From the sequence record PV805633.1: DNA of 64,000 bases. One strand, given 5' to 3'. The stretch comes from a phage. The notes beneath the pieces were generated by a model that was not told the origin of the DNA, made no database searches, and worked only from the letters and a program-made list of their open reading frames with translations. This document shows, one piece after another, positions 1 through 64,000 of this stretch. Every line of letters starts with the position of its first letter. Positions within the stretch are counted from its first letter, which is position 1. The position numbers were made by a program, and so were the translations under genes.

Positions 1-57
1 CAGCATAAGGGTATCTCTTATTTGGGGTTATAAACCTGAAAGGAATCCCTCTAGTTT

Positions 58-93
58 GACCTCCCTATTGAAGGGAGGTCTTTTTTTTTTTTT
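58..93 (+). terminator. Rho-independent terminator (8-bp stem GACCTCCC/GGGAGGTC, 7-nt loop, T13 tract)
   Basis: Perfect inverted repeat 58-65/73-80 followed by 13 consecutive T (81-93). Confidence 0.75.
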
Positions 94-118
94 GACTTAA
101 ACAAACCGGAGCCAGGAA

Positions 119-307
119 ATGTATAAAGAGATTGCATTCTTCTCGTTCTTGTTAGGTGGGTTAATTGGTGCAGGATTTGTAGCCATTTCTAATAACTACT
201 TTGGTTCTACTCCAAATTCTGTAACACAAACCCTCAAGCATGAATGTGAATTGAATATCCCTCGTAACCAAAACTGCGTAATGCAGTTCGTACCGGAGAA
301 GAAATGA
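119..307 (+). CDS. hypothetical small protein (62 aa), hydrophobic N-terminal segment
   Basis: ORF track; GGAG ~8 nt upstream of ATG; stop overlaps next start (ATGA). Confidence 0.45.
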   Translation: MYKEIAFFSFLLGGLIGAGFVAISNNYFGSTPNSVTQTLKHECELNIPRNQNCVMQFVPEKK

Positions 308-564
308 ATATTCATAATCTACGTTTGGTTGAAAGACTGTATGAAGAATACAACGACAACCGACAGCAATTAGCTAGTATAAAAAAGTCCCCACATATGG
401 TGAAAGTAACCTTCTGTGATACAGATTTGGGGGTACAAGCACGTACAAGCATAATCCCTAAATTGGTAGCATTTTATCAGAAGAAAGTGGATGACTTAGA
501 GAAACGCCTAAAGCATTTAGGAGTTGACCTATCTTTATTACCTGAAGAAGAGGAAGAAGAGTGA
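304..564 (+). CDS. hypothetical protein (86 aa), acidic C-terminus
   Basis: ORF track; ATGA start/stop overlap with upstream gene. Confidence 0.5.
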   Translation: MNIHNLRLVERLYEEYNDNRQQLASIKKSPHMVKVTFCDTDLGVQARTSIIPKLVAFYQKKVDDLEKRLKHLGVDLSLLPEEEEEE

Positions 565-746
565 AACTAACCCAGTCCCAAGCAATTTTCCTTCGCATGA
601 TTCAAGGTGGTTCTGCCACCAGCAACCGTAATAACAAAACCGCACAGTCTCTTAAGAAGCTGGGCTTAGTACAGTTCAATGCTGGTCTTGGGTGGTCATT
701 AACCCCTACCGGCGTACTTCAACTCAACGAATTAAAAGGTAACTAA
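561..746 (+). CDS. hypothetical protein (61 aa), possible GTG start
   Basis: ORF track; GTGA overlap with upstream stop; start codon uncertain. Confidence 0.4.
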   Translation: MKLTQSQAIFLRMIQGGSATSNRNNKTAQSLKKLGLVQFNAGLGWSLTPTGVLQLNELKGN

Positions 747-1073
747 ATGAAAACTTTAATTGCTGTTGTTCTAGTAGCTCTATCAGTTCTGTCATTCGGT
801 GCTCAGGCATCCAGTCGTGCAACCTTGTTGGAATCTGCTGCTGATTACAAAGCCAATAATGCAAACTTTGTGAACCAGGGTTACTTCATGGGCATGGTTA
901 CTATGGGTGTGGAAGCAGGAAAGAATTGTGTACCTGACGGTATAAAATTAGGGCACATTTTTGACAGAGTGGCCTCTATTATTCTGTATGACCGAAAGGT
1001 TAATGCAGTAAAAGTACCATCAGACATGGTTCTGTTAGCGATTAATACAGCCTATCCCTGCGTTAAATCTTAA
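747..1073 (+). CDS. secreted/periplasmic small protein (108 aa) with N-terminal signal peptide
   Basis: MKTLIAVVLVALSVLSFGAQA signal-like N-terminus, two Cys in mature part; AAAGG upstream of ATG. Confidence 0.55.
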   Translation: MKTLIAVVLVALSVLSFGAQASSRATLLESAADYKANNANFVNQGYFMGMVTMGVEAGKNCVPDGIKLGHIFDRVASIILYDRKVNAVKVPSDMVLLAINTAYPCVKS

Positions 1074-1107
1074 TTAGTAATTCCATTAACTTTAGGAGAG
1101 TAAGTAA

Positions 1108-2160
1108 ATGGCGAACATTGACTCCTTGACTGTATGTAATACACGGCAAGCCCGTAACTTTATTATCCGTGCCTTGCAAGCAGGTAACGTACCGTTCCTG
1201 ACTTCATCACCGGGTATGGGTAAGTCTGCAATTATTCATTCTATTGCAGAAGAATTTGGTATGAAGCTGATTGACCATCGTTTGTCTACTTCTGCCCCAG
1301 AAGACTTATCTGGTCTACCATTCCGTAATGGTGACCGTGCAGAATTTATTCCTTTCGCTGATTTATTCCCTATCGAGGGTGACGAAGTACCGAAAGGTTA
1401 TAATGGCTGGCTCCTGTTCCTTGATGAGTTCAACTCAGCTAAAAAGGAAGTAGTAGCTGCTGCATACAAACTGATTCTAGACCGTATGACCGGACAGAAA
1501 AAACTTCACCCTAATGTGATGATTATCTGTGCCGGTAACAAAGCTACTGACCGAGCCATAGTTAACCCACTGGGTACTGCAATGCAGTCCCGTGTTGTCC
1601 ACTTCGAAATGGAACTCGACTTCGACATCTTTGTTGAAGACGTTATGATTCCACAAGAATGGGATGAGCGTCTGGTTGCATTCTTACATGCTAACCCTGG
1701 TTATCTGCATGACTTCGACCCTGCCCACAAGAACAAAACATTCTGTTGCCCACGTACCTGGGACTTTGTTAACAAAGACCTCAAGAACCGACCAGAAGGT
1801 GCTTTGCCTGATGAAGATTCTATCTACTATGCAGGCCACGTCACTGCTGGTAAAGCTACAGAGTTTGTTCAGTTCACTCAGGTATACAATCGTATGATTA
1901 CGATTGAGAAGGTAGTCAAAGACCCTTTGGGATGTGCACTACCGGAAGATAATAACCTGTGCTGGGCTACTGTTAACCATCTGGCTAACAAAACTACTGA
2001 AGATAACTTCGCTGATGTTCTTCAGTACATTGAACGCTTTAAAACGTTCACCCATAAGATTCTGTACTTCCGTACAGTAGGCAAAGCATTACCAGAAATT
2101 CAGGCTACCCCTGAATGGCGTAAAGCTGCTGCCAATATCTCTCGTTACATTCACGGATAA
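1108..2160 (+). CDS. MoxR-like AAA+ ATPase
   Basis: Walker A SSPGMGKSA, Walker B LLFLDEFN; 350 aa; strong RBS GGAGAG; paired with downstream VWA-like gene. Confidence 0.8.
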   Translation: MANIDSLTVCNTRQARNFIIRALQAGNVPFLTSSPGMGKSAIIHSIAEEFGMKLIDHRLSTSAPEDLSGLPFRNGDRAEFIPFADLFPIEGDEVPKGYNGWLLFLDEFNSAKKEVVAAAYKLILDRMTGQKKLHPNVMIICAGNKATDRAIVNPLGTAMQSRVVHFEMELDFDIFVEDVMIPQEWDERLVAFLHANPGYLHDFDPAHKNKTFCCPRTWDFVNKDLKNRPEGALPDEDSIYYAGHVTAGKATEFVQFTQVYNRMITIEKVVKDPLGCALPEDNNLCWATVNHLANKTTEDNFADVLQYIERFKTFTHKILYFRTVGKALPEIQATPEWRKAAANISRYIHG

Positions 2161-2167
2161 TCACAAC

Positions 2168-3343
2168 ATGAACCAGATACCTCAGCACACACTTAGTGAT
2201 GAACAACTCATGCGTGAGTATGACCGTATTCAGGCCCAAGCCTTCCTAGGCAAGTCTGCTGCGTTTTTTGGTTCATTGCTGTGTAGTCTTAAGTTCTCAT
2301 GGAAACGTGAGGGTTGTCCCACTGCATGTACCGATGGGATAGAACTCCATTTCAACCCTGACTTCTTTATCTGGATGTGCCCTGATGCAAGAGAAACAGT
2401 GCTAATGCACGAACTCTGGCATGTGGCATATCTGCATGGCATCCGTTGTGGAAGCCGTGACCCGGAAGTCTGGAACCAGGCATGTGACCACTTCATTAAC
2501 CTTCAGTTAGAGGAAGATGGTTACAAGTTCACTGGTATCGACGAAGGTATTTGCAAAGACCCTCAATATAAAGGATGGGTCGAAGAAGACATCTACGATG
2601 ACCTGATGAAGAACCCTCAGAAAAGGCAGAAGCCGTCGGGGGGAGCTGGAGCAAGTCTTGCTGGCGACATGAAAGCCCCCTCTTCGGGGCAGTCCCAGGG
2701 TGCTGTTGTCAACAACGTAGTGCGTGCAATGCAAAGCCAGAAGATGGCTGGTGGAACAATGCCCGGTAAAGGTGCTGGTCGTATGGAAGAGGTTATTACC
2801 CAATTCCTTAAACCAGTAGTTCCATGGCAGGAAGTTCTGATGAACTTCTTTACCGACATTGATGACACACATTATACGTGGGCCAGACCTAACCGTCGCT
2901 TCACTGACGTCTATCTACCTTCTCTGGAAGATGATGAAGGACGCTTACGACACTTAGCCTACTTTGAGGATGTATCCGGTTCTATTAGTAGTGCTGACTC
3001 TCTGCGTTTTAACTCAGAGGTTGCCTACGTTAAGAGCCAGTTCAATCCTAAGAAGATGACCCTAATTACCTTCGACGATATTATCCAAGAAGAAATAGAC
3101 ATCACTGAAGAAGATACTTTTGAAGAGATTAAGATTACTGGTCGTGGTGGTACAAACCTTGAACCAGTGCGCGAATGGATTATTAAGAATAAACCAACCG
3201 CTGCAATCATATTCTCCGATATGTATGTTCGTCCAATGGAAGAATTACCATTTGATATCCCTATCATCTGGTGTGTTCTGAATAATCCTAATGCTACCGT
3301 ACCTTTCGGGGAGGTAGTTCATATCCCTAAAGGAATGAAATAA
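2168..3343 (+). CDS. VWA/DUF2201-like protein with N-terminal HExxH metallopeptidase-like motif (partner of MoxR-like ATPase)
   Basis: LMHELWHVAYLHG motif; 391 aa; immediately downstream of the AAA ATPase, the usual arrangement for MoxR-VWA pairs. Confidence 0.65.
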   Translation: MNQIPQHTLSDEQLMREYDRIQAQAFLGKSAAFFGSLLCSLKFSWKREGCPTACTDGIELHFNPDFFIWMCPDARETVLMHELWHVAYLHGIRCGSRDPEVWNQACDHFINLQLEEDGYKFTGIDEGICKDPQYKGWVEEDIYDDLMKNPQKRQKPSGGAGASLAGDMKAPSSGQSQGAVVNNVVRAMQSQKMAGGTMPGKGAGRMEEVITQFLKPVVPWQEVLMNFFTDIDDTHYTWARPNRRFTDVYLPSLEDDEGRLRHLAYFEDVSGSISSADSLRFNSEVAYVKSQFNPKKMTLITFDDIIQEEIDITEEDTFEEIKITGRGGTNLEPVREWIIKNKPTAAIIFSDMYVRPMEELPFDIPIIWCVLNNPNATVPFGEVVHIPKGMK

Positions 3344-3849
3344 TGATTGTTAATGGTAATTCTCTATACCGTTCATCTCAATTGCTGGATGTCCCAGACC
3401 GTAAAGTATCCGAGCATGGTGTAAGCTATGGATTAGGTGAAGCTGGTTATGATATTCGTATCAAACAAGACATTACCTTCTATCGCTTATTTGGATTGAT
3501 TCCAATGGTGAAAATCGCTGATGGAAAACAAGTATCACGCCACTTCGGTAAGTTTGCATTGGCTTCAGCAATTGAGAAATTCAACATGTCCCCGTCCTGT
3601 GTAGCTATCGTTCACGATAAGTCCACATGGGCAAGACGTGCATTATCTGTGTTCAATACCGTAATAGAACCAGGATGGAAAGGGTATCTTACCCTCGAAC
3701 TGGTCTATCATGGTCGTAAGAAACTGCATATCCCGGCTGGTGCTGGGATAGCTCAAGTATTATTTCATCTGGTTCAAGAGCCTGCTAACTACAATGGCAA
3801 GTATCAGAACCAGGAAAACAAACCAGTTGCTGCAAGAAGCAGCAAATAA
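3343..3849 (+). CDS. dCTP deaminase-like protein (dUTPase superfamily)
   Basis: 168 aa; EPGWKGYLTLEL resembles the Dcd/dUTPase DPGW...G signature; ATGA overlap with upstream gene. Confidence 0.65.
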   Translation: MIVNGNSLYRSSQLLDVPDRKVSEHGVSYGLGEAGYDIRIKQDITFYRLFGLIPMVKIADGKQVSRHFGKFALASAIEKFNMSPSCVAIVHDKSTWARRALSVFNTVIEPGWKGYLTLELVYHGRKKLHIPAGAGIAQVLFHLVQEPANYNGKYQNQENKPVAARSSK

Positions 3850-3858
3850 GGAAACAAC

Positions 3859-4059
3859 ATGTCAGTATTTCAAGTATCTCCTGTTGACAGTACCCAACGT
3901 AAAACTATTGTTGCAACTAACGTAGTAGATGTAGATGAAACCCCGACTGGTGCTGTAATTCATCTGATTGATGGACGAACTGTAACTGTAAAAGAAAGCT
4001 ATCGTTCAGTACGTGGATATGTTCGTAAAGCTTTGACTGCTGACTCTGACGCAGAGTAA
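3859..4059 (+). CDS. hypothetical protein (66 aa)
   Basis: ORF track; GGAAACAAC upstream of ATG. Confidence 0.5.
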   Translation: MSVFQVSPVDSTQRKTIVATNVVDVDETPTGAVIHLIDGRTVTVKESYRSVRGYVRKALTADSDAE

Positions 4060-4071
4060 GTAGCTGCCTAA

Positions 4072-4097
4072 ATAGCCCAACTATGTTGGGCTATTTG
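4072..4097 (+). terminator. terminator-like hairpin (9-bp stem ATAGCCCAA/TTGGGCTAT)
   Basis: Perfect 9-bp inverted repeat with 5-nt loop followed by TTGTG; weak U-tract. Confidence 0.4.
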
Positions 4098-4132
4098 TGA
4101 AGAAACTATCTCAACCTCACATAGGAACCATC

Positions 4133-4393
4133 ATGGAATCTTTAGCAGCAATCCTCGTTCTGTTATTTGCACTTGCTGTATACCTTATCCCTACTATTAT
4201 TGCTTTTGCACGAGGCCATGCCTCTAAGTGGGGCATTGGTGTACTCAATATCGTATTAGGCTGGTCTTTAGTCTTCTGGGTAGTAGCACTGATTTGGTCA
4301 CTGTCTAATAAAGAACAGTCTCAGACTACAATCGTTAACGTTGGTAGTGGTAACCAGTACAACGTGTCTCAAACGAGCCTGTCTGATAAGTAA
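4133..4393 (+). CDS. small inner-membrane protein (2 predicted TM helices), possible superinfection-immunity-like
   Basis: MESLAAILVLLFALAVYLIPTIIAFARGH...NIVLGWSLVFWVVALIW; track ORF begins at an upstream GTG (4097), ATG at 4133 preferred. Confidence 0.5.
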   Translation: MESLAAILVLLFALAVYLIPTIIAFARGHASKWGIGVLNIVLGWSLVFWVVALIWSLSNKEQSQTTIVNVGSGNQYNVSQTSLSDK

Positions 4394-4467
4394 CTAACCT
4401 AAGCATCATTGTATAGTGGTGCTTGTGGAAGTTACTTCCAGCTCATTACTTATCCATCTCCTAATCC

Positions 4468-4494
4468 AAGCCCACCTAACCCGTGGGCTTTTTT
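4468..4494 (+). terminator. Rho-independent terminator (AAGCCCAC/GTGGGCTT + T6)
   Basis: 8-bp stem, 7-nt loop, TTTTTT tract. Confidence 0.7.
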
Positions 4495-4578
4495 AATTAC
4501 AGGTACTCTTATGTCAAACAGACAAATGGTAAGTCTATCTTATATGGACTGGACTTAAGTAAACTGGAACAAACTGCA

Positions 4579-4890
4579 ATGCTTACTTTAGGTATACATG
4601 ACCAAGTAGAAGTGAATGGAATTGGTCCTGATGTTTGTGCAGCAATGCAAGCTGCTATTCAGAAAGGATGGACTAGTAGATCATTTAATGTTTTCCCATA
4701 CATCCCTCCTGAACCTCATCTGAAATCTAAGGTAGACAGAATCATAGATAAGTTCTGGCTTAGCCCATGCGGGGATGACATGCATCTTTACCTGGCTCAA
4801 ATACAAAAGAATCCGCGTACTAAAGATGTGTTCAAAGGCAAAAGCACTACCCACCATTACCCTTGGTATAGAAGAGGTAGTAAATACTAA
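4579..4890 (+). CDS. hypothetical protein (start uncertain; track ORF begins at GTG 4483 inside the terminator stem)
   Basis: First in-frame ATG downstream of the terminator; no clear SD. Confidence 0.4.
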   Translation: MLTLGIHDQVEVNGIGPDVCAAMQAAIQKGWTSRSFNVFPYIPPEPHLKSKVDRIIDKFWLSPCGDDMHLYLAQIQKNPRTKDVFKGKSTTHHYPWYRRGSKY

Positions 4891-5333
4891 TGCGTATCCC
4901 ATTCCTAAGAAAAAGGGAACGAAATCCTGTTCTTTATAATAAAGGTATAGAGGATGAGTACGAACTCAACCGTAAAGCCCGTTCCTACGCAACAAAATTA
5001 TTCATGGGGACTAGCAACCCTAATAGATTACTGGACTTTGTTTTCGAACAAGTCTTTATCATATACAGCTTAGCTATGTCTGCTGGTTCACAAGAAGTAA
5101 GTGATAAGGCAAGATATGCTCTCTGTATGCTCCGGAAAGAGTATGAAGCCATCATGTATGAAGACTTGTACTCCTTTAAGAAAGAAACCGCTGTAGCGTG
5201 TTCTGTGGCTCTTACTGAAGGTATAGCAGTATTACAAGAACTACCCCGTAGTGAGTTTAAGCTGGTATATGTCCAGGCCAGGAGAATTACAGAAAACCGA
5301 AGTGGTATTACCAACTATCTAAGGTCATTCTAA
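4890..5333 (+). CDS. hypothetical protein (147 aa)
   Basis: ORF track; start overlaps upstream stop. Confidence 0.55.
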   Translation: MRIPFLRKRERNPVLYNKGIEDEYELNRKARSYATKLFMGTSNPNRLLDFVFEQVFIIYSLAMSAGSQEVSDKARYALCMLRKEYEAIMYEDLYSFKKETAVACSVALTEGIAVLQELPRSEFKLVYVQARRITENRSGITNYLRSF

Positions 5334-6277
5334 TGATTAAGGCAACTGTCATTGCAGATTCCGTTCATCATGTAACGGGTACTCGTATTACTACCTTTGA
5401 ATTGGTTTATCCTCGATTCATTCACAGTGAGTTTATGACCCACCGTGTATTCAACCGAAATGCTTCAAGTAGTCGTGCTATCCCTACTTCTAAGTTCATC
5501 GAACAGGTTCGTAATGAACCAGTGATGCCAAGTCACTGGGGCAAGAACCAGAAAGGTATGCAGGCATTTGAAGAATTGTCTGAAGACCAGTGTAGTGATG
5601 CAACCTTTATCTGGGAACAGGCTGCATCCAGTGCTGCTACCTATGCAGAAATGCTACGTCGTGGACAAGTACATAAGCAGATTGTTAACCGTATTCTGGA
5701 GCCATTCACACATATCCGTGTAGTAGTAACTTCAACTAGCTGGGCTAACTTCTACGGCTTGCGTGACCATGAAGATGCTCAACCAGAGATTCGTGAATTA
5801 GCTCAAGCAATGCGTAAGGCTCATAATGAAAGTGTTCCATCTAAGCTGTCCCAAGGTGTGTGGCATCTGCCTTATATTCGCAAGATTGATTGTATTAACG
5901 CTTACGATCATTGCAAATATCAACGAGTTACTTGTGATAAACCAAGTGATGAAGAAGTTATAGGCTTACTGCTTAAAGTCTCTGCTGCTCGTTGTGCTCG
6001 TGCCTCCTATAACAACTTTGAAGGCAAGCCATCTACTATTAGTGATGACCTTGCTCTCTTTGCTAAGTTGGTAGAGAAACAACCAATTCATGCATCACCT
6101 ACTGAGCATCAAGCTACCCCGATGGACTTCAGTACCAAGTTTGTTAACAACCAGAACCCATTAACCTGGGAACAAGGTGTTACTTCAATGGACCGGGAAG
6201 GTAAGCTGTATTCTGGTAACTTAATGGATTTCATCCAATTCCGTAAACTAATCCCCGGAGAAACAATTACAGAATGA
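5333..6277 (+). CDS. thyX: flavin-dependent thymidylate synthase ThyX
   Basis: 314 aa; RFIHSEFMTHRVFNRNASSSR matches the ThyX RHR...S.R signature region; ATGA overlap with upstream gene. Confidence 0.7.
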   Translation: MIKATVIADSVHHVTGTRITTFELVYPRFIHSEFMTHRVFNRNASSSRAIPTSKFIEQVRNEPVMPSHWGKNQKGMQAFEELSEDQCSDATFIWEQAASSAATYAEMLRRGQVHKQIVNRILEPFTHIRVVVTSTSWANFYGLRDHEDAQPEIRELAQAMRKAHNESVPSKLSQGVWHLPYIRKIDCINAYDHCKYQRVTCDKPSDEEVIGLLLKVSAARCARASYNNFEGKPSTISDDLALFAKLVEKQPIHASPTEHQATPMDFSTKFVNNQNPLTWEQGVTSMDREGKLYSGNLMDFIQFRKLIPGETITE

Positions 6278-6510
6278 AGCGTTTAGCTATCCAAGCAATG
6301 ATTGTAAGCATCATCCTGGTTCTGGAATTTGTATTTGCACTGCATGGTGCACAGAGCCTGGAAGGGATGTTTTTCGTAGTAGCTCGTTTCTCTGCATGTG
6401 TTCTTGGCTTATGGTGTGTGTATTACTATGCACGCGACTATGTAGCTATCAAGGAACATGATGATGCTAAGGAACGTCTACGACAATTCGTAGAAGAGAA
6501 TCGTAAGTAA
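6274..6510 (+). CDS. small membrane protein (78 aa)
   Basis: Two hydrophobic segments; ATGA overlap with thyX stop. Confidence 0.5.
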   Translation: MKRLAIQAMIVSIILVLEFVFALHGAQSLEGMFFVVARFSACVLGLWCVYYYARDYVAIKEHDDAKERLRQFVEENRK

Positions 6511-6516
6511 ACCTAA

Positions 6517-6541
6517 GACCTCCTCCGGGAGGTCTTTTTTT
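6517..6541 (+). terminator. Rho-independent terminator (GACCTCC/GGAGGTC + T7)
   Basis: 7-bp stem, 4-nt loop, 7 T; stem sequence near-identical to the terminator at 58-93. Confidence 0.75.
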
Positions 6542-6569
6542 GGTTTCAATTACTGTCCCAGGAGGACTT

Positions 6570-6794
6570 ATGGCAAGTTGGTACGCAACTATGTTGGAGA
6601 AAGATTCCAATGGACTATACAGGGAATCCGTCGGTAGTTTTAAAAACATCTGTATAGATGGGCGTTTATGCATGATTAACGCAGTAGATATTGCAGAAGA
6701 AACCCTATCTAAAGAATCAGGTTATGCAGGGTTTAAGCTGGAAAAACTTAATAGAGCCTGGGATTACAGAAATCCTTTTATTTATAAAAAATAA
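6570..6794 (+). CDS. hypothetical protein (74 aa)
   Basis: AGGAGG SD 4-5 nt upstream of ATG 6570 (track ORF starts at upstream TTG 6540). Confidence 0.55.
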   Translation: MASWYATMLEKDSNGLYRESVGSFKNICIDGRLCMINAVDIAEETLSKESGYAGFKLEKLNRAWDYRNPFIYKK

Positions 6795-6803
6795 GGAAAC
6801 AGT

Positions 6804-7016
6804 ATGCCCGCTAAATACCGTATCAAAGACACTCCACTAATGTGTGAGAGTGAGAAGGGTGACATTGTATATGCCTGTATCCAAGACGATTTCAATGCTG
6901 CTCTGATATTAACCCAAATGACAAATACACTGCATGTATCAGTAACACTGGACCCTACCGGTGACTATCCCTGCTTCCCCATTCCTGCCCATAACCTGGA
7001 GCAAATCCGTGATTAA
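6804..7016 (+). CDS. hypothetical protein (70 aa)
   Basis: AAGGAAAC upstream of ATG. Confidence 0.5.
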   Translation: MPAKYRIKDTPLMCESEKGDIVYACIQDDFNAALILTQMTNTLHVSVTLDPTGDYPCFPIPAHNLEQIRD

Positions 7017-7317
7017 TCCTGAAGTTATTCATAGTAAAACTGGTAAGGCTGTTCCACTTAGTGATATTGCAGTTACCGGTGATATTGCTGCTTGCCCAGC
7101 TAACGTCGCTTCACTATGTATGTGCATTGCTGCACTGGCAGAGGAACGTAAATTATGGCTGGAACCAAGCAAAGAAATGGTACTGGCTGGCGTGTCTGAA
7201 CTGAATGCACTTCTGAAAGAAATGTATGACGAGGATGGACAATTAGTTGAGCCAACCGATGACCAAATTTCTGATGCTGTAGTATTCGTACTTCAGGCAA
7301 TGGCTTCAAAACGCTAA
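6961..7317 (+). CDS. hypothetical protein; start unresolved (GTG 6961 overlapping upstream gene, or internal ATG 7120)
   Basis: ORF track; 56-nt overlap with the upstream ORF in another frame. Confidence 0.35.
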   Translation: MTIPASPFLPITWSKSVINPEVIHSKTGKAVPLSDIAVTGDIAACPANVASLCMCIAALAEERKLWLEPSKEMVLAGVSELNALLKEMYDEDGQLVEPTDDQISDAVVFVLQAMASKR

Positions 7318-7356
7318 TTAATTCAATAAGCAACATTTAAACTGGAGAGTAAATAA

Positions 7357-9921
7357 ATGTTAGTCGCAGATACCAATCAATCAGCCACTTCAGCGACACT
7401 GGGTGGCAAAGAAGCAATCGCCTTTGGCATCTCTGATGACCCGGCATTCTTTCACGTATTAAGTACTTCCTTATATAACAACCCTACACTGGCAGTAGTC
7501 CGTGAGACTATCTGTAATAGTTGGGATGCTCATATTGAAGCAGGTAAGACTGATACTCCTATCCGTATCACTATTGATACTGACAATTTTATTACCTTCC
7601 GTGACTTCGGTAACGGGATACCAGATGAACTCATTGGTTCCATTTATGGCGTCTATGGTGCATCTACCAAGAAGTCCAACAGTAGTGTTACTGGTGGCTT
7701 TGGCCTGGGATGTAAATCCCCATTCGCTTATACAGATAGCTTCCAGGTTACTTCATGGAACCAGGGAAAGATGTCGGTATATAACGTAGCTAAGGCTGCA
7801 ATTGAGAATGATGGTAAACCGGGTATTGTTCCTATCGTTACTGGTATTCCTACTAAGGAATCTGGTCTGGAAGTTAAATTCCAGCTAGGTAAACATGATG
7901 TGAATACCTTTGTGCATTACATCACGTCAATTGTATTTAACGGTGAAATTAAGGCTGAGCTTAGTCTTCCCAAACTTGTTCGTGAAGAAACGGGTAATAG
8001 TATTCAGCAGGGTAACTATACTCTACTGAATACACTAGGTATGTCATTTGAACCTGGTTCATATGATATGTCTGATAGATGGTATCAAGGATATATGAGT
8101 AGCAGTAACATCTTTGTTCGCTACGGTAACGTAATGTACCCAATAGTATCTAGCCCGGCTAGTGAAGAAGCTGTAGGTCTTATTCTCAACTTCATGAATA
8201 TCATTGGAGCTGATAATTTAGTAGTTCAGGCTGCACCAAATACACTAGCGATTGCTCCTAGTCGTGAAACTCTGTCTAACCAGAAGTTAACCGACGACGG
8301 CATTACTGCTCTATGTGTAGACTTAGTAGACCGTATGGAGAAAGAGATTAAGGCTAAGATTCCTGAAGCTATTAAGCAGATTGAAGAATATGCCTCCCAA
8401 TCTTCTACTCGTTACTGGGAATATCCATCTTTCTTGGGTGCTGTTACATACAGAACTGTTCAACGCTATATGTCCTCTAGCTTGTGGGCTAAGCAACGTA
8501 AGCATCATATTAAGCACTGGCGTAATCTATCCAATAAGGCATTACTAGCTCGCCCTGAATATGCAGGTCTTAAGAGAATGTATGGTAAGGCTATGCGTGC
8601 TCTTAAGGATACCCGTAAAGATAGTACCAACCATTCTTTCCAGGATTTGGTATATCGACATCTGCACTTACCTCAGCTTGCTGCTTTAAAAGCTACTGGT
8701 GTTAAGTGGTCTGGTTACATAATGAACCAGGGTAACAGTGTTGGCCTGGTAAAAGGTAAACTTACTGACTACTTTAAGATGGGCTATAACTCCCACCTAG
8801 GTATCGGTATATTCACTACCAAGAACGTTGTAGTTACCCGACGTTTCTCTGACTGTGCAGACTCTTTCTCATACTTCCCAGAGTACAACCGAGGTGACCT
8901 GGAGCGTACAGCTTTTGTTCACGTCGTTGGTCCTAAGAAGGGAGAAGCAGAAAAAGCTGTAGCTAAGTTCACTGCTATGGGTTATCGGGTAATTGACCTT
9001 ACTCAATATAATGAGTGGGACAAGCCAACTAACTTCCGCAGGGAACAAGCTAAGTTAGCTGCCGAGAAGCGTGCTAAGACAATAGCTGCCAATAAAACCA
9101 AAGTAAGCGGTAAAACTAATGCACTGGTTTCATTGAATGCAGTACTTGGTACTACTCTTGTACGAGATAAAAGTGGTGATTTGGTAACTAAACCGGTCAT
9201 TGACAAGGCTTTTGCTGACCCAGCACGCCATGAGAAGTATGGTTTCGTCGAAGTAGAACAGCCTAAGTACTACGTACCAGCCAGTCAGGTTGTTTCTGGT
9301 AGACCAGAAACTGCCAAGATTGGAACCATGTGGAAATGGTATGAACTGTCTGATGAGATGAAAGCAGGAACTGTTGTCTGTCGTAATCAAATCGAAGTTA
9401 ACAAAGCCAAACGTCGTGGGGCTATTCACATTGACGATATTCGTCTTAATGAATTGATGTCTGTTATTACCAGCAAGGGATTCAAGAAGTACGCCACTGA
9501 ACAACGTAATGGTGTTCTTGAGTATCTTGATTTAAATGACAAAGAGTACTGTGAAATCCTCGATATTCTTGGACTAACATTCAAACCATTACAGAGTCTG
9601 GTTCTTAAACCAGAGTATGAATGGGCATGTAACTTCCTAAGAAATCATTCAAGTAACAAAGATAAACTGGTTGAGATGGGCCTCATTAAGTCAGTAGATG
9701 ACTTGGAACCATATGTAAAGATGGTTAATCCTCGTATGCATAAGCATTTCAAAGTACTTAACGAGTACAAAGGGTTATTTAGATATAGCTGGAATGATAA
9801 TGACATCCTGCAAAGCCTGGATTTGAGTAGATTAATCAAACATCTCAAGAAAAATCCGGAGGATATTCCTGGATTTAAGTCCCTCTACCGTAATCGTCTA
9901 AATAAACTGAAAGGTAACTAA
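7357..9921 (+). CDS. rIIA: rIIA-like protein with N-terminal GHKL-type ATPase motifs
   Basis: 854 aa; N-box-like ICNSWDAH and G1-box-like DFGNGIPDE; GGAGAG RBS; size and position as rIIA-like genes of N4-type phages. Confidence 0.65.
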   Translation: MLVADTNQSATSATLGGKEAIAFGISDDPAFFHVLSTSLYNNPTLAVVRETICNSWDAHIEAGKTDTPIRITIDTDNFITFRDFGNGIPDELIGSIYGVYGASTKKSNSSVTGGFGLGCKSPFAYTDSFQVTSWNQGKMSVYNVAKAAIENDGKPGIVPIVTGIPTKESGLEVKFQLGKHDVNTFVHYITSIVFNGEIKAELSLPKLVREETGNSIQQGNYTLLNTLGMSFEPGSYDMSDRWYQGYMSSSNIFVRYGNVMYPIVSSPASEEAVGLILNFMNIIGADNLVVQAAPNTLAIAPSRETLSNQKLTDDGITALCVDLVDRMEKEIKAKIPEAIKQIEEYASQSSTRYWEYPSFLGAVTYRTVQRYMSSSLWAKQRKHHIKHWRNLSNKALLARPEYAGLKRMYGKAMRALKDTRKDSTNHSFQDLVYRHLHLPQLAALKATGVKWSGYIMNQGNSVGLVKGKLTDYFKMGYNSHLGIGIFTTKNVVVTRRFSDCADSFSYFPEYNRGDLERTAFVHVVGPKKGEAEKAVAKFTAMGYRVIDLTQYNEWDKPTNFRREQAKLAAEKRAKTIAANKTKVSGKTNALVSLNAVLGTTLVRDKSGDLVTKPVIDKAFADPARHEKYGFVEVEQPKYYVPASQVVSGRPETAKIGTMWKWYELSDEMKAGTVVCRNQIEVNKAKRRGAIHIDDIRLNELMSVITSKGFKKYATEQRNGVLEYLDLNDKEYCEILDILGLTFKPLQSLVLKPEYEWACNFLRNHSSNKDKLVEMGLIKSVDDLEPYVKMVNPRMHKHFKVLNEYKGLFRYSWNDNDILQSLDLSRLIKHLKKNPEDIPGFKSLYRNRLNKLKGN

Positions 9922-9925
9922 TCTG

Positions 9926-11977
9926 ATGAAAATCGAACTGATTTCTATCATCGCACTGGCAGTTGACAGTCGTAACCTTACACTGTGGAAGCCAGATGGC
10001 TCTACGGTTGTATACCCTCAGAGCGACCCACGGGTTGCTCGTATTGTATCTGAAGCACAGACTAAAGGTCTGGGCACTACCCAGGATCAAATAGAAGTAA
10101 ACATTGCACCAGAAGTAGAACTTCGTACTGAATACCTGGAAGCAGAGAAAAACACCAACGGATTCGTTCGTTTCTTTAAGGTAGCTAAAGCTAAACTCAA
10201 AGAGTTCTTCGAAGATGGTACGGGTGTTTCACCAGCCCGTATCGTCTCAGATATTAAGCTAGGTAATCCTACTAAGACGCTGGTGTCTAAAGCTATGGAT
10301 ACCTACCTGGCTATTCAGGCTAATGAACCAGAAGTAACAGTAGCAGATGGTTACTACGACAAACGTGACAATCTGATGTGGGTTACTGGTTGGGATAAAG
10401 ACCATAACCATCTTGCACTGGTTCGTTTTATTAACGACGTACTTTGTTGGAGTCATAAGCATACTGATCATATTCTTGCACAGGAGTGGCCTATTGCAAT
10501 TCGTGCAGTATCCGATGATGAAATGGGTGAGTTTGCTAAACAAGCCCAATACATCAAAGGTGTACACATTGTATTTACCAACCGTGGGGAAACACCACTG
10601 CCTTATGTGGAAGTGGTTAAAACTACGAACCAGGATAAGCTGGCTGCTGCTTCAGAGAAGCTGGCTGCATTAGGTGCTATCAGTACCGATGATGCTAACT
10701 TCCATACTGATGTGAAGGAAGACGAGGTGGTTGTTGCTGTTACCAATAGTGGGGTTATCCCTGGAGTTGAGAACCTGCAACGTCATCTACGTCAGTCTGC
10801 CAAGCTGAAAGACTATAAGGGCTTTACCAAGTTCCTTGAGCGTCTGGCTCCGGTTATCAAAGACCGTCTGCACTCAGTGGAAGACCTGATGAAGTTCATG
10901 GAAACTGCTGAACTGCCTATCGCTGATGATGGCTCCATCCTGTTTCTGAAACGACTTAAGATCAAAGGCGAAGAAAATGGTAAACGTGTATTCGTTGACT
11001 GTCACTCAGGCAACATCCGTCAATGGGTAGGCTGTAAAGTACAGGTACGAGAAGACCTGGTAGACCCTGACCGTCGTCGGGACTGCTCCAATGGCCTGCA
11101 CGTAGCATCCATGAGCTACATCCGCACCTTCGGTGGTAACGTAACTATCCTAGGTAAAGTAGCACCAGAAGATGTATTTGCTGTTCCTGAGTACAACACT
11201 AATAAGATGCGTGTAGCTGCGTATCACATTATTGCTGAACTACCGGAAGAGGAACGTTGCAACGTTAACAATGGTATCTATCTGTCTAATACAGAAGTAG
11301 GTAAGAAGTTACTTAATGATGCCATCGTTGGGAACCATAGTTCACCTACCACACTTGTTATGGTTGGCGGACATCGTGGCACTAACCTCAAATACACCAA
11401 TCTATCATCTGGTTCCGTAGAACAATTCCGTACAGTTGCTAATAAAGAGGCACTGAATATGGAAGAGTCACTGAATGAAGCTTTAGCTGCTGAACCAGTG
11501 AAGGCTACTGACCTTAAACCTATTGTTAATAAGGCTCCTACCGTGAAAGAACAAATCCAGGAACTGATTAAAGAGTTCCTTAACGCAACTACTCCGGAAG
11601 ATAAATTAGCTGCTGCTGACTTACTTGTGGAAATGCGAGGTAAGGCTCGTAAGCCATGGGCTGCTTTAGGTGTTGGTTCTGATGTGGTGGCTAAGATTGC
11701 TGATGTACGTACAACCTACACAGCTAAACCTATTGGCAAACCAAAACCAGTGAAGCAAGCTAAGGTTCATCGCTCGGCTACTGCCACTAAGGTAGCACCG
11801 TCAGGTAAACACGCTGATAACCTGCGTAGCATCCTGAACGATACGTCCTACTCTGACTATCAGAAAGGTCATGCTCTGCAAGACTATAAGCGTCATGCTA
11901 AGAAGTCATTCACTGCAATGGGACTGACAGAAGAAGAAGCTAAGTTGGCTACCAAGCTGGTCAAGGCCGTTAAGTAA
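9926..11977 (+). CDS. rIIB: rIIB-like protein (assigned by size and adjacency to rIIA-like gene)
   Basis: 683 aa ORF immediately downstream of rIIA-like gene; no motif-level support. Confidence 0.45.
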   Translation: MKIELISIIALAVDSRNLTLWKPDGSTVVYPQSDPRVARIVSEAQTKGLGTTQDQIEVNIAPEVELRTEYLEAEKNTNGFVRFFKVAKAKLKEFFEDGTGVSPARIVSDIKLGNPTKTLVSKAMDTYLAIQANEPEVTVADGYYDKRDNLMWVTGWDKDHNHLALVRFINDVLCWSHKHTDHILAQEWPIAIRAVSDDEMGEFAKQAQYIKGVHIVFTNRGETPLPYVEVVKTTNQDKLAAASEKLAALGAISTDDANFHTDVKEDEVVVAVTNSGVIPGVENLQRHLRQSAKLKDYKGFTKFLERLAPVIKDRLHSVEDLMKFMETAELPIADDGSILFLKRLKIKGEENGKRVFVDCHSGNIRQWVGCKVQVREDLVDPDRRRDCSNGLHVASMSYIRTFGGNVTILGKVAPEDVFAVPEYNTNKMRVAAYHIIAELPEEERCNVNNGIYLSNTEVGKKLLNDAIVGNHSSPTTLVMVGGHRGTNLKYTNLSSGSVEQFRTVANKEALNMEESLNEALAAEPVKATDLKPIVNKAPTVKEQIQELIKEFLNATTPEDKLAAADLLVEMRGKARKPWAALGVGSDVVAKIADVRTTYTAKPIGKPKPVKQAKVHRSATATKVAPSGKHADNLRSILNDTSYSDYQKGHALQDYKRHAKKSFTAMGLTEEEAKLATKLVKAVK

Positions 11978-11992
11978 TAGCCTGTTCAAATG

Positions 11993-12016
11993 CCCTCACT
12001 TATAATAAAGTGAGGG
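11993..12016 (+). other. intergenic hairpin (9-bp stem CCCTCACTT/AAGTGAGGG, 6-nt loop), possible weak terminator or regulatory structure
   Basis: Perfect inverted repeat after the rIIB-like stop; no strong U-tract. Confidence 0.4.
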
Positions 12017-12039
12017 TAAATTTGAAGAGGAAATGTACT

Positions 12040-12435
12040 ATGAGTTCTGTATACAGAGTTAATCGCAAAGCAACTGATGAAGACATCATTCGTATGAATG
12101 CTGTTGGTCTATCCCTCGCAACTATCGCTAAGACGTTGGGGGTTCACCCCACTACGGTTACTTTGCGATTGCGTTCTTTAAACATTGAACCAGCCGACAC
12201 ACGTCGGACGTTCATGGAGAATGTACTCCGTCCATTACCAACCCATGTGGTAGATTGGCTATCAGAGCAAGTTGGTCCTGCTTATGAGATTCGTTCATAT
12301 GTAAGGGACTTGATTCTGGAGGCATATAATAATCGCCACCTTAACCAAGAGAGTGAGCATGACAAGTTCATCCGTTTGTACGCTGGAAAACACACGGCAA
12401 TGGTTTCTAAAAGCCGTACCAAATCCGACGAGTAA
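12040..12435 (+). CDS. putative helix-turn-helix DNA-binding protein (131 aa)
   Basis: NAVGLSLATIAKTLGVHPTTV HTH-like segment; GAGGAAA upstream of ATG 12040. Confidence 0.5.
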   Translation: MSSVYRVNRKATDEDIIRMNAVGLSLATIAKTLGVHPTTVTLRLRSLNIEPADTRRTFMENVLRPLPTHVVDWLSEQVGPAYEIRSYVRDLILEAYNNRHLNQESEHDKFIRLYAGKHTAMVSKSRTKSDE

Positions 12436-12481
12436 GAATATTAGTACCCAGATTGGTTGCCATCTGGAAGAAGTATGTGAA

Positions 12482-12820
12482 ATGTTAGACGAGTTAACTC
12501 CTTCATGCGAAGAAAGTATGCAGGTATTAGCTGAAGCACAATCTGCTTTAAGTAAACTGTCCTTACTCATGAAAACAAATCACACAGCTGTTTTCCCAGA
12601 AGATGCCAATCGTTTGGCTCTCCTGGATGCACTGGCAGATCAGATTGTTACAGCAACTGGCGTCGGTACTTTTCTTGGGATGAATGTCCCTGGAGCATTG
12701 GCTGAAGTCAATCGCTCAAACTATTCCAAGTTCGAAGATGGGGAACCTATCTTCAACGAGAATAAGAAAGTCATGAAGGGGAAAGATTATACTCCCCCTG
12801 ATTTAACACCTTACATCTAA
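12482..12820 (+). CDS. hypothetical all-alpha protein, possibly MazG-like NTP pyrophosphohydrolase (start uncertain; frame open from 12353)
   Basis: EEVCEMLDE acidic motif; track ORF overlaps the upstream gene by 83 nt, so ATG 12482 chosen. Confidence 0.35.
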   Translation: MLDELTPSCEESMQVLAEAQSALSKLSLLMKTNHTAVFPEDANRLALLDALADQIVTATGVGTFLGMNVPGALAEVNRSNYSKFEDGEPIFNENKKVMKGKDYTPPDLTPYI

Positions 12821-12841
12821 CCCTCTACGGAGGGTTTTTTA
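12821..12841 (+). terminator. Rho-independent terminator (CCCTC/GAGGG + T7)
   Basis: 5-bp GC stem, 4-nt loop, 7 T. Confidence 0.65.
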
Positions 12842-12853
12842 CTGGAGATTTAA

Positions 12854-14164
12854 ATGTTTTCCAAACCTACCAAAGCCCCATTGAACCAGGGGCAAGAAGC
12901 GGTTGCGAAGGAGTTCTTCGACTTCCTGCTCGACCCTAATGCCACAGAGTTCGGAATCAGTGGACCTGGAGGGACTGGTAAGACATTCCTGATGTCGCAC
13001 CTAATTGATGACACTATGCCTGCGTATATGGAAACCTGTTCTCTGATGGGAACCAAGCCTCTGTATAACGAAGTTGTCATGACTGCGACCACGAACAAAG
13101 CTGCTGAAGTTCTGGCTCAAGCTACTGGGCGTCCAACGTCTACCTATCACTCCTTCCAGGGACTGATTGTTAAGAATGACTTTAAGACTGGTGAGGCTAA
13201 TGTCGTACCGTCTAAGTCATTCTCTATTAAGAAGAACAAAATCATCTTCGTAGACGAAGCATCCATGATTGACCGTCAGTTACTTAAGTATGCTCGTGAA
13301 GGTACTCACCAGTGCAAACTGGTATTCGTAGGTGATGCTTCTCAGCTTCTACCTGTTAAAGAGAGTAAGTCTCCAGTGTACGCAGGTAATATCCCAACAC
13401 ACTATCTGACTGAACAGATGCGTACCGATTCACCAGAACTCAAAGCGTTGCATCAGCAATTGCGTGATACGGTGGAAGGTAAGACAGGCTTCCTGCCTAT
13501 TAAATGTATTCCAGGCATTATTGACTGGGTGCAAGGAGAAGAGATGGAGAAACTGGTTCTCAGTCACTTCACTCAGCCTACCAATAGCCGCATTGTTGCT
13601 TACACCAATGACCAGGTTATTAATTACAATAACTACATTCGTGAAGCTAACGGCTACGTAGGTGAATACTCCATTGGTGAGCAGCTAGTCTCTAACTCAG
13701 CTGTTCGCTTGGGCGTGGATGACCGTCTGTCTATCGAGCAGGACGTAAAACTCATCGACCAGGATAGTAGTACTCGAATGATTAAGGTTACAGGTGACCT
13801 GGAACTGGAAGTCCGTGATAGTACTCTAGACCTTGGTTATGGTGGTATTGTTAGTGAAGTACCAGTTCCTACCGACCCAGACTACTTCAACCGTTTGGTT
13901 AAGTGGTTAGGTAAAGAGAAGAACTGGGAACCTTACTTCCGCCTTAAAGAAACCATTCCAGACCTACGTGCTACTCATGCATGTACTGTTCATAAATCAC
14001 AAGGCTCTACTTATGACACAATCTTCATTGATGCAGATGACCTCTCAAGCTGTCGCCAACCAGATATGGTTGCTCGTCTGCTTTACGTCGCTGTGTCTCG
14101 TGCCCGTAAGCGAGTAGTGTTCTATGGCAATCTTGCCAGTAAGTACGGTGGCCTAACTTTCTAA
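12854..14164 (+). CDS. SF1 DNA helicase (Dda/RecD-like)
   Basis: Walker A GPGGTGKTF, Walker B IIFVDEASM, C-terminal TVHKSQGSTYD motif; 436 aa. Confidence 0.8.
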   Translation: MFSKPTKAPLNQGQEAVAKEFFDFLLDPNATEFGISGPGGTGKTFLMSHLIDDTMPAYMETCSLMGTKPLYNEVVMTATTNKAAEVLAQATGRPTSTYHSFQGLIVKNDFKTGEANVVPSKSFSIKKNKIIFVDEASMIDRQLLKYAREGTHQCKLVFVGDASQLLPVKESKSPVYAGNIPTHYLTEQMRTDSPELKALHQQLRDTVEGKTGFLPIKCIPGIIDWVQGEEMEKLVLSHFTQPTNSRIVAYTNDQVINYNNYIREANGYVGEYSIGEQLVSNSAVRLGVDDRLSIEQDVKLIDQDSSTRMIKVTGDLELEVRDSTLDLGYGGIVSEVPVPTDPDYFNRLVKWLGKEKNWEPYFRLKETIPDLRATHACTVHKSQGSTYDTIFIDADDLSSCRQPDMVARLLYVAVSRARKRVVFYGNLASKYGGLTF

Positions 14165-14174
14165 GGGAGGGTAT

Positions 14175-14705
14175 ATGCCTCAGATTGGTTCAGCGACTAT
14201 TGGTCAGGTTGCCAATAGCAGTGAGATAGTCAAACACCTGTTCTTAGCAGAACTGGTTCGTCTTGATGGTGTGTTAAATGGCATTATTGATAAGAATGAT
14301 CGTATCAATGGCGTAGACGTATCGGCTGGATTCCTTCACCAAGGGGAGTTCTATCAGCGTTCCAATGCTACCAGACCCCCAACCTACGGTGAGCGATTAA
14401 CGCTTAATCCAGAACTTTGGCCTGCAATGGACAAGTATCTGAAAGCCTCCAGTCGTCTGATTATGGAAGTACACCTTGTGAACCAGACTGTATATCGACT
14501 GGTTCGTGGTTGTATGTCCTATCAGGATGTACGTGATGCTCTACCTGAATGCCTGGTAGCACAAGACCAGACTGGTCAGTACAAAGGACTACCACGTACT
14601 CGTGAAGCAGCATGGACTCTTGCTGGTGATGCTATGGCAATCAAACAGTATGAGAAGATTCTTCCTTCTATTGAGTACTATGCAGCTTCACATCTGATCT
14701 TCTAA
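14175..14705 (+). CDS. hypothetical protein (176 aa)
   Basis: GGGAGGG SD upstream of ATG; lies between helicase and DNA polymerase. Confidence 0.6.
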   Translation: MPQIGSATIGQVANSSEIVKHLFLAELVRLDGVLNGIIDKNDRINGVDVSAGFLHQGEFYQRSNATRPPTYGERLTLNPELWPAMDKYLKASSRLIMEVHLVNQTVYRLVRGCMSYQDVRDALPECLVAQDQTGQYKGLPRTREAAWTLAGDAMAIKQYEKILPSIEYYAASHLIF

Positions 14706-14714
14706 GGTAAAGCT

Positions 14715-17294
14715 ATGCGTTACATCACCTCTCAGGATACTGGCAAGTATCCTATTGCTATCCTCGGTCATCAAATCCGAAGGGAGGAGATGATTAAAAC
14801 CTACCTGCTGCCTTATGACCTAAGCATGGAAGATTTCATCTTCCTTGAACTTCATTCTGCCCCAGGCAAAAAGAAGACCCCTGCAAGGGAGATTAAGGAG
14901 TTCATTCAGCAGGAACTGCAACAAGTACTGGATGATGCAGAGACTCAATACATTATCTGTACCGATTCTGACTACTTTAAAATACTGACTAAGGAAGCTA
15001 AAGCAGAAGCTAACCTCGGCTATGTTTGTGATTCGGTATGGGGTAAGCAGAAGGTTATCTATACACCCAGCTACAGACAGGTCTTCTACGACCCACCTGT
15101 AGTAAAGGCCAAGATTGCTCAGGGTATGGATGCATTACTTAACCACATCCGGGGACAGTATGCTGAACCAGGGCAGGGAATAATTGAGTTTGAAGCCTAC
15201 CCAGATACACCCGAAAAGATTAAAGCCTGGTTGGACCAGTTGCTTGAGATGAATAAGCCTCTGGCTATAGACATCGAATCGTTCGGTTTAAAGCACTATA
15301 ACGCAGGTATAGGAACGATTACATTCTGTTGGAGTAAGACACAAGGCATAGCCTTTAATGTGGACTACGAGCCAATTAAGGGGGCTACTGAAGCTCCTTA
15401 TGGGCGTATCAACAGGAATGATGTTGTTCGTAACCTGTTACGTGAGTTCTTCATTAAGTACACTCAACGGCAGATGTATCACAACATTAGCTATGACGTG
15501 TACATACTTATCTATCAGTTATTCATGGATAACCTGATTGATACAGAAGGCTTACTGCATGGCATGGAAATCATGCTACGTAACTGGGACTGTACTAAGT
15601 TAATCACCTACCTGGCTACTAACAGTTGTGCCGGTAATCATCTTAGCCTGAAAGATCAGGCTCAGGAATATGCTGGTAACTATGCTCAGGATGATATTAA
15701 AGACATACGTCTTATTCCTAATGAGCAACTGTTACGCTACAACCTCATTGATGGTTTGTGTACGTGGTACACCTACGAGAAGCACTGGGATACTCTCATT
15801 GCTGATGACCAACTGGATGTTTACAACAACATCTTTAAACCAGCCTGTGAAGACATTATTCAGATGCAGTTAACCGGTATGCCCATGAACATGGAAACCG
15901 TTAACCAAGTGGCTGAAGAGATGGAAACTGACAGGAACCAGGCTCTGAAAACTATTCGTGAGTCTAAGCTCATGAAGAATTTCACCCTGATGCTTCGTCA
16001 GGAATGGGTAGACGATAAGAATGCTAAGCTGAAGAAGAAACAAGTAACACTTGCAGATTGTGACATCGAGTTTAATCCTAACTCCGGTCCTCAATTACAG
16101 AAGCTGTTATTTGATTATATTGGCTTACCAGTCCTTGGTCTTACTAAGAGCAAGCAACCTGCTACTGACGGTGACACCATTAAAGCACTGCGCACACATA
16201 CGCAGAGTGAAGATGTTAAGGAACTGCTCAATGCACTTATCGACTATAAACTCGTGGATAAGATCATCACTAGTTTTATACCAGCTTTCAGGAATGCCCA
16301 ACCGGGGCCGGATGGCTGGCACTATCTGTTCGGAAACCTCAATCTGGGAGGCACAGTCTCCGGTAGGCTATCGGCTTCAGAGCCAAATCTACAAACAATT
16401 CCATCCGGCTCTAAATATGCCAAGAAGATTAAGAAATGCTTCGAAGGCCCTCCTGGCTGGATATTTTGCGGTTTGGACTTCGCCTCGCTGGAAGACAGAA
16501 TCTCTGCACTAACCACTAAAGACCCGCAAAAGCTTAAGGTATATACCGATGGCTATGATGGTCATAGTCTCCGCGCATATGCTTACTTCGGTGAGCAGAT
16601 GCCAGACATAGTAGACACAGTTGAGTCAATCAATTCTATTCAGACGAAGTACAAGCACTTGCGTAGTGATTCTAAAGCCCCAACCTTCTTGCTTACCTAT
16701 GGTGGCACGTATATGGGCTTGATGAAAAACTGTGGCTTCTCAGAAGAGAAAGCTAAAACAACAGAGAAACGTTATCACGACCTCTATGTAGTTAGTGATG
16801 CGTGGGTTCAGGCTAAGCTAGATGAAGCTGCCAAGACTGGTTATGTAACTGCTGCATTTGGTTTGAGAGTGCGTACTCCTTTACTGGCTCAGGTATTACG
16901 TGGGACATGTAAGACTCCATATGAAGCAGAAGCTGAAGGTAGAACTGCTGGTAATGCTTTAGGGCAAAGCTGGTGTCTACTGAATAACCGTGCTGGTTCA
17001 GAGTTTATGCGTAAAGTCAGAGCCAGTGAGTTCAGATTAGATATACGTCCTAGTATTCACATTCATGATGCCCAGTACTTCATGATTCGTGACAATATGG
17101 ATACCTTGCAATTCACGAACAAGCACTTGGTTGAAGCCGTTAACTGGCAAGACCATCCTGATATTGCTCATCCAGAAGTTGGTTTGGGTGGGGAACTATC
17201 CTTGTTCTACCCAACGTGGGCTAACGAGATTGAGATTCCAAATCACGCTACCCCAGAAGAAGTTCATCAAATAATTCAAAAGGCATTCGCATGA
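14715..17294 (+). CDS. DNA polymerase, family A, with 3'-5' exonuclease domain
   Basis: 859 aa; exo motif LAIDIESFG; pol motif B RSDSKAPTFLLTYGG; motif C IHIHDAQYF. Confidence 0.85.
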   Translation: MRYITSQDTGKYPIAILGHQIRREEMIKTYLLPYDLSMEDFIFLELHSAPGKKKTPAREIKEFIQQELQQVLDDAETQYIICTDSDYFKILTKEAKAEANLGYVCDSVWGKQKVIYTPSYRQVFYDPPVVKAKIAQGMDALLNHIRGQYAEPGQGIIEFEAYPDTPEKIKAWLDQLLEMNKPLAIDIESFGLKHYNAGIGTITFCWSKTQGIAFNVDYEPIKGATEAPYGRINRNDVVRNLLREFFIKYTQRQMYHNISYDVYILIYQLFMDNLIDTEGLLHGMEIMLRNWDCTKLITYLATNSCAGNHLSLKDQAQEYAGNYAQDDIKDIRLIPNEQLLRYNLIDGLCTWYTYEKHWDTLIADDQLDVYNNIFKPACEDIIQMQLTGMPMNMETVNQVAEEMETDRNQALKTIRESKLMKNFTLMLRQEWVDDKNAKLKKKQVTLADCDIEFNPNSGPQLQKLLFDYIGLPVLGLTKSKQPATDGDTIKALRTHTQSEDVKELLNALIDYKLVDKIITSFIPAFRNAQPGPDGWHYLFGNLNLGGTVSGRLSASEPNLQTIPSGSKYAKKIKKCFEGPPGWIFCGLDFASLEDRISALTTKDPQKLKVYTDGYDGHSLRAYAYFGEQMPDIVDTVESINSIQTKYKHLRSDSKAPTFLLTYGGTYMGLMKNCGFSEEKAKTTEKRYHDLYVVSDAWVQAKLDEAAKTGYVTAAFGLRVRTPLLAQVLRGTCKTPYEAEAEGRTAGNALGQSWCLLNNRAGSEFMRKVRASEFRLDIRPSIHIHDAQYFMIRDNMDTLQFTNKHLVEAVNWQDHPDIAHPEVGLGGELSLFYPTWANEIEIPNHATPEEVHQIIQKAFA

Positions 17295-17596
17295 CTAAAA
17301 GTACTAAAGAAACCGTCGTCAAAAAATATCATTGGATGGTGGCAGCACAGGTAATCTTCCAGCTTCCTAAAGCCGATGATGGTTCCCTGCTTACCATGAA
17401 CACAATGCTGCTCACTGACGAACCTCATGTGACCTATAAAGATTTGGCCCGTGTCAATCACTCCCTGAAGATTAGTCTGGACCAGCGTTTCGACACCTCA
17501 GTTGACCTGAAAGACATTGTTTATCTGTCTATTAACAATCTGGGTCTGATGTCTGAACCAGAGTTCCAGGCAAACATGATTCCCAAGGGGGAATAA
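17291..17596 (+). CDS. hypothetical protein (101 aa)
   Basis: ATGA overlap with polymerase stop. Confidence 0.55.
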   Translation: MTKSTKETVVKKYHWMVAAQVIFQLPKADDGSLLTMNTMLLTDEPHVTYKDLARVNHSLKISLDQRFDTSVDLKDIVYLSINNLGLMSEPEFQANMIPKGE

Positions 17597-17880
17597 TGAC
17601 TAAGCTCTCCGGTGGTCTTAATAACTACTATGTAGTTTTAATTAAAAATCCCCAACGGAAAGAGCAAGAGCCATATCAAGCAGAGTGTGAAGATATTATC
17701 CAAGCACTGGGCATGACCTTCGATGAAGGTTGTGCCTTTAAAGCTCTATGGCGAAATGCTGCTGCCCGTATGGGTAATGGTAAACCAGGTAACTCTTCGG
17801 TGTACGACTCAGAGAAGATTGTGCATTATGCCAATCGAATATTGAAAAAGGCTTACAATGAAAGTAACCAACAACCATGA
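17596..17880 (+). CDS. hypothetical protein (94 aa)
   Basis: ATGA overlap with upstream gene. Confidence 0.55.
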   Translation: MTKLSGGLNNYYVVLIKNPQRKEQEPYQAECEDIIQALGMTFDEGCAFKALWRNAAARMGNGKPGNSSVYDSEKIVHYANRILKKAYNESNQQP

Positions 17881-25853: not shown

Positions 25854-28800
25854 TTAGTTTACTAAGTTCATCCAAGGGTTTAGGTTGTGAGCACGAAGCC
25901 CCTGACCAAAGCCCCATGAGTAATCCAGACTACCCTTAGCAGCAATACTAAAGATGTTGTCCTGAATAGGTAAGCCAACGTTACCAAACATGGTAGGAGT
26001 TGGAGCCAGCATCGCCATTGCTGCATGTACTGGGTTATTGCGAATCATGGACACTGCAACTTTTGCAGAACGAATCTTAAAGTTGTAGAACCACATCAAA
26101 CCAACACTTTCCATATACCCACGGAAACGACCAGGCAGACGGTCATAGTTAATGAACTCTTCGGTTACACGTCCCAGTGCTTCTTCACGAGTCTTACCTT
26201 TACGCTGAGTCAGTTCATCATAGATGATTGCTTTAGCGATAAAGTCAGAGTACTCAACCGTCTTCTGGATACCCTGGAACAGAGCAGTATCTTTAGTGAT
26301 AAGTGCATAACGACCAGCAGCACGTACAGACTTAGGTAACTTATCCGCCAGCTTTTCCATGTATTCGTGAAGTTTGCCTTCAGTAATCAGGATGTCATCA
26401 CGACCAATACCAGCATCTGCAATTGAAGAGAACTCACCAGCTTCTATCAGAGGCCAGATACTCATACGCTTATGGCTATCAGTAATGGACTGAATCTCAG
26501 CCTTAAGTTTACGAATCTGATTCGGGTTAGTAGCTGCACGTAATTCTGCTTCTGCATCTACCTGACGTAAACGAGATTTAAGGTACTGGTTAATCTCAGC
26601 AGTTTTCTGTGGAATGCTCTTAGCAATGTTCTTAACTGGCACACCACGAGCAACCATCTGGTAAAGGTTAGCCAAAAAGTTAACAACAGGTACGACTACT
26701 GACTTAACTACAATCAGAGTCTTAGCATCTTTAACTAAGTTTTGAACCAGGTTCTCACCACCCATTAAGTACTTATAGGCGCGGTTACCGGCTAAACCCA
26801 GAATAGCTTTTTTAAAAGTATTAAGCGTTTCCGGGGACCAACGAGAATTACCAGACCAAGCATCACCAATCGAAGCTGCACGATAGCCAAGTGCATCATT
26901 CAGCATGTCACGACGTACCCACAGTTCACCCTCACCAAACAGTTTTTCTGCTTTCCGTCGAGTTTCGCTGTTCATCAGCTTAAGAGCATCAGCAGTTACT
27001 GGGTCCAGCTTAGAACCAAAAAGGTTCACGTACTGGGACTTATTAGCAGCAGACATCTTAATGTCTTCCTTGTACATGCTATACAGGTTCTCAATCAGCA
27101 TATCATTGAAACGCTGAGCCTTAGCTTCTTCCACCTGACGTCCACGCCATACACCAATTGCACGGGCAAGATGATTTTCACCTTCAATATGCTTCAGCAT
27201 ATTAGGGTTAATTGATTGCTCATAAGCAACCACATCACCTTTAGCATTATATACAGGCAGCAGTGGTTCATTACCACGTTCACCACGAGCTAGTGCTTTA
27301 GCGATACGGTCTACAGAAGGCTTGTCAGTAATACGACCAGCTACCATGGAACCCATAGTAAAGCCTGTACCGAGGTCTACACCACCAGCAGTATTACGAA
27401 CGTTCTGTAGAATACCTTGTGAGAACGGAGCCTGTGCCTGTACTGGGGCAAAGTAGTAGCTACGTGCCAGACCTCGGTTAGCAGAGCTACCTTGATAAGT
27501 ACCCAGACGAACATAGGACTTCTCTATCAAATCACCAAACTCGCTATCTTCAGCAACAACCAGACTAACACCCTGTTTAGTCTCACTAGGGATATACCCT
27601 TTGTACTGGTTCAGGGTTGCACGCATATTAGATTTGGCTTTAGCCATTTCATCTTTACGCTGCCCAACCAGGTAAGAAGTAGCAAAGTCCATTCCCTCAA
27701 CTTCTGTCTGAGCCAGTGAAGATAACATCTCACGGTCGGACTTGTTCATTGCTTCCAGTGCATACAGGGTAATAAGTTTATCCAGTTGAGCTACATCTAC
27801 AATAGAACGAGTAGTCTTACGTTCACCCAGCATACGAGAGATTGCAGTAGCATTACGCAGCAAGTTTTTACCGACTGTGCCATTAATCATGTACTGAGCC
27901 AGTTGCTTAGATTTACGGTTAATCAGAGGCCAGTTACGACCAGCTTGTTTCTGCAAATCTGCTTCCAGCTTATTCACTTCACGGTCAACAATCTTCTGGT
28001 CTGAAAGCAGGTCACGAATTTCAGCCAGAGACATGGTGTCACGCAGGACAGCTAAGTCAGTTTTACCCATACCAGTGTACATTGCTTTCCACTCATCCTT
28101 AGTCAGCTTACGGCTGAACTTAGATGCGATAGTGGTAGGCAGGTGTTCACGGAACTGCTGACGGTCAGCCTGCACCTGTGCACGGACTGCTTTAATCAAA
28201 TCGTATACAGAAGCATTGCTCTTAGTACGACCGGTTAAATCATTAACCAGGTCATGGAAAGGTTGCCATACTTTACCCTGGTTCATTGCAACCATAACGC
28301 CTTCAGCTACGTTTGCACCATTCTTCTCTGTAGCAATAGCAGCCATTAGTTGTGCAGCATGAGCAGCACCTTTGACCAATGGGTTCTTGGTATTAGCTGC
28401 AACTTCACGAGCACTTTCTAAAACACGAGTAGACAGTACATCAATAGAGTCCACCAAATACTGGTTAGCACGGTCAATAGCATTACCACTAGGAGTAGCA
28501 ACGGAATCATAGAATGACTGTGCATTTAGGCTAGTCTGCATGATTGTTTGAGCCAGTGCATCCATACCTTCCTGTACGTTGGTAGCTTTGGTATCACCTG
28601 CTACACGAGCATTCAGACTAGCCATTGCAGCAGTACCAATGTTAGTCAGCATTGCATCAACGGTATTCCCAGATTTCTTATCTGCTTTCATAACAGGAAT
28701 GTTAGCCAGTACGCTACGTACCTCTTCACTTACCATTGCCAGACCAACAAAGGTAGGCAGTATTGAAGAACGACCCTGTGCATCAAACTCAATATTGTTA

Positions 28801-31800
28801 GCACCCATGATGGTATCGAACTTCTGCTGTGCATAGTAACGGTCAGCAGGGTTAGTACTATCTGGGTCAGTCATGAATGATTCAACAGTCAGGTTCTTAG
28901 TAACGTGTGCATAGTATTCCTGTGCACGAGAAAGAGCAGCCGGACTAATAGCAGCTTCAGTAGCGAGTGCAGCAACAATGTTAGTAAAGAGACGCTGTTC
29001 CTGCATATTCATGGTAAAGCCATGAGCCTGAACATCACGGGTTACTTTAGTTGCGTGCTTTTTCGCATCAGAGAACTTACCTTCACGGATTACTTGCTGT
29101 ACTGGTTCTGAACCAATGTAGTTAGTAATCAGCTTATCAAAGGTCTGTCCTAACTCTTCCAGACGGGTATTGTCACCATATGCTTTGTTATGGAACAAGG
29201 TAGTATCTTTGGCTACAGCAGCCGTAGGAGCCTGACCACGCATAACTACTGAAGAGTTAAACAGTAAGCCAGAGAACATATCATCTGCATTAGCAGGTGC
29301 TTTCTTGCGACCAAATACCAGACGTTTGATTGCTTCATATACTGACTGAACCATGGCTTTCAGTGCAGTGGTCTTCTTCTGCTTACTAATTAATTCACGG
29401 TTAGTTAAGCCCCAAGCCATGTACTCATTCAGTGCAGCAGCTTTAGCCATTGCTGGTTCAATAAAGCCGTTAGACAAGTGACCATTAATGGTATTAAGTG
29501 CATCAGCATATGCTTCACGTACTGCCGGAGATTCATCCATAACATCCAGATTACGGAACTGGTTCATCAAGTCTTCAATATTCTGGACTGCTTCATTAGG
29601 AGTACCCTCATAGTGAGCCAGTACAGATTCAAAAGTAGAAGCATGTACTAATTCATGAACCAGAGTCTCTAGGGAAGGGGTAACTAAGTAGATGGTTTTA
29701 TCATCAAAGTTAGTCCAGCCATACGCATTACCAGCTTCGGCAGCTTCAATATCTTCCGGTGCTGGACGAGTAATGTTCTTCTCAATAGCATAGGCATCCA
29801 GTTGAGCAGGAGTACCGTAAACAACTTTGTAGTCTTTAGCAGCAAGGGATTTCTGTATCTCTTTCAATACTGCTTGCTGTTCTGGAGACATCTCTTTAGC
29901 CAGCTTGGTAATAGCAGTATTAGACAATAGACGTACACCAGACTTAAGTACACGACCAACTTGTTCCATTGCTGGCACTTCTTTAGTAGGTACTTCTTTC
30001 ACTGGATCTGCTTTAGCAGCACGTACTGCATCACGACGCTTATTTAATTCAGCATCAAACAGTTCGTTCAGCTTAGCTACTTGCTGGTCTACAGTCAGTC
30101 CCTCAAGAGAAATTTTACCGTTGTTCACATAAGGAGCACCTACAGCAGCCATCTGGTCAACAGTGGTCTGTACCTGGTTCATTACTTTGTGGCGAATATC
30201 CACACTTAAAGCAATGTTACGCAGGTTACGCTCAATAAGGTTAACACCGGAATTCTTAATCATATCAATCTTATACTGCCTGTCTCCCTCAACGCGACTG
30301 ATATGAGAAAGCTGTTCAAAATCTAAAGCGGAACGGGCAATGTCATCAATTGTCTTATCTGACAACTTATCAAAGTCTACATTCTTCAAGAACTCAGAGA
30401 AGGATTCATATACAGCCTTGATAGGATTCCCCTGCCAGGAAGTGTATACAGCCTCGTTTGCTTTACGACTTGCATCAGTGATGTCACTAATACCAATGTT
30501 CATACCATCAAAGATTTTCAGGGTATTCTTCGGAGCACCTTTCATAGTAGAAAGGGTCTGCATCATCATGCCATCACCAGTACCGATGGTCATAAATGGA
30601 ATACCTGCAACACCTGCTTGTGAAGGAGCATAGATGCTCATTGGCACACGCATACGGTCATCTAAGTTGGTAGCCAGTACTTGGTTAGCAACGTCAGTAC
30701 TCTCACTGCCAGCAAGGTAGAAAGTCTGTGAGCCAGTCTCAATCATTGGAGCCAATGGAGATAATGATTCCTGGATTTCATTCAGTTCTTTCTGTGTTAA
30801 GAAATCACCCTTCTTCCAGGTTGGGTCTTTTTCTTTTTCTGCTAGCTTAGCCTGTACTGCTTGCTGGAACATATCCTGCAATACCAGGGACTGAATCTGA
30901 GTAGCCTTCTGCAAGTTCTCAGTAGAGTACATCAGACCTTCACCAACAGTATTACGGATACCAGTACGCATTGGTTCAACGAACAAATGGAGCATATTCT
31001 CTTGTAAGTTCTTCAGAGCATTACCGGATACGGTAAATTTCTGAGGGTCTAACTTACCAGTCAGAGCACCATCTACTTCCTTAATAAATAACTTACCCTT
31101 ACGCTTAGCTGGAATCTTACCGGTCAGTGCTTCCATAGAAGTAAGGAAAGTATCCAGCATAGCCTGAGCATCTGCCTCAGACGCAGCCTCCTTACCAAAC
31201 ATTGCCATAGCCGGGGAAATGCTAGGGTCAGCAGCACGTGCTTGCAGAACGTCGCTGAAGCGTTCGTAGATGGTGTCAGTAATTGCACTGACCATCTTGC
31301 CAGCAATACCACGAGCACCAGAACCATAGATGGTAATGGTCAGAGGGTTCTTAGCGATACCACGTTTCAGGTCCAGAGTACCATCTTCATTCAGGTTAAA
31401 GTCTTTAATGAACAGGTCCATTAACTTCTGGAGATGATTTATCTGGTTCATAACTGGAACGTTGTTACGGTAAGTAGTACGTAACTCATTCAGTGCTTGT
31501 TGTAGACCATTGGTAGATGCTTCATACAAGTCAACATTATCGTCGATAGAACAATGTTCATTCATCGTTTTACCAGCACGACCGAAAAACAAACCACCTT
31601 TAGCAGTGTTCTTAATCCAGTCTGGGGTGAACTTACCACCAGTCATTAATACCATTGCATTGATTGGGCCGTTGGTTACACCATCAGCTTCAACGTACAG
31701 AGGGGTAGTAAAATTAGCACGGTCATCACTGTTCAGGTAACGGGCATATTCCATCAGAGCCATGAGAGCCACGAAGGATTTGTTATCACCCAGAGAGGTT

Positions 31801-34800
31801 TTCAGAATATCTACTGCATCAGTAGGTAAGTAGCCAGACTTATCAAACTCGACCATCATATCAACAGCAGGTTTCAGATTACCTTCCAGGGCTTTGGTCA
31901 GATTTTCAGACATAGCTTCACGGGACATTTTATGTACCTTGATGCCCAATGCCTGAGCCAGTCCTAGCTGGAAGTCAGAGAACGCTTGGCTGTTTTCATT
32001 ACTCAAGTCGATAGTAGAGAAGGTTGGCAGAATTGCTTCACGAACCAGTTTACTGGATTGTGGGTTATTCTTACCAAGCATCTGCATACGACCTACACGG
32101 GTCATGTTGTAACCGTAGTGGATAGGTGTATCCAGTCCATCCTCTTGTTCTTTTAGCTGATTAATTAAACCAAACAAGGAATCATATGCCATAGACACAG
32201 ACAGGTTTTTACCTTCCAGAGATTTGGCAGTGTTTTCATTCAGCAAATCAGGATTAAGAGAACCAGCACCCATCAGTTCCAGAATGCCGTCTCGACCTAA
32301 TGCTTCATAGAAATTAACCATCGGCATGTGTACACGGAACTCCGTAGCCTGTTCAGCTTTCAGAGCAGCTTTCTGTTCTGGGGTATTCCTAACCGCAGGG
32401 TTACGTAACTGAGTTTGAGCCACAGAAGGAATGTCGTCACCGAAGTACGTTTTCTCTTCCGGGTTTACCAAAACAGCTTCTTCAATTGCTGTAAGGAAAT
32501 TATTAATAGGGTCTTTATCAGCCAACTTATTAATAGTGTACAAACCAATAGTCTTATTAGAGTCCGGGTCAATCTCAGACACATCCAGCATAGTCTCAGT
32601 AACTGCACCCATCTCGATGAGGGAAGACAGAATCTCTGTAGCCATTGCCACTGGAATACCCTTGGTATAACCCAGTGGTGCATTAGGGTTACGGTTTAAA
32701 CCCCAGTAGGATTCAATCTTTTGAGCCAGTGAGTTAGTAGCCTCAATCAGAGTCTGGGCATTATCAAACTCAGCCAGAATACTTTCTGGTAACAGAGATG
32801 CATCTACACCAGTAATAGCAGCTACGTCTTTCATGTCTTTAATGGCAGCATTCTGTGTAGCAGTCAGTCGCCATTGCAGACCGGCAAGTACAGCAGTCTC
32901 TAACAACTGGTCATTGAACTTAAAGGTATCCCCGTCTTTCTCTACGATGTTAAGTAACTTACCACCTACCCAACGGTTAGCCTCAGTACCTTCTGCAAAA
33001 CGTTTACCAACATTTTTATTAGCAAGGAACTTAGCCAGTCGTTCAGACAGAGTAGCCTTCAGAGTTTCCCCAAAGTCCATCAAGTCCTGATAACGTTCTA
33101 ACACATCACCTGCGAGAACGTTATTTTCTTTTTGAGTGAACGCTTCAAAGCGAGCAGCAGAAGACAGTGCTTTCTTGATATCAGCCAAAGGAGATTCAGA
33201 GCCAATGGTACGGGACTTAGGTTCTTCCGGTAAGGTAAATGCTTTCAGGAACTGGTTCGGTGTCTTCTCATTGTTATAGACAGGGAACACTGCTTCCATT
33301 CCAGAAAGGGGTTTGCCACCCACTGTATAATCTGCTTTCAGCTGAGCCAGTGATACTTCATCCTTCTCCACGTTGTTAGTGTTACGACCAGAGGTATCTA
33401 CACCAACCAGTATCTGTGCATTATTAGCTTCAACGAAAGACTGAACAGTATTGAATTGTTCAGCAGTCAGCTTCTGATTATCAAACAGTTGCAGAGATAC
33501 GAATGGTTGTTCACTACCTTTATAGAAGGTAGAGCGAATAGCACCTGTATCCAGAGACATATCACGATAACCATCGTGACCAAATACATCGGACAGGCTG
33601 ATATGGTCGCCATTAGAACCAACCACAGTACCATCAGCAAACAGCCATGGACTCTCCCTACGATCACCATACTTATTAAGAGTTTCCTGTGAAATAGTAT
33701 TTTCTTTCACATAAGCATCTCTCTCAGATTCAGTAGGTTGTTCGACGGTATCCTCATTAGTGGGGGTAGCCTCATCTACAACCGGGCTAGTCTTTTCAGA
33801 CTTAGGTACTTTCTCTTCCTGTACAGGTGTAACTTCTGGCTGGGAGAATGTATTACGTACATAGTTCATAAAATCATTACGTGCTTGAGAAGGAGAAGAC
33901 CATACTTCCCGTGTGCTACGTAAACTAAAGATTCGACCTTCAGGAGTCATTACGTAAGGTACATTTGTTTCACCGTACTTAAATGAAGTGAGCACGTCTG
34001 ACTTACCAGTAACAGTGCTTTCCCCTGGAATGACAATAGTCTTACCACCAGTAGAAGGAACAGCACGAACACCCTCAATATCCTTACCAAGAGAAATATA
34101 CTCTTTACCGTTGTAATCAAAGTACTGACCTATCTGCATATAGGTAGCTTGTTGCTTACCAGTAAACTCAGCAGTTTTCATCTCCGGGCCATTAGGTACA
34201 GACGTACTTTCAGACTTAGGCTTAGATACTTTCTCTGGTTCTGACTTAGACTCTACAGTGTTAGGAGCAGTTTTATTGTTTACCACTGGTTTAGCTTTAG
34301 ATTGTACAGTAGTAGTGTCCTCTTGCACTGGTGCAGGGGTTTCATCAACCTGATTCACTGGTTCATTAGTCTGTTGAGACTGAGTGGCATTAAGACCACC
34401 TTGACGGAACTCTTTAACTACCTGGGCAGCTGGCTTGTTCAGACGTGAATCCAACGAGGTAACTTTCACATGAGAAACATTAAGCTCCGGGTAAGCCGTA
34501 GCAAGTGCGTTAGCAATATCAGCTACGGTCTTAGCTTCCAGCGCTACTTGCTGGGCAAACTTAACAGACTTGGTATCATAAGGATTGACACCGAGGCCAG
34601 TACGACTACGTACCCATTCACGGGTAGGCGTGAGAGCCTGATAATGAACAGACTTATTCTTATCCGCATTCCCCGAAATCAGATGCTCATTCAACGCTCC
34701 GACCTTATTCTGCATGTGCTGGGCGAACTTCATAAAATCGCTCAGATAAGCGGAGGCCAAATCGAAGTTACCAGAGTTATACGCAGAACGAATGCGTTTC

Positions 34801-37100
34801 GCATGTTGCAACGCAGAGTACTGTCCTTCATTAGAACGAGACTCGTCGGTTTTAATCTGTTTACTAACGATGTCTTGACGACGTAAGCCCAGTTCTTCTG
34901 CTTTAGCATCATACTCACGTGCACCCTGTAATAGAGCAGCAGCTGATTGCAGGGCAGCACGTTGACGATTATTCAGTGTAATCTTACCTTCACTCGCATG
35001 CTTCAGAACCATGTTCACTGAATCTGCATCCAGTACTTCTGGAGACATATCAGCAGCCATAGCAATGTTGTTTGCTTGGGCTTGGTTAGCTTCTTCAGTA
35101 GCTTTCAGTTTACCTGCTTCAGCCTGTTCCTGAATCATAGAATGGATGGCACGGAATGCACGAAGTACTTTAGGGGTATTCTGTATGTTAGCCATCAGGC
35201 CGGAGAACTGGTCTACGATTGCAGCAGCAGGAGAACCTTGTTCCAGATTAGCCAGAGCACCTGGGTCACGGTTAATGAAGCTATCCATAGACATGATGTT
35301 GTCATACATCTGGATTGCAGCTTCCATTTGAACGTTAGGGTCTTCAGCAGTATTAACCAGGTCAGCCATCTTCTGAATAGCTTCCACACGGTTAGTGGAA
35401 CCAGAAACAGCTTCACGGATTACTGGGCTGGCTTGTTCCAATTCTACTGGGTCAAACTTCATTGCCTGGGTTAAGTCAGCAGCATACTGGGTAGCAGCAG
35501 CCTTCTCTTCTGGAGTGATGTCCATTGCATCTACTGCTTCCTGTACAGTTGCTTGTGCTTGCTCTGCTTGAGCAGCAGCTTCCTGTGCAGCAGCATTAAC
35601 CGTAGCATCAGCTACAGGGGATGCTTGTTCATTACGCTTAGCAACTTCTTCACCACGTTGAACCAGGATGTTAGTAAGAGGGGATGCAGCTTTAGCTAAT
35701 GTTTTACCAACCAGAGAAGCACCTGCCAGAGTAGTACGAAGAGCGGGGCCAGCAGCAGCACCGGCAGCTTTAACAGTTGCACCTGGAGCTTGAGCAACCC
35801 CAGCACTACCGAAGCCATAGAGTGCACCAAGACCCGCTTGCTCACCGACACCTTTGAGGGTATCTCGGGATGCATCAACATTTTCCTTGATTGCACGGTT
35901 CTGTGCGAACTGACCAAAGCCTGATTGAGTACCCTCTTCAAAAGTCTGAGCACCAAGGTTAGTAAGGGCTGCCCCAGCAGAACCAACCCTCATGGGGTTA
36001 AGTTCAAACTTAGATACTAACGGACCCATAGCAGCAGCAACTGGAGCAGTTAAGCCAGCAGCAATGATACCTGTTTCGGATGCAGTCTGACGACGTGCTT
36101 CATCAGGAGATAAACCATCAGCAATATGTTGTTGGTAAACAGGAGACTTACTTGCCAGTTCTGGATGGGACATCTTCATGATTTCAGAAGCAGTCTGTTG
36201 GTATGCACCACCAGCTTCCATACCACCGATTGCAATAGCAGGTGCAGCAACACGACCAGTAGACAATGCAACCTGTGCAGGACGTGAACCTAACCCAGCA
36301 GCTAAGGTAATACCCTTAACAGCTTTATCACCACCTACCATTACTTTACCGAGTGCAGATACACCACGGATAAGAGGACCACCAGTAAAGAGGGAACCAA
36401 CACCTTCACTCAGTCCATCTGAGGCAGCCATACCATTATCAAGTGTATTAGCAACAGAGTCGAAAGCGTCACGACCAATGCGAGACAGGGAGGCAACCAA
36501 ATCGCTCTCCCCATTTTTGATGTCCTGTTCATAGAGTTTCTGGTTCTTTTGAGCAGAAATCTGGTTCTGATTCTGAACAACTTTACGGGTAGCATTCAGT
36601 GCATCAGACTGTAGACTATGCACGCCTTCATTCAACCAATCCATCCCGGAAGCAATGGTTGCCCCGGCATTATCATTGACCAGACCTGCGCCAAGAGCAG
36701 CAATGCCCCCAAGGGTATTAGCAACACCAAGACCAACACCAGAAAGAGTATCGCCAAATGCTTCTGCGTTAGTACGCTGTTTAGATAAGTCCTGACGTAC
36801 AGCATCCGCAGCATTAGCTCGGCTATTAAGAATCTGTAAACCTTGCTCATTACCGTACTTATTAATGATTTCTAAAGGGGAGGCTTGAGTGAAATCTGCT
36901 TGAAGTGAACCTGGTTCGAATGCACCGATTCCAAGATTACCTACTCGTCCAGTCTGGAGATTGTAAGCATTCTCTGGGGTTAATTGGAAAGGGTTTTGCC
37001 CTTGTGCAGCTTGCTTCTGAGCGGTTGCAGTAGAGACATCGACTTGCTTAGCATTAGTGATGCTGTCTGCGAAACCTGCCAGACGGTCAAATGTTGACAT
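25854..37100 (-). CDS. giant virion-encapsidated RNA polymerase-like protein (N4 gp50-like), ~3748 aa
   Basis: Single uninterrupted 11.2-kb ORF; AGGAAA SD before ATG at 37100 (track starts at upstream TTG 37118); size and position match the N4-type vRNAP. Confidence 0.8.
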   Translation of the reverse strand: MSTFDRLAGFADSITNAKQVDVSTATAQKQAAQGQNPFQLTPENAYNLQTGRVGNLGIGAFEPGSLQADFTQASPLEIINKYGNEQGLQILNSRANAADAVRQDLSKQRTNAEAFGDTLSGVGLGVANTLGGIAALGAGLVNDNAGATIASGMDWLNEGVHSLQSDALNATRKVVQNQNQISAQKNQKLYEQDIKNGESDLVASLSRIGRDAFDSVANTLDNGMAASDGLSEGVGSLFTGGPLIRGVSALGKVMVGGDKAVKGITLAAGLGSRPAQVALSTGRVAAPAIAIGGMEAGGAYQQTASEIMKMSHPELASKSPVYQQHIADGLSPDEARRQTASETGIIAAGLTAPVAAAMGPLVSKFELNPMRVGSAGAALTNLGAQTFEEGTQSGFGQFAQNRAIKENVDASRDTLKGVGEQAGLGALYGFGSAGVAQAPGATVKAAGAAAGPALRTTLAGASLVGKTLAKAASPLTNILVQRGEEVAKRNEQASPVADATVNAAAQEAAAQAEQAQATVQEAVDAMDITPEEKAAATQYAADLTQAMKFDPVELEQASPVIREAVSGSTNRVEAIQKMADLVNTAEDPNVQMEAAIQMYDNIMSMDSFINRDPGALANLEQGSPAAAIVDQFSGLMANIQNTPKVLRAFRAIHSMIQEQAEAGKLKATEEANQAQANNIAMAADMSPEVLDADSVNMVLKHASEGKITLNNRQRAALQSAAALLQGAREYDAKAEELGLRRQDIVSKQIKTDESRSNEGQYSALQHAKRIRSAYNSGNFDLASAYLSDFMKFAQHMQNKVGALNEHLISGNADKNKSVHYQALTPTREWVRSRTGLGVNPYDTKSVKFAQQVALEAKTVADIANALATAYPELNVSHVKVTSLDSRLNKPAAQVVKEFRQGGLNATQSQQTNEPVNQVDETPAPVQEDTTTVQSKAKPVVNNKTAPNTVESKSEPEKVSKPKSESTSVPNGPEMKTAEFTGKQQATYMQIGQYFDYNGKEYISLGKDIEGVRAVPSTGGKTIVIPGESTVTGKSDVLTSFKYGETNVPYVMTPEGRIFSLRSTREVWSSPSQARNDFMNYVRNTFSQPEVTPVQEEKVPKSEKTSPVVDEATPTNEDTVEQPTESERDAYVKENTISQETLNKYGDRRESPWLFADGTVVGSNGDHISLSDVFGHDGYRDMSLDTGAIRSTFYKGSEQPFVSLQLFDNQKLTAEQFNTVQSFVEANNAQILVGVDTSGRNTNNVEKDEVSLAQLKADYTVGGKPLSGMEAVFPVYNNEKTPNQFLKAFTLPEEPKSRTIGSESPLADIKKALSSAARFEAFTQKENNVLAGDVLERYQDLMDFGETLKATLSERLAKFLANKNVGKRFAEGTEANRWVGGKLLNIVEKDGDTFKFNDQLLETAVLAGLQWRLTATQNAAIKDMKDVAAITGVDASLLPESILAEFDNAQTLIEATNSLAQKIESYWGLNRNPNAPLGYTKGIPVAMATEILSSLIEMGAVTETMLDVSEIDPDSNKTIGLYTINKLADKDPINNFLTAIEEAVLVNPEEKTYFGDDIPSVAQTQLRNPAVRNTPEQKAALKAEQATEFRVHMPMVNFYEALGRDGILELMGAGSLNPDLLNENTAKSLEGKNLSVSMAYDSLFGLINQLKEQEDGLDTPIHYGYNMTRVGRMQMLGKNNPQSSKLVREAILPTFSTIDLSNENSQAFSDFQLGLAQALGIKVHKMSREAMSENLTKALEGNLKPAVDMMVEFDKSGYLPTDAVDILKTSLGDNKSFVALMALMEYARYLNSDDRANFTTPLYVEADGVTNGPINAMVLMTGGKFTPDWIKNTAKGGLFFGRAGKTMNEHCSIDDNVDLYEASTNGLQQALNELRTTYRNNVPVMNQINHLQKLMDLFIKDFNLNEDGTLDLKRGIAKNPLTITIYGSGARGIAGKMVSAITDTIYERFSDVLQARAADPSISPAMAMFGKEAASEADAQAMLDTFLTSMEALTGKIPAKRKGKLFIKEVDGALTGKLDPQKFTVSGNALKNLQENMLHLFVEPMRTGIRNTVGEGLMYSTENLQKATQIQSLVLQDMFQQAVQAKLAEKEKDPTWKKGDFLTQKELNEIQESLSPLAPMIETGSQTFYLAGSESTDVANQVLATNLDDRMRVPMSIYAPSQAGVAGIPFMTIGTGDGMMMQTLSTMKGAPKNTLKIFDGMNIGISDITDASRKANEAVYTSWQGNPIKAVYESFSEFLKNVDFDKLSDKTIDDIARSALDFEQLSHISRVEGDRQYKIDMIKNSGVNLIERNLRNIALSVDIRHKVMNQVQTTVDQMAAVGAPYVNNGKISLEGLTVDQQVAKLNELFDAELNKRRDAVRAAKADPVKEVPTKEVPAMEQVGRVLKSGVRLLSNTAITKLAKEMSPEQQAVLKEIQKSLAAKDYKVVYGTPAQLDAYAIEKNITRPAPEDIEAAEAGNAYGWTNFDDKTIYLVTPSLETLVHELVHASTFESVLAHYEGTPNEAVQNIEDLMNQFRNLDVMDESPAVREAYADALNTINGHLSNGFIEPAMAKAAALNEYMAWGLTNRELISKQKKTTALKAMVQSVYEAIKRLVFGRKKAPANADDMFSGLLFNSSVVMRGQAPTAAVAKDTTLFHNKAYGDNTRLEELGQTFDKLITNYIGSEPVQQVIREGKFSDAKKHATKVTRDVQAHGFTMNMQEQRLFTNIVAALATEAAISPAALSRAQEYYAHVTKNLTVESFMTDPDSTNPADRYYAQQKFDTIMGANNIEFDAQGRSSILPTFVGLAMVSEEVRSVLANIPVMKADKKSGNTVDAMLTNIGTAAMASLNARVAGDTKATNVQEGMDALAQTIMQTSLNAQSFYDSVATPSGNAIDRANQYLVDSIDVLSTRVLESAREVAANTKNPLVKGAAHAAQLMAAIATEKNGANVAEGVMVAMNQGKVWQPFHDLVNDLTGRTKSNASVYDLIKAVRAQVQADRQQFREHLPTTIASKFSRKLTKDEWKAMYTGMGKTDLAVLRDTMSLAEIRDLLSDQKIVDREVNKLEADLQKQAGRNWPLINRKSKQLAQYMINGTVGKNLLRNATAISRMLGERKTTRSIVDVAQLDKLITLYALEAMNKSDREMLSSLAQTEVEGMDFATSYLVGQRKDEMAKAKSNMRATLNQYKGYIPSETKQGVSLVVAEDSEFGDLIEKSYVRLGTYQGSSANRGLARSYYFAPVQAQAPFSQGILQNVRNTAGGVDLGTGFTMGSMVAGRITDKPSVDRIAKALARGERGNEPLLPVYNAKGDVVAYEQSINPNMLKHIEGENHLARAIGVWRGRQVEEAKAQRFNDMLIENLYSMYKEDIKMSAANKSQYVNLFGSKLDPVTADALKLMNSETRRKAEKLFGEGELWVRRDMLNDALGYRAASIGDAWSGNSRWSPETLNTFKKAILGLAGNRAYKYLMGGENLVQNLVKDAKTLIVVKSVVVPVVNFLANLYQMVARGVPVKNIAKSIPQKTAEINQYLKSRLRQVDAEAELRAATNPNQIRKLKAEIQSITDSHKRMSIWPLIEAGEFSSIADAGIGRDDILITEGKLHEYMEKLADKLPKSVRAAGRYALITKDTALFQGIQKTVEYSDFIAKAIIYDELTQRKGKTREEALGRVTEEFINYDRLPGRFRGYMESVGLMWFYNFKIRSAKVAVSMIRNNPVHAAMAMLAPTPTMFGNVGLPIQDNIFSIAAKGSLDYSWGFGQGLRAHNLNPWMNLVN

Positions 37101-37164
37101 AGCATGTTTCCTGTTCAAACTTATATCGTATATAGGTAACCTACTCTACAGTAAGCCAGTGTAA

Positions 37165-37190
37165 GAAAAAAGCCCCGTAGGGCTTTTATT
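37165..37190 (-). terminator. terminator-like hairpin between gp51-like gene and vRNAP gene
   Basis: AGCCC/GGGCT stem flanked by an A-tract and a T-tract on the + strand. Confidence 0.4.
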
Positions 37191-37203
37191 AGTATGAAGT
37201 ATT

Positions 37204-39158
37204 TTAAGGCATTTTCACATACCCAGGTATGCCTTGGGCTTGGCGTATATACCGTATAGCACGCTCCTGGTTTTCTTTCTCAGCCTCCCGATCTACGGAA
37301 GCCTGTGATCGAAAGTTACGAGGAGCCAGGTTTTGCGGATCAGCCTGTACCTGCCCCTGAGCATTTTTAAGCATTGCAGCAGCTCTAGCAACAGCCTCCT
37401 GTCGTGCAGGTAACAGTGCAGTAAGTGCAGTCTGACCTGTAGCAATCTTATTTGGGTGTTTGACAGTGCAGCTACGGCAGCATCATATGCAGTCTGTGCT
37501 GCCTGAATATTCTGCATAGCCTGAGCACGACCAAGGTTACGTACACTTGCTTCAAGGGGTTCACCACGTTTTAACCCCTCAATCATTTGGTCTACCTGAC
37601 GGTCATTAAGTCGCAAGCCATTACCGGCTTCTGGGGTTTGCCCTATAGTTAGATAATCAATAAGACGTCCTGTATTACTTTCCGGTACGTTAGTCATTGC
37701 ACGTTGAACAACAACACCTGCCATAGCAGGAGATACATTAGCACGCTGAGCAATATCATTGATACGAGCCACAACCCATTGTTTATCTGCCCCCTTAAAG
37801 TCACCCTCTAGTAATCTGTTAGCAACTTCCCCAACAGTAGAAGTGTCATTTAAGGCAGGTAAATAATCAGGAGCAATACTTCCAGCATTGTCCTCCATAG
37901 AACGAGTACCAATCATACCGGTAGCCAGAGTAGATACTGCCTGATTACCTTGGTTATTCTGAACCATAGCTAGTGGGTCAGCCCCTACTTCAGCTTGGGC
38001 AATAACAGGTTTCATCTCTTCCCAAGTCATATCCTTATAAGCACCTGGAGTAGAGTTAGGCAGAGCAGCCCAAGTATCTTTAAGGTTACCGTTCTTACGG
38101 GCCTCGAAGATAGCCCTACCAATCTTATCCTGGTTCTCAGGAGAAAGAGGCTGGCTTTGCCAATCTGGACCAAGAACTTTAGGAGCGAAGTCTAGCAGAG
38201 TAGCTTGGTTAATCTGGAATGCACCAACAGGAGAAGCACCCTGCTTCGACTTCATACTATCCTGATGCTTAATTACATCACCAATACTCATTTGAGTAAT
38301 AGGAGTAGATGTACCAGCAAACTGGTAAGTAACATCATAAGGAGAACCCTGACGAGTACCAGCAGTACCTGGGGCAGACGTAGCACCAACATTGTTACCG
38401 TAAACACCCGGATATGCTCGTGCAAGCATTTCCTGCAAACGTGCCTGTGCAACCGGAGACAGATGCTTACTATAAGATTCTGCCAGAATACGGGCATCGT
38501 CAGCATTCTCAGCACCACGAGTAATCAGTGCCATTACCCCCGTAGCAGCCTGACTATCAGCATCATTACGTTGAGCAACACCTAAATCAAAACGATTCTG
38601 TGCCTGATTAATAGCCTGACCACCCTGACCTTGAAGACGACTCAGCATGTCCAATTGCTGGTCAGCAGGGAGTGCAGACAATGCATCACGGGTCTGACTT
38701 AATGCAGCATTAATACGGTTCTGGTCACCCGACTGATAAGCCTCAGACAGCAAACGAATAGCAGGGGAAGCATTATCTAATGCAGTGTTAGTATCCCGTA
38801 AACGATCAAAGTTATAAGTATTGTAGTCATTGGTTCCCTGCTGACCTTGTTGAGTCAACAGTGTACCTGCTCGCTCATCAAGGTTTTGGAGGGTACGCTG
38901 GTTTATCAATGAAGGGTCAACCCCCTGAAACAGTGCACCAGATGCCAAAGCATTGCGGTACTCAGTAGGGTCTTGGTACTGCATAGCATTCATCATGACG
39001 GCATTGCCAGCCTCCTGCTTGGCAGCGTTCTGGAAATTACCCAGTGCATCACTTAAGCCGGAGGTGGCGTTACCAATCATGCTACCAAATGTGCGAATGC
39101 TGTCACCAACTCCAGAGAAGTTAGGTGCATCAACATTTCTCCACGTTATCTGAGCCAT
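37204..39158 (-). CDS. virion protein (N4 gp51-like), Gln/Ala-rich; reading frame interrupted by a 1-nt indel near 37451-37453
   Basis: 621-aa track ORF ends in R/L-rich out-of-frame sequence; alternative frame gives a coherent C-terminus ending ...GIPGYVKMP at 37204; AGGAAACC SD before ATG 39158. Confidence 0.65.
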
Positions 39159-39170
39159 GATGGTTTCCTA

Positions 39171-39635
39171 TTAACGAGTTAATTTATTAGCTGCAATGTA
39201 AGCATCAGCCGAAGACTGGTCACGGTTCTCTGCTGTAGCACGACTACGAGCACGGTCTTCCAGTGCAGTGTTATAAGACTTAATCTGATTATTCAGGTTA
39301 GTGTTAGTAACACTCTTAGTAAAGTTCAACTGGTCTTTGGCTAACTTGTTAGCCTGGAAACCACTATAGATACCTGCTAAGGAACCAAGTGCACCGAGTC
39401 CTAGCTGGAAGGTAGGAATGTTCATTCCCAACTGATTAGCTGAACCAGATAAGAAAGAGGTGGGCGTAGTTAATCCTGTACCTGCATTCATACCAATAGC
39501 TGCACCCGGATTGTAGTTCATAGCTGGGGTATTAAAGTTCTGATTGTTATTAGACATCCAAGACATAGCAGCTGGCTGTGGGGTTTGGTTGCCTGTTAAG
39601 AATGACAAATCCATGGGGATTCTCCTGTTAAACAA
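39171..39635 (-). CDS. virion protein (154 aa), Gly/Asn-rich
   Basis: ORF track; tight spacing within the late operon. Confidence 0.6.
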   Translation of the reverse strand: MFNRRIPMDLSFLTGNQTPQPAAMSWMSNNNQNFNTPAMNYNPGAAIGMNAGTGLTTPTSFLSGSANQLGMNIPTFQLGLGALGSLAGIYSGFQANKLAKDQLNFTKSVTNTNLNNQIKSYNTALEDRARSRATAENRDQSSADAYIAANKLTR

Positions 39636-42291
39636 GGTCAGTATTAAGAGTCATATCAGAGTAGCTGCCAACCATGTTTAAGGACATGTCAGCTATATCC
39701 GAACCAGTCATAAGAGTACGTGAGAGGAAAGAATCCAACGACTCCATTGACACAAATTGCATAGGGTCAATTACACCCTGCCCAGCAGTACCAAACATTT
39801 CTTCATACTGCTTATTGATTGCCATCATATCAGTATTGTACTGCTGCATTACATTCTCTGCTTTCTGAATAGTAGCAGCCGTAGATGCATTAATATACTG
39901 ACTAATGCCGTTACCTACTGAACTAGTAAGCTGCATGATGTTTTGAGCATTCATCATTTCACTAGCTAAGGTAGATAAGGATGTACCAGTAGACATAGCA
40001 GTACCAACATTCATAGCCACCATTGAAGCAACAGCAGCAATGATAAAGCCTAGCTTATCACCAAATAGTGAAGTAGATACTTTAGTGATAATAGATACCA
40101 GAATCATTGCAGCAATGGCGTTTGCTACAGCACCTACTATTACAGCAGCTAATCCAACAAAGCCAAGTGATGCACCAACTGCACCATATGCCCCAAGAAT
40201 ACCTGCACCACCTGCACTACCAGCACCCATAGTAAATACGGATATAACGACAGCAACTACAACAACCACAATCTTAAAGGCAGAGGACTGATACCACTTT
40301 TTCTTAACCTTTTTATATGAGTTCATTACTAAGTAGGAACAAGCAGTAGACAGTTGAGTACTACGAGTCAGTGACATTGAACGGTAGATGTTAGTGTGTA
40401 GCGGAATAATGAATCCACTCTCCTCTGCATCACCCATCGCCTCAGCAACATCAATATTTACTGACTTATTTTTATATACCCTGTTGCTATGATGAAGGCC
40501 CAATACCCTAAGTTTACGGTAGGTGTTATTACCATCCTGCCAAAGCAACTCATATTCTTGCATAGAGTAAAACGTAGGAGTAACTTCTAATCTTTTAGTC
40601 GAACCAGAGTTACCAGCAGTACGTATGTTCTTACGGGTAAGAGTTATATCTCCTGCATATCTGGCTCGTAGCTGTCCTTGCTTAGCACCAGACCACGCTT
40701 TACCTGAGTGGGTAGTTTCAAATACGTAGTTCCAACTAATAGTCATGTCATACTTATACTGCTTACTACTGTGTACCCTAAACTCTCGCTTAGGTATGAC
40801 GGGGTATTCTGGCAGAGGTGGAGGTGTTCCAACAGTTTGACCTTCCTGCCTGTTCCACCATTCTACATACTCATCGACTGCATCATTTGCTGCCTGATAG
40901 CCTGCAATCACTGCTTCCAGTGTAGGGTAGGTTGGATCAGGTGGGAATGCTTCAGTAGCCATCTGAAAGAAACGGTAGATGTATTCCTTAGCAGTATCCT
41001 CTGGAGTATTTAGGGATACACCGAATGTGCCATAGATGTATTGAATATCACCTATGTCGTCATTCTTCTTAAGCTCAGTCACTACTTTATTAAGCTTACC
41101 ACCAGTAGCTTTATAGAGTGCCTTCTCACAGTGGGGGTAGATTGGGTCATTCTCTACCCATTGTTTATCATTCCTGATTGGAATGAATGGATAGAATCGG
41201 TTATCAGTAGCTTCAGTATCAAACAGGGAATCAAGTGCAACGTTACCTGAGTTCTGCTTATAGATAAGCATCTTAGGTGTACCAACAGCAGTCATCTCAG
41301 TATCAGTACTAGTAGTCTGGGATGAGTACTTACGAACCAGTGTCTCTGTAGTTGTAGTGATTGTATCTGTGCGAGTAACACCACCACCTAAATCAACTAC
41401 ATTGGTAGTTACAGTAGTACTGGATTGAACCTCACCAAACTTTGTATGAGTCATTACCCTGTCGGATACAACCACAGTTACATCATCAGGTTTCTCAGTG
41501 AACCCTCTACGGTAAACCTTAACGTAAGAGTTCCAGCTATCCACACTTGGTTCAGTAACAGTATTGTCTTCATCCGGTCTACCATCAGAGTAAACAGAAT
41601 GAGTCTGTATAGTCTTAGTAAGATTTGTTGTGTTAGCCGTCGTATCACTTGAGATGGTAGTCCATAACAGAGTAGACGGTAAGTCATCTTCGCTGTTATA
41701 GACAGTAGTCGGACCTACTACCGGTGGATTGGTAGCCGGGGACTTATAGAAAGTGTAATCAGCATAGAGATACAAAGCACCTGGTTCAAAGTTAGTAGGT
41801 GTGAATGTAATGGGGGAACCTCCATCTAAGGAGGTCATAGTGATTACATTGGTATCTTCATCAATGTCTACATCGAATCGTTCCATGATTCGACTTGGGG
41901 CATTCTCATAAAGATACTGGTCACACCATTGCTCAAAGTCAGCAAAGCCAATCTCTGCTGCCTGAACATAGACAGATTCTCCAGCAGGTGGAGTAATTTG
42001 ACCCTCTATAACAGTAGGGTCAATCTTAGCCAGTACACCTAACGAAGAACCTGCCATACCAACTTCTGAATCATAGTGGTTCTTGCTCCAGCTAGAGAAC
42101 AGTCGCATACGTATACCAGGCCCCTTCAGATAACTATCAGAGATAGTGTCTGCCATAGTGAATCCTGTATCAGCAACAATCTTACCAATGACTACAGTCT
42201 TCATATAGTTTGGACGTTTGTGTATATCCCCTGCCATGTTATAGACAGAGGATGCTACGTATACTTTGGTCTTACTACTGAATAAGCCCAT
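39628..42291 (-). CDS. large virion structural protein (887 aa) with Gly/Ala-rich hydrophobic segments
   Basis: ORF track; internal TM-like stretch VVVVVAVVISVFTMGAGSAGGAGILGAYGAVGASLGFVGLAAVIVGAVANAIAAMILV. Confidence 0.65.
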   Translation of the reverse strand: MGLFSSKTKVYVASSVYNMAGDIHKRPNYMKTVVIGKIVADTGFTMADTISDSYLKGPGIRMRLFSSWSKNHYDSEVGMAGSSLGVLAKIDPTVIEGQITPPAGESVYVQAAEIGFADFEQWCDQYLYENAPSRIMERFDVDIDEDTNVITMTSLDGGSPITFTPTNFEPGALYLYADYTFYKSPATNPPVVGPTTVYNSEDDLPSTLLWTTISSDTTANTTNLTKTIQTHSVYSDGRPDEDNTVTEPSVDSWNSYVKVYRRGFTEKPDDVTVVVSDRVMTHTKFGEVQSSTTVTTNVVDLGGGVTRTDTITTTTETLVRKYSSQTTSTDTEMTAVGTPKMLIYKQNSGNVALDSLFDTEATDNRFYPFIPIRNDKQWVENDPIYPHCEKALYKATGGKLNKVVTELKKNDDIGDIQYIYGTFGVSLNTPEDTAKEYIYRFFQMATEAFPPDPTYPTLEAVIAGYQAANDAVDEYVEWWNRQEGQTVGTPPPLPEYPVIPKREFRVHSSKQYKYDMTISWNYVFETTHSGKAWSGAKQGQLRARYAGDITLTRKNIRTAGNSGSTKRLEVTPTFYSMQEYELLWQDGNNTYRKLRVLGLHHSNRVYKNKSVNIDVAEAMGDAEESGFIIPLHTNIYRSMSLTRSTQLSTACSYLVMNSYKKVKKKWYQSSAFKIVVVVVAVVISVFTMGAGSAGGAGILGAYGAVGASLGFVGLAAVIVGAVANAIAAMILVSIITKVSTSLFGDKLGFIIAAVASMVAMNVGTAMSTGTSLSTLASEMMNAQNIMQLTSSVGNGISQYINASTAATIQKAENVMQQYNTDMMAINKQYEEMFGTAGQGVIDPMQFVSMESLDSFLSRTLMTGSDIADMSLNMVGSYSDMTLNTDLV

Positions 42292-42292
42292 A

Positions 42293-43135
42293 TTAATTCA
42301 GCCCGTTGTTAATCTTCAGCTTGGACAAAATGGTATCAATACTTGCGTTGGTGAATCCATTAGGTGGGTTCAAGCCTTCATCAATAGTCTTCTGTGTAAT
42401 CCATGCATCAGTAAACAACTTAGATGCTTTAACTTCTGCATCACGTTGGTAAGAAGTAATCTGTTGGGAGTACAACTCTTTCTGTTTACCTACGGAACCC
42501 CTAACTGCTGCACCGTCTGTACGAGTATCCAATGTCTGTGCACGTTGTGCCTCAGTCTGCTCAGTAATCAGTTTAAGCTGTTGAGGTAACATATGGTCAG
42601 CATTAAACAATGCAGCACAGTACGTTTCAGACTCAGTAGCAATCTTCATCTTAGTGAGAGCATATTCACTCTTAGCAGATAGTGCCTGAATCTTAGCCAG
42701 CACATACTGAGCTTTAGAAGTAGCCAGTTGCACTCGTGCAGTAACTGCCTGAATCTGTGCCATAGCAGCAGCCCAGTATGCTTGGTCACGACCGAGTAAG
42801 AACTGAACAGCGTTACTCATGCACGATTCCATCATAGCAATGTATGCTTTGGTATATTCACCACCAGTAATACGGTTAGCTTTAAACTCAGCTTTAAGAT
42901 GGTTGTGTGCAGATTCCATTAAAGCATCAAACGTACCACTACCACCTACTTCACGGGTAGTAAGCGATTCATTCGTTACTTTAGTAATAGCATCAAAGAT
43001 AGGAGAGTCATCACCACCAGGGATATCCCATTCAGGGCCAGACATATCAATGTCAGGGAGGGTAAAGTCATCACCCTTAGTTAACTCTTCTAGGAGTCGG
43101 TTAGCTTCTACCTCAGCAGAACAAGACATAATCAT
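42293..43135 (-). CDS. virion structural protein (280 aa)
   Basis: ORF track; late-operon position. Confidence 0.6.
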
Positions 43136-43146
43136 TCCTCTTGGTT

Positions 43147-43187
43147 CAAAAAGAAACGGCCCACGGAGTTACCCCAGTGAGCCGTGT
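43147..43187 (-). terminator. Rho-independent terminator (minus strand)
   Basis: 9-bp stem with one G-U (43158-43166/43179-43187), 12-nt loop; the A-rich run at 43150-43157 on the + strand is the U-tract on the minus strand. Confidence 0.5.
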
Positions 43188-43205
43188 TGAACTGTAGCTT
43201 ATACG

Positions 43206-43847
43206 TTAATCGTTCAGGCTACCAGCAGCAATCTGTGCTTGAGCCAGTTGAGCCAATTCTGCTTCAGTCAGCGGAGGCAATACTTCAATGGAGAACTCAC
43301 GTGCTTCTGTTGCACGGATATCTGGTAAGCCATTCTTACCTTTACGAGTCGTAATATTGATGAACTTACGCTCTTTAAGGAACTCGTAGATACAGTACGG
43401 AATATGATAACCATTGTCGGTAACTTCACCGAATGGAACAAACTTACGCACAGTACCCATATATTCGTTAGCTACGGTGATAATCTCACCCGGCAGGTCT
43501 TTCTTCTTAGGGTCAAGGTTCTGGATACGTACACGAATCAGTCGAGTTTGTTCTGCACGAATCTTCTGACCCAGGGTCATCTTCTTAACACCAGCTTCCT
43601 GTTTTTCACCCAAAGGGTTAACAGCAGATTCTTTTACTTCTGGTTCATCTTTTGCTTGTGCAGCTTCAATTTTCTCACGGAGTTTCTCAACGGAGATGTT
43701 GTTAGAGAACTTAATATTCATCAACGTTGCACGTTGCTTAAGAACTTCAAGTTCGCTAGGCATTGCAATATCGTTAACGGTATCTTCGTTGCCCTGTACG
43801 TCCAGTTCTACGCCAGTGGTCGGTTTATCGTTAATGCTCATGTTCAT
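43206..43847 (-). CDS. virion-associated protein (213 aa)
   Basis: ORF track; immediately downstream of the capsid gene. Confidence 0.6.
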   Translation of the reverse strand: MNMSINDKPTTGVELDVQGNEDTVNDIAMPSELEVLKQRATLMNIKFSNNISVEKLREKIEAAQAKDEPEVKESAVNPLGEKQEAGVKKMTLGQKIRAEQTRLIRVRIQNLDPKKKDLPGEIITVANEYMGTVRKFVPFGEVTDNGYHIPYCIYEFLKERKFINITTRKGKNGLPDIRATEAREFSIEVLPPLTEAELAQLAQAQIAAGSLND

Positions 43848-43877
43848 ATTTCCTGTGGTTCAACTAGTTTTATTAAG

Positions 43878-43907
43878 AGGGGGACACTAGTCCCCCTTAT
43901 TTTATTT
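43878..43907. terminator. stable hairpin downstream of the capsid gene (AGGGGGAC/GTCCCCCT, 4-nt loop) with T-rich 3' flank on the + strand
   Basis: Perfect 8-bp stem; TATTTTATTT follows on the + strand. Confidence 0.45.
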
Positions 43908-43914
43908 AGGACTA

Positions 43915-45117
43915 TTACAGAGGAGCAACAGTCTTAATCAGAGCCAGACGTTCCGGACGTTTAACCAGGATACCGTAGTACCACTTGATGGAACTGAAAC
44001 CAGTCTCACCATACGGGTCATTACGGTCAGCAGTTTCACGACCAGGCATCTTAGTCATGATGGAGAACTTAACAGACTTACCATCAGTCTGGAAGCCAAT
44101 GGTAGAGAAGGAGTCATCACCAACTACCAGCATCGGGAACACGTCATAGTGTTCTTCACCACTAACCATAGAAGAACGGTAACCCGGGTTAGTAGAGACT
44201 TGAGCACCAGCACCTGCCCAATGCAGCATCTCAGGAACCTGGATAATACGGAACTTGTCGATACAACCAATCTCACCATTCATCAGAGTACCAGCATCAG
44301 CATAGTGCTGAACCTCGATGAATGCTTTGTTACCGAATAGGTCTTTCATCGCTTTCAGTTCTGGAACAAGTTCAGAACCAACGTACATTACACGAGTACC
44401 ACCAAGTACTTTGGTATCGGTAAGTTTAGAACCAGTGATGATAGTAGTCTGGGTCGGAGTACGGTTCTCAGTAAGAATCTGGTCAAGACGCATCAGGTTC
44501 TTATAAGAAACTACAGATGGGGTAGCACCTTCACCAGTGATGGTAGCATCGGAGGTAGCAGCACCTGCATACAGTACAGTACCAGCAGCAGCCAACAGAT
44601 CTTTCTGGAGAACAGCTTCAGTCAGCTGTACAGCACCGTTCATCAGTTCACGAGACAGGTGTTCTTTCAGTTGGTCATCAGAATCAAAGTCCAGAGACTC
44701 TTGAGTAAATTCGTAGAAGAAACCGAACTTATGAATGGAACCTTCACGAGACAGACGAGTAAAGCCTACACGGTTAACACGACCACCGTTCTCTGTCAGC
44801 AGAGGCAGTTTAGAAGTGATGTTACCAACGTCTCGGGAAGAACCATACAGGTTACCATTAACAATGGTAGCACCATTAGCATCAATACCCTGGTCGTTGA
44901 TGTTCTTATCGTCAAGCAGTGGAACGTATTCATACACCTTAACAGTCTTACCGTAGTTCTTCGGCATGTTAATGGTGTTAGCCAGTGGCATGAAGTACTG
45001 GTCTTTACGGGACTGAATAATAGCTTTCTTCAGCCAGTAATAGGTATTCATCTGGTCGGAACCAGTACCATCAATGCTAGATTTCTGGCCGTCAATTGGG
45101 GCGTTATAGTTTAACAT
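43915..45117 (-). CDS. major capsid protein (HK97-fold class, N4 gp56-like)
   Basis: 400 aa, matching N4 MCP size; position between scaffold-like gene and portal; followed by a stable hairpin. Confidence 0.7.
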
Positions 45118-45133
45118 ATCATCTTATTCCTGT

Positions 45134-46354
45134 TTAAAGACTACCCGGTACTGGGAGTTTAGCGAAATCTTCATCACTCATAGCGAGTGGGTTTACAATA
45201 GGTGTTGCTTTACGTGTAGCAGCCCGATTAAGGGAAGCTGCTTTAGCTTGCTCACTGTTAGCCAGAGTCTGCTTAGGTTGTGCTACACGCACTACCGGCT
45301 GAACTACTGGTTTAACTGCTTGTACCGGTTCTGGCTTAGCCACTCGGTTAAATGCCCCCTGCTGTGCAAGGAGGTTACCGACGTGGTTATAAGCCTGAAT
45401 GAACGGAGTACCTACCGGAATCTGGCCTAACATTTGAAGACGGTTCACTTCGTTTGCAATGGTGTCATAAATACCATTCTCACGTTGTTCGTGAATAGTC
45501 TGGAGTAGGCCACGATTCTGGTAAAGAGCTTCTTTACTGGCAGCATCCCATGTCGAGCCGATAACACCTAATGTAGCTTGTCCTTCTTGAGTAGACTTTA
45601 AGTCGTCAATTTCGGTTGCAAAATCTGCTTCGGTGTCGGTAACACGGTGATTGCCACCCTGGTAGTTAATTTCTTCATCTGGATTAAAGTCCAGAGGATC
45701 TGTACCAGAGTCTTTGAGCAACTTCTTAATGGCTTCAGGATTCTTTTTATCCAGGTCAATAAGGAAAGAAAGTTTATCCTCATCCATCAAACCGTTGTTC
45801 TGTAACATCAGCATTACCTTACGGTAAGGCTTTAGTTCTTGCATCTTACGAGTATAGTTAGCACCCATCTGCATCAGGCTAATGGCCTCCTCCGGTGAAC
45901 GGGGAGTAATTACTTTGCCGTTAGCTTTAAAAGGAGCCATCAACTTCTCGTAACCTTCTTTATAGTTGAAGTCAGCAGGCAGACCTTCAGACTGTTTGCC
46001 TTCTTCTTTCTGTTCCTGGCCTGGTTCAGTAGTAGAAGGTTCAGCTTTAGTAATCGGCTCGCCGTTACTATCAACTTCTGTGTCAACAACTTTATCATCA
46101 ACTTTATCAGAAGTTAAAGGATTTGCTGAATCTTCTTCATCTGGTTCGGCTTCAGGGGAGGTTTCTTCAGTTGGTAGGTCTTCAACAGCAGGGGTGTCAA
46201 CTTCTTCTTCAGGAGTCTGTACGCCGTTGGTTTCTGGGTTGTTCTGAGTGGAAGTATCTTCCTCAGCAATAATTGCTGGGGCTTCCATATTCAGAATCTC
46301 ATCATCCGACATTGCGAGAATGTCGGAAGCTGTGGTTGCAGCTTCCGTAGTCAT
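45134..46354 (-). CDS. putative scaffolding protein (406 aa, acidic N-terminal region)
   Basis: Acidic, Pro/Glu-rich N-terminal third; located directly upstream of the capsid gene. Confidence 0.45.
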   Translation of the reverse strand: MTTEAATTASDILAMSDDEILNMEAPAIIAEEDTSTQNNPETNGVQTPEEEVDTPAVEDLPTEETSPEAEPDEEDSANPLTSDKVDDKVVDTEVDSNGEPITKAEPSTTEPGQEQKEEGKQSEGLPADFNYKEGYEKLMAPFKANGKVITPRSPEEAISLMQMGANYTRKMQELKPYRKVMLMLQNNGLMDEDKLSFLIDLDKKNPEAIKKLLKDSGTDPLDFNPDEEINYQGGNHRVTDTEADFATEIDDLKSTQEGQATLGVIGSTWDAASKEALYQNRGLLQTIHEQRENGIYDTIANEVNRLQMLGQIPVGTPFIQAYNHVGNLLAQQGAFNRVAKPEPVQAVKPVVQPVVRVAQPKQTLANSEQAKAASLNRAATRKATPIVNPLAMSDEDFAKLPVPGSL

Positions 46355-46373
46355 AGGAAATATCTCCGGTTAA

Positions 46374-46718
46374 TTATTCGTCTTCAGGTTCAGCACGAAC
46401 TGCGTCGAGTTCTTCTTCTACCTGTAGAATAACGTCAGCTTCGTTTTCGCCCATACGAATGGCAAGATCAAGCCAACGACGTAAGTGACCAGCAGCTTGA
46501 GCCATGTTCAGTGCATCTGCACGGTTATTAGGTTCAAGCAGTGGGTCACCAGACTCTTGCACGTAACGTGCACAATCTTCCGTACAGAACTGGCGAAGGA
46601 TTACTTTACGGAACAGTGGATTCTCCAGAAGTTTACGTACATCTTCTGCATGTGCAACTGCACCTTTAGCAGCTTCCAGTCGATGTTCCAGTCCAGCGAT
46701 TGTTGATTCTTTACTCAT
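46374..46718 (-). CDS. hypothetical virion-module protein (114 aa)
   Basis: ORF track. Confidence 0.55.
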   Translation of the reverse strand: MSKESTIAGLEHRLEAAKGAVAHAEDVRKLLENPLFRKVILRQFCTEDCARYVQESGDPLLEPNNRADALNMAQAAGHLRRWLDLAIRMGENEADVILQVEEELDAVRAEPEDE

Positions 46719-46731
46719 GTGAAGGTCTGCC

Positions 46732-49002
46732 TTACAGGTTCATGCCAAGAGCCGATGCTGGGTCTTGGCTAGGGTCATAGTATTGGGAACTAAGTGAATA
46801 AGACGGGTCTTGCTGAGCAGCTAAATCCCGTTCTGGTATAGAGTTCACGTTAGTCAAAGTATTATATCCAACAGCTGCAGATATGTTGGGGGTAGTTTCC
46901 CCTTCTTTAATAGGTGTTGTCAATGCCTTAGTTATTTGAAGGTTCTGGTTTCCTTGGGATTGTGCTTTTTGTTTTTCCATATCACGAGCATGTTTAGTAC
47001 CAGATTCCTGTTCCAGATAATCCAGGTCTTTAAGGTCACCACTAGAAGCAGCCTCTTTAGCTTTAGCCATATTGAGTGCAATCTTACTTTGCAACTCTTC
47101 ATTCTCAAGCTGTGCTTTCTGAATTGCCAATTGCTTAAGCTGTTCTTCCATAGGGTCTGGTTGTGGTTGCCAAGTACGTAACTCATGAGCCAGGTCAGGC
47201 ATACGTTTAAGCTCTGCAATCTTAGCTACGAGGGATAATGTAATAGTCTGGTCAACCGTATTACCCAATGTTTGAACCATGAAGCTCAAGTCCTGGGATT
47301 TCTGGTTATCAATTTCAGCAGTGTTAATATCAACCTCAATGTCGAAGTTACCTTTAAGATCTTCACGGTTAATCTCTACATACTGCTCGTTAGTAATACG
47401 TACTACTTCCTTCTCAGATAAGAACACAGCATTCATTGCACAAATCTTAGTACCAATGTCTGCCATACCCTTAGCTAATCGACGAAGGATTGCCATCTCA
47501 CGCTTGGATGCTGCATCAAGTGCACCACGAATACCAGCAGCCACATCTCCGTATGCTGAACCAGTTACACCACCGGAGAATGCTTTAACACCAGTTAATG
47601 ATTCAGCTTCCTGGTTTTGCATCTGGGTCATTATTATTGCCGACTGAGGTAACTCAGGGAACTTATGTTCCATAATGGCTTGACTAGGATTACCCTGCAT
47701 TGGGTTGTATTCATAGTCTTGCCCATCGTCATAACGACGTCGGTTTAGTGTATCCAACATCCCTTTAGGATAACCACGTTGACCATTTGCACTTCGACCT
47801 AACAGGTCAATCATCCCACGCATAGTTGCACCAAGAATTGCTTGGTTATCCCCCAACAGTTCAGCATCAGCTTCACCAAAGAGTTCACGTTTACGAGGCA
47901 TGTAAGGAACAACTACTAAAGGTAATTTGCCGTCAGGGAATGGGTTCCTCTCCATACGAATAAGGGTAGAACCAATCCAGGTAGCAACAATAGGTTCCAG
48001 AGAACCATCATCATTGATGTCGTAGAATCCCCAGTATTCATAAGCAACAACTTTCTTACGTAGTGCATCCTTAAACTGAAAGTCACTAGGGGTTTTACTT
48101 TCATGGTCTGGGTCAGTCATAGGACTGGAGCTTTCCCAGTCAATCTTATCTAAGTTGTGATATATGTCCTTGTTCTTCATGAGGTCTGCTTTGCATGTCT
48201 CAAACGAGATAACTGCATACAGAGCCTTATCCAAATCACCATTACAGCTTGGGTCAATAACTACGTTATTAGGGTTAAGCATTTCAACGGTAGGTCTGTT
48301 AACTAGTGCCTTCTCTACTTCTACTTCAGTAACTCCCGTTTGAATTGCATAGGTAGCTTCCCCGGTTTCATTGAAGTAGTTAACAGCTTCCTTAATATCT
48401 TCCGGCATTGTTTCATCATACTCACGAGGATTCTCTGCCTGAAGCTGTAAAGCTTGTTGAAGAACATCAGCTTGTTCCTGGTTCTCAATTGGATACAACT
48501 GGAATACTGGTGTTTCTGTTTTAATCTTAACAGTCTTACGTTCCCAACCAATACGAGCAATACCAGTGCCATCATCTACGACACTATGTACATAATCATC
48601 TACCAGTTTCACTTTATTAAGCTGAGTACGGAATTGGTAGTTAAGAACTAATTCATTCTGGCGTGCAGCTAACTCATCTTCAAAAGTAACAGGGGTTACT
48701 TTAAAGAGCTTATTAGACGAGAGAAAAGGCTCAGACAATGGAGCATATCGCCATTCTGCCTGACGGCGAACCAGTCTGGGTTGGACTTGGGAACGTCCCT
48801 TAACCTTTGGGGGTTTAGCTTTACCTTTAACTTCCATCAGGTCATTCCACTCACGAATCTGTGCCATAATTGCATCGTGAGCAGGTTTAGCTGATTCCAA
48901 ATCACCCTTCAGTAATTGGATACTTGGTTCCTTCTTCCAGTCCGTTAACTTCTCTGATTGAGCCGGGTCTGGTAAAGGCTTAAAAGTGTCTTGGTGTTCC
49001 AT
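46732..49002 (-). CDS. portal protein
   Basis: 756 aa, close to N4 portal size; position upstream of capsid-assembly genes. Confidence 0.7.
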
Positions 49003-49010
49003 AGTTAATC

Positions 49011-49511
49011 CTATTCAAAAAGTTTACGGTCAGCCTGAATTTGCTTACCCAACTCAATTAGTTGGTTGTCACGGAGTCTAACAGTTGCCCGGAGTTCTTC
49101 AACCAAACGTCTGCCTTCTTCAAGACTGTTGTCGAGTCTGGCTGCATGGCTTGCAAGACTTCTGCACTCAAGGGTTCCGGCTTCGGCTTGACGTTTATAT
49201 ACCGATGCTCGTCTTTCAGACTGTTGCATCCGGCTGTCGTAATCACTGCTAACGCGAGCAAGCTCGCTTGCGTAATTACTCTCAGCCGTCTGCAACCGGG
49301 AAGTAAGTAACCCGACTTCATAACTATGGTTTCTTTGGAGAGCATTGTATTTGTCCTGTAGTTTTTGTGTTGCCTTCTGGTCTTCAACCTTTTGAGCATC
49401 CCATCTCTTTTGGACAGTAGACTGTCCATTGGAATTGCCCCAAAAGTAAATGGTGGCCCCGAGGACCACCACCAGAAGATAAGGCCAACCTTTAGAGATT
49501 AGCATCTTCAT
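49011..49511 (-). CDS. Rz-like i-spanin (N-terminal TM helix, coiled-coil periplasmic domain)
   Basis: [27 protein letters not shown] followed by a charged coiled-coil region; GGAGG 7 nt before ATG 49511; contains an embedded lipoprotein ORF. Confidence 0.65.
49058..49321 (-). CDS. Rz1-like o-spanin lipoprotein embedded within the Rz gene in another frame
   Basis: Signal peptide with lipobox-like ...[12 protein letters not shown], Pro-rich mature region; wholly inside Rz. Confidence 0.55.
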   Translation of the reverse strand: MKSGYLLPGCRRLRVITQASLLALAVITTAGCNSLKDEHRYINVKPKPEPLSAEVLQAMQPDSTTVLKKADVWLKNSGQLLDSVTTN

Positions 49512-50126
49512 TACATGCCTCCAGTGGTACATTACCGATTCGGTTAGCTACCCAACCATACGTAAAGTCTGGCATGTTCAATGAGGTGTAGTGGTTCAAT
49601 TGTTTAGCATCAAGCAACTTAATCATTACCTGACATGCTGCAACTTTGCCTCGTTTTTTCTGTAATGCTTTATATGCATTAACAGTACCTGCACCGACTT
49701 TACCATCAACTTGTATTTTAGGGTAGTCTTTGCCATCACGGGACATTTCATTAAGGGATTGCTGCAACCACTTAGCTGGTCTGGTTACACCGGTATTAAC
49801 ACCAGCATCAACCAGTTTGTGTGTTACAGCAGGAGATATATCAGCGAAGGCTACGAAGTTAGGCTTAATAACGTAGTCATCAATGTATATCTCAGCAGCC
49901 ATTTCTTTCGATAAACCCTTCATGGAACCATCCCAACCATACTCAGTAGCCAGAACTTCTTTGTGAGACTTAGCTACTGATTGGGTAATACCATGATTGG
50001 TTTCCCCACCTGGGTCACGAGGATTGTTTACGTACCCCCTTCCATATAGAACACTGCCCCCAGAATAGCAGCGATAACTCCTCCCACCGCACCCCCTTTT
50101 GCAGCAAGTTTCTGTTTAGCTTTCAT
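49492..50126 (-). CDS. GH108 N-acetylmuramidase endolysin with PG-binding domain and N-terminal Gly/Ala-rich TM (SAR-like) segment; frame broken at a C5 run (50035-50039)
   Basis: Frame 0 from ATG 50126 encodes MKAKQKLAAKGGAVGGVIAAILGAVFYMEGGT*; the -1 frame continues with the family motif GYVNNPRDPGGETNHGIT and the track ORF 49492-49923; combined length ~210 aa. Confidence 0.65.
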
Positions 50127-50376
50127 GGGAATCTTCCTTTGGATGGAAACGTATTAGTCTGCCCACAATGTTTAAGGCAAACAGTGCGATTGTAATACTG
50201 GAACCATGTGGAATATCTTCAAGGATGTGACGTGGTAGTCCTGTTAGCATTGGTTGGATAATATCTACTGTAGAAAACAGAATTAATCCAAATGCACTAA
50301 TCTGAACAGATGCCCACTTCCAGGACTTCTTCCAGTTAGGAACTAGCCCTATTTTTCTTTTTAGCTTGCGAACCAT
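50116..50376 (-). CDS. holin-like small membrane protein (2 predicted TM)
   Basis: GGGAGA 8 nt upstream of ATG 50376; hydrophobic segments WASVQISAFGLILFSTV and SSITIALFALNIVG; directly upstream of the endolysin. Confidence 0.5.
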   Translation of the reverse strand: MVRKLKRKIGLVPNWKKSWKWASVQISAFGLILFSTVDIIQPMLTGLPRHILEDIPHGSSITIALFALNIVGRLIRFHPKEDSHES

Positions 50377-50693
50377 GCGAATATCTCCCGTCTTGCAGCA
50401 GCCAATACACCAATAATTGCACCTGCCCCAGCCCATACCCACTTACCAAAAATCCCAGCACCTGCAACCTTATGTTTGATGGTGATGAACTCTTCAATGG
50501 TAGGTTCGGACTTAGTGATGCTCTCCTCTACCCGTTTAAGTCGGGTACTGAGGTCACCCATAGACTCGCTTAGCTTTTTAATAGACTCTTCCATTTTCTC
50601 CCTATCCCTCGATTCACGAGTTTGGTTTTCGAAAATGTTTCTCAGTCTCTCTTCAAGTCTGGCTAGAGTTACGTTATCTGGTTCATTTCCCAT
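50361..50693 (-). CDS. lysis-associated membrane protein (coiled-coil N-terminus, C-terminal TM helix)
   Basis: 110 aa; C-terminal GIFGKWVWAGAGAIIGVLAAA; first gene of the lysis cluster. Confidence 0.5.
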   Translation of the reverse strand: MGNEPDNVTLARLEERLRNIFENQTRESRDREKMEESIKKLSESMGDLSTRLKRVEESITKSEPTIEEFITIKHKVAGAGIFGKWVWAGAGAIIGVLAAARREIFAWFAS

Positions 50694-50895
50694 AGGGATT
50701 TTCTCAGGTTAGTTAAGTCGTAATTGACTAAAACAGTCTACCTAATGACTTGTTTTTGGTACAACAAAACCCACCCCCGCAACCTAGTTGGGCTGGTTAA
50801 AGCCTGAAATATGGAACAGCAGTCACCAAAACAACAAAGACCATACTTAGGATTGAGACAACCATATGGGTGGCTATATGCGTATAATATTTTTA

Positions 50896-50919
50896 GGGAG
50901 CAAGTATACACCTGCTCCC
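50896..50919 (-). terminator. terminator-like hairpin between the tailspike gene and the lysis cassette
   Basis: 7-bp stem GGGAGCA/TGCTCCC with 10-nt loop; the + strand AT-rich tract 5' of the stem (50882-50895) is the 3' flank on the minus strand. Confidence 0.35.
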
Positions 50920-50938
50920 CGGAGCTATCTCAGAGCCA

Positions 50939-53479
50939 TCAGAACACAAAATCCAGTTGCATAAGCTGCTTCAACTGAATCTGCACGGTACTATCCTGGG
51001 TTACTTCCGGAACAGTTAAGCCAGAAACACCGATTGCAAAGTCCGCAATGAACCCGGTAGTAGGATTCCTTACTATATCCGCCCCAGTACCCCCAGAACC
51101 TGTACTTGCAAACTGAGTCTGCTTAGAACCAAAAGCATTACCTGTACCTGCAATAACTAGTTGCCATACACCCCTGCCGAGCGTACCTGGAATACTCAAG
51201 CTACCTGAACCAGCAGCACGGAATATCTTGGTATTCTCATAGAACATACACTCTTGCAACGTGCAGGTACTTCTCTGCCCGGTACTCAGTACCTGATTAC
51301 CCTGGAAGCTAAAGTTAGTCTGGTCATTCAGAACGAAGTCGCAGAGCATGGATGCTTGCAACTGCACGTTCATATCCAGAGTGTTGGCATGTGCAATCAG
51401 GGACTTAGGAATGCCTCCAATACGATAACCGGGGGAGCGGTAGTTCAGGTTCAGCGTGTTCAGTTGCTTAATACTGTTACCCACCAGCTTAACGGTTTGC
51501 CCACGATATACTTCAGTTGCGTTGGTGCCGGCGTTAATCATGACACCTTCTGCTTTATTGCTGGCGGTTAAGCACTTAAGCACTACAGTATTATGACTTA
51601 CGTCAATATCCTGGTACACCTGGTATGCGCTATCGCCACCTCCAGTTGATATAGCTACCCCATCAAAAGCTCTAAGCTCGCAATAGTTGTTGTGAATCTT
51701 AACAAAGGGGTTCGGATACGTCGCTGCCGTAGCCTCCCCACCCCCACCTACATCGATGCTGCGGGTGTACCTGCCGCCCGCAAGCGGACCGGTACTGGTA
51801 CTATCCGGAATATCCCTGGAGCGCACATAGTTGTTAGAGATTATGAGGTTATATGGTTCATAGTTTGGGTGCCAGCCTGAACCACATTTAGCGTAGATAC
51901 CGACTACGCCATGCTCCAGGCAGAAGTTATCAGTGATAATTAACTGACCCCCACCGTGAAAATCGATGCATTTTCTACGGCAGTTAAAAACGAAATTGCG
52001 GCTGGCTGTTATGTTGCGTATTCTCCTGTTTCTACCATGTCCGATGCCATAGCCAGGGTCAAAGGATGCATTCAAATCATCAGCACCGTTCGGGTGTCCG
52101 ATGTTGCTAATTACATTATCAAAGTAGCCCATTTTGTAGCCACACAGAACACCTATACCGTTTGAGTAACAGTTGGTTATTGTGTTCTTTGAAATAATAA
52201 TACCTTCTGGAACATCGCTTTCATTTGGGTAGTCCGCCATGTCCGGTGAGGCAATATTTCTTATGCCAATCCCAACACCTGCATAGTTAAAGCCAGATAT
52301 CTTACACCTTTCAACGGTTATATTTTTACAAGCTCTTTGAATCTTAACACCGCAACTCCAGCTGCCAATATACCCGCCAAGAAAAGTACCCCAACTGCTT
52401 TGGTAGCTTCCTGTTGGATTACCCGCACTGTCATAGGATGGGAATTGTCCGGACACCTCATTAAATGCCCCTGTGTTATAACTAGAGGTATCAACTGAGT
52501 TATTTGGTCCCAACACATTAACTCCACCGGCTGTATTGTAGCCAAATCGAGATTCTCCTTTCTCTGCATAACCAGTAGGCGCATCTATAGCAGGGAACTT
52601 GTTAGGGCCACGCACTGTTACAGACACAGTCACGTTCCGGCAATTTACAAGGGCAAGCCCATCCAGTCCGTGCGTATTCACAATTATAGTGCCGTTGGAG
52701 ATACGAATACCTTCCTTATTTACCAGTGCCAGACACGGACTGTAGTTACGTGTACCGTCGCTGAAGTCAGGCTCAGTAGGGTACGTAGAAGCCAGTGCAG
52801 GATTTTTCGAACTAAATACGTCTTCCCGCCTAAATCAATATCTCCAGTGGTGGCGTCGAAACATGCCTGCACTGCCAACGTATCGTCGGCAACGCCATCA
52901 CCAACCGCCCCCCCATCCACGTGGATCGCCATTATCACGCCAGCGAGCCATTTGTAGTTCGGGGTATTTTGTTGCACCTTCAGGGTCTGAAATCTGTCCT
53001 CGTAGTACCGCATCCCCAACACTCACCCAAGCACCCAGACCAACGCCACCAGAAGTTTCGGGGGTTGAATCAGCAGGAACCTCTTTAGGTAATGCTCCAT
53101 CCCAACGGTACTTACCATCAGTGAATACAACCAGTTCATTCTTAGTATTAACTGTTACACCAGTAGCAAATGAACCAGGTAGGGTTACATACTCTTCACG
53201 AGCAACAGCCAGTGCACCTAAGTCCACACTACCAGCAGAATGAACTAATACTCCAGCAGGGCTAAGACTTACAGCAGTAACCCCTGAACCAATATCAGCA
53301 GGTAAGGAATAAGCACGCTGTGACGCTTTGTCATAAATGACTTTGTAACCAGTAAGCAGAGCACCCACTGAGAAGTAAACAACTTCCGATTGTTTAACCC
53401 CAAAGTGACGGGCTACTGCTTGTTTGTTGGTTAATATTCCGGTTGATCCTCTTCCACCTTGTGAGAATAATTCGTTCAT
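50939..53479 (-). CDS. tailspike/tail fibre protein with right-handed beta-helix (pectate-lyase-like) domain; split into three ORFs by two single-base homopolymer frame breaks
   Basis: Pieces 52898-53479, 52720-53022 and 50939-52681; beta-helix entry motif GAVGDGVADDTLAVQA in the middle piece; AAGAGG SD before ATG 53479. Confidence 0.65.
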
Positions 53480-53528
53480 GTAAACCTCTTTGTTTTTCTA
53501 TAAGAAACTGCCCCGAAGGGCAGTCTGT

Positions 53529-56252
53529 TTAGCCAATGGACATACGGGAGTTAGCGAAATCATACGCATCTTGCTTTTTAGCAAACTGCGTTACGAAGTA
53601 GTCGCTGATACGAATTACACACCCGTTCGTTGACTGCAACTTAAGACGGCAAGTTCCTGCTGTTGCCGCCTGTCCTACACCGAAAGTATGCACCCATTCT
53701 CCTGGTGATGTGTATAGCCCCCCAAGAGGTACAGAATCCGCAATAGATGCCGTAACATCACCACTTACCAGTTTAAGACTGCACCCCCATACAATCTGAT
53801 AATACTGCGCTATGTTAGCCACTGGTTCACTCAAGAATAGGGTATATCCGGCAGGTATTACTAACTGAGCGCAAGTATCGCTTAACACACCGTCAGTAAC
53901 CGATGTGGCGTCTACGGTGCTCGTCCCGACAAACGCCCACGGCCCGCTCCCTGAAAAAGATTGTGAGTTTAGTACCGTACCAGTATGTGGGCGCTTTATT
54001 CTTCCGTTCAGCTTTGTACCACGAAGTGACAAATCCAGGTTACTGGCCACAGTGGATGAAACACTCGCCACAGATTCAACGTGAACCTTATCGCCGACGT
54101 AGCCACCTACGATAAGGTCGTGCGCAATAATCTGGCTTCCGTCGTCAACATTGATACTATACACACCAGTCGCGGCATCAAACCTACAGTTTTTTGCCAC
54201 CAGGGTAGAGCTTATCAGCTCAATATTGTTAAAATGGCACCCTTCCGCAACAGTTACCGGAACATTCTCTATTTTTAACTGTCTCGGGGTTTGCGGAACC
54301 CCGTCAACAGTTACTGTGTCTGCGGTGGCTACCAATTCGAACCATACGTTGCTGATAGTGGGCGGTACGACAGGAGCCAATCCATTGCCTTTAAAATAAA
54401 TACCGCCACCAGGGCATGCCTCAATGATACAGTCACGAATTGCTATGCCGTCAAGACCACCACCAGGAGCAGGACCTCCGACAGCGCCATTAAGGTAAAT
54501 GCTGTACGTATTAATTCCTGCAAAATGGCAATCCCTCCATGTATCAGCCCCGACATGCATGCCTGGGTCTGATACCGCCATATGGCCGTAATTACACGCC
54601 AGATAGCTACAGTGTTGGTACGTGTTGCCGATGTTTCCTTTCGGCTTGTAAAATCCAATATCAAGACCGTCAAAGGCAATATCCCTAAAGTTCCATCGGC
54701 CATCAAGATTAGATGATCCAAAAGCTATGCCTGTACCAACAGGGGTGGTTATGTCCCCTTCGATGAGGAAGTTCTGGGCGTGCCGATACTGCCACAGGCG
54801 GGAAGACTCGGTTAGAGTTAAACTTGTTTCCCCGGAGGATGGTTTAAATTTTACCTGATAACCAGTACCAATTATGTTGGCATTTCCCGATGTGTATTGC
54901 CCCGTGTAAGTACCAGGAGTGACCAGGAGATCATCTCGCCATCCAGTTGCATCAATAGCATCCTGTAAGTCTAAGTAATTACCAGAATGTTTAATATCAT
55001 CAAGATTGTCAGCAACAGTTCTCGTCCCATGACCAACGGATGCAGAACCAGTTGTCTGTGAATAGAAGTCCTTAACTTCAGCGATAATACTTTCCTTGGG
55101 AACATCCAATGGTAGTAGGTCAACTGTTACGTTACCGGGGGAATACGTTAACTGACCCTCACTAACAGATGCAATGTAAACGTTATTAGGTAAAGTAGGT
55201 AAGACATAGATGTGTTGGTTAACCACATCATAAATAACCTTCATTCCATTCAGATACTGAGTAGTATTAGTACTCAGTATAACTTCATTCTCCTGCACAT
55301 TAGCAGAACGAGCTACTTCCTGAATGGTACGGTCAGACATAACCAGGGTAGTAGACTCACCACCAATAGTTACAATCAAACGATCGTTGGTAGCCAGAGG
55401 CTCTGTTAAAAGGATACGCTGGTTAGCTGCATCGACTGTATAGGACTTATCAGCCAAACCTGCATAGTAGCGTTCGCCATTCTTGTAGATGGCTGGTACA
55501 GATTCAAACGTATACGGAACAGCAATTACTTGCTCACCACCCGAAGCATACCCACCGTTGTATAGCCAGTTAATCTGAACCCAGTCATTTACGTTAGGGT
55601 TATCTGGAACAGCAGGAGTACCGGTAAGGAACAGATGTACTTCATCACCTGGTTCCAATGGTTGAGCCAGAGTAACAGTTAGTGAAGCTGCATCATAGGT
55701 AAAACCATAACCAACTAAGTTGGTGTAGCCCCCAATTACAATCATCGGTACACCAACAGTGCCAGCAGGCACTGGGATAGTGGTTTCACCCCCAATAGCA
55801 GAACCATTGTTATATGAATATGGGATGTATGGTGGAGATGCTTTACCATCACCAGAATCTCCACCATCATCTGAATTAGAAGTGGCAACCAAAATCCAGG
55901 AACCAGTAGCAGACTGGTCATCCGGAATAACACCTGTACGGTCACCATCTACATACAGGTAATCTGTAACAACTCGTTTATTGGTATTATCAAAACCATA
56001 CAGACGTACATAGGATGCACTGGTAGGCATGGCCTTCAGTTCAGTTTCTGATTGAACACCTAGTACCATTCCATATTTATTTAAGAAATCATAAATGAGT
56101 TTAAGGTTACCCAAGTTACAGTAAACAGTGCGAACCACATGGTAAGCATTACCAAGTAGTGCATCTACCATTGGGTCGTTGGATCTATTCTGGCAGTAAG
56201 GATTAGACCAATCCTGATTTGCATCGAAGGGGGTATGTGCGTTCATCGCCAT
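53529..56252 (-). CDS. second receptor-binding/tail protein (907 aa) with beta-helix-like repeats
   Basis: Large ORF; Gly/Asn-rich repetitive segments such as ...IAIRDCIIEACPGGGIYFKGNG typical of beta-helix adhesins. Confidence 0.6.
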   Translation of the reverse strand: MAMNAHTPFDANQDWSNPYCQNRSNDPMVDALLGNAYHVVRTVYCNLGNLKLIYDFLNKYGMVLGVQSETELKAMPTSASYVRLYGFDNTNKRVVTDYLYVDGDRTGVIPDDQSATGSWILVATSNSDDGGDSGDGKASPPYIPYSYNNGSAIGGETTIPVPAGTVGVPMIVIGGYTNLVGYGFTYDAASLTVTLAQPLEPGDEVHLFLTGTPAVPDNPNVNDWVQINWLYNGGYASGGEQVIAVPYTFESVPAIYKNGERYYAGLADKSYTVDAANQRILLTEPLATNDRLIVTIGGESTTLVMSDRTIQEVARSANVQENEVILSTNTTQYLNGMKVIYDVVNQHIYVLPTLPNNVYIASVSEGQLTYSPGNVTVDLLPLDVPKESIIAEVKDFYSQTTGSASVGHGTRTVADNLDDIKHSGNYLDLQDAIDATGWRDDLLVTPGTYTGQYTSGNANIIGTGYQVKFKPSSGETSLTLTESSRLWQYRHAQNFLIEGDITTPVGTGIAFGSSNLDGRWNFRDIAFDGLDIGFYKPKGNIGNTYQHCSYLACNYGHMAVSDPGMHVGADTWRDCHFAGINTYSIYLNGAVGGPAPGGGLDGIAIRDCIIEACPGGGIYFKGNGLAPVVPPTISNVWFELVATADTVTVDGVPQTPRQLKIENVPVTVAEGCHFNNIELISSTLVAKNCRFDAATGVYSINVDDGSQIIAHDLIVGGYVGDKVHVESVASVSSTVASNLDLSLRGTKLNGRIKRPHTGTVLNSQSFSGSGPWAFVGTSTVDATSVTDGVLSDTCAQLVIPAGYTLFLSEPVANIAQYYQIVWGCSLKLVSGDVTASIADSVPLGGLYTSPGEWVHTFGVGQAATAGTCRLKLQSTNGCVIRISDYFVTQFAKKQDAYDFANSRMSIG

Positions 56253-56674
56253 CCTCGTTGTTCAAATTTAGTTTCGGTAATTGAAATACTTCCATTAGCC
56301 AGGTCGTAATCAACAACCTCACCACAGATGCTTTCATACGTTTGCAGATACTCTGCTGCTTTAGCGTTAGCTTCAGGAGTATTCAAACCAGTGTGGTAAC
56401 GATAACCCACCCAGTTATGAAGTGCCGTCATTAGCGTGTCAGCTAAATCAACTTCCTGTTCTTCATCACCCGTAAGTACTGGGTGCTTAGCTTGATACGT
56501 TACGTTAAGTGCCTCGAAGTGTCGAGGTCTCATACACTGAATAGTATCAGGCCGTGGAGTGAAAATAGCACGAGGGTCTGAGTCGTCGTTCAGTCTACGT
56601 CGATTCCCAGAGTTATCAAACACATTTAGGATTTTAATAACATCATCCTGGAAAGGCTTCATGAACCCATCCAT
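56243..56674 (-). CDS. virion/tail-associated protein (143 aa); start uncertain
   Basis: ORF track; overlaps upstream 97-aa ORF by 16 nt; no SD close to the ATG. Confidence 0.45.
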   Translation of the reverse strand: MDGFMKPFQDDVIKILNVFDNSGNRRRLNDDSDPRAIFTPRPDTIQCMRPRHFEALNVTYQAKHPVLTGDEEQEVDLADTLMTALHNWVGYRYHTGLNTPEANAKAAEYLQTYESICGEVVDYDLANGSISITETKFEQRGWR

Positions 56675-56952
56675 GATATAAGGATATTGAACCTCAAGAG
56701 TAGGCTGAGTAAATTTGAGTAAGCATATTTGGATTGAAGAGGATAATCAGTACGTCCTTCCTTCATCTCTACAATGCAGCTATTTGTCTTAAGGGGGAAA
56801 CGACTATGAAGTCGTACCAGTCCTTCATTAATAGCTGCCAGTATCTCCGGCTTACTATCTGGTTCAATATCCAGTCTGTCATCCGTGACTGCACCAGTAC
56901 CTTTTAAGGTACTTAGTGCCAAGCCACGGTATACTTCCGATAGTTTCTGCAT
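56659..56952 (-). CDS. hypothetical protein (97 aa); C-terminal ~20 residues look out-of-frame
   Basis: ORF track; may form one gene with the 143-aa ORF. Confidence 0.4.
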   Translation of the reverse strand: MQKLSEVYRGLALSTLKGTGAVTDDRLDIEPDSKPEILAAINEGLVRLHSRFPLKTNSCIVEMKEGRTDYPLQSKYAYSNLLSLLLRFNILISWMGS

Positions 56953-56958
56953 GGTTCC

Positions 56959-58548
56959 TCACACAATGTATGAACGTAGTGGGTTAACACTATCTTCTTC
57001 TTCCTCATCCCACATCGGGTCACCCTTGTTATCCACCAAAGTCATACCTGCTTGTGGTTTCCAAGGATTGAGATAACCCAGCATGGAGATAGTATCAATA
57101 CAGTCATCCTTGCCTTTTATTCCATTAATGGTAGCTAGTTTAATCTGGCCCATGAACAGACCCATAATAGTTGTATCTCTCAACTCTTCCGGGAAGTACA
57201 TCTTACCAGCTTTGAACCATGGAACTACCAGGTTAAAACGTGACAGTTTAGAGGTTACAGGACGAATGCCAGGCTTACCACCCTCAGAGGATGCAAAGTT
57301 AAAGAAGACATTACGGTTAATCATTTCTTTCTGAAGGAGCGATATGAATCCACCTTGTTGTCCTGTAATTTCGACCCCAACATTTTGTGGCTGGTATTCT
57401 TGAACCAGACGGAACAGGTCGTCGAAGTTCTTATCCATAAGCTGGCGATTAGCCACACCATCAACCCAGAACCAATCCCCATTAGAACTATAGGCCCAAA
57501 CTGATATGACACTATAGTCACTGGTCTGTTTCTCCGAAGTAGCAAAGTCAGTTGTAATGTAATAGTTATAGCAAGACTTCATCCTTAACAGATGTTGCCT
57601 GCTGTACCATTTAATCTCACTATCCTGAACAAGACGTTCATCTTCAGAACTAATACGAAGCATAAGTTCCTGGTAGAAGCCAGCCAGCTTACCAGTCTTA
57701 ACTGCCATGTCGTATTGGGCTTTGATGTAGTCATACGAGAAACGGTCATCCCATGCACCCTGAAACTCTTCCCTACTGCATGGAAACTTCTCACACACAG
57801 GCCATACGTTGACATCCCATGCACCGGACTCAACTGCTTCAATGATAATATCTTCCTTATTAAAGGGAGTACCATTGAAGATTACCTTACGGCGTGTCGG
57901 GTCAAGAGCATGGTTTACGCCTTTATAGACGGTATCCTTGATGGCTTCCATGCTTGTCTTAGAGTTAGCATCACCATCACTAATCAGGTCATCCAGTACG
58001 CAAAGTGTTGGACGCTTACCATATATCTTCGTACCACGAAGACCTGTCTTAGCACCAAACAACTTAACACCCAGTCGATGACCTTCTGCATTACGGAATT
58101 CTAATAGGTTATCCGTAAAGATAGCTTCAGGTATCCACTGTTGGAGGAACTCACTATTCTTATATCGGAACTCAATGTTCTTACGTGCGGACTTAGCACC
58201 GTTATCCATTGAGTCGGATACGTAGATCATTCCTTCTACCTTACCTAAACTTGGTAAGTGTCCAAACACTGCCAAGAACAAAGTAAAGTATTCCATGAAC
58301 ACAGCAGTCTTACCTGCACCACGGAAGCACAGGTTAACTACATACTGGTTCGGGGTAATCATCTTATCCAACATCTTCAGGTGAACTGGGGGTGTTTTGT
58401 TTGATTCACCTTCTTTACCATTAACCAACTTAATAAAGTTGGCAAAGGTAAGAGCAAACTGACTAGGAACATAGTTAGAAGAATTAAGGTGGGAGTAGTC
58501 CACCTGGTCTAGCCATTCATCTAGTTCCTGCTTAATTAACTCAGACAT
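56959..58548 (-). CDS. terL: terminase large subunit
   Basis: Walker A RGAGKTAV near the N-terminus; ~529 aa; GAGGA SD before ATG 58548 whose start overlaps the upstream stop (ATGTCTGA); track ORF begins at upstream GTG 58569. Confidence 0.8.
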   Translation of the reverse strand: MSELIKQELDEWLDQVDYSHLNSSNYVPSQFALTFANFIKLVNGKEGESNKTPPVHLKMLDKMITPNQYVVNLCFRGAGKTAVFMEYFTLFLAVFGHLPSLGKVEGMIYVSDSMDNGAKSARKNIEFRYKNSEFLQQWIPEAIFTDNLLEFRNAEGHRLGVKLFGAKTGLRGTKIYGKRPTLCVLDDLISDGDANSKTSMEAIKDTVYKGVNHALDPTRRKVIFNGTPFNKEDIIIEAVESGAWDVNVWPVCEKFPCSREEFQGAWDDRFSYDYIKAQYDMAVKTGKLAGFYQELMLRISSEDERLVQDSEIKWYSRQHLLRMKSCYNYYITTDFATSEKQTSDYSVISVWAYSSNGDWFWVDGVANRQLMDKNFDDLFRLVQEYQPQNVGVEITGQQGGFISLLQKEMINRNVFFNFASSEGGKPGIRPVTSKLSRFNLVVPWFKAGKMYFPEELRDTTIMGLFMGQIKLATINGIKGKDDCIDTISMLGYLNPWKPQAGMTLVDNKGDPMWDEEEEDSVNPLRSYIV

Positions 58549-59230
58549 CTGTAATGTCCTCATCTGCACGTACTAGTTTAGAACCAGCAATCTCTTTAGT
58601 AGGTACACCACTATTGATTGCATTAATTTGCTGTTCAGCTAATGCAGCAAGTGTTGCCTTGAGATCAGTCAACCCAGAGTTCTCTCTCAAGTCCAGATTG
58701 ATATTTGTTACCTGGTCTTTTGGTTTAGCTAAATGAGTAAGGATAGAGTTAGCTGCATCACATCTTACCTTCTCACTTACTGCTGTAGTCATCAGTTCAA
58801 CCTGAACATTGATTGCCTTCTGATAGTTGTCTTGGTTCACAATCCATACTGGAACCAGACTTTGTTCCATGATGAGGTTAACTAACTTACCCCTGTGATA
58901 AGCAGAGACATAAGCACTAATATCTTTCTCACTGGTTCCCCGTGCTACAAGTTCTGCTTGTCGGTTAGGGAATGTTTTGAAGTAGGCTTCCTTATTTGAA
59001 TAGCCCATGTGTTTGTAAGTCACATACTGAACTGCATTCATGTAGTCCTGTGTCTTAAACTTACCCTCCTTCATAACACCAGAGTAAGAGATGAAGTTTT
59101 CACGGAATGCTTCAGCAACCAGTTGGTCTTGGGTTATGTTGTTAATTGTGTCTACCAACTCCTGGCTTACACTGTTCTTGAAGTTAGCAGGTAAGGCATT
59201 AATGATCTGCTGCTTAGTTAGCTCTCTCAT
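58541..59230 (-). CDS. hypothetical protein upstream of terL (229 aa), possibly small terminase subunit
   Basis: Position immediately 5' of terL with translational coupling; no motif support. Confidence 0.5.
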   Translation of the reverse strand: MRELTKQQIINALPANFKNSVSQELVDTINNITQDQLVAEAFRENFISYSGVMKEGKFKTQDYMNAVQYVTYKHMGYSNKEAYFKTFPNRQAELVARGTSEKDISAYVSAYHRGKLVNLIMEQSLVPVWIVNQDNYQKAINVQVELMTTAVSEKVRCDAANSILTHLAKPKDQVTNINLDLRENSGLTDLKATLAALAEQQINAINSGVPTKEIAGSKLVRADEDITDV

Positions 59231-59276
59231 ACTTATCTCTCTACAAAGTTATGTCTATTAACGAAGATTCTTTTCT

Positions 59277-59291
59277 TGGGGTGAGTTACCC
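59277..59291 (+). promoter_or_regulatory. short hairpin GGGGTG-AGT-TACCCC (6-bp stem incl. one G-U, 3-nt loop with central G), candidate hairpin promoter
   Basis: Architecture resembles N4 vRNAP promoter hairpins (5-7 bp stem, 3-nt loop); ~110 nt upstream of the first early-type gene. Confidence 0.25.
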
Positions 59292-59401
59292 CTTGAAGAA
59301 ACTCTAACACACAGTTACACTTTAGTCATGATATAGAAAAAGTTCATGATACTAAATAGTATGTAATGTTCCGATGACCCTATTCCCAAAAGGAGTAACC
59401 T

Positions 59402-59692
59402 TTGAGAATCTATATGAGAGTCATCGACTCTAAAGACGAATACTCAGAGATAGACCACACCAAAGCTGGCTTTATGGCTGGTGATATAATCCTTACCCAT
59501 GACGAAGATACATTCCATGAGTTATCTGGAATGATGCTGTTAGAGAACCGTCCTGGTGTTAAAGTCTTAGAACCGCAAGAAACTTACTCTTTAGAAAAGT
59601 CTATTCCATCTCTTGTGTTCTTCACAAAATTACCTCATAGTGTCTCCATCAAACGAAGCAAAGATAGCGTTCGGATGACGGTGATGATGTGA
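59402..59692 (+). CDS. small early-type protein, paralog family member 1 (96 aa; TTG start)
   Basis: AAGGAG 6 nt upstream of TTG 59402; shares a motif with the next three genes. Confidence 0.5.
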   Translation: MRIYMRVIDSKDEYSEIDHTKAGFMAGDIILTHDEDTFHELSGMMLLENRPGVKVLEPQETYSLEKSIPSLVFFTKLPHSVSIKRSKDSVRMTVMM

Positions 59693-59892
59693 TTAGTCAT
59701 ACCGCCTAGTAGACAGTGGCGGTACTCGTAAAGAGTTAATAACTTCTACAGTCAGGGTTCCCCGGCTCCTTTCCTACTCCGTAGGTCTAACGGTACATAA
59801 GTACCTAGGGGGGTGAACTGACCCGTGATTGAAAACGGTAAGGGGTAGGGTCGAGAGGCTCTACCCCATTTCTTTTCTGGAGGAATGCAATT

Positions 59893-60291
59893 ATGAGCAT
59901 CTACGCTTTTGATATTGATATTACTGGAGTACTCCGTAAACAGGAACCCTATTACCTTGGGGAACCAGAAGTAGTAAGTAAGTTCACTACCCCGTGGCAA
60001 ACAGTATTCTTACCTGACTGTGAAGAGTCCCATGAAGTAATTGGTTCTCTTTTCTTATCCAACCTTCAACTTAACACTGTGATATTGTCTGAACCAAGGG
60101 TGTATGACCTTATCTATTATGATGGGTTTAACGAGTTCTTCCCCGGCATACGCTTCTATAAGATAGATGGTTGGGAATTGATAGCTGACCATAACGTATT
60201 TAATAAAACACTTTCCATTTACTTCAGACCTATCCCTAAAGGAAGGAAAATCAATCATGAAATTCAAAATGACTATCCCCAGTTTTGTTGA
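59893..60291 (+). CDS. small early-type protein, paralog family member 2 (132 aa)
   Basis: GGAGG SD; motif TVFLPDCEESHEVIGSLFLSN. Confidence 0.6.
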   Translation: MSIYAFDIDITGVLRKQEPYYLGEPEVVSKFTTPWQTVFLPDCEESHEVIGSLFLSNLQLNTVILSEPRVYDLIYYDGFNEFFPGIRFYKIDGWELIADHNVFNKTLSIYFRPIPKGRKINHEIQNDYPQFC

Positions 60292-60301
60292 GGGGGAATC
60301 T

Positions 60302-60571
60302 ATGTACACAACTGACTTCTCTTTAGAAGAGGTCATGAACAGCAACCCCCAGCAAGTAATCCTGGTTCCTACCTTAGAGAATTATCACGAAGTAAGGGGT
60401 CAACTCTTCTTAGCAGGCAATGACCGTAAGGTTGTATGCATTATCCCACCTTCTGTCTATACCAACTATAACGCTAATGACCCCATACCGTACATGCTGG
60501 TATCCGATGAATACCAATGGGATAGTCGCTATGAGAATGATGAATATCATTACTACTATGTAAGGAAGTAG
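60302..60571 (+). CDS. small early-type protein, paralog family member 3 (~89 aa)
   Basis: GAGGGGGAA SD before ATG 60302; motif QVILVPTLENYHEVRGQLFLAGN. Confidence 0.55.
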   Translation: MYTTDFSLEEVMNSNPQQVILVPTLENYHEVRGQLFLAGNDRKVVCIIPPSVYTNYNANDPIPYMLVSDEYQWDSRYENDEYHYYYVRK

Positions 60572-60574
60572 GGT

Positions 60575-60886
60575 ATGCACCTGTACTGCCTGATTAGCTA
60601 TGCCACTACCTGTTATCTATCCCCGTATACAATGGATAATATCCTGGCAGGTAAGGGGAGTGTTGCCACCATCCTATATGAACCAAGTGAAGAAGCAGAA
60701 GTATTCCTGGGTACTTGCTTAATACTGGGGCAACCTATCCAGTTCATTAAGATAGTGGATTCTGTGGAAATACCGGAGCACACCTGTGTGTACATACTGT
60801 CTGATAAAGAGCCTATGGTAGCTACTACTCTTACAGGTAGACTCATTACCCTTTACCCTTCCTCCTATTTAACTGCTTATAAGTGA
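60575..60886 (+). CDS. small early-type protein, paralog family member 4 (103 aa)
   Basis: Motif ATILYEPSEEAEVFLGTCLILGQ aligned with members 1-3. Confidence 0.55.
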   Translation: MHLYCLISYATTCYLSPYTMDNILAGKGSVATILYEPSEEAEVFLGTCLILGQPIQFIKIVDSVEIPEHTCVYILSDKEPMVATTLTGRLITLYPSSYLTAYK

Positions 60887-61088
60887 GATAGCTACAATAT
60901 TTTTGCATGTCGATTTCATCATAGCTATGTGTAGCTACAGTGGTGTGACTGGGGCTACACCCTTACACTCAACCATCCCCCCCGGTATGTTGACCCTGTA
61001 GCCACTACCCTACCCCACCTTACACGTTACACGTTGCTCCGCAACCTATGGACATGTCGTCCTATCATCAACTATTGGAGCTATCATC
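60887..61088 (+). promoter_or_regulatory. palindrome- and repeat-rich intergenic control region (candidate promoter/operator cluster)
   Basis: Palindromes ATAGCTAT and GTAGCTAC (three TAGCTA cores within 50 nt), direct repeats TACACGT x2 and CTATCATCA x2, -35/-10-like TTGCAT-17-TATGTG. Confidence 0.4.
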
Positions 61089-61412
61089 ATGACTACTACC
61101 GCTACTGTACGTATGACCGCAGGAACTCTGCTGGGTACTGTTAACTCAGCTGCTACTACTGTTGCAGATTCCTTCGGTGCTGCAACAAAAGCAGTTGGTA
61201 TGCTTAATTCTTATGTAAGTACTATGGCAAAGAAACAAGCCATTCGTACTAAATTAGAAATGCATACTTTCGAAAACAAATTAGCTGAAGAAACAGCTAT
61301 GAACGAGACTCTTCGTAAGAAAAGTATCGAAGAATTCTGCAAAGATCCAGAAAACGCTCGTATCTACAACGCAGAATATTCAAGAATAATTGACATCCTG
61401 TCTAAAGACTAA
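61089..61412 (+). CDS. hypothetical protein (107 aa)
   Basis: TGGAG upstream of ATG. Confidence 0.55.
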   Translation: MTTTATVRMTAGTLLGTVNSAATTVADSFGAATKAVGMLNSYVSTMAKKQAIRTKLEMHTFENKLAEETAMNETLRKKSIEEFCKDPENARIYNAEYSRIIDILSKD

Positions 61413-61415
61413 ATC

Positions 61416-61442
61416 AATAGGAGGCTCTTCGAGCCTCCTATT
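61416..61442 (+). other. perfect 12-bp hairpin (AATAGGAGGCTC / GAGCCTCCTATT, 3-nt loop) directly after the stop codon
   Basis: Perfect inverted repeat; no U-tract; the 12-mer AATAGGAGGCTC recurs at 63563-63574 in the terminator. Confidence 0.5.
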
Positions 61443-61501
61443 AAGGGCATTAGATAGATAGATAGTCAGTTCTGTATAAAAAGATAGGAGAGATACCTAC
61501 T

Positions 61502-61648
61502 ATGAGCAAACTAAAAAACGCATTCATGCTGATTGTCAGTGTCCTTGCACTTGTTGCTATGGTTTCCGTATACATTGGAAAACCTCTGGTAAACACTGAC
61601 TATGGTAATGGTCAGAAAGTAAAATCCATCCTGCTAATGGATAAGTAA
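61502..61648 (+). CDS. small membrane protein (48 aa)
   Basis: AGGAGA SD; single TM helix AFMLIVSVLALVAMVSVYI. Confidence 0.45.
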   Translation: MSKLKNAFMLIVSVLALVAMVSVYIGKPLVNTDYGNGQKVKSILLMDK

Positions 61649-61832
61649 AATGTCCTTGAATCTAAATCACCGTAAGAAATTCTGGATATCTTACATACCC
61701 TAAAAGACAACGACGCTCCGCGTCTTATGGATGATGTAAATGCATCCACTAATCATTGAAATTTTATCCTTTTGTTTGGGTGTTCTCACCGACGAGTTCA
61801 CCCGTAATTCACATAAATCTGGAGAGTACAAA

Positions 61833-62216
61833 ATGTCTATTCAAAAATTCACTTTCGGTCAATCTAACGCTGCTGCTACTTCTACTGCTAAAGCTGATAA
61901 ACCTAAAGCTCAGTTCTGGCTGAACATTGGTTATGTAGCTAATGAAGGCTCTGATGATGAGAAATTCATCTCGCTGCCTACTGGTATCCCACTGGATACT
62001 CAGGAACCGCTGCCTACTAACAGCAGCAATGCTGACTTCCGTGCTATGCGTTGTGCACAGAACGATTTGCTGGAACAGTTAATCGAATATGCTCAGAACC
62101 TGAAACCAGGTGAAGAGGGTATCATTAACCTGCAAGTTCAACTTCGTCGTGTGAAAGCAGAGGCTGCTGACATCCCAGCAGACGAGAATAAATATGCTCG
62201 TAAACTGACTTTCTAA
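61833..62216 (+). CDS. hypothetical protein (127 aa)
   Basis: GGAGAG SD before ATG 61833 (track ORF starts upstream at 61740); followed by a strong terminator. Confidence 0.55.
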
Positions 62217-62225
62217 TCAACAACT

Positions 62226-62255
62226 GGACTCCCTTCGGGGAGTCCTTTTATTTTT
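62226..62255 (+). terminator. Rho-independent terminator (GGACTCCC-TTCG-GGGAGTCC + T-tract)
   Basis: 8-bp perfect stem with TTCG tetraloop followed by TTTTATTTTT. Confidence 0.8.
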
Positions 62256-62360
62256 AACTCAGCGATAAACTAAGTAGAGTGTAATCCTACTTTTAGACGA
62301 AGAGTCACTAAAAGTTAAACGTAAACAGAAGCAGATAACTTAGAGTAAGGAGTAATCAAG

Positions 62361-62660
62361 ATGCGTACATTATGTAACCGTTATAACTCACAGAAGTTGA
62401 TTGTTACGTTGCAACCTTGGGGTAGTAAGATGTCATTGGATGCTCGTTGGCAAGTGTCTGTAGAAGGCAAGAATGGCAAATGTCATGACCACTACTTCGT
62501 AGCTAAGCCTACTCGTAAACAAATCCGTAAACTTCACAAAGTACGTAAGCATTACTTACTAAGTAAATGCTACGAATGTGGCAAAAGGATAGAACTAGGT
62601 AAAGAATTTACTTTTGATGATCTCAACTATGCTCACAATAACTGCTTAGGAACTAAATAA
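62361..62660 (+). CDS. small Cys/His-rich protein (99 aa), possible zinc-binding
   Basis: AAGGAG SD; CHDH...CYECGKR...HNNC pattern. Confidence 0.5.
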   Translation: MRTLCNRYNSQKLIVTLQPWGSKMSLDARWQVSVEGKNGKCHDHYFVAKPTRKQIRKLHKVRKHYLLSKCYECGKRIELGKEFTFDDLNYAHNNCLGTK

Positions 62661-62661
62661 A

Positions 62662-62760
62662 ATGACTACTCATAAAATTGTAAAAAGCTGGACTACTGAA
62701 GCTGGTTTATCTGCTGTAATCCTGCTAGTAATGATGGTTCTCACCATTGTGGTTACGTAG
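62662..62760 (+). CDS. small TM peptide (32 aa); may be the N-terminal part of the downstream ORF across a frame break
   Basis: ATG right after the upstream stop; downstream ORF 62763-63065 has no ATG and its frame is open back to 62700. Confidence 0.3.
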   Translation: MTTHKIVKSWTTEAGLSAVILLVMMVLTIVVT

Positions 62761-62762
62761 CA

Positions 62763-63065
62763 TTGCCTGCTGATTTAGCAGACAAAGACTTTATTAATTA
62801 TGATCCAGAAGAATCCATTTCTGTTCATGGTGGTGTTACCTATCAAGATGCACTTCCTCAATTAGAGGATAAAATCGCTATCGGTTTTGATTGTGCTCAT
62901 CACGGTGACCTCATGAAATGCCCTGAGAAGTACAAAGGTACTCCTCTGGAAGGACTGCGCATGTATTCAGAAGGTGTATGGCGAGATGAGCAATATTGCA
63001 CCAATGAGTGTGAGTCTATGGCTAAACAACTAATGGCAATGTTGCCTAAACAACTAGAAGGATAA
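62763..63065 (+). CDS. His/Cys-containing protein fragment (100 aa), start unresolved
   Basis: Track ORF with TTG start and no SD; HHCGY...HGGVTY...GFDCAHHGD motifs. Confidence 0.35.
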   Translation: MPADLADKDFINYDPEESISVHGGVTYQDALPQLEDKIAIGFDCAHHGDLMKCPEKYKGTPLEGLRMYSEGVWRDEQYCTNECESMAKQLMAMLPKQLEG

Positions 63066-63069
63066 TGCT

Positions 63070-63222
63070 ATGAAGCTACTAGCAGAGATTCTGTGTATTT
63101 TATTAATGATACTGCTGGTAGCTGCATTTCCGTGGCTATTAGCCGTAGGCATTATTATTGGTATGCTCGTAGCCGGAGCGAGTGATGCTCGTGGAAGAGA
63201 TGAGCCAGGTGGGGATGTGTAA
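63070..63222 (+). CDS. small membrane protein (50 aa)
   Basis: AAGGA SD 9 nt upstream; hydrophobic ILCILLMILLVAAFPWLLAVGIIIGMLVA; preferred over the overlapping minus-strand 158-aa ORF. Confidence 0.45.
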   Translation: MKLLAEILCILLMILLVAAFPWLLAVGIIIGMLVAGASDARGRDEPGGDV

Positions 63223-63254
63223 ATACTGTCAGAAGAGTGTGTACGGAGGAACCA

Positions 63255-63428
63255 GTGATATTCACTAACATTGAGGATGCCATTGAAGAATGTATCTTCC
63301 GTAGATATCACACTGGAGTGCAGAAAAGACACTATGGTGTTGTACAACTCAATGGTTATCAAATGGCTGTAAGAATTGTACGTAACAATAAACCTTTTAA
63401 CTTTATGTGGAGTACTAAACATGCGTAA
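63255..63428 (+). CDS. hypothetical small protein (57 aa; GTG start)
   Basis: GGAGG 5 nt upstream of GTG 63255. Confidence 0.45.
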   Translation: MIFTNIEDAIEECIFRRYHTGVQKRHYGVVQLNGYQMAVRIVRNNKPFNFMWSTKHA

Positions 63429-63549
63429 GTCATTAATCATGGGAACCAAAGCTGACGTACAAAAGATGAAAGAGCGTCTGGCTGCTAAGCAACAGACATC
63501 TGAACCAGTACGTAAGATTGTTACCTTCAATCATCCGTGCATCAAATAG
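63421..63549 (+). CDS. hypothetical small protein (42 aa)
   Basis: ATG overlaps upstream stop; followed by a terminator. Confidence 0.4.
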   Translation: MRKSLIMGTKADVQKMKERLAAKQQTSEPVRKIVTFNHPCIK

Positions 63550-63551
63550 TA

Positions 63552-63589
63552 AGGAGTCCTCCAATAGGAGGCTCCTATTTTTTATTTTT
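63552..63589 (+). terminator. Rho-independent terminator (10-bp stem with 1-nt bulge, AATA loop, long T-tract)
   Basis: AGGAG(T)CCTCC-AATA-GGAGGCTCCT followed by ATTTTTTATTTTT. Confidence 0.75.
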
Positions 63590-63626
63590 GAATAGTTAGA
63601 TATGTATTTAAATAGGAGAAAGAACC

Positions 63627-63935
63627 TTGAATGAAATAGTATGCATACTTCCACACTTAGCTAAAGTAGCTGATAGGAATATACGGATACATTTACCCTT
63701 CCCATTAAGTAACCCATTCACTCGTAATGAAAGAACCACAGTAGAGGATATAGAGGTAGCTTATGAAGCTTACCTTCGTAATCGTCTTATTAGTGGTGAC
63801 AAATTAATTACAGCAGAGATGGAAAGGATTGCTGGCTTTGTCACAGATAGTACAAAGAAACCTGTTGGTTTAATTGGTACTGAATCTGATGTTAACGTTA
63901 TTCGTAAAATATTAATGGAGGCATTAAGCCAATGA
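63627..63935 (+). CDS. hypothetical protein (102 aa; TTG start)
   Basis: AGGAGA 7 nt upstream of TTG 63627. Confidence 0.4.
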   Translation: MNEIVCILPHLAKVADRNIRIHLPFPLSNPFTRNERTTVEDIEVAYEAYLRNRLISGDKLITAEMERIAGFVTDSTKKPVGLIGTESDVNVIRKILMEALSQ

Positions 63936-64000
63936 TGTACTCAAACGATTATGGTATATGCCCAGTCTGTAAGAAAGGACGTGGAGTTGCCAATCATAAG
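63933..64000 (+). CDS. hypothetical protein, 5' fragment truncated by window end
   Basis: ATGATG start overlapping upstream stop; Cys-containing N-terminus CPVCKKGRG. Confidence 0.3.

Follow-up and report, generated by a model that had tools for sequence, protein, structure and literature searches.

The spanins of bacteriophage N4, gp60 and gp60a, fully complement a spanin-defective lambda lysogen (Rz/Rz1 amber), and mature gp60a consists of 56 residues (bioRxiv 10.1101/2025.11.12.688109). The same work assigns to gp61, gp62 and gp63 of N4 the roles of SAR endolysin, lysis regulator and pinholin, respectively (bioRxiv 10.1101/2025.11.12.688109). Kongari et al. (2018, PMC6139136) placed these spanins in an embedded i-spanin family and an o-spanin family, both named 'N4 (12)', whose members are N4, Bp4, EC1-UPM, pSb-1, vB_EcoP_G7C, PhAPEC5, PhAPEC7, JWAlpha/Delta, RG-2014, ECBP1 and vB_EamP-S6. 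For G7C and PhAPEC5/7, the supplement of that paper lists the o-spanin as an embedded precursor of 87 aa with a mature part of 56 aa (PMC6139136).

The locus at positions 49011-49511 of the window, that is, the whole analysed stretch of 64,000 nt of a phage genome, is almost certainly a two-component spanin of an N4-type (G7C-like, Gamaleyavirus) coliphage. The source bacteriophage was typed as G7C-like N4-type (Gamaleyavirus) at ~96-98% identity, and its 1.9-kb lysis region is 96-98% identical to those of the Escherichia phages G7C, ST4, PhAPEC5/7 and Bas96 (Gamaleyavirus, Schitoviridae). Bacteriophages G7C, Bas96, Mimir124, PhAPEC5/7, Bp4 and EC1-UPM have essentially the same genes in the same order, with 98-100% identity in the mature o-spanin and 96-99% in the i-spanin. 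The window differs from this group in having L, and not S, at residue 6 of the o-spanin, in a few i-spanin substitutions and in a 1-nt deletion that its endolysin gene alone carries.

At the corresponding place, database records contain a Rz-like spanin, an o-spanin or a 'Rz/RzI spanin, embedded'. Comparison with annotated spanins, which the earlier note on this DNA had proposed as a check, finds the same pair in three close relatives: the G7C record describes gp60 and the embedded gp60' as a putative Rz/Rz1-like spanin, the Bas96 record holds an i-spanin gene of equal length (501 nt) together with an 'o-spanin' CDS with the identical length of 264 nt at the corresponding position, and the Mimir124 record contains a manually added embedded feature. 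Pairs of i-spanin and o-spanin are also annotated in the records of Paxi, Pokken and Meara.

Like N4, the window has its spanin genes between the endolysin (gp61) and portal genes, nested in the +1 frame, with the o-spanin stop codon 47 nt before that of the i-spanin and a mature lipoprotein of 56 aa. Both proteins show family-level similarity to N4 gp60 and gp60a, identity being 80% in the mature o-spanin, 79% in the overlapped part of the i-spanin and 58% in the whole i-spanin (57.9% over residues 15-166 by tblastn, E=6e-39), whereas the N-terminal 100 residues of the i-spanin are ~40% identical. The signal peptides are unrelated, as that of N4 is short (MKSLLILLLTSTIVG followed by the lipobox Cys) with a canonical I-V-G-C lipobox and that of the window has a longer n-region and T-A-G-C. 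From the family listing, the annotated relatives and the presence of the N4 homologues in the same order, it follows that this pair is an already catalogued element whose homologue has been tested in N4, and that the earlier note had correctly identified a known element. The pair represents the expected last lysis step of an N4-type bacteriophage, with little importance beyond its correct annotation.

The earlier note had labelled the pair as Rz/Rz1, which is appropriate for the class of architecture but not for the sequence family. As in lambda, the i-spanin gene contains the whole of the o-spanin gene in the +1 frame, the products would be a small outer-membrane lipoprotein and an inner-membrane protein of type II that has two helical or coiled-coil segments, and the spanins close the lysis cassette; in addition, the N4 homologues replace Rz/Rz1 functionally. 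However, neither spanin gave a match in Pfam-A at E<=0.01, the Rz and Rz1 families included, and the pair is therefore not a sequence member of the lambda families but belongs to the separate N4 spanin family. The PHROG matches of the locus to other Rz-like families were weak (E=4e-5 to 5e-4). Mature lambda Rz1 has ~40 aa and relies on Cys29. The mature o-spanin of the window is longer, with 56 aa, has no internal Cys and carries a PxPxP cluster in contrast to the penta-proline stretch of lambda Rz1. A further difference is its conserved C-terminal segment, which is listed as partly helical (Kongari supplement, PMC6139136), and the general point on spanin cysteines is discussed in the same paper (PMC6139136).

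The lysis cassette and the i-spanin gene

All the lysis genes of interest are on the minus strand (Table 1). The cassette runs in the order gp63 (pinholin), gp62, gp61 (SAR endolysin) and gp60/gp60a, with the spanins last, and the window carries homologues of each of these N4 genes in the order found in N4. The gp62 homologue is labelled as 'holin' in the records of G7C and Bas96, and the G7C record describes gp63 as 'similar to gp63 from N4'. The spanin genes are thus located inside the cassette, adjoining the endolysin and holin genes: the first 20 nt of the i-spanin gene overlap the end of the endolysin gene and, on the other side, the portal gene (756 aa; SU10_portal, E=5e-151) begins 8 nt from the i-spanin stop codon.

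Table 1. Coordinates of the lysis genes and spanin features in the window, with the basis of each assignment.
Feature	Position	Strand	Basis or remark
i-spanin gene, Rz equivalent, 166 aa + stop	49011..49511	(-)	Translation; homologue of N4 gp60 and G7C gp60
GGAGG Shine-Dalgarno	49518..49522	(-)	Read from the sequence, 6 nt upstream of the i-spanin ATG at 49511
Predicted N-terminal TM helix of the i-spanin, ~residues 9-25	49437..49487	(-)	Hydrophobicity and AF2
o-spanin gene, Rz1 equivalent, 87-aa precursor + stop	49058..49321	(-)	+1 frame; homologue of N4 gp60a and G7C gp60'
Putative o-spanin signal peptide: n-region, h-region, T-T-A-G before Cys	49229..49321	(-)	Translation and Kyte-Doolittle (KD) hydropathy
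Lipobox Cys codon, residue 32 of the 87-aa precursor	49226..49228	(-)	Would be mature +1
Mature o-spanin domain, 56 aa; dual-coding with the i-spanin C-terminal helix	49061..49228	(-)	Identity and variable sites
Alternative o-spanin ATG, giving a 95-aa precursor with a 39-aa signal sequence	49343..49345	(-)	Conserved in the clade
Endolysin (N4 gp61-type SAR N-acetylmuramidase; GH108 + PG_binding_3)	49492..50126	(-)	Pfam, PHROG 315
gp62 homologue	50116..50376	(-)	PHROG 1356 holin, 3.1e-31; Pfam DUF7940; G7C gp62 annotation
gp63 homologue, 110 aa	50361..50693	(-)	PHROG 5211 at 3.2e-49

The position of the spanins immediately downstream of the endolysin, as the earlier note had described it, holds, but the endolysin ORF is interrupted in the window. 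In the relatives the endolysin is encoded by one 636-nt gene, while in the window 1 nt is missing in the G-run at 50035-50039, uncompensated, which splits the gene into a 32-aa ORF (50028-50126, from the SAR domain through YMEGG) and a 143-aa ORF (49492-49923). The sequence reads GAAGG-GGGTAC where the relatives have GAAGGAGGGTAC or GAAGGGGGGTA, or, in a shorter view of the site, GAAGG-GGG against GAAGGAGGG or GAAGGGGGG. The protein matches Pfam PG_binding_3 at 3.4e-8 and, weakly, the C-terminal half of Glyco_hydro_108 (E=0.0022, 18.9 bits, under the Pfam cut-off of 21.2 bits).

This deletion is most likely a homopolymer error of sequencing or assembly. If it were real, the lysis cassette would not work, and the spanins, intact but functionally stranded, would belong to a non-viable or defective variant. 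Such a genuine frameshift is improbable. In the window, the endolysin is cut by a single uncompensated deletion after 32 aa, at the conserved YMEGGY segment that opens the catalytic domain, and the deletion was found in 0 of the 12 relatives aligned (13 aligned sequences). However, a G homopolymer (GGGGG here, GGAGGG or GGGGGG in the relatives) is a classic miscall site, the remaining endolysin is undamaged and the spanin genes are intact, and an endolysin-null lytic bacteriophage is not expected to propagate. The probable homopolymer error would mislead automated annotation.

The outer gene of the locus matches PHROG 6197 'Rz-like spanin' over its full length (E=3.5e-77), and its product, which ends in ADRKLFE, is 95-99% identical to Gamaleyavirus spanins by tblastn. 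Its Shine-Dalgarno sequence is also that listed for the EC1-UPM i-spanin, GGAGG (Kongari et al. supplement, PMC6139136). The Kyte-Doolittle maximum of the protein (1.61, 19-residue window) falls at residues 3-21, and K2 and K7 precede the hydrophobic stretch at residues 9-25, which suggests a type II topology with a single N-terminal TMD. In the AF2 single-sequence model, helix makes up almost the whole protein (H9-111 and H116-165, mean pLDDT 78). Heptad hydrophobic periodicity is good in residues 32-60 and 113-165, where the hydrophobic fraction at positions a/d is 0.62-0.75 versus 0.19-0.23 elsewhere, and these two regions match the pair of coiled-coils that the supplement of Kongari et al. 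gives for the i-spanin of G7C (PMC6139136). The periplasmic domain is therefore predominantly alpha-helical or coiled-coil in these predictions, and the description of a Rz-like gene with a TM helix and a coiled-coil agrees with the hydrophobic stretch, the helical model, the heptads and the PHROG match.

The embedded o-spanin gene and the conservation of both frames

The o-spanin gene lies wholly inside the i-spanin gene, in its +1 frame, from either of two possible starts (49321 or 49345). The first of them is that used in the earlier note, in the Bas96 record and by Kongari et al., and its translation gives the 87 aa in a different frame that the note had reported. The precursor begins with a positive n-region, continues with an uncharged hydrophobic core (KD maximum 2.15, 11-residue window) and reaches ITTAG and then C. 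It passes a PROSITE-PS51257-type lipoprotein rule, with Cys32, a K within residues 1-7 and an uncharged h-region, and by this rule it has a signal peptide with a lipobox Cys, as the earlier note had proposed. The signal peptide is long, with 31 or 39 residues depending on the start. In E. coli, Asp at +2 keeps a lipoprotein from sorting to the outer membrane; residue +2 here is Asn and not Asp, and outer-membrane sorting would therefore be expected. The lipobox T-A-G-C has T at -3, not L/V/I as in the strict consensus [LVI][ASTVI][GAS]C, from which functional deviants have been reported (PMC6139136). The sequence LLPGC at residues 6-10 was considered as an alternative lipobox and rejected, since it has no preceding signal sequence and is poorly kept in the relatives, with SLPDC in Moo19 and no counterpart elsewhere.

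The mature domain had been described as short and Pro-rich. It is indeed short, with 56 aa, but Pro-rich is an overstatement, as Pro accounts for 4 of the 56 residues (7.1%), and a KPKPEP cluster contains three of these. The embedded ORF gave no Pfam or PHROG match of its own; embedded ORFs are usually not called and are consequently missing from the libraries, so the absence of a PHROG match is not evidence against the gene.

Distant relatives were gathered by tblastn against the phage collection, and viral contigs gave nine close relatives. With the i-spanin as query, 159 phage records were matched, down to ~31% identity in truncated matches and to ~37% in matches covering most of the protein. 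Seventeen annotated relatives of at least 12 genera (N4, Moo19, KP8, inbricus, Axy11, JWDelta, HN01, Fifi067, RiverRider, Paxi, Meara, QDWS595, CRC2, Rexella, G7C, Bas96 and Mimir124) were compared with the window. The bacteriophages of these 18 Schitoviridae genomes have as hosts Escherichia, Shigella, Klebsiella, Pseudomonas, Achromobacter, Burkholderia, Erwinia, Xanthomonas, Stenotrophomonas and Alcaligenes. The +1 frame presents a hydrophobic stretch, a lipobox Cys and a mature domain of 54-63 aa in all 18 genomes, with the frame offset always +1, the Cys invariant and a strikingly conserved core in the mature domain. The signal peptides differ between genera while hydrophobicity and lipobox are kept, which is the free divergence expected for signal peptides.

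Across 15 lineages, the mean pairwise identity was 0.605 for the mature o-spanin, 0.613 for the i-spanin encoded by the same overlapped nucleotides and 0.288 for the N-terminal part of the i-spanin outside the overlap. Where both frames are coding, conservation is thus about double that of the remaining i-spanin (0.61 vs. 0.29), a clear illustration of dual-frame constraint. This agrees with the comparison of 13 close relatives, nine IMG/VR contigs among them, where the fraction of variable nucleotide sites was 0.11-0.12 within the embedded gene (0.113 in the mature-domain stretch) versus 0.27-0.29 in the endolysin and in the part of Rz before the overlap. All these data clearly point to selection on both reading frames, and this comparative evidence is decisive for the embedded gene. 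Loss of the embedded frame in relatives, which the earlier note had named as an observation that would speak against it, is not what the 18 genomes present.

The possibility that such an ORF arises by chance was evaluated with a null model in which the Rz protein was kept fixed and its synonymous codons were resampled in 20,000 trials. ATG ORFs of 87 aa or more arose in an alternative frame in 5.8-16% of the trials, so that ORF length is weak evidence alone, while an ORF meeting the lipoprotein rule appeared in just 0.5-0.8%. As length was not significant, weight was put on the lipoprotein rule and, above all, on conservation. The embedded ORF could be an unexpressed chance frame, with the outer membrane disrupted by the i-spanin alone or by another factor; the length frequency in the resamplings and the lack of a profile match of its own would fit this. 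However, this explanation is extremely unlikely, because 18 genomes retain the lipobox Cys, the +1 offset and the highly conserved mature domain with an identity of just ~29% in the N-terminal parts of their i-spanins, variable sites are less than half as dense in the overlap, lipoprotein-rule ORFs come up in less than 1% of the resamplings, and the homologous pair of N4 has been shown to be functional. As far as sequence comparison can tell, conservation has already effectively refuted it. The nested two-component spanin that the earlier note had recognized is thus borne out by the nesting, the dual-frame conservation, the annotated relatives and the tested N4 homologues.

When the lipoprotein rule was applied to the six frames of the 64-kb window, two ORFs satisfied it, the o-spanin and 33467-33670(-). 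The latter is a 67-aa hydrophobic ORF lying out of frame inside a 3754-aa ORF (25854-37118) that presumably encodes the N4-type virion RNA polymerase. It consists of a run of hydrophobic residues and was rejected as a second lipoprotein, being most likely a chance match.

In the Burkholderia phage vB_BpP_HN01 (locus 389-1153), the i-spanin frame has no stop codon at the usual place and runs ~90 codons into the region of the portal gene, giving an ORF of 254 aa. In the record of this bacteriophage, the embedded ORF is the only one of the two that is annotated, under the name 'Rz/RzI spanin'. The long ORF reflects a sequencing error or else an extension of the C-terminus that is unusual.

The start codon of the o-spanin

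The coordinates 49058-49321 and their translation hold, but the start codon of the o-spanin is uncertain between ATG 49321 (49319-49321) and ATG 49345, which lies eight codons upstream. It is quite possible that o-spanin translation in the G7C/Moo19/KP8 clade begins at ATG 49345 and not at 49321, or that both are used. ATG 49345, which precedes the Cys by 39 codons, occurs in all members of this clade and follows AGGA (49354-49357) at a distance of 8 nt, with an SD duplex dG of -4.0 to -5.0 kcal/mol. ATG 49321 has no SD (duplex dG -0.9) and is changed to ACG in KP8 and in two close relatives, L022 and L026, by a TAT to TAC substitution that leaves the encoded i-spanin unaltered. On the other hand, a lipoprotein signal peptide of 39 residues, 22 of them in the n-region, would be unusually long, the Cys would fall beyond position 35 of the PROSITE-type rule, and the more distant relatives show good SDs at ATGs just 20-24 codons before the Cys. 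In addition, a strong SD may be dispensable for initiation within a gene that is itself being translated. The mature lipoprotein is identical whichever of the two starts is used.

The lengths annotated for the o-spanin gene are 372 nt in G7C (gp60'), 264 nt in Bas96 and 258 nt in Mimir124. The 123-aa o-spanin that would begin at 49429, as in G7C gp60', was rejected because Bas96 has an in-frame stop codon downstream of that position and because no hydrophobic segment precedes LLPGC. The commonly annotated o-spanin start of Gamaleyavirus may thus be the wrong ATG. If 49345 were the true start, the o-spanin would have a signal peptide of ~39 residues with a non-canonical T-A-G-C lipobox, which would be a minor refinement of annotation and mechanism and not a new kind of system.

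Predicted mode of action and periplasmic cysteines

The mode of action was modelled on the paradigm of lambda Rz/Rz1 and N4 gp60/gp60a, starting from what the sequence shows, namely its features, the nested genes, two conserved frames and the homology to the tested N4 pair; from this analogy we infer lipidation, topology, complex formation and membrane fusion. The i-spanin would be anchored in the inner membrane by a single N-terminal TM helix, with type II topology, and its ~140 periplasmic residues would form two long helices. After export, the o-spanin precursor would receive its lipid on Cys32 and be processed by signal peptidase II, and the mature protein, with Asn at +2, would be sorted to the outer membrane. 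The C-terminal parts of both proteins would then bind across the periplasm, the conserved C-terminal segment of the o-spanin probably contacting the C-terminal helix of the i-spanin, for which the same nucleotides code. After degradation of the peptidoglycan by the endolysin, the complexes would collapse, leading to fusion of the inner and outer membranes and release of the progeny.

The definition of the embedded two-component spanin (Summer 2007; Kongari 2018) includes at least one periplasmic Cys in the pair, for intermolecular disulfide-linked homodimers. Here the i-spanin has one periplasmic Cys, C116, and the mature o-spanin has no Cys besides the lipidated one. For this reason, a disulfide-linked homodimer would be possible only through Cys116 of the i-spanin. 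The equivalent of Cys116 is absent in JWDelta, Meara, CRC2 and QDWS595, and this residue is therefore not universal in the N4 spanin family. In several members of the family, the Cys116 region is replaced by ERNRLASHAA, ERDSLARHAA and so on. The o-spanins of the members lacking Cys116 have no internal Cys either, which makes these pairs candidates for cysteine-less spanins and is relevant to the proposal that disulfide-linked dimers are universally needed. Kongari et al. (2018, PMC6139136) noted that periplasmic cysteines are missing from about 4% of two-component spanins.

Follow-up and report, generated by a model that had tools for sequence, protein, structure and literature searches.

In later accounts citing Prokhorov et al. 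(2017), gp63.1 of phage G7C is described as attaching to gp66 (bioRxiv 10.1101/542787; PMC10743462). The C-terminus of G7C gp63.1 (YP_004782195, PDB 4QNL) is an O-antigen deacetylase (esterase). In the G7C-like phage Alt63, the place of this esterase is taken by a classical O-polysaccharide depolymerase (gp63.1A), which has been cloned and is active (bioRxiv 10.1101/542787; PMC10743462). Infection by both G7C and Alt63 strictly depends on an enzymatically active gp63.1 (PMC10743462; PMC6393563), and the relative St11Ph5 can, at low efficiency, infect rough mutants with no recognition of the O-antigen (PMC6393563). A conserved stem-loop has been described between gp66 and the tailspike gene of G7C-type phages, and the published horse phages of this type were sequenced by Ion Torrent PGM and assembled with Newbler (bioRxiv 10.1101/542787).

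The DNA analysed here (the window, a stretch of 64,000 nucleotides) belongs, on sequence comparison, to a G7C-like N4-type coliphage, a podophage of the genus Gamaleyavirus. It was 95.7% identical to Escherichia phage G7C at the nucleotide level over 25 kb, and when the G7C proteins were searched against it by tblastn, nearly all of them mapped with their order kept. Between the matches to gp63 (50364-50693) and gp66 (55113-56246), which is the location of gp63.1, the window carries a gene that is split into three ORFs (Table 1). The same gp66-type partner lies upstream of it as in G7C and is intact, with a weak Pfam match to Beta_helix. The hairpin listed in Table 1 occupies the position of the stem-loop described for the G7C-type phages.

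Several other features of the window were recorded. The segment 60946-61412 aligns with G7C 1-468 as well as with the right terminal repeat, and the sequence then runs into gp1, gp2 and beyond, to 64000. As the window reads straight across the physical genome ends of G7C, the source record would be circularly permuted, or end-joined, relative to G7C. For three HNH endonuclease genes of G7C (gp24.1, gp41.1 and gp47.1) the window offers no counterpart (sites at about 2160, 17850 and 23650-23880), a pattern that resembles the presence or absence of mobile HNH genes, and G7C gp41 aligns over residues 1-85 only. ARAGORN found no tRNA gene in window positions 1-64000, unlike the relatives E20, PhAPEC7, SP5M and Bas96, each of which has one annotated close to the gp48 region. 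At 81-93 lies a T13 run, the longest homopolymer of the window, in a stretch equivalent to the sequence downstream of G7C gp17.

The ORF coordinates given by the first-pass annotation, together with its C7 and T5 runs on the plus strand, were all verified in the sequence. Three-frame translation additionally revealed, a point absent from that annotation, that the 193-aa and 580-aa pieces are in the same frame. The reading in another frame is confined to about 105 nt between the G run and the A run. Within this interval the main frame contains two stop codons, by which a compensated pair of frameshifts with the ORF kept open was ruled out. The first break sits where the beta-helix begins, at the motif GAVGDGVADDTLAVQA. 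The middle 100-aa ORF is protein-like over 35 codons only, and the first part of the beta-helix is missing from the 580-aa piece.

Table 1. Positions in the window of the split tailspike gene, its neighbours and the single-base deletions in other genes
Feature	Position	Strand	Description
N-terminal ORF piece	52898-53479	-	193 aa
Middle ORF	52720-53022	-	100 aa
C-terminal ORF piece	50939-52681	-	580 aa
Whole tailspike gene, gp63.1 position	50939..53479	-	846 aa after two single-base corrections
First break	52908..52914	-	Coding-strand G7 (C7 on +); homologues G6, one base fewer
Middle segment in shifted frame	52808..52907	-	About 35 codons; start of beta-helix module GAVGDGVADDTLAVQACFDATTGDIDLGGKTYLVRK
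Second break	52803..52807	-	Coding-strand A5 (T5 on +); homologues A6/A7
C-terminal frame, contains the 580-aa ORF	50939..52802	-	Predicted right-handed beta-helix, polysaccharide-depolymerase tailspike type
gp66-like partner tailspike, intact	53529..56252	-	907 aa; 67% identity to G7C gp66 residues 1-375
Hairpin CTGCCC-TTCG-GGGCAG then TTTCTT	53508..53523	-	Between gp66-like gene and tailspike gene; read directly from sequence
gp61 endolysin deletion	50037..50038	-	CCCTCC to CCCCC on +; window only
gp67 virion structural protein deletion	56717..56718	-	GG to G; window only; gene region 56246-56952
gp51 virion structural protein deletion	37452..37453	-	TTCTGG to TT-TGG; window only; gene region 37213-39158

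Removal of one G from the coding strand and addition of one A gave a single ORF, as reconstructed, with the junctions ...DPRGWGAVGDGVADDTLAVQA... and ...TYLVRKNPALASTYP...; these reproduce exactly what had been predicted for a correction to C6 and T6. The peptides that span the breaks in the repaired tailspike are ...DPRGWGAVGDGV... and ...YLVRKNPALAS.... An exact match of the predicted junctions after a two-base repair is far beyond chance. Runs of at least five identical bases account for just 47 of the 2541 nt of the gene, and both breaks lie inside such runs. Over its 2.5 kb, the gene showed no further stop codon, lesion or sign of decay besides the two breaks.

Homologues were then compared across both junctions, where the repaired protein matched intact homologues with E = 0. 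The intact tail spike of phage Peacock (899 aa) was 67% identical over 746 aa and aligned ungapped at both junctions; of the 36 residues in the shifted-frame segment, 29 were the same in Peacock. Searches of phage genomes by tblastn matched the Agtrevirus P46FS4 tail spike to residues 1-845 in a single piece (67.5% identity) and the Gloob tail spike over the full length in one ORF (60.4%). Two further intact homologues, both metagenome-contig proteins, came from a large protein database: P0001 (813 aa, 89% identity) and P0002 (844 aa, 78%, full length). The single receptor-binding protein of about 845 aa proposed at first pass therefore stands, at 846 aa, since intact single-ORF homologues cross both breaks.

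The two runs were also examined in nucleotide alignments with four independent homologous DNAs (Peacock, MII_002 and the metagenome contigs L016 and L014), whose identity to the window near the breaks is 81-94%. G6 and A6/A7 occur in all four, and the combination of G7 and A5 was seen in the window only among these five sequences.

The best local megablast matches to the C-terminal module were records of Enterobacter phages MII and IJM. In these records (vB_Ecl_MII_004, L001; vB_Ecl_MII_002, L007; and IJM), the homologous tailspike is divided among 5-10 small 'hypothetical protein' ORFs, with breaks at positions other than those in the window, more breaks and extra indels in the same stretch. 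They appear, from their sequences, to contain serious indel errors of their own, and were used only alongside intact references. No close relative (90% identity or more) of the C-terminal module was found by megablast against phage records. Exact copies of the 193-, 100-, 580- and 907-aa products were absent from a collection of 15 billion proteins, and scans with patterns permitting both run lengths revealed no second copy of the tailspike allele in IMG/VR or the JGI metagenomes.

That the locus might hold three genuinely separate genes has a negligible probability. Gene callers would annotate three ORFs, and some Enterobacter phage records likewise have several small ORFs in the homologous region; however, those records break elsewhere, into 5-10 fragments each and with additional indels, whereas the well-annotated homologues are single ORFs. 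The short protein-like stretch of the middle ORF and the missing beta-helix start of the 580-aa piece also argue against separate genes. A scan of 50600-53700 for promoters and terminators gave nothing above shuffled expectation, ruling out internal start signals that would favour separate genes. Three separate genes were thus excluded by the homologues that span both breaks and by the G6 and A6/A7 runs of the homologous DNAs, and homologues consisting of three genes with matching boundaries, named at first pass as an outcome that would overturn the single-gene proposal, were not encountered. On this sequence comparison, 50939-53479 is one tailspike gene, not three.

To assign the domains of the repaired protein, its parts were compared with Pfam and the PDB. 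Tail_spike_N (PF18668) was found at residues 91-156 with E 3.5e-25 (88 bits against a cut-off of 25). The N-terminal piece is 68% identical to residues 1-174 of G7C gp63.1, with no similarity past residue ~174, and matched the PDB entries 4qnl (residues 1-165, E 1e-71) and 4oj5 (residues 1-204, E 3e-82). Residues 1-~170 therefore correspond to the docking module common to G7C gp63.1 and the CBA120 tailspikes, that is, to an N-terminus of the gp63.1 type.

The 580-aa piece was modelled with AlphaFold2 using 21 homologues (pLDDT 79.5, pTM 0.84). The model is of good confidence and almost all beta, with short repeating strands. Its top PDB matches were all beta-helix tailspikes or lyases (Fri1 gp49, HK620, CBA120 TSP2, Sf6 and Det7), with probabilities of 0.92-1.0 but TM-scores of only 0.17-0.34; these low scores indicate that the piece is without a close solved relative. 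A beta-helix fold for the receptor-binding body was thus obtained from both the model and the PDB matches, and homologues of the tailspike carry PF13229. A characterised close homologue was not found. From the model, the tailspike body is predicted to resemble the beta-helix tailspikes that are polysaccharide depolymerases. By homology to G7C, the N-terminal ~170 residues would dock the tailspike onto the gp66-like spike, and the beta-helix body would bind host O-antigen or capsule, allowing infection to start. The same homology suggests that the tailspike probably also cleaves this glycan.

In comparison with G7C gp63.1, the tailspike of the window shares the slot and the homologous N-terminal ~170 residues, but its beta-helix module is unrelated to the esterase of gp63.1. 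The architecture matches that of Alt63 gp63.1A; here the likeness is one of description, not of sequence, and is taken as a lead. The Kayfunavirus tail spikes (Escherichia phage Peacock, QEG09711; LS2, WFG77622) share 66-67% identity with it across a region of ~746 aa that comprises neck and beta-helix, both break sites included; these Autographiviridae proteins have a T7 gp17-type tail adaptor at the N-terminus, in contrast to the gp63.1/TSP docking module found here. The Agtrevirus tail spikes (Salmonella phage P46FS4, YP_009889344; Shigella phage Gloob, UHS65012) have the same N- and C-terminal architecture in one ORF, but sit in Ackermannviridae myophages of ~158 kb as one among several branched tailspikes. 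The same beta-helix receptor module is present on three different adaptors, in Schitoviridae (here), Autographiviridae/Kayfunavirus and Ackermannviridae/Agtrevirus. Comparison of window 50939-53110 with the sequences L002, L006, L014 and L016 placed the boundary of module exchange at about residues 97-170.

When every G7C protein was searched against the window by tblastn, three more frame breaks were detected, in gp51, the gp61 endolysin and gp67 (Table 1). The relatives aligned at these deletions were G7C, E20, PhAPEC7, SP5M, Bas96 and ST4, where each aligns, and the stretch surrounding each site was invariant or nearly so in 4-6 of them. In gp61, the break leaves a 32-aa ORF (50028-50126) and a 143-aa ORF (49492-49923), so that the N-terminal membrane segment is parted from the catalytic part. 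The T missing from the window is present in six of six relatives, and the 19 bases that flank the gap to the left and right are unchanged among G7C, E20, PhAPEC7, Bas96 and ST4, with SP5M differing by one base. Replacement of this T restored 211 aa. Likewise, one G put back into gp67 restored 236 aa, and for gp51, in which the last ~80 residues are lost, one C restored the full length of 654 aa. The three proteins are intact at these lengths (654, 211 and 236 aa for gp51, gp61 and gp67, respectively) in all annotated relatives. It was also observed that the C-terminal part of gp51 is unusually divergent from G7C, with 75% amino acid identity compared to 88% in the remainder.

Outside genes, three homopolymers at 24816, 25148 and 59873 (A6 to A5, T6 to T5 and T5 to T4, respectively) have one base fewer in the window than in all the relatives aligned there. 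T-tracts located 3' of hairpins make up two of these three shortened runs.

The two tailspike breaks are, on these comparisons, very probably artefacts of the sequence, and the real phage would make one protein of ~846 aa. According to this interpretation, the record miscounts two homopolymers, a true G6 being given as G7 and a true A6 as A5. The argument for it is that gp51, the gp61 endolysin and gp67 are also broken by single bases: the window contains several single-base indels found in this record only, in conserved essential genes, and each is mended by one base. Viability is unlikely for a lytic phage deprived of its endolysin and of two conserved virion proteins, and the loss of the endolysin, two virion proteins and the recognition spike at once is not plausible for a strictly lytic phage. 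The indel errors of flow-based and long-read phage assemblies are similar in being single-base, restricted to one record, mostly deletions and often in homopolymers, and in breaking otherwise conserved genes with no secondary decay; the fragmented Enterobacter phage records display this symptom too. Ion Torrent PGM chemistry is prone to indel errors, and the Ion Torrent/Newbler history of the G7C-type horse phages fits the error pattern of the window; this is context, as the window is not tied to that set. A link to the G7C-set phages Alt63, N4G2 and Sz33 is no more than a lead, gene 16 with its diagnostic intron falling outside the 64,000 nucleotides. We infer from the pattern that the breaks are artefacts and not mutations. 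Four observations count against this. All five frame breaks fall within 37.4-56.7 kb, with none in the other ~44 kb, including the 11-kb vRNAP gene; low coverage is a possibility behind such clustering. Only two of the five breaks, those in the tailspike, are in runs of at least five bases, while the other three are in runs of only 1-2 bases, unlike assembly errors of the homopolymer type, so there is no pure long-homopolymer error signature. Homopolymers are also natural hot spots for slippage, and at least one relative, St11Ph5, can do without its tailspike on rough hosts.

These last two points equally favour the reading in which both indels are genuine mutations of recent date by which the tailspike was inactivated, for example after growth on a host for which the spike is not needed, leaving a 193-aa docking stub as the product. 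The otherwise intact gene is consistent with very recent events, and the low-efficiency infection of rough mutants by St11Ph5, which bypasses O-antigen recognition, makes a real loss of the spike alone conceivable. This reading is nevertheless unlikely. A single frameshift suffices to inactivate the gene, and two independent ones 105 nt apart would be unexpected; the endolysin, gp51 and gp67 are also broken and cannot all be dispensable; and the strict need for active gp63.1 in G7C and Alt63 means that selection against a true knock-out would be strong. Less probable still is a phase-variable switch, or a programmed recoding pair with a +1 shift on the G run and a -1 shift on the A run, that sets the amount of full-length tailspike. 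In principle, exactly the homologue-like protein would result if tRNA-Gly slipped by +1 on GGG-G and tRNA-Lys by -1 on A-AAA-A. The shifts, however, are not conserved, since G6 and A6/A7 keep every homologue in frame, and two low-efficiency events would be needed one after the other. No X-XXY-YYZ heptamer is present, and the stop codon of the main frame comes four codons after the G run instead of adjoining it; stimulatory elements for frameshifting were judged by sequence inspection only. Frequent slippage typically needs tracts of about 8-9 bases or more, and the runs here, of 7 and 5 bases, are below this length. The other broken genes, moreover, suggest a general problem of sequence quality. 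Should G7 and A5 after all be real in a viable phage, for which we see very little chance, full-length spike would be made at a low level by two slips, or be turned on and off by changes in run length, with the 193-aa stub as the default product that caps gp66. Of the explanations offered at first pass (assembly indels, inactivation and phase variation), assembly indels are thus favoured and the other two are not, on the basis of the window-only deletions in gp51, gp61 and gp67 and the shortened non-coding homopolymers.

Judging from the sequence, the split itself most probably has no biological reality. The annotation of the locus should show a single tailspike gene or carry a frameshift flag, and gp51, gp61 and gp67 of the same record need checking. 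If the record were left uncorrected, automated pipelines would give three hypothetical proteins and overlook the host-range determinant. If the breaks were real, they would be relevant to phase variation in phages, although the evidence points the other way; slippage or switching at G7 and A5, if true, would represent a novel means by which a phage adjusts or toggles a determinant of its host range. The repaired tailspike is an ordinary modular tailspike of a known kind, in a new allele, and provides a routine but useful case of receptor-module exchange.

Follow-up and report, generated by a model that had tools for sequence, protein, structure and literature searches.

The tailspike pair of a G7C-like podophage: a known system in a new allele combination, with swapped C-terminal modules of predicted beta-helix fold

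The closest described system is that of phage G7C, which belongs to the same genus and has the gene order gp63, gp63.1, gp66, gp67, terminase (Prokhorov et al. 2017; PDB 4qnl for gp63.1). In the account of PMC8825819, which cites Prokhorov 2017, G7C gp66 and gp63.1 form a two-branched tailspike complex, in which the N-terminal part of gp66 contributes the virion anchor and the XD2/XD3 domains, and binding of gp63.1 to gp66 requires XD3, an experimental result given there for G7C only. Swapping of C-terminal modules in G7C-like phages has been documented (10.1101/542787), as in Alt63, where the esterase module of gp63.1 is replaced by an O-polysaccharide depolymerase (gp63.1A). Further parallels are the four spikes TSP1-TSP4 of CBA120 and other Kuttervirus members (4oj5, 6w4q, 7rej), and the tailspikes of P22-like (Lederbergvirus-type) prophages with their PF09008 head-binding domain.

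The DNA analysed here (a 64-kb stretch, referred to as the window) is that of a G7C-like Gamaleyavirus, with 95% nucleotide identity to phage G7C over 20 kb. Phage IME11, which the phage collection includes, does not come up as a near-identical match to the window. With the G7C proteins as tblastn queries, the order gp63, gp63.1, gp66, gp67, gp68 is collinear with G7C, and both spike genes are placed between gp63 and gp67/terminase, at the positions of gp66 and gp63.1. The two tandem genes that the earlier note had reported are real, with exact coordinates (50939-56252) and both on the minus strand. The locus contains the following features:

50939..53479, minus strand: secondary tailspike of the gp63.1 type, 846 aa after repair of two single-base indels (ORFs and homology)
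50939..52810, minus strand: its swapped C-terminal module, a predicted right-handed beta-helix (~aa 250-700) and C-terminal beta-sandwich (~aa 720-841) (AlphaFold2, Foldseek)
52803..52807, minus strand: frame break 2, an A5 run (T5 on the plus strand), one A short (A6 in four of four related DNAs)
52908..52914, minus strand: frame break 1, a G7 run (C7 on the plus strand), one G in excess (G6 in L003 and L007)
52970..53479, minus strand: conserved N-terminal docking part of the tailspike, ~aa 1-170 (homology to G7C gp63.1)
53505..53526, minus strand: GC-rich hairpin followed by a T-tract, terminator-like, inside the 49-nt spacer between the spike genes
53529..55094, minus strand: swapped C-terminal receptor-binding module of the primary tailspike, ~aa 387-907, with predicted helical neck, right-handed beta-helix and C-terminal beta-sandwich (homology and AlphaFold2)
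53529..56252, minus strand: gp66-like primary tailspike ('tail fibre'), 907 aa, uninterrupted ORF (ORF list and homology)
55095..56252, minus strand: its conserved N-terminal part, ~aa 1-386, with virion anchor and T4 gp10-like XD2/XD3 branching domains (structure-sequence alignments)

This is the usual host-recognition tailspike pair of a G7C-like (N4-like) coliphage, i.e. a known system in a new allele combination. We put a probability of roughly 85% on the full reading, in which the locus encodes a branched two-spike complex with swapped beta-helix modules and the gp63.1-like gene has frame breaks that are artefactual. A pair of receptor-binding proteins for an N4-like phage had indeed been proposed beforehand, which is borne out by the position and N-terminal homology of both proteins to G7C gp66 and gp63.1, and by C-terminal parts that both model as tailspike-type beta-helices.

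The 907-aa protein is, judging by its sequence, of the gp66 type, with the anchor and XD2/XD3 domains. Over residues 3-380 it shares 68% identity with G7C gp66, and phmmer matches it to PDB 9d80_D (E = 2.9e-140), as well as to phrog_12242 ('tail protein'). Its N-terminal part aligns to residues 1-384 of 9d80_D, to CBA120 TSP2 (6w4q_A 14-246) and to TSP4-N (7rej_A 197-335), the latter two resembling the gp66-like XD domains. Beyond this part the relationship changes: DNA matches of 87-90% to other Gamaleyaviruses extend only from ~55107 upward, while the last ~510 residues share 85-89% identity with the 635-aa 'head-binding domain' tailspikes of P22-like E. coli prophages. The C-terminal module is thus shared with the P22-like prophage tailspikes, whereas the N-terminal attachment domain is of the gp66 type here and of the P22 head-binding type there. 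Two metagenome proteins (P0052 and P0055, 904-905 aa) are 76-77% identical over the module, and an exact-sequence look-up of the protein in public assemblies returned no record. The same gp66-like allele type, over the whole protein, is found in Bp4, PD38 and Uz-1 (Gamaleyavirus Bp4; 905 aa in PD38 versus 907 aa here), but their tail-fibre genes have just ~76% nucleotide identity to the gp66-like gene along most of its length. The spike partnered with it belongs to another allele in these phages, in PD38 a 704-aa 'tail spike protein' with a gene that matches the tailspike here in the N-terminal part only.

The repaired 846-aa protein likewise carries a docking domain of the gp63.1/TSP1 type according to its Pfam and BLAST-type matches (PF18668 Tail_spike_N, E = 3.5e-25, 88 bits versus a cutoff of 25). 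Residues 1-204 match residues 1-206 of CBA120 TSP1 (4oj5_A, E = 2.8e-82), residues 1-165 match G7C gp63.1 (4qnl_A, E = 1.1e-71), and the identity to residues 1-174 of gp63.1 is 68%, so that the anchor, branching and docking parts are all at 68% identity to G7C. [quoted passage not shown] The entries 9D80-9D84 are taken as G7C-type gp66 and gp63.1 complexes (9d80/9d81 probably being that of G7C) on the strength of sequence and molecule names, a literature search by these codes having returned no relevant paper. In this gene, too, the DNA match to other Gamaleyaviruses (~88-90%) extends only from ~53016 upward, and the C-terminus is absent from all Gamaleyaviruses of the phage collection. The 39 homologues of the C-terminal module (34-93% identity) include, at 60-93% identity, spikes from phages of other morphotypes that belong to Enterobacter, Salmonella, Shigella and E. 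coli, among them the Ackermannviridae phages P46FS4 and ChubbyThor. Neither C-terminal module is related to its G7C counterpart, and the SGNH esterase of gp63.1 is replaced here by a predicted beta-helix. The likeness to Alt63 gp63.1A is one of principle (a gp63.1 N-terminus with a depolymerase-type C-terminus) and is not evidenced as the same module, while CBA120 differs in being a myovirus with four spikes on its baseplate, compared to two on a podovirus here.

Both proteins had been described as carrying beta-helix-like repeats. Repeats in the sequence itself are not detectable, and in the Pfam search for Beta_helix the 907-aa protein stays below threshold (20.4 versus 25.9 bits) and the tailspike has no match, yet the fold is supported by AlphaFold2 models, Foldseek and precomputed PF13229 matches on many homologues. 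The models (which are of monomers) consist of long runs of short strands, with a pLDDT of 74 for the gp66-like module and a pLDDT of 85 and pTM of 0.88 for the gp63.1-like module. Foldseek gives a probability of 1.00 to many solved tailspikes, at modest TM-scores of 0.3-0.4, and all matches at E <= 0.001 are tailspikes, tail fibres or beta-helix carbohydrate enzymes. The best matches of the gp66-like module are K2-2 TSP, CBA120 TSP2 and Sf6 TSP (E around 1e-7); those of the tailspike module in the PDB include APK14 gp49, Det7-type gp208, LKA1 gp49, HK620 and Sf6, and its BFVD matches are tailspikes. Structure prediction, which the earlier note had proposed as a check, returned right-handed beta-helix folds of the tailspike type for both C-terminal parts.

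As written in the record, the tailspike gene is split over three ORFs: 52898..53479 (193 aa), the useful part of 52720..53022, and 50939..52681 (580 aa), the frame of the last remaining open upstream to ~52810. Taking one G out of the G7 run and putting one A into the A5 run gives the single 846-aa protein, in which the repaired readings at break 1, RGWGAVGDGVADDT, and break 2, YLVRKNPALASTYP, agree with the homologues, and which aligns without gaps to intact homologues over both junctions. The most conserved motif, GAVGDGxxDDT...DLGGKTYLV, is the one encoded between the two breaks. As references, the Enterobacter phage records L002-L004, being full of frame breaks themselves, served at the two homopolymer sites only, alongside an intact metagenome locus (L007). 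The frame breaks, which had been singled out as worth checking, are real in the record, but they are most likely single-base homopolymer length errors rather than biology, as far as can be judged from the sequence, because gp51, the endolysin gp61 and gp67 are each disrupted by an isolated 1-nt deletion as well and otherwise share 93-99% identity with G7C (except for a more divergent gp51 tail). Two compensating indels just 107 nt apart would be an odd coincidence for random errors, and all five coding-region breaks fall in the late-gene region (37-57 kb), two observations that sit uneasily with an artefact.

If the breaks were real instead, the gp63.1-like gene could be a recently inactivated pseudogene, leaving the phage to rely on the gp66-like spike, in a variant of which the 193-aa N-terminal fragment might still be made and cap the docking site. 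It is true that the ORF as written ends five codons past the G7 run and that the secondary spike is a swappable accessory in G7C-like phages (10.1101/542787). However, the remainder of the gene is without further stops or decay and 93% identical to an intact homologue, the second indel returns exactly to the original frame (which selection would not favour in a dead gene), and the endolysin, gp67 and gp51 would then be dead too, which is incompatible with a viable phage, so that inactivation seems unlikely. It is more doubtful still, to the point of being far-fetched, that the homopolymer tracts form a switch, in which ribosomal or transcriptional slippage or a hypermutable tract length would turn the secondary spike on and off and create host-range subpopulations. 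Campylobacter phages are known to have hypermutable poly-G tracts, and both breaks do lie in slippery runs (GGG-G permits a +1 shift, A-AAA a -1 shift), but in relatives, which have G6 and A6, a single frame suffices for the same protein, two low-efficiency shifts in succession would yield very little product, and the three other broken genes lack such runs, whereas a general error process covers all five breaks. Were the switch true, the host range of a virulent N4-like coliphage would be phase-variable, in analogy to the Campylobacter phage tracts. Both tracts lie where the docking domain of the secondary spike joins its beta-helix.

With regard to enzymatic activity, the proposal of polysaccharide-degrading or deacetylating spikes holds in its first half at most. 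An O-antigen deacetylase of the G7C gp63.1 type would fit the gene position and the N-terminal docking domain, which are those of the G7C esterase spike, but BLASTP similarity to gp63.1 stops at ~residue 170, the Pfam search finds no SGNH/GDSL domain, and the C-terminal part models as a beta-helix with glycosidase or lyase spikes as Foldseek matches, which makes a deacetylase highly improbable. Since the SGNH domain is absent, a glycan depolymerase appears likelier. Conserved D, E and H columns are present in the homologue alignment; neither a close structural relative nor a catalytic site was identified among the Foldseek matches to solved spikes, and it is because of the former that a transferable active site is lacking.

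Returning to the favoured reading of two intact spikes, the 907-aa gp66-like protein would act as the primary spike, its conserved N-terminal third anchoring to the tail and bearing the T4 gp10-like branching domains, and its C-terminal two-thirds forming a beta-helix module for receptor binding and depolymerisation, of the P22-like E. coli prophage tailspike type. The 846-aa gp63.1-like protein would be the secondary spike, whose N-terminal ~170 residues dock on the gp66-like branching domain, a contact suggested by the conservation of both interacting parts. Its last ~620 residues would form a second beta-helix module, unrelated to the first and shared with tailspikes of Enterobacter T7-like phages, Salmonella/Shigella-infecting Ackermannviridae and E. 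coli T7-like phages. Both modules would have been gained by C-terminal swapping. Because of the two different modules on branched spikes, the virion may have two different surface-polysaccharide specificities (probably O-antigen). The analysis itself shows the homology, the domain limits, the predicted folds and what kind of indels these are; from there we infer trimerisation, contact of the gp66-like with the gp63.1-like spike, enzymatic activity and the target glycans.

The locus does not change what is known of how such phages work, and its value lies in annotation and host-range prediction, two O-antigen or capsule specificities being hinted at. The tailspike is best entered as one 846-aa gene, and the record is suspect at five single-base sites. 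An E. coli-prophage-type spike is combined here with a module otherwise mostly found in Enterobacter, Salmonella and Shigella phages, which adds a further example of receptor-binding modules exchanged across morphotypes.

tRNA and Rfam scans of the window gave no matches, and a DNA repeat search over the locus found short chance matches only. The promoter/terminator scan did not exceed the shuffle expectation and did not pick up the hairpin between the spike genes; folded on its own, this spacer gives -15.2 kcal/mol. In G7C the corresponding site holds an equivalent hairpin whose stem differs in sequence, and a conserved stem-loop of G7C-like phages has been described in a preprint (10.1101/542787).

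By its sequence, the window is a Gamaleyavirus: between 30 and 50 kb it is 95.3% identical to phage G7C, and tblastn with 43 G7C proteins shows a collinear gene order. The position that is occupied in G7C by gp63.1 and gp66, its two spikes, holds two spike genes here as well, and the genes of this region all lie on the minus strand. The locus reads as follows:

53529..56252, minus strand: 907-aa ORF (gp66-like primary tailspike), uninterrupted
50939..53479, minus strand: gp63.1-like tailspike gene, in three ORFs and two reading frames
52898..53479, minus strand: tailspike ORF piece, 193 aa
part of 52720..53022, minus strand: tailspike ORF piece (ORF call)
50939..52681, minus strand: tailspike ORF piece, 580 aa
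52908-52914, minus strand: frame break 1, a G7 run (C7 on the plus strand)
52803-52807, minus strand: frame break 2, an A5 run (T5 on the plus strand), where the frame returns, 107 nt after the first
53505-53526: GC-rich hairpin with T-tract in the 49-nt spacer between the spike genes, -15.2 kcal/mol

In silico removal of one G and insertion of one A yields a single tailspike protein of 846 aa, and it follows from these shifts and this repair that the coordinates, lengths and frame breaks reported in the earlier note were all correct. A hairpin lies at the same intergenic place in G7C, and a conserved stem-loop between the two spike genes is discussed in a preprint (10.1101/542787).

The N-terminal parts of both spikes are conserved. 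Residues 3-380 of the 907-aa protein are 68% identical to G7C gp66, and the protein matches the solved chain 9d80_D ('Tail fiber protein', 1086 aa; E=2.9e-140) as well as 9d83_D, while its gp10-like domains match CBA120 TSP2 (6w4q) and TSP4-N (7rej). Likewise, residues 1-170 of the repaired tailspike are 68% identical to G7C gp63.1; it contains PF18668 and matches 4qnl (G7C gp63.1), the better match being 4oj5 (CBA120 TSP1), over tailspike residues 1-204. The tailspike N-terminal domain (53024-53422) also shows weak similarity (32-36% identity) to a domain inside gp66 and to its equivalent, aa 293-401, in the 907-aa protein; a shared TSP 'head' domain, present in both spikes through duplication, would fit this. 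In G7C, according to a passage of PMC8825819 citing Prokhorov et al. 2017, the gp66 N-terminus serves tail attachment and the XD3 domain of gp66 is bound by gp63.1, giving a two-branched complex.

Past these N-terminal parts, neither spike resembles its G7C counterpart in protein comparisons. For the tailspike C-terminus (623 aa, window 50942-52810), a 29-sequence alignment gave a model, with a pLDDT of 85 and a pTM of 0.88, in which a long stack of short strands is accompanied by a C-terminal beta domain. Its best Foldseek matches in the PDB are tailspike depolymerases (probability 1.00, at a TM of only 0.3-0.4), including APK14 gp49, Det7-type gp208, Fri1 and LKA1 gp49, HK620, Sf6 and the K1 lyase, and its BFVD matches are tailspikes too. 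The gp66-like C-terminus (aa 368-907; pLDDT 74, weak at model residues 383-426) matches K2-2 TSP, CBA120 TSP2, Sf6 TSP and Klebsiella depolymerases (Foldseek, E ~1e-7), and a sub-threshold Pfam Beta_helix match (residues 572-723 of the 907-aa protein) falls inside the modelled helix. On the strength of these models and matches, both modules are predicted to be tailspike-type right-handed beta-helices, as had been guessed from the sequence. The observation of the earlier note is confirmed, and its interpretation essentially right. The suggested deacetylating activity (i.e. of the G7C type) is unsupported, since an SGNH esterase domain was found in neither spike.

The architecture of the locus is already known, while the combination of known-type modules is new. 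Among G7C-like phages, exchange of the C-terminal half of either spike, gp63.1 or gp66, has been described, probably with prophages supplying the new modules (10.1101/542787), and the replacement of an esterase by a depolymerase is a known case in phage Alt63 (PMC10743462). At 85-89% identity, the gp66 C-terminal module matches 635-aa P22-like tailspikes ('head-binding domain') from E. coli prophages, and at 76-77% it matches 772-aa proteins of Salmonella and metagenome proteins of 904-905 aa; tail-fibre genes of Bp4, PD38 and Uz-1 share ~76% nucleotide identity with the 907-aa gene. The tailspike module occurs in no other Gamaleyavirus among the phage collection searched. A protein encoded by a 44.7-kb metagenome contig (siphovirus-like, because of its tape-measure gene) shares 93% identity with the module. 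Spikes of T7-like phages of Enterobacter cloacae and of E. coli (Peacock, LS2) and of the Ackermannviridae P46FS4, ChubbyThor and Gloob share 60-75% with it, and phage HF4s of E. coli 4s shares 46%; Enterobacter hormaechei prophage proteins are related to it as well.

The frame breaks, which the earlier note had considered doubly worth checking, are present in the sequence, but are most probably errors in the record. A search with the C-terminal 674 residues of the repaired tailspike gave 39 homologues, many of them full-length (98-100% query coverage, 60-93% identity), to which both junctions align without gaps, and the most conserved family motif (...RGWGAVGDGVADDTLAVQACFDATTGDIDLGGKTYLVRKNPALASTYPTEPDF...) is encoded by the out-of-frame stretch. 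The G7 of the window is G6 both in an intact metagenome relative (L007) and in an Enterobacter phage, L003, and its A5 is A6 in all four relatives examined; the tailspike gene shows no further stops and no sign of decay. A defect survey, by tblastn of the 43 G7C proteins against the window and nucleotide alignments, revealed three further isolated 1-nt deletions:

37213-39158, minus strand: gp51-like virion protein, 1-nt deletion vs G7C at ~37453
49495-50126, minus strand: gp61 endolysin (N-acetylmuramidase), GGAGGG to GGGGG at ~50038
56243-56952, minus strand: gp67-like tail/adaptor gene, CC to C vs G7C at ~56717

Over these genes the identity to G7C is 93-99%, except in the C-terminal third of gp51 (~75%), which is much more divergent than neighbouring genes; the gp51-like frame differs over its last ~80 residues, after the deletion. 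The endolysin gene is frame-broken as written, although the stretch around the missing base is otherwise 100% identical to G7C. The gp67-like gene, whose G7C counterpart encodes 236 aa, appears as two ORFs, 56659-56952 and 56243-56674, and it is because of this break that two adjacent ORFs each match phrog_2125. Defects in the endolysin, in two virion proteins and in a spike would together leave a phage non-viable, and therefore single-base record errors are the simplest explanation. It is mildly odd that the two spike indels are so closely paired and that all five breaks cluster in 37-57 kb. The one non-trivial alternative left, in which the homopolymer tracts would truly switch the second spike on and off, is very improbable.

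Three Enterobacter T7-like phage records (L002-L004: PQ039555, PQ039553, OP272492) share the tailspike module, there frame-broken into many small annotated 'hypothetical proteins'. These public records look error-rich, and a large annotated repeat in PQ039553 (78.7 kb) suggests a misassembled concatemer.

Elsewhere, window ~2157-2168, 17850-17858 and 23643-23850 lack counterparts of the G7C homing endonucleases gp24.1, gp41.1 and gp47.1, and the gp41 match is limited to the first 85 of 156 residues, adjoining the missing gp41.1. A T13 run (window 81-93) immediately follows a GC-rich hairpin (GACCTCCC...GGGAGGTC), and the two together resemble a strong intrinsic terminator, located in the early region.

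Follow-up and report, generated by a model that had tools for sequence, protein, structure and literature searches.

A tandem array of diverged paralogous genes with a conserved structured element at the right end of a G7C-like phage genome

The window, i.e., the whole 64,000-nucleotide stretch of PV805633.1 that was analysed, belongs to a G7C-like N4-like coliphage (Gamaleyavirus). The four + strand ORFs that a previous sequence-only reading had placed near its end are present at the coordinates given there, in a region 96.6% identical to G7C, and are direct orthologues of G7C gp70, gp71, gp71.1 and gp71.2; gp70 and gp71 have orthologues in N4 as well. Order, strand and position agree throughout. 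The array comes after the leftward late genes gp68 and gp69, the latter being a small-terminase-like (terS-like) neighbor on the - strand, and stands just before the right terminal repeat, so that in the linear genome it is the final coding block at the far right end. All four genes are on the + strand in the interval from gp69 to the right terminal repeat or gp1. The features of the locus are the following:

59231..59401, no strand: divergent intergenic region between gp69 (-) and gp70
59390-59395: Shine-Dalgarno sequence of gp70, AAGGAG
59402..59692, +: gp70 orthologue, 96 aa, TTG start, first member of the array
59483-59548, +: core motif of gp70, DIILTHDEDTFHELSGMMLLEN
59693..59892, +: conserved structured non-coding element between gp70 and gp71
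59701-59723: hairpin 1 of this element, ACCGCC-TAGTAGACAGT-GGCGGT
59738-59755: conserved block of the element, AATAACTTCTACAGTCAG
59745-59749: TCTAC, pairing with the loop GTAGA of hairpin 1 at 59712-59716 (pseudoknot)
59842-59877: intrinsic-terminator-like hairpin and T-run, from the terminator scan
59893..60291, +: gp71 orthologue, 132 aa, second member of the array
60001-60063, +: core motif of gp71, TVFLPDCEESHEVIGSLFLSN
60257..60571, +: gp71.1 orthologue, 104 aa, with a 35-nt overlap with the end of gp71
60353-60421, +: core motif of gp71.1, QVILVPTLENYHEVRGQLFLAGN
60575..60886, +: gp71.2 orthologue, 103 aa, most diverged, last gene before the terminal repeat
60665-60733, +: core motif of gp71.2, ATILYEPSEEAEVFLGTCLILGQ
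60858..60875, +: recombination/deletion junction inside the 3' end of gp71.2, CTTCCTCCTATTTAACTG, encoding ..PSSYLTA..

In G7C, gp70 is annotated as a 92-aa protein from the ATG at 59414. The TTG at 59402 is the better start, because AAGGAG lies 6 nt upstream of it and the corresponding codon in N4 is ATG. The N4 and G7C orthologues are annotated as hypothetical proteins and are spread over four separate PHROG families: gp70 matched phrog_7213 (E=1e-41), gp71 phrog_9160, gp71.1 phrog_11661 and gp71.2 phrog_12099. Cross-matches connected gp70 with phrog_16338 (5.7e-5), gp71 with phrog_11661 (E=0.011) and gp71.1 with both phrog_16338 (7e-4) and phrog_9160 (0.13). A tblastn search with gp70 matched 89 phage records, some of them from phages of Klebsiella, Achromobacter and Pseudomonas. 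There were 221 homologues of gp71.2, and the longer contigs carrying them were nearly all of ~70 kb.

The divergent region upstream of gp70 presumably holds the promoters of both gp69 and gp70. It contains a hairpin (GGGGT-GAGTT-ACCCC) and two TCATGATA direct repeats, and its mean column identity across 14 Gamaleyavirus loci (0.95-0.99) exceeds that of the flanking coding sequence, with long blocks unchanged as far as N4 and Moo19. Neither a sigma-70 consensus match nor a hairpin promoter of the virion RNA polymerase (vRNAP) type was found in this region, and the sigma-70 scan gave no promoter upstream of either gp70 or gp71.

The 200-bp gap between gp70 and gp71 is occupied by a conserved structured element, which is present at the same position in N4, Jgk1, IME11, KP8, JWAlpha, Axy12 and inbricus. 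Its hairpin and pseudoknot had 97.7% of cells paired, and both sides had changed in 5 of the 11 pairs; none of 500 shuffles reached either the paired percentage or the covariation score, and slid controls gave 35-62%. The fold z-score of the element was -2.2. Identity was 0.92-0.97 at 59681-59730 and 59781-59880, with a variable part at 59731-59780 (0.55). The gap contains no tRNA, and Rfam gave no match in 59693-59892, even at E<=10. A scan of the collection for AATAACNNTCTACAGTCAG gave 10 matches, of which 8 were in unrelated coding sequence, those in JWAlpha and Axy12 alone being true. Overall, gp70, a structured element of ~200-260 bp and gp71 are kept together in six genera, with the RNA covarying. 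It may act as single-stranded DNA or else at the RNA level, as a 3' UTR or an independent small RNA.

The closest analogues of the gp70-gp71 element are cis-acting structured leader or attenuator RNAs and phage small RNAs. It resembles them in having a hairpin and pseudoknot followed by an intrinsic terminator, in preceding an operon and in its covariation, but differs in not matching any Rfam family. The ribosome-binding site of gp71 (GGAGG) follows the terminator T-run at ~5 nt or less. Since the conserved structured RNA behind gp70 closes with an intrinsic terminator, the genes gp71 to gp71.2 would probably rely for their expression on read-through or on control at the element.

The sequence-only reading had taken the four genes for a tandem array of diverged paralogues with an alignable core. 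Each of the four peptide strings that it quoted was found exactly, and the claim holds for all four proteins when profiles, intermediate families and predicted structures are used, although simple pairwise comparison supports it in part. Smith-Waterman alignments against 2000 shuffles gave z=8.9 for gp71/gp71.1, z=3.65 (p=0.007) for gp70/gp71.1 and z=1.3 for gp70/gp71; those of gp71.2 with each other member (z<0) were not significant. Leave-one-family-out HMMs, in which each profile was built without the tested family, gave 23.6 bits for gp71, 25.8 for gp71.1 and 16.7 for gp70, against maxima of 6.1-7.0 for shuffled sequences and a background of 4.8 or less for the ORFs of the window. Against the HMM of the gp70, gp71, gp71.1 and F12 families, gp71.2 reached 1.0 bit only. 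It scored 22.1 bits against an HMM of F4, F12 and F13, three families that occur in related phages and are linked to the core (F12 15.9 bits, F4 12.5 bits), and hhalign gave 71% with F4 and 49% with F12. In comparison, the control families F5 and F10, taken from the same arrays, gave <1% in hhalign and ~0 bits. The proposed motif register was reproduced in all profile-profile alignments; read literally, however, the consensus patterns are imprecise, the first matching gp71 alone and the second none of the four. The family is larger than it had appeared, with up to four further members in relatives. Overall, gp70, gp71, gp71.1 and gp71.2 are diverged copies of one protein family, in which gp71.2 is placed by intermediate families and predicted structures.

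The AlphaFold2 model of gp71.1 had a moderate pLDDT of 71.8 and the element order b-b-a-b-A-b-b-b-b-b; that of gp71.2 (pLDDT 83.5), although an independent model, gave the identical order. Searched with Foldseek against BFVD, the gp71.2 model matched M9PK98, a gp71.1 orthologue (E 9e-5, TM 0.63), A0A3G3MCF9, an N4-type gp71 (E 3.5e-6), A0A514CUI2, an Achromobacter gp70 orthologue (E 5e-4), K4MQ72 of family F4 and A0A067Y0E2, a gp70 paralogue of family F0b. The probability was 1.00 for models of the other families, and in the whole of BFVD the matches with E<=0.1 were exclusively small N4-like phage proteins. The members of the family are small (~85-135 aa), soluble alpha/beta domains, most of them mildly acidic. 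The motif noticed in the sequence is made up of a buried beta-strand (h-h-L-V-P) and, after it, a long helix (D/E-E-x-x-H/E-E-h-x-G-x-h-h-L) in which the glycine is invariant. A cupin-like beta-barrel, which the pattern LxPGE..IP.GE might suggest, was ruled out, as AlphaFold2 gives a strand and a long helix in an alpha/beta arrangement. The family had no match in Pfam, the PDB or the literature, and the predicted fold is apparently new and without a solved relative.

That the likeness of gp71.2, or of all four, is convergence or chance among unrelated small ORFans sharing a strand-helix pattern is very improbable and largely refuted already. It would account for the insignificant pairwise scores of gp71.2, its 1.0 bit against the core HMM and the failure of the literal patterns to find it; but the transitive profile links lie well above shuffles in the same motif register, the independent models agree in element order, the Foldseek matches come from N4-like phages only, and the control families stay near zero.

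The place of the array between gp69 and the right terminal repeat is a fixed slot in Schitoviridae, found beside gp69/gp68 and the terminal repeat in every genus examined. In Axy12 and Zuri, the fold matches were mapped to genes of this slot; in KP8 they were placed there by matching lengths only; and in inbricus, too, the slot contains a gp70 orthologue. The number of copies is 2 in N4, 4 here and in G7C, and 6-8 in other Gamaleyaviruses and Moo19, the extra copies falling into PHROGs 16338 and 12606. The four genes of the window form the conserved head of this rightward-transcribed array: all Gamaleyavirus loci examined have them, although in one phage (L010) gp71.2 is broken into two fragments. 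The tail varies among Gamaleyaviruses and is drawn from F4, F0b, F5, F10, F12 and F13. F5, with an HExxH motif, and F10 are unrelated small genes inserted into the slot.

The 3' end of gp71.2 carries the trace of a rearrangement. Positions 60575-60874 align to gp71.2 of relatives, and positions 60858-61127 to the 3' end of the relatives' last array gene and downstream DNA; both alignments have 17 nt in common, and the window lacks the 0.64-1.6 kb of genes that lie between these parts in the relatives. In several relatives the last array gene (families F0b and F4) ends in ..PSYLTAYK, like gp71.2 in the window. The copy numbers and the junction show that the array expands and contracts, through recombination between its copies and at a right boundary that stays fixed, and the four-gene state looks like a deletion derivative, if the event ran in that direction.

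The duplicated genes had been read as typical of families under arms-race selection, which the substitution rates do not bear out. Pairwise Nei-Gojobori dN/dS, calculated gene-wide, was 0.22 for gp70, 0.20 for gp71, 0.15 for gp71.1 and 0.28 for gp71.2, i.e., purifying in each case; the four ORFs are therefore real protein-coding genes. By the same measure, the constraint on them is 7-13 times looser than on gp69. Their dS likewise exceeds that of gp69, which suggests mosaic exchange. This looser constraint, together with the varying copy number, makes an accessory or anti-defence role possible.

Assignment of the genes to the early region was likewise unsupported. In N4, the early promoters are confined to the left end and the middle transcripts to the left half (PMC4496689). 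The N4 early genes, which vRNAP transcribes, are those of the left-end region entering the cell first, and the array lies before the right repeat. Position 60946 of the window corresponds to G7C position 1; because the window was assembled in permuted form, the real early genes, gp1 and gp2, only happen to follow the array. It is solely the circular permutation of assemblies, by which they come to stand beside gp1, that makes the array genes look early, a plausible mis-annotation that is hereby corrected. Orthologues of the vRNAP promoters P1 and P2 are located downstream of the array, at 61033-61045 and 61712-61724. Under the vRNAP promoter rules (5-7 bp stem, 3-nt loop, template -11 purine, -10G, -8G, +1C), no hairpin before the array qualified; within the array, the hairpins with 3-nt loops upstream of a gene, at 59417 and 59773, both fail at -8. 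The latter (CCTAC-TCC-GTAGG), considered as an early promoter, also fails at +1 and lies in the least conserved stretch of the element.

The only right-end array of a similar kind with transcription data is the ORFan cluster gp87-gp115 of LUZ7 (PMC3715699; Putzeys et al., 2022, PMC9163698), which is transcribed mid-infection (PMC9163698). It fills the same slot, running from the N4 gp69-like gene to the right terminal repeat on the strand opposite to the late genes, and likewise consists of tandem diverged small paralogues (26 BLAST pairs, E<1e-3) with no known function. Its proteins are not homologues, however: the core HMM gave no match better than E=5, and the LUZ7 ORFans differ in length (54-75 aa), motif (KYxKE) and number (29 copies vs. 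2-8 in the present family). Judged from sequence, they are probably helical, unlike the alpha/beta family described above. From the position of the array and by analogy with LUZ7, transcription in the middle phase, outside the vRNAP-transcribed early region, is most likely. Beyond the LUZ7 papers and a review of N4 RNA polymerases, the literature held nothing relevant on gp70-gp72, their essentiality or their transcription, and no transcriptome of an Enquatrovirinae phage turned up in the papers searched.

The family as a whole lacks conserved catalytic residues, and the array proteins are most likely stoichiometric binding modules, each copy of which would bind a different host or phage partner, the array as a whole being an accessory host-interaction gene family. 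Small partner-binding accessory proteins are our best guess, and the complete explanation, i.e., diverged tandem paralogues in the right-end slot, expressed in the middle phase and serving as accessory host-interaction modules, appears somewhat better than an even bet. Purifying gene-wide selection counts against it, as does the fact that no promoter was identified for gp71 to gp71.2 and the terminator directly precedes gp71. Furthermore, different phage subfamilies have kept gp70 and gp71 together with the RNA element, which would sooner be expected of a core phage function than of a host-specific accessory role. Such a core function at the genome end (terminus replication, concatemer processing or packaging, or the middle-to-late switch, with the extra paralogues sub-functionalised) would explain the fixed slot in all genera, the co-conservation with covariation and the purifying selection, and the LUZ7 authors proposed a replication-related role for their middle-transcribed right-end cluster (PMC9163698). 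We nevertheless consider it rather unlikely: gp70 was found by tblastn in only 89 records vs. 465 Schitoviridae records with gp69, the LUZ7 slot is taken by an unrelated family, a nucleic-acid-binding or enzymatic signature was not found, and gp71.2 appears disrupted in one otherwise intact genome.

Lytic-phage genomes carry anti-defence and accessory islands, such as clustered anti-CRISPR or anti-restriction loci. The array is like them in its small uncharacterised proteins, variable content, faster evolution than its neighbors and fixed slot, and unlike them in that Pfam and PHROGs gave no match to a characterised inhibitor, no regulator gene was recognised among the array genes and the head is conserved across host genera. 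The original proposal was that of an early host-takeover or anti-defence family in an arms race; on this view, each paralogue would block a different defence or host protein as soon as the DNA has entered the cell. Small, soluble, mostly mildly acidic products with no known function, a copy number and composition that differ between close relatives (down to the split gp71.2), dN/dS and dS raised over gp69 and the unrelated F5 and F10 genes in the same slot all agree with it. By the N4 model, however, the right end is the last to enter the cell (PMC4496689), the vRNAP hairpin promoter is absent, transcription of the LUZ7 counterpart falls into the middle phase, and gene-wide dN/dS is well under 1. 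Moreover, the window's four genes are the invariant part of the array, and gp70 and gp71 persist in phages of Escherichia, Klebsiella, Achromobacter and Pseudomonas, as host-specific counter-defence genes do not usually do; we regard this proposal as unlikely. A broader and tentative view, which we would not favour over the accessory-module explanation, is that the lineage-amplified new-fold family and the cis-acting RNA (gating passage from gp70 to the paralogues, or a phage small RNA) might form one regulatory unit for an as yet unassigned step of the N4-type infection cycle, an undescribed Schitoviridae module.

N4-like phages are transcription models and are increasingly used in therapy, yet their right-end genes gp70 to gp72 have never been given a role or a temporal class, and no paper was found that treats these genes as paralogues. 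Six orphan PHROG families of unknown function are one tandem-amplified fold family, with only 17 clusters among 1.84 billion proteins, and their merging gives a single target for structural and functional work. Should the proteins turn out to bind host factors, new inhibitors could be obtained from the array. The slot itself behaves like a general accessory-gene site of Schitoviridae, which LUZ7 fills with another family. The RNA element, with compensatory changes in Escherichia, Klebsiella, Achromobacter and Pseudomonas phages, is a concrete candidate for a new regulatory RNA of phages and would be cheap to test.

All four open reading frames (ORFs) proposed by the sequence-only reading are present in the array at 59402-60886, together with the peptides quoted for them, and they lie among the following features:

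59231-59401, divergent intergenic region between gp69 and gp70, 95-99% conserved among Gamaleyaviruses
59402-59692, + strand, gp70
59693-59892, between gp70 and gp71, structured non-coding element (hairpin, pseudoknot and terminator)
59893-60291, + strand, gp71
60257-60571, + strand, gp71.1
60575-60886, + strand, gp71.2
61033-61045, upstream of gp1, orthologue of N4 promoter P1 (GTTGC-TCC-GCAAC-CTATGG)
61712-61724, upstream of gp2, orthologue of N4 promoter P2 (GACGC-TCC-GCGTC-TTATGG)

The TTG at 59402 is likely the start codon of gp70, because an AAGGAG precedes it by 6 nt and it aligns with an ATG in N4. The overlap of 35 nt between gp71 and gp71.1 (60257-60291) is kept in several Gamaleyavirus loci examined (e.g., L012, L014, L017 and G7C), which suggests translational coupling of the two genes.

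The 59200-61100 segment shares 96.6% identity with Escherichia phage vB_EcoP_G7C (Schitoviridae, Enquatrovirinae, Gamaleyavirus) and has matches in 69 phage records altogether. The G7C annotation lists the four ORFs as hypothetical proteins gp70, gp71, gp71.1 and gp71.2, placed after the leftward gp68 (large terminase) and gp69 and ahead of a feature described as "contains terminal repeat". Since G7C 1-1160 recurs unchanged as 71758-72917, and G7C base 1 falls at window position 60946, the window is a permuted assembly. This makes the array the final coding block of the linear genome, at its right end; in the window it is followed by gp1 (at 61089), gp2 and the further left-end early genes. 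The G7C gp1.2 region is missing from the window phage at ~61650, where G7C 546-790 and 1156-1300 align to adjoining segments (a gap relative to G7C 790-1156).

In Smith-Waterman comparisons against 2000 shuffles, gp71/gp71.1 reached z=8.9, gp70/gp71.1 z=3.65 and gp70/gp71 z=1.3, while all pairs of gp71.2 with the other three had z below 0. PHROG cross-hits weakly linked gp70, gp71 and gp71.1. To extend the comparison, every + strand ORF between gp69 and gp1 was extracted from 18 related loci and clustered by BLAST into families F0 (gp70 and its downstream paralogues, F0b), F1 (gp71), F3 (gp71.1), F2 (gp71.2), F4, F12 and F13, with the unrelated inserts F5 (HExxH motif) and F10 as negative controls. 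On the gp70 side, hhalign gave 93% for F0a-F0b, 96% for F0b-F3 and 68% for F0b-F12; F1-F3 reached 83%, F3-F12 65%, F2-F4 71% and F2-F12 49%, and the control families stayed below 1%. Of the two consensus patterns originally written for the four proteins, both are imprecise: read literally, the first fits gp71 only and the second fits none. The register of the motif was identical in every profile alignment. HMMs built with one family left out scored gp71 at 23.6 bits, gp71.1 at 25.8 and gp70 at 16.7, against shuffled maxima of 6-7 bits and a window-ORF background of at most 4.8. The gp71.2 protein reached 1.0 bit with the core profile and 22.1 bits with an F4+F12+F13 profile, and the intermediate families are tied to the core (F12 15.9 bits against F0/F1/F3, F4 12.5 bits against F0/F1/F3/F12), so that by sequence gp71.2 joins the family only through intermediates absent from the window phage.

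Predicted structures bear on the same question. AlphaFold2 models from separate alignments (gp71.1, pLDDT 71.8; gp71.2, pLDDT 83.5) have an identical order of elements, b-b-a-b-A-b-b-b-b-b, in which the motif forms strand 3 and the long helix. A Foldseek search of BFVD with the gp71.2 model returned 17 matches at E<=1e-3, the named ones being small N4-like phage proteins. With accessions assigned by exact-sequence look-up, they include the gp71.1 orthologue of EC1-UPM (M9PK98), the gp71 orthologue of OLB145, within the N4 gp71 cluster (A0A3G3MCF9), the gp70 orthologue of Achromobacter Axy12 (A0A514CUI2), an F4 member (K4MQ72), an F0b member (A0A067Y0E2) and three Zuri proteins encoded by consecutive right-end genes. 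The models thus show one predicted fold common to all four families, as evidence independent of the sequence profiles. Overall, the original observation of an array of diverged paralogues is sound and reaches well past the window. The leave-out scores of gp70, gp71 and gp71.1 exceed those of shuffles, and gp71.2 is brought in by the intermediates and the predicted fold.

Searched with a profile, 1.84 billion representative proteins yielded only 17 at E<=1e-3, all 54-132 aa long, and those with a traced source all came from N4-like phages. By tblastn, gp70 was found in 89 phage records, gp71 in 69 and gp69 in 465. Fold matches and motif inspection put the array family in the same slot in Achromobacter Axy12, Pseudomonas Zuri and Klebsiella KP8 (the KP8 fold matches being placed there by length only), and Pseudomonas inbricus carries a gp70 orthologue in that slot. 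The composition of the array varies from F0-F1 in N4 to F0-F1-F3-F2 in the window phage and G7C, with two to four of F4, F0b, F5, F10 and F12 added in other Gamaleyaviruses; Moo19 and Jgk1 have different orders. Two small genes unrelated to the array family are inserted in relatives' arrays (L004 5338-5652, L012 4903-5265 and their counterparts elsewhere): one encodes 104 aa with an HExxH-like LVHELNHF motif (phrog_1365), the other 120 aa (phrog_4301).

From gp71.2 to gp1, the window matches relatives in two pieces overlapping by 17 nt (60858-60875), where 0.64-1.6 kb of their DNA is skipped. The ending ..PSYLTAYK is shared by window gp71.2 and, in several relatives, the final gene of the array (from two different families, F0b and F4). 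The junction is the footprint of recombination between copies at short homology, and we infer a deletion in the window phage rather than an insertion in the relatives. One 70.6-kb phage contig that is otherwise intact has gp71.2 (L010 4683-5009) broken into two ORFs (52 and 45 aa), which reflects either a pseudogene or a frameshift introduced by sequencing.

The array had been called early, which its position contradicts. The N4 vRNAP promoters (coding strand: P1, GTTGC-TTC-GCAAC; P2, AAGAAGC-TCC-GCTTCTT) have their orthologues downstream of the array, and these mark the true early region. Under the hairpin promoter rules of PMC4496689, the 3-nt-loop hairpins upstream of array genes all break the -8 rule, the hairpin at 59773 breaking the +1 rule as well. 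In N4, early promoters are confined to the left end, which enters first, RNAPII transcripts are restricted to the leftmost 50%, and late transcription in the right half is leftward (PMC4496689); rightward right-end genes fall outside all three of these classes. In LUZ7, middle-phase transcripts cover 29 small right-end genes (PMC9163698; PMC3715699). By analogy with LUZ7, the array would be expressed in the middle phase. Two further hairpins may be early terminators or regulatory hairpins: a perfect 12-bp one with a 3-nt loop directly after gp1 (61416-61442, AATAGGAGGCTC-TTC-GAGCCTCCTATT), and one with a related stem (63563-63579, AATAGGA-GGC-TCCTATT) followed by a T-run.

The LUZ7 cluster occupies the same slot and is itself a tandem paralogue family, albeit of proteins other than the gp70/gp71 family; the feature common to Schitoviridae is the slot, not the family. 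Its 29 right-end ORFans (L027 8699-14346 = LUZ7 68698-74345), described as lacking recognisable features, are tandem paralogues with a common ..L..KY.KE...W motif (26 BLAST pairs, E<1e-3).

Pairwise Nei-Gojobori dN/dS was 0.22 for gp70, 0.20 for gp71, 0.15 for gp71.1 and 0.28 for gp71.2, compared with 0.02 for gp69 and 0.07 for gp1, and dS was higher in the array genes than in these neighbours. These values mark the array ORFs as real genes subject to purifying selection, with much looser constraint than their neighbours. The arms race earlier proposed for them is unproven, the ratios being those of purifying selection. The proteins are soluble and mildly acidic in the window (pI 4.6-5.8) and in most relatives, a few members being basic. 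No catalytic pattern is conserved across family members, gp71.2, F4 and the Zuri copies have lost the motif His, and the gp71.1 and gp71.2 models contain no long hydrophobic helix. In the favoured reading, the array proteins are probably binding modules, each copy with a different partner. The main rival explanation is a core function tied to the genome end and the RNA element, and it is favoured by the deep joint conservation of gp70, the element and gp71.

The gap holding this element is 200 bp in the window, 210 bp in N4, 256 bp in KP8, 258 bp in Axy12 and 250 bp in inbricus, and its nucleotide conservation is mostly above that of the flanking genes, with only a central stretch (59731-59780) variable. 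Its parts are a GC-rich hairpin (11-nt loop), the conserved block AATAAC(N)TCTACAGTCAG, and a hairpin resembling an intrinsic terminator, whose T-run ends ~5 nt before the gp71 ribosome-binding site. Pairing joins the loop pentamer of the first hairpin to the conserved block, and the two covary (GTAGA/TCTAC in the window, GGAGT/ACTTC in N4, GGAGA/TCTTC in KP8, GCGGA/TCCGC in inbricus). Across eight aligned sequences from six genera, hairpin and pseudoknot are 97.7% paired, with both sides changed in 5 of 11 pairs; none of 500 shuffles equalled this pairing or its covariation score, and pairing in slid controls was 35-62%. The terminator stem covaries too, and the fold z-score of the element is -2.2. 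It has no Rfam match and contains no tRNA. Its candidate roles are a 3' UTR, an attenuator acting on gp71 to gp71.2, and a small RNA of its own. Neither the array family nor the RNA element appears to have been described before. The gp69/gp70 intergenic region has long invariant blocks out to N4, a hairpin GGGGT-GAGTT-ACCCC with TTCTT/AAGAA flanks and the direct repeat TCATGATA in two copies; it showed no recognisable consensus promoter.

Two database records call for comment. Proteins P0092, P0237 and P0239 (gp70 and gp71.2 of this phage type) are assigned to a 2.76-Mb "Enterococcus faecium" contig, likely through contamination or chimeric assembly. In Klebsiella phage vB_Kpl_K57alpha1.2 (OY979416.1 31056-38902, locus L019), the deposited annotation and sequence are out of register, and features labelled DNA polymerase, primase and exonuclease sit over the terminase and array region.

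Follow-up and report, generated by a model that had tools for sequence, protein, structure and literature searches.

In bacteriophage N4, early transcription is independent of the host polymerase, and the virion RNA polymerase, which is injected, recognizes each early promoter as a DNA hairpin in the template strand (PMC4496689). These promoters are conserved from -17 to +1 and harbor a GC-rich heptamer centred at -11 with inverted repeats on either side; the polymerase reads template bases -11A/G, -10G, -8G and +1C, and the other stem bases need only to be paired (PMC4496689). Descriptions of the N4 P1 promoter (Haynes and Rothman-Denes 1985, Glucksmann 1992 and Gleghorn 2008, as reviewed in PMC4496689), of the hairpin mechanism and of N4-type terminal repeats go back to the 1980s, and the promoter-bound polymerase has been solved structurally. 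For P2 of N4, the published template oligonucleotide contains ...CCAAAAGAAGCGGAGCTTC... (PMC13492108). The product of the first early gene of N4, gp1, is reportedly required for the use of middle promoters (PMC4496689). As for the genome ends, the terminal repeats of N4 measure 390-440 bp (PMC3670811), and in the G7C-like phage IME11 the termini were mapped from read-start frequencies, the opposite terminus being located 401 bp away (PMC3896407). We compared these systems with the interval 60887-61088 of the window, by which we mean the whole stretch of 64,000 nucleotides that was analysed.

We assign the sequence record to Gamaleyavirus (Schitoviridae), as a G7C-like phage of the N4 type with a circularly permuted assembly, because the gene order around the junction is that of G7C and because the window contains an ORF for a virion RNA polymerase of 3754 aa. 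Over 1.4 kb around the interval, the window is 96% identical to Escherichia phage vB_EcoP_G7C, and the same 1.4 kb matched 69 N4-like records. In G7C, the matching sequence is found at the extreme right of the linear record, under a feature annotated as 'contains terminal repeat' that is separated by 59 bp from the end of gp71.2; the record itself opens with terminal-repeat sequence, with gp1 at base 145 and gp2 next. The window thus shares with G7C the order gp71.1, gp71.2, repeat, gp1. It differs from G7C in the third palindrome of the spacer, which is missing in G7C (ATGGCTGT), in the 11-nt core of that spacer, in the lack of gp1.2 and in the lack of ~85 bp situated 3' of gp1. N4-type terminal repeats, P1 and the hairpin mechanism are already known, and the locus is an orthologue in a G7C-like phage. 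The genes and terminal features of the junction are the following.

60575-60886, plus strand: gp71.2-like ORF, rightmost gene of the genome map (ORF list and G7C annotation)
60944-60946, no strand: predicted physical left end of the virion DNA, where the direct terminal repeat would begin (by homology)
60945-61347, no strand: putative direct terminal repeat of ~403 bp, present as one collapsed copy in the assembly (right boundary placed by homology alone)
60953-61003, no strand: nested inverted repeats GGCTACA/TGTAGCC and TCAAC/GTTGA around a poly-C run (by comparison of the arms between lineages)
61089-61412, plus strand: gp1, the first early gene (ORF list and G7C gp1 annotation)

The first-pass annotation, which was made from the letters only, had described the interval as lying between early genes. 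This applies to the downstream neighbor, gp1, whereas the upstream one, gp71.2, is the last gene at the right end of the map. The gp71.1-like and gp71.2-like ORFs upstream of the spacer (60257-60886) encode 104 and 103 aa, and their counterparts in Mimir124 are two tandem CDSs of one family (phrog 12606), so the pair may have arisen by tandem duplication at the right end. In N4, this place is occupied by a different gene, gp72. On the other side, the stretch of G7C that follows the gp1 stop codon and is missing from the window (G7C 470-555, compared with window 61413-61440) holds two hairpins, a small one (CCCCAGAAATGGGG) and one that resembles a promoter, the third of its kind (AACGC-TCC-GCGTT), in which C instead of G stands at the predicted +1.

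We then placed the end of the genome by alignment to phages with known or annotated ends. Window position 60946 (TGACTGGGGCTACACCC) was the counterpart of base 1 in the record of G7C (TGACAGGGGCTACACCC) as well as in that of N4 (TGGTGGGGCTACACCCC). The read-start pile-ups of IME11, GTGGCTGGGGCTACACCC, TGTGGCTGG... (TGTGG...) and TGGCTGGGG... (TGGCT...), aligned to positions 60945, 60944 and 60946, respectively, and the other IME11 terminus, as the reverse complement of AATCTTTGCAGAAATCTTCG, aligned to 61328-61347 with 2 mismatches. Similarly, Mimir124 carries an annotated short direct terminal repeat of 403 bp starting at the equivalent of ~60945, and the records of PD38, PhAPEC7, SP5M and St11Ph5 open at the equivalent of 60946-60953. 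We infer from these alignments that the left terminus of the window phage is located at 60944-60946 and that its repeat spans ~60945-61347, the exact cut position in this phage being a prediction as well. The right boundary of the repeat is uncertain, as G7C annotates a looser region of 1160 bp as 'contains terminal repeat'. The predicted end resembles N4-type genome ends, which have short direct terminal repeats of ~400 bp and a defined left end: the terminal sequence of the window, TG(A/G)C(T/A)GGGGCTACACCC, is homologous to the mapped ends of IME11 and to the first base of the records of N4 and G7C, and the predicted repeat of ~403 bp compares with 401 bp in IME11 and 403 bp in Mimir124. 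However, the ends of the window phage are placed by homology, the junction being continuous in the assembly, with a single collapsed copy of the repeat.

Just inside the predicted end, a poly-C run (60977-60983) is enclosed by two nested inverted repeats, GGCTACA at 60953-60959 with TGTAGCC at 60997-61003, and TCAAC at 60969-60973 with GTTGA at 60989-60993. The arms vary by lineage (TACACCC/GGGTGTA in G7C, GACTA/TAGTC in Jgk1 and AGTACC/GGTACT in Klebsiella phages), and they bracket the poly-C all the same. The bracketing by inverted repeats exceeded that found with shuffled flanks in five of the six lineages. The terminal fold was no more stable than shuffled sequences (single-sequence z = -0.3 and -0.9), and when RNAalifold was applied to the 70 nt at the genome start, the only pairing was between the invariant GGGG and the poly-C, with no covariation. 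The length of the poly-C ranged from 6 to 12 across relatives (7 in the window, 11 in K57alpha1.2 and 12 in PE007), which could reflect real variation or homopolymer sequencing error. We also observed four copies of the pentamer TACAC within 90 nt of the genome start, at window positions 60955-61034 (GCTACACCC, CTTACACTC, CTTACACGT and GTTACACGT); N4 likewise has four TACAC, plus an inverted copy.

Between the inferred left end, which is some 90 bp away, and gp1, the window carries a hairpin of the P1 type. The elements of this early promoter system are listed below.

25854-37118, minus strand: virion RNA polymerase gene, 3754 aa, the expected reader of the hairpin promoters (full-length match to the solved N4 virion RNA polymerase)
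61020-61034, plus strand: tandem TTACACG repeats directly 5' of the P1 hairpin, also present in N4 P1 (sequence comparison)
61033-61045, plus strand: P1-type hairpin promoter GTTGC-TCC-GCAAC (sequence, covariation, the rules in PMC4496689 and the P2 oligonucleotide in PMC13492108)
61050, plus strand: putative +1 G of the transcript (C in the template), 11 nt 3' of the loop centre
61050-61088, plus strand: gp1 leader with a 5' stem GGAC-ATGTC-GTCC (61050-61062), the CTATCATCA pair and a Shine-Dalgarno GGAG (61077-61080) (sequence, conservation)
61712-61729, plus strand: second hairpin promoter GACGC-TCC-GCGTC, upstream of gp2, with predicted +1 G at 61729 (same system)

The P1 site folds on both strands as a 5-bp stem with a 3-nt loop, as expected for N4 early promoters, whose stems measure 5-7 bp around a loop of 3 nt. 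Its heptamer, GCTCCGC, occupies 61036-61042, which puts the loop centre (-11) at 61039, and the functional hairpin is the one on the template (minus) strand, 5'-GTTGC-GGA-GCAAC-3', where the heptamer reads GCGGAGC. For the numbering, we relied on the N4 P2 template oligonucleotide, whose sequence ...CCAAAAGAAGCGGAGCTTC... is the exact complement of N4's GAAGCTCCGCTTCTTTTGG; together with the -11G convention, it sets +1 at 11 nt from the loop centre, so that G 61050 would be the transcription start in the window phage. All published sequence determinants are present, namely the heptamer at -11, a template loop conforming to 5'-G(-10) G/A(-11) A(-12)-3', the template bases -11G, -10G, -8G and +1C, and the G:C pair closing the loop. 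GC-NNN-GC hairpins with 5 or more stem pairs were searched for throughout the window, and those that also had a TCC loop and YTATGG with a G at +11 were retained. Only two sites in the 64 kb displayed the full signature, with loop centres at 61039 and 61718, both of them pointing rightward and located just upstream of gp1 and of gp2, whose ORF begins at 61740 in the ORF list. Furthermore, the polymerase encoded in the window has kept all five published hairpin-reading residues (K114, R119, W129, D901 and R904).

Comparison with relatives was in agreement with this assignment. The heptamer was unchanged in 22 of 23 relatives, and all 23 had TATGG, while the stem differed between lineages: at the orthologous P1 it is GTTGC/GCAAC in the window, G7C, E20, N4 and Klebsiella phages, (A)CATGC/GCATG(T) in most Gamaleyaviruses, where it thus reaches 6 bp (ACATGC/GCATGT) instead of the GTTGC/GCAAC of the window, and GACGC/GCGTC in one metagenomic relative. 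Among 19 distinct hairpin promoters, 98.9% of the stem cells were paired compared to 18-54% in slid controls, with two-sided changes in three of the five pairs; since this set had been pre-picked for stems of at least 4 bp, the paired percentage is inflated, and the orthologous P1 series is the cleaner evidence. The free energy of the P1 hairpin was unremarkable (-3.6 kcal/mol, z = -1.5). Compared to P1 of N4 (GTTGC-TTC-GCAAC), the window promoter has the same position before gp1, ~90 bp from the left end, the same GTTGC/GCAAC stem, the same upstream TACACG tandem, the same TATGGACATGT start region and the same architecture of a GC-rich heptamer centred at -11 in a 5-bp stem with a 3-nt loop. 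It differs in the loop, which is TCC (template GGA) as in N4 P2 instead of TTC (template GAA), both A and G being allowed at -11. The window promoter is a further example of how N4 hairpin promoters evolve, with a stem that changes freely and a heptamer and start site that are fixed. In PD205 (386-438) and PE007 (388-440), we noticed a 27-nt insertion, TGCTTGACTCACTTCGTTCGTCAGCGA, that splits the upstream arm of P1 and leaves a stem of only 4 bp; part of this insertion (ACTTCGTTCGTC) is also found 5' of P1 in a more distant metagenomic relative.

A promoter had indeed been proposed for the interval in the first-pass annotation. There is one, but it is located ~110 nt further right, at 61033-61050, and it is of the virion-polymerase hairpin type and not of the sigma-70 type. 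The hairpin at 61033-61045 had not been mentioned at all, and the reported TACACGT tandem (61021-61027 and 61028-61034) is the conserved upstream flank of P1.

We thus consider it highly probable (around 88%) that the interval represents the junction of the right-end unique DNA with the terminal repeat, followed by the P1 hairpin promoter, in an N4-like phage of the G7C type. According to this model, the terminase would cut at ~60944-60946 during packaging and thereby generate the left end of the virion DNA, and the DNA to the right of the cut would be the first to enter the cell. Negative supercoiling would extrude the template-strand hairpin with its 5-bp stem and 3-nt loop, the injected virion RNA polymerase would recognize the loop (-11G, -10G) and the stem (-8G), and initiation with GTP at 61050 would lead to transcription of gp1. 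In vivo, a promoter of this class would be expected to depend on gyrase for extrusion of its hairpin, to be activated by E. coli SSB and to initiate in the presence of rifampicin. The second hairpin copy, at 61712-61724, would drive gp2. The two sets of direct repeats would find their place in the same scheme, the TTACACG tandem as the upstream flank of P1 and the CTATCATCA pair as part of the gp1 leader and ribosome-binding region. The conserved blocks of the spacer, listed below, are left unexplained by the promoter or by the terminus as such.

60887-60944, no strand: unique spacer of 58 bp following the gp71.2 stop, with three TAGCTA and TTGCAT-17-TATGTG (sequence, alignments)
60893-60908, plus strand: conserved AT-rich block TA(Y)AATATTTTTGCAT (alignment columns 6-12 invariant)
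60909-60919, no strand: hypervariable 11-nt core of fixed length between the conserved blocks (alignment)
60920-60945, plus strand: conserved block CATAGCTATGTr..GCT..AGTGGTG, abutting the predicted cut site and containing ATAGCTAT and GTAGCTAC (conservation counts)

The motifs that had drawn attention to the interval are all present in the sequence, within 1-2 nt of where they had been reported, including the TAGCTA cores at 60889, 60922 and 60932. The description of the region as palindrome dense holds insofar as the clustering is real, but the effect is modest. Nowhere else in the 64 kb do three TAGCTA fall within 50 nt (P~0.007 if the 31 sites were placed at random), four 6-mer palindromes fall within 60887-60946, whereas only 0.3% of 60-nt windows hold that many, and three 8-mer palindromes fall within 202 nt, a number reached by 2.3% of windows. 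The first 8-mer is not palindromic in the window itself. Conservation in the 23 relatives was confined to the middle one, ATAGCTAT (60921-60928), which is identical and palindromic in 16 of them and is the one conserved palindrome; the third, GTAGCTAC (60931-60938), is identical in none and palindromic in a single one. Homology among relatives restarts at ~60892 regardless of the upstream gene, and in the spacer alignment the spacing was fixed, with zero indels across 17 Gamaleyavirus sequences. The T-run of the AT-rich block is kept even in N4 and the Klebsiella phages, and the N4 spacer is homologous but diverged at the conserved blocks, with TTCTTA in place of TTGCAT and ATAGTTAC in place of ATAGCTAT.

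The proposal made for these motifs was a host sigma-70 promoter, TTGCAT-17-TATGTG, with a -10 region overlapping operators (ATAGCTAT and GTAGCTAC) for a dimeric phage regulator. As letters, the element exists, with TTGCAT at 60903-60908, a 17-nt spacer and TATGTG at 60926-60931, and some of its features would suit a promoter: TTGCAT is identical in 18 of 23 relatives and lies at a fixed distance from ATAGCTATGT, the 11 nt between the two are hypervariable as in a promoter spacer, and the conserved ATAGCTAT could be an operator. However, TTGCAT agrees with TTGACA, and TATGTG with TATAAT, at three of six positions each (6/12 in total), the -10 hexamer does not end in the essential T (nor does TATGTA, its form in most relatives), and our scan did not call the element. 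Over 59200-62400, sigma-70-like sites were not enriched either (5 found compared to 8.0 expected in shuffles). TTGCAT is missing in N4 and the Klebsiella phages, and the independence of N4 early transcription from the host polymerase also argues against this reading (PMC4496689). The operator part found no more support than the promoter part, given the lack of conservation of GTAGCTAC and of palindromy in the first 8-mer. A TAGCTA-TGTG-TAGCTA hairpin was rejected, as it showed no two-sided change and its paired percentage, which relies on T·G pairs, equalled the shuffled expectation; a dyad symmetry across the variable core was rejected as well (63% paired compared to 64% in the slid control). 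We therefore regard a sigma-70 promoter with operators as very unlikely. The more general fallback offered at the time, another protein-binding or origin-like element, is right in that a DNA element recognized by a protein is present, but the specific proposal was not borne out. A small protein encoded in the interval is less likely still, to the point of being negligible. Short CDSs are annotated over the equivalent stretch in Bas96, UE-M6, VLCpiP4b and Mimir124, and the window has an ORF of 32 aa at 60903-61001, but this ORF starts with TTG and crosses the predicted physical end of the genome, its poly-C varies from 6 to 12 C between relatives, with a change of frame as the result, and hypervariable sequence lies in front. 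We rejected this ORF because it spans the terminus and because poly-C indels break its frame, and the short CDSs annotated across the terminus in relatives are probably spurious. In terms of annotation, the record should open at ~60945 with the ~403-bp stretch as direct terminal repeat, P1 and the gp2 promoter should be entered as virion-polymerase hairpin promoters, and short ORF calls that cross the terminus should be dropped.

Because the conserved blocks abut the cut site, a role in terminase recognition or end processing appears the likeliest one for them, and it would extend the explanation by junction and P1 rather than replace it. The signal for terminase recognition, cleavage or end processing at the concatemer junction would then comprise 60893-60908, 60920-60945 and the invariant TGGGGCTACACCC just inside the end. 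The blocks directly adjoin the predicted cut site, homology restarts just before them whatever the upstream gene, their spacing tolerates no indels in the 17 Gamaleyavirus sequences, and the block is single-copy in the window, as expected for a packaging signal. On the other hand, the N4 spacer has diverged although N4 cuts at the homologous place, and we did not find a description of an N4-type pac signal in the literature. Since N4 is diverged at these very blocks, recognition may lie partly or mainly inside the repeat, in the invariant TGGGGCTACACCC. We hence propose only tentatively, as a possibility that falls well short of even odds, that the blocks act in this way. The same caution applies to the idea that TA(Y)AATATTTTTGCAT, CATAGCTATGTr..GCT..AGTGGTG and the lineage-variable inverted repeats around the poly-C together constitute an undescribed left-end signal for the terminase or end-processing machinery of N4-type phages. 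The terminal repeat of T7 is flanked by pac elements, and a promoter reads toward the repeat. We take T7 to be comparable as a direct-terminal-repeat phage, presumably with a related terminase and with conserved unique sequence immediately outside the repeat, although the likeness to the window is loose and serves as an analogy only. The T7 concatemer junction has no sequence similarity to the window, and a required promoter or pac function at the window would be proposed by analogy only. The conserved blocks before the terminus are in any case a candidate signal for how N4-type phages define their left end. A further reading of the AT-rich block, which we find doubtful, is that its T-run is a terminator, possibly vestigial, of the rightward gp70-gp71.2 operon, or that the block is an AT-rich phage promoter firing into the repeat. 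The same T-run has a GC-rich hairpin (AGGAGGT...ACCTCCT) immediately 5' of it in pSb-1, Moo19, a metagenomic relative and Klebsiella phages; the only sigma-70-like element called at this place, TTAACT-18-TACAAT at 60869-60898, matches at 9/12 positions in the window and at 10/12 in G7C; and TA(Y)AAT is widely conserved. However, no GC-rich stem precedes the T-run in the window and no terminator was called within 60887-60945, the relatives that combine hairpin and T-run here all having another gene upstream. As a core of middle promoters, TATTTTTR was rejected, with 7 sites compared to 6.5 expected and none in the middle-gene cluster at 1-25,800, and no matching motif was enriched in intergenic gaps.

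Other searches of the spacer and its surroundings gave similar results. ATATTTTTGCAT was rejected as a recurring promoter class, as it has a single exact copy and near matches were fewer than expected. The k-mer analysis of 18 intergenic gaps returned only words of the terminator type (AATAGGAG and similar) and nothing resembling the spacer, a Rfam covariance-model search of 60400-61900 on both strands gave no match at E <= 1, and we did not find an explicit consensus for N4-type middle promoters in the literature.

Downstream of P1, the two CTATCATCA copies were found at 61062-61070 and 61081-61089, 1 nt to the right of where they had been reported. The second copy spans the gap between the Shine-Dalgarno GGAG and the gp1 ATG at 61089. 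Within Gamaleyavirus the two copies are conserved, and N4 retains them only in part. The two predicted early transcripts both open with a stem exactly at +1, GGAC-ATGTC-GTCC for the first and GGATG...CATCC (61729-61747) for the second, and N4 P1 and P2 likewise begin with a stem at +1 (GGACATGTTGTCC and GGATGAAGTAATGCATCC). These stems could be a conserved 5' stem-loop of the early mRNAs or a feature of the template DNA. The gp2 ATG of the ORF list, which is also the one annotated in G7C and N4, lies 11 nt past the predicted +1 of its promoter and within the 5' stem. The real start of gp2 may be the internal MSIQKFTF..., which is preceded by GGAGAATA in the window and by GGAGAGTA in N4 (region 61740-61832). 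The terminators of the early region (61414-61444, 62226-62245 and ~63560-63580) have the word AATAGGAGGCTC...GAGCCTCCTATT in common, and (TAGA)n-like tracts follow some of them (61450-61466). Finally, the AATAGGAGG hairpin of the early terminators also precedes the T-run of the spacer in pSb-1, Moo19 and Klebsiella phages.
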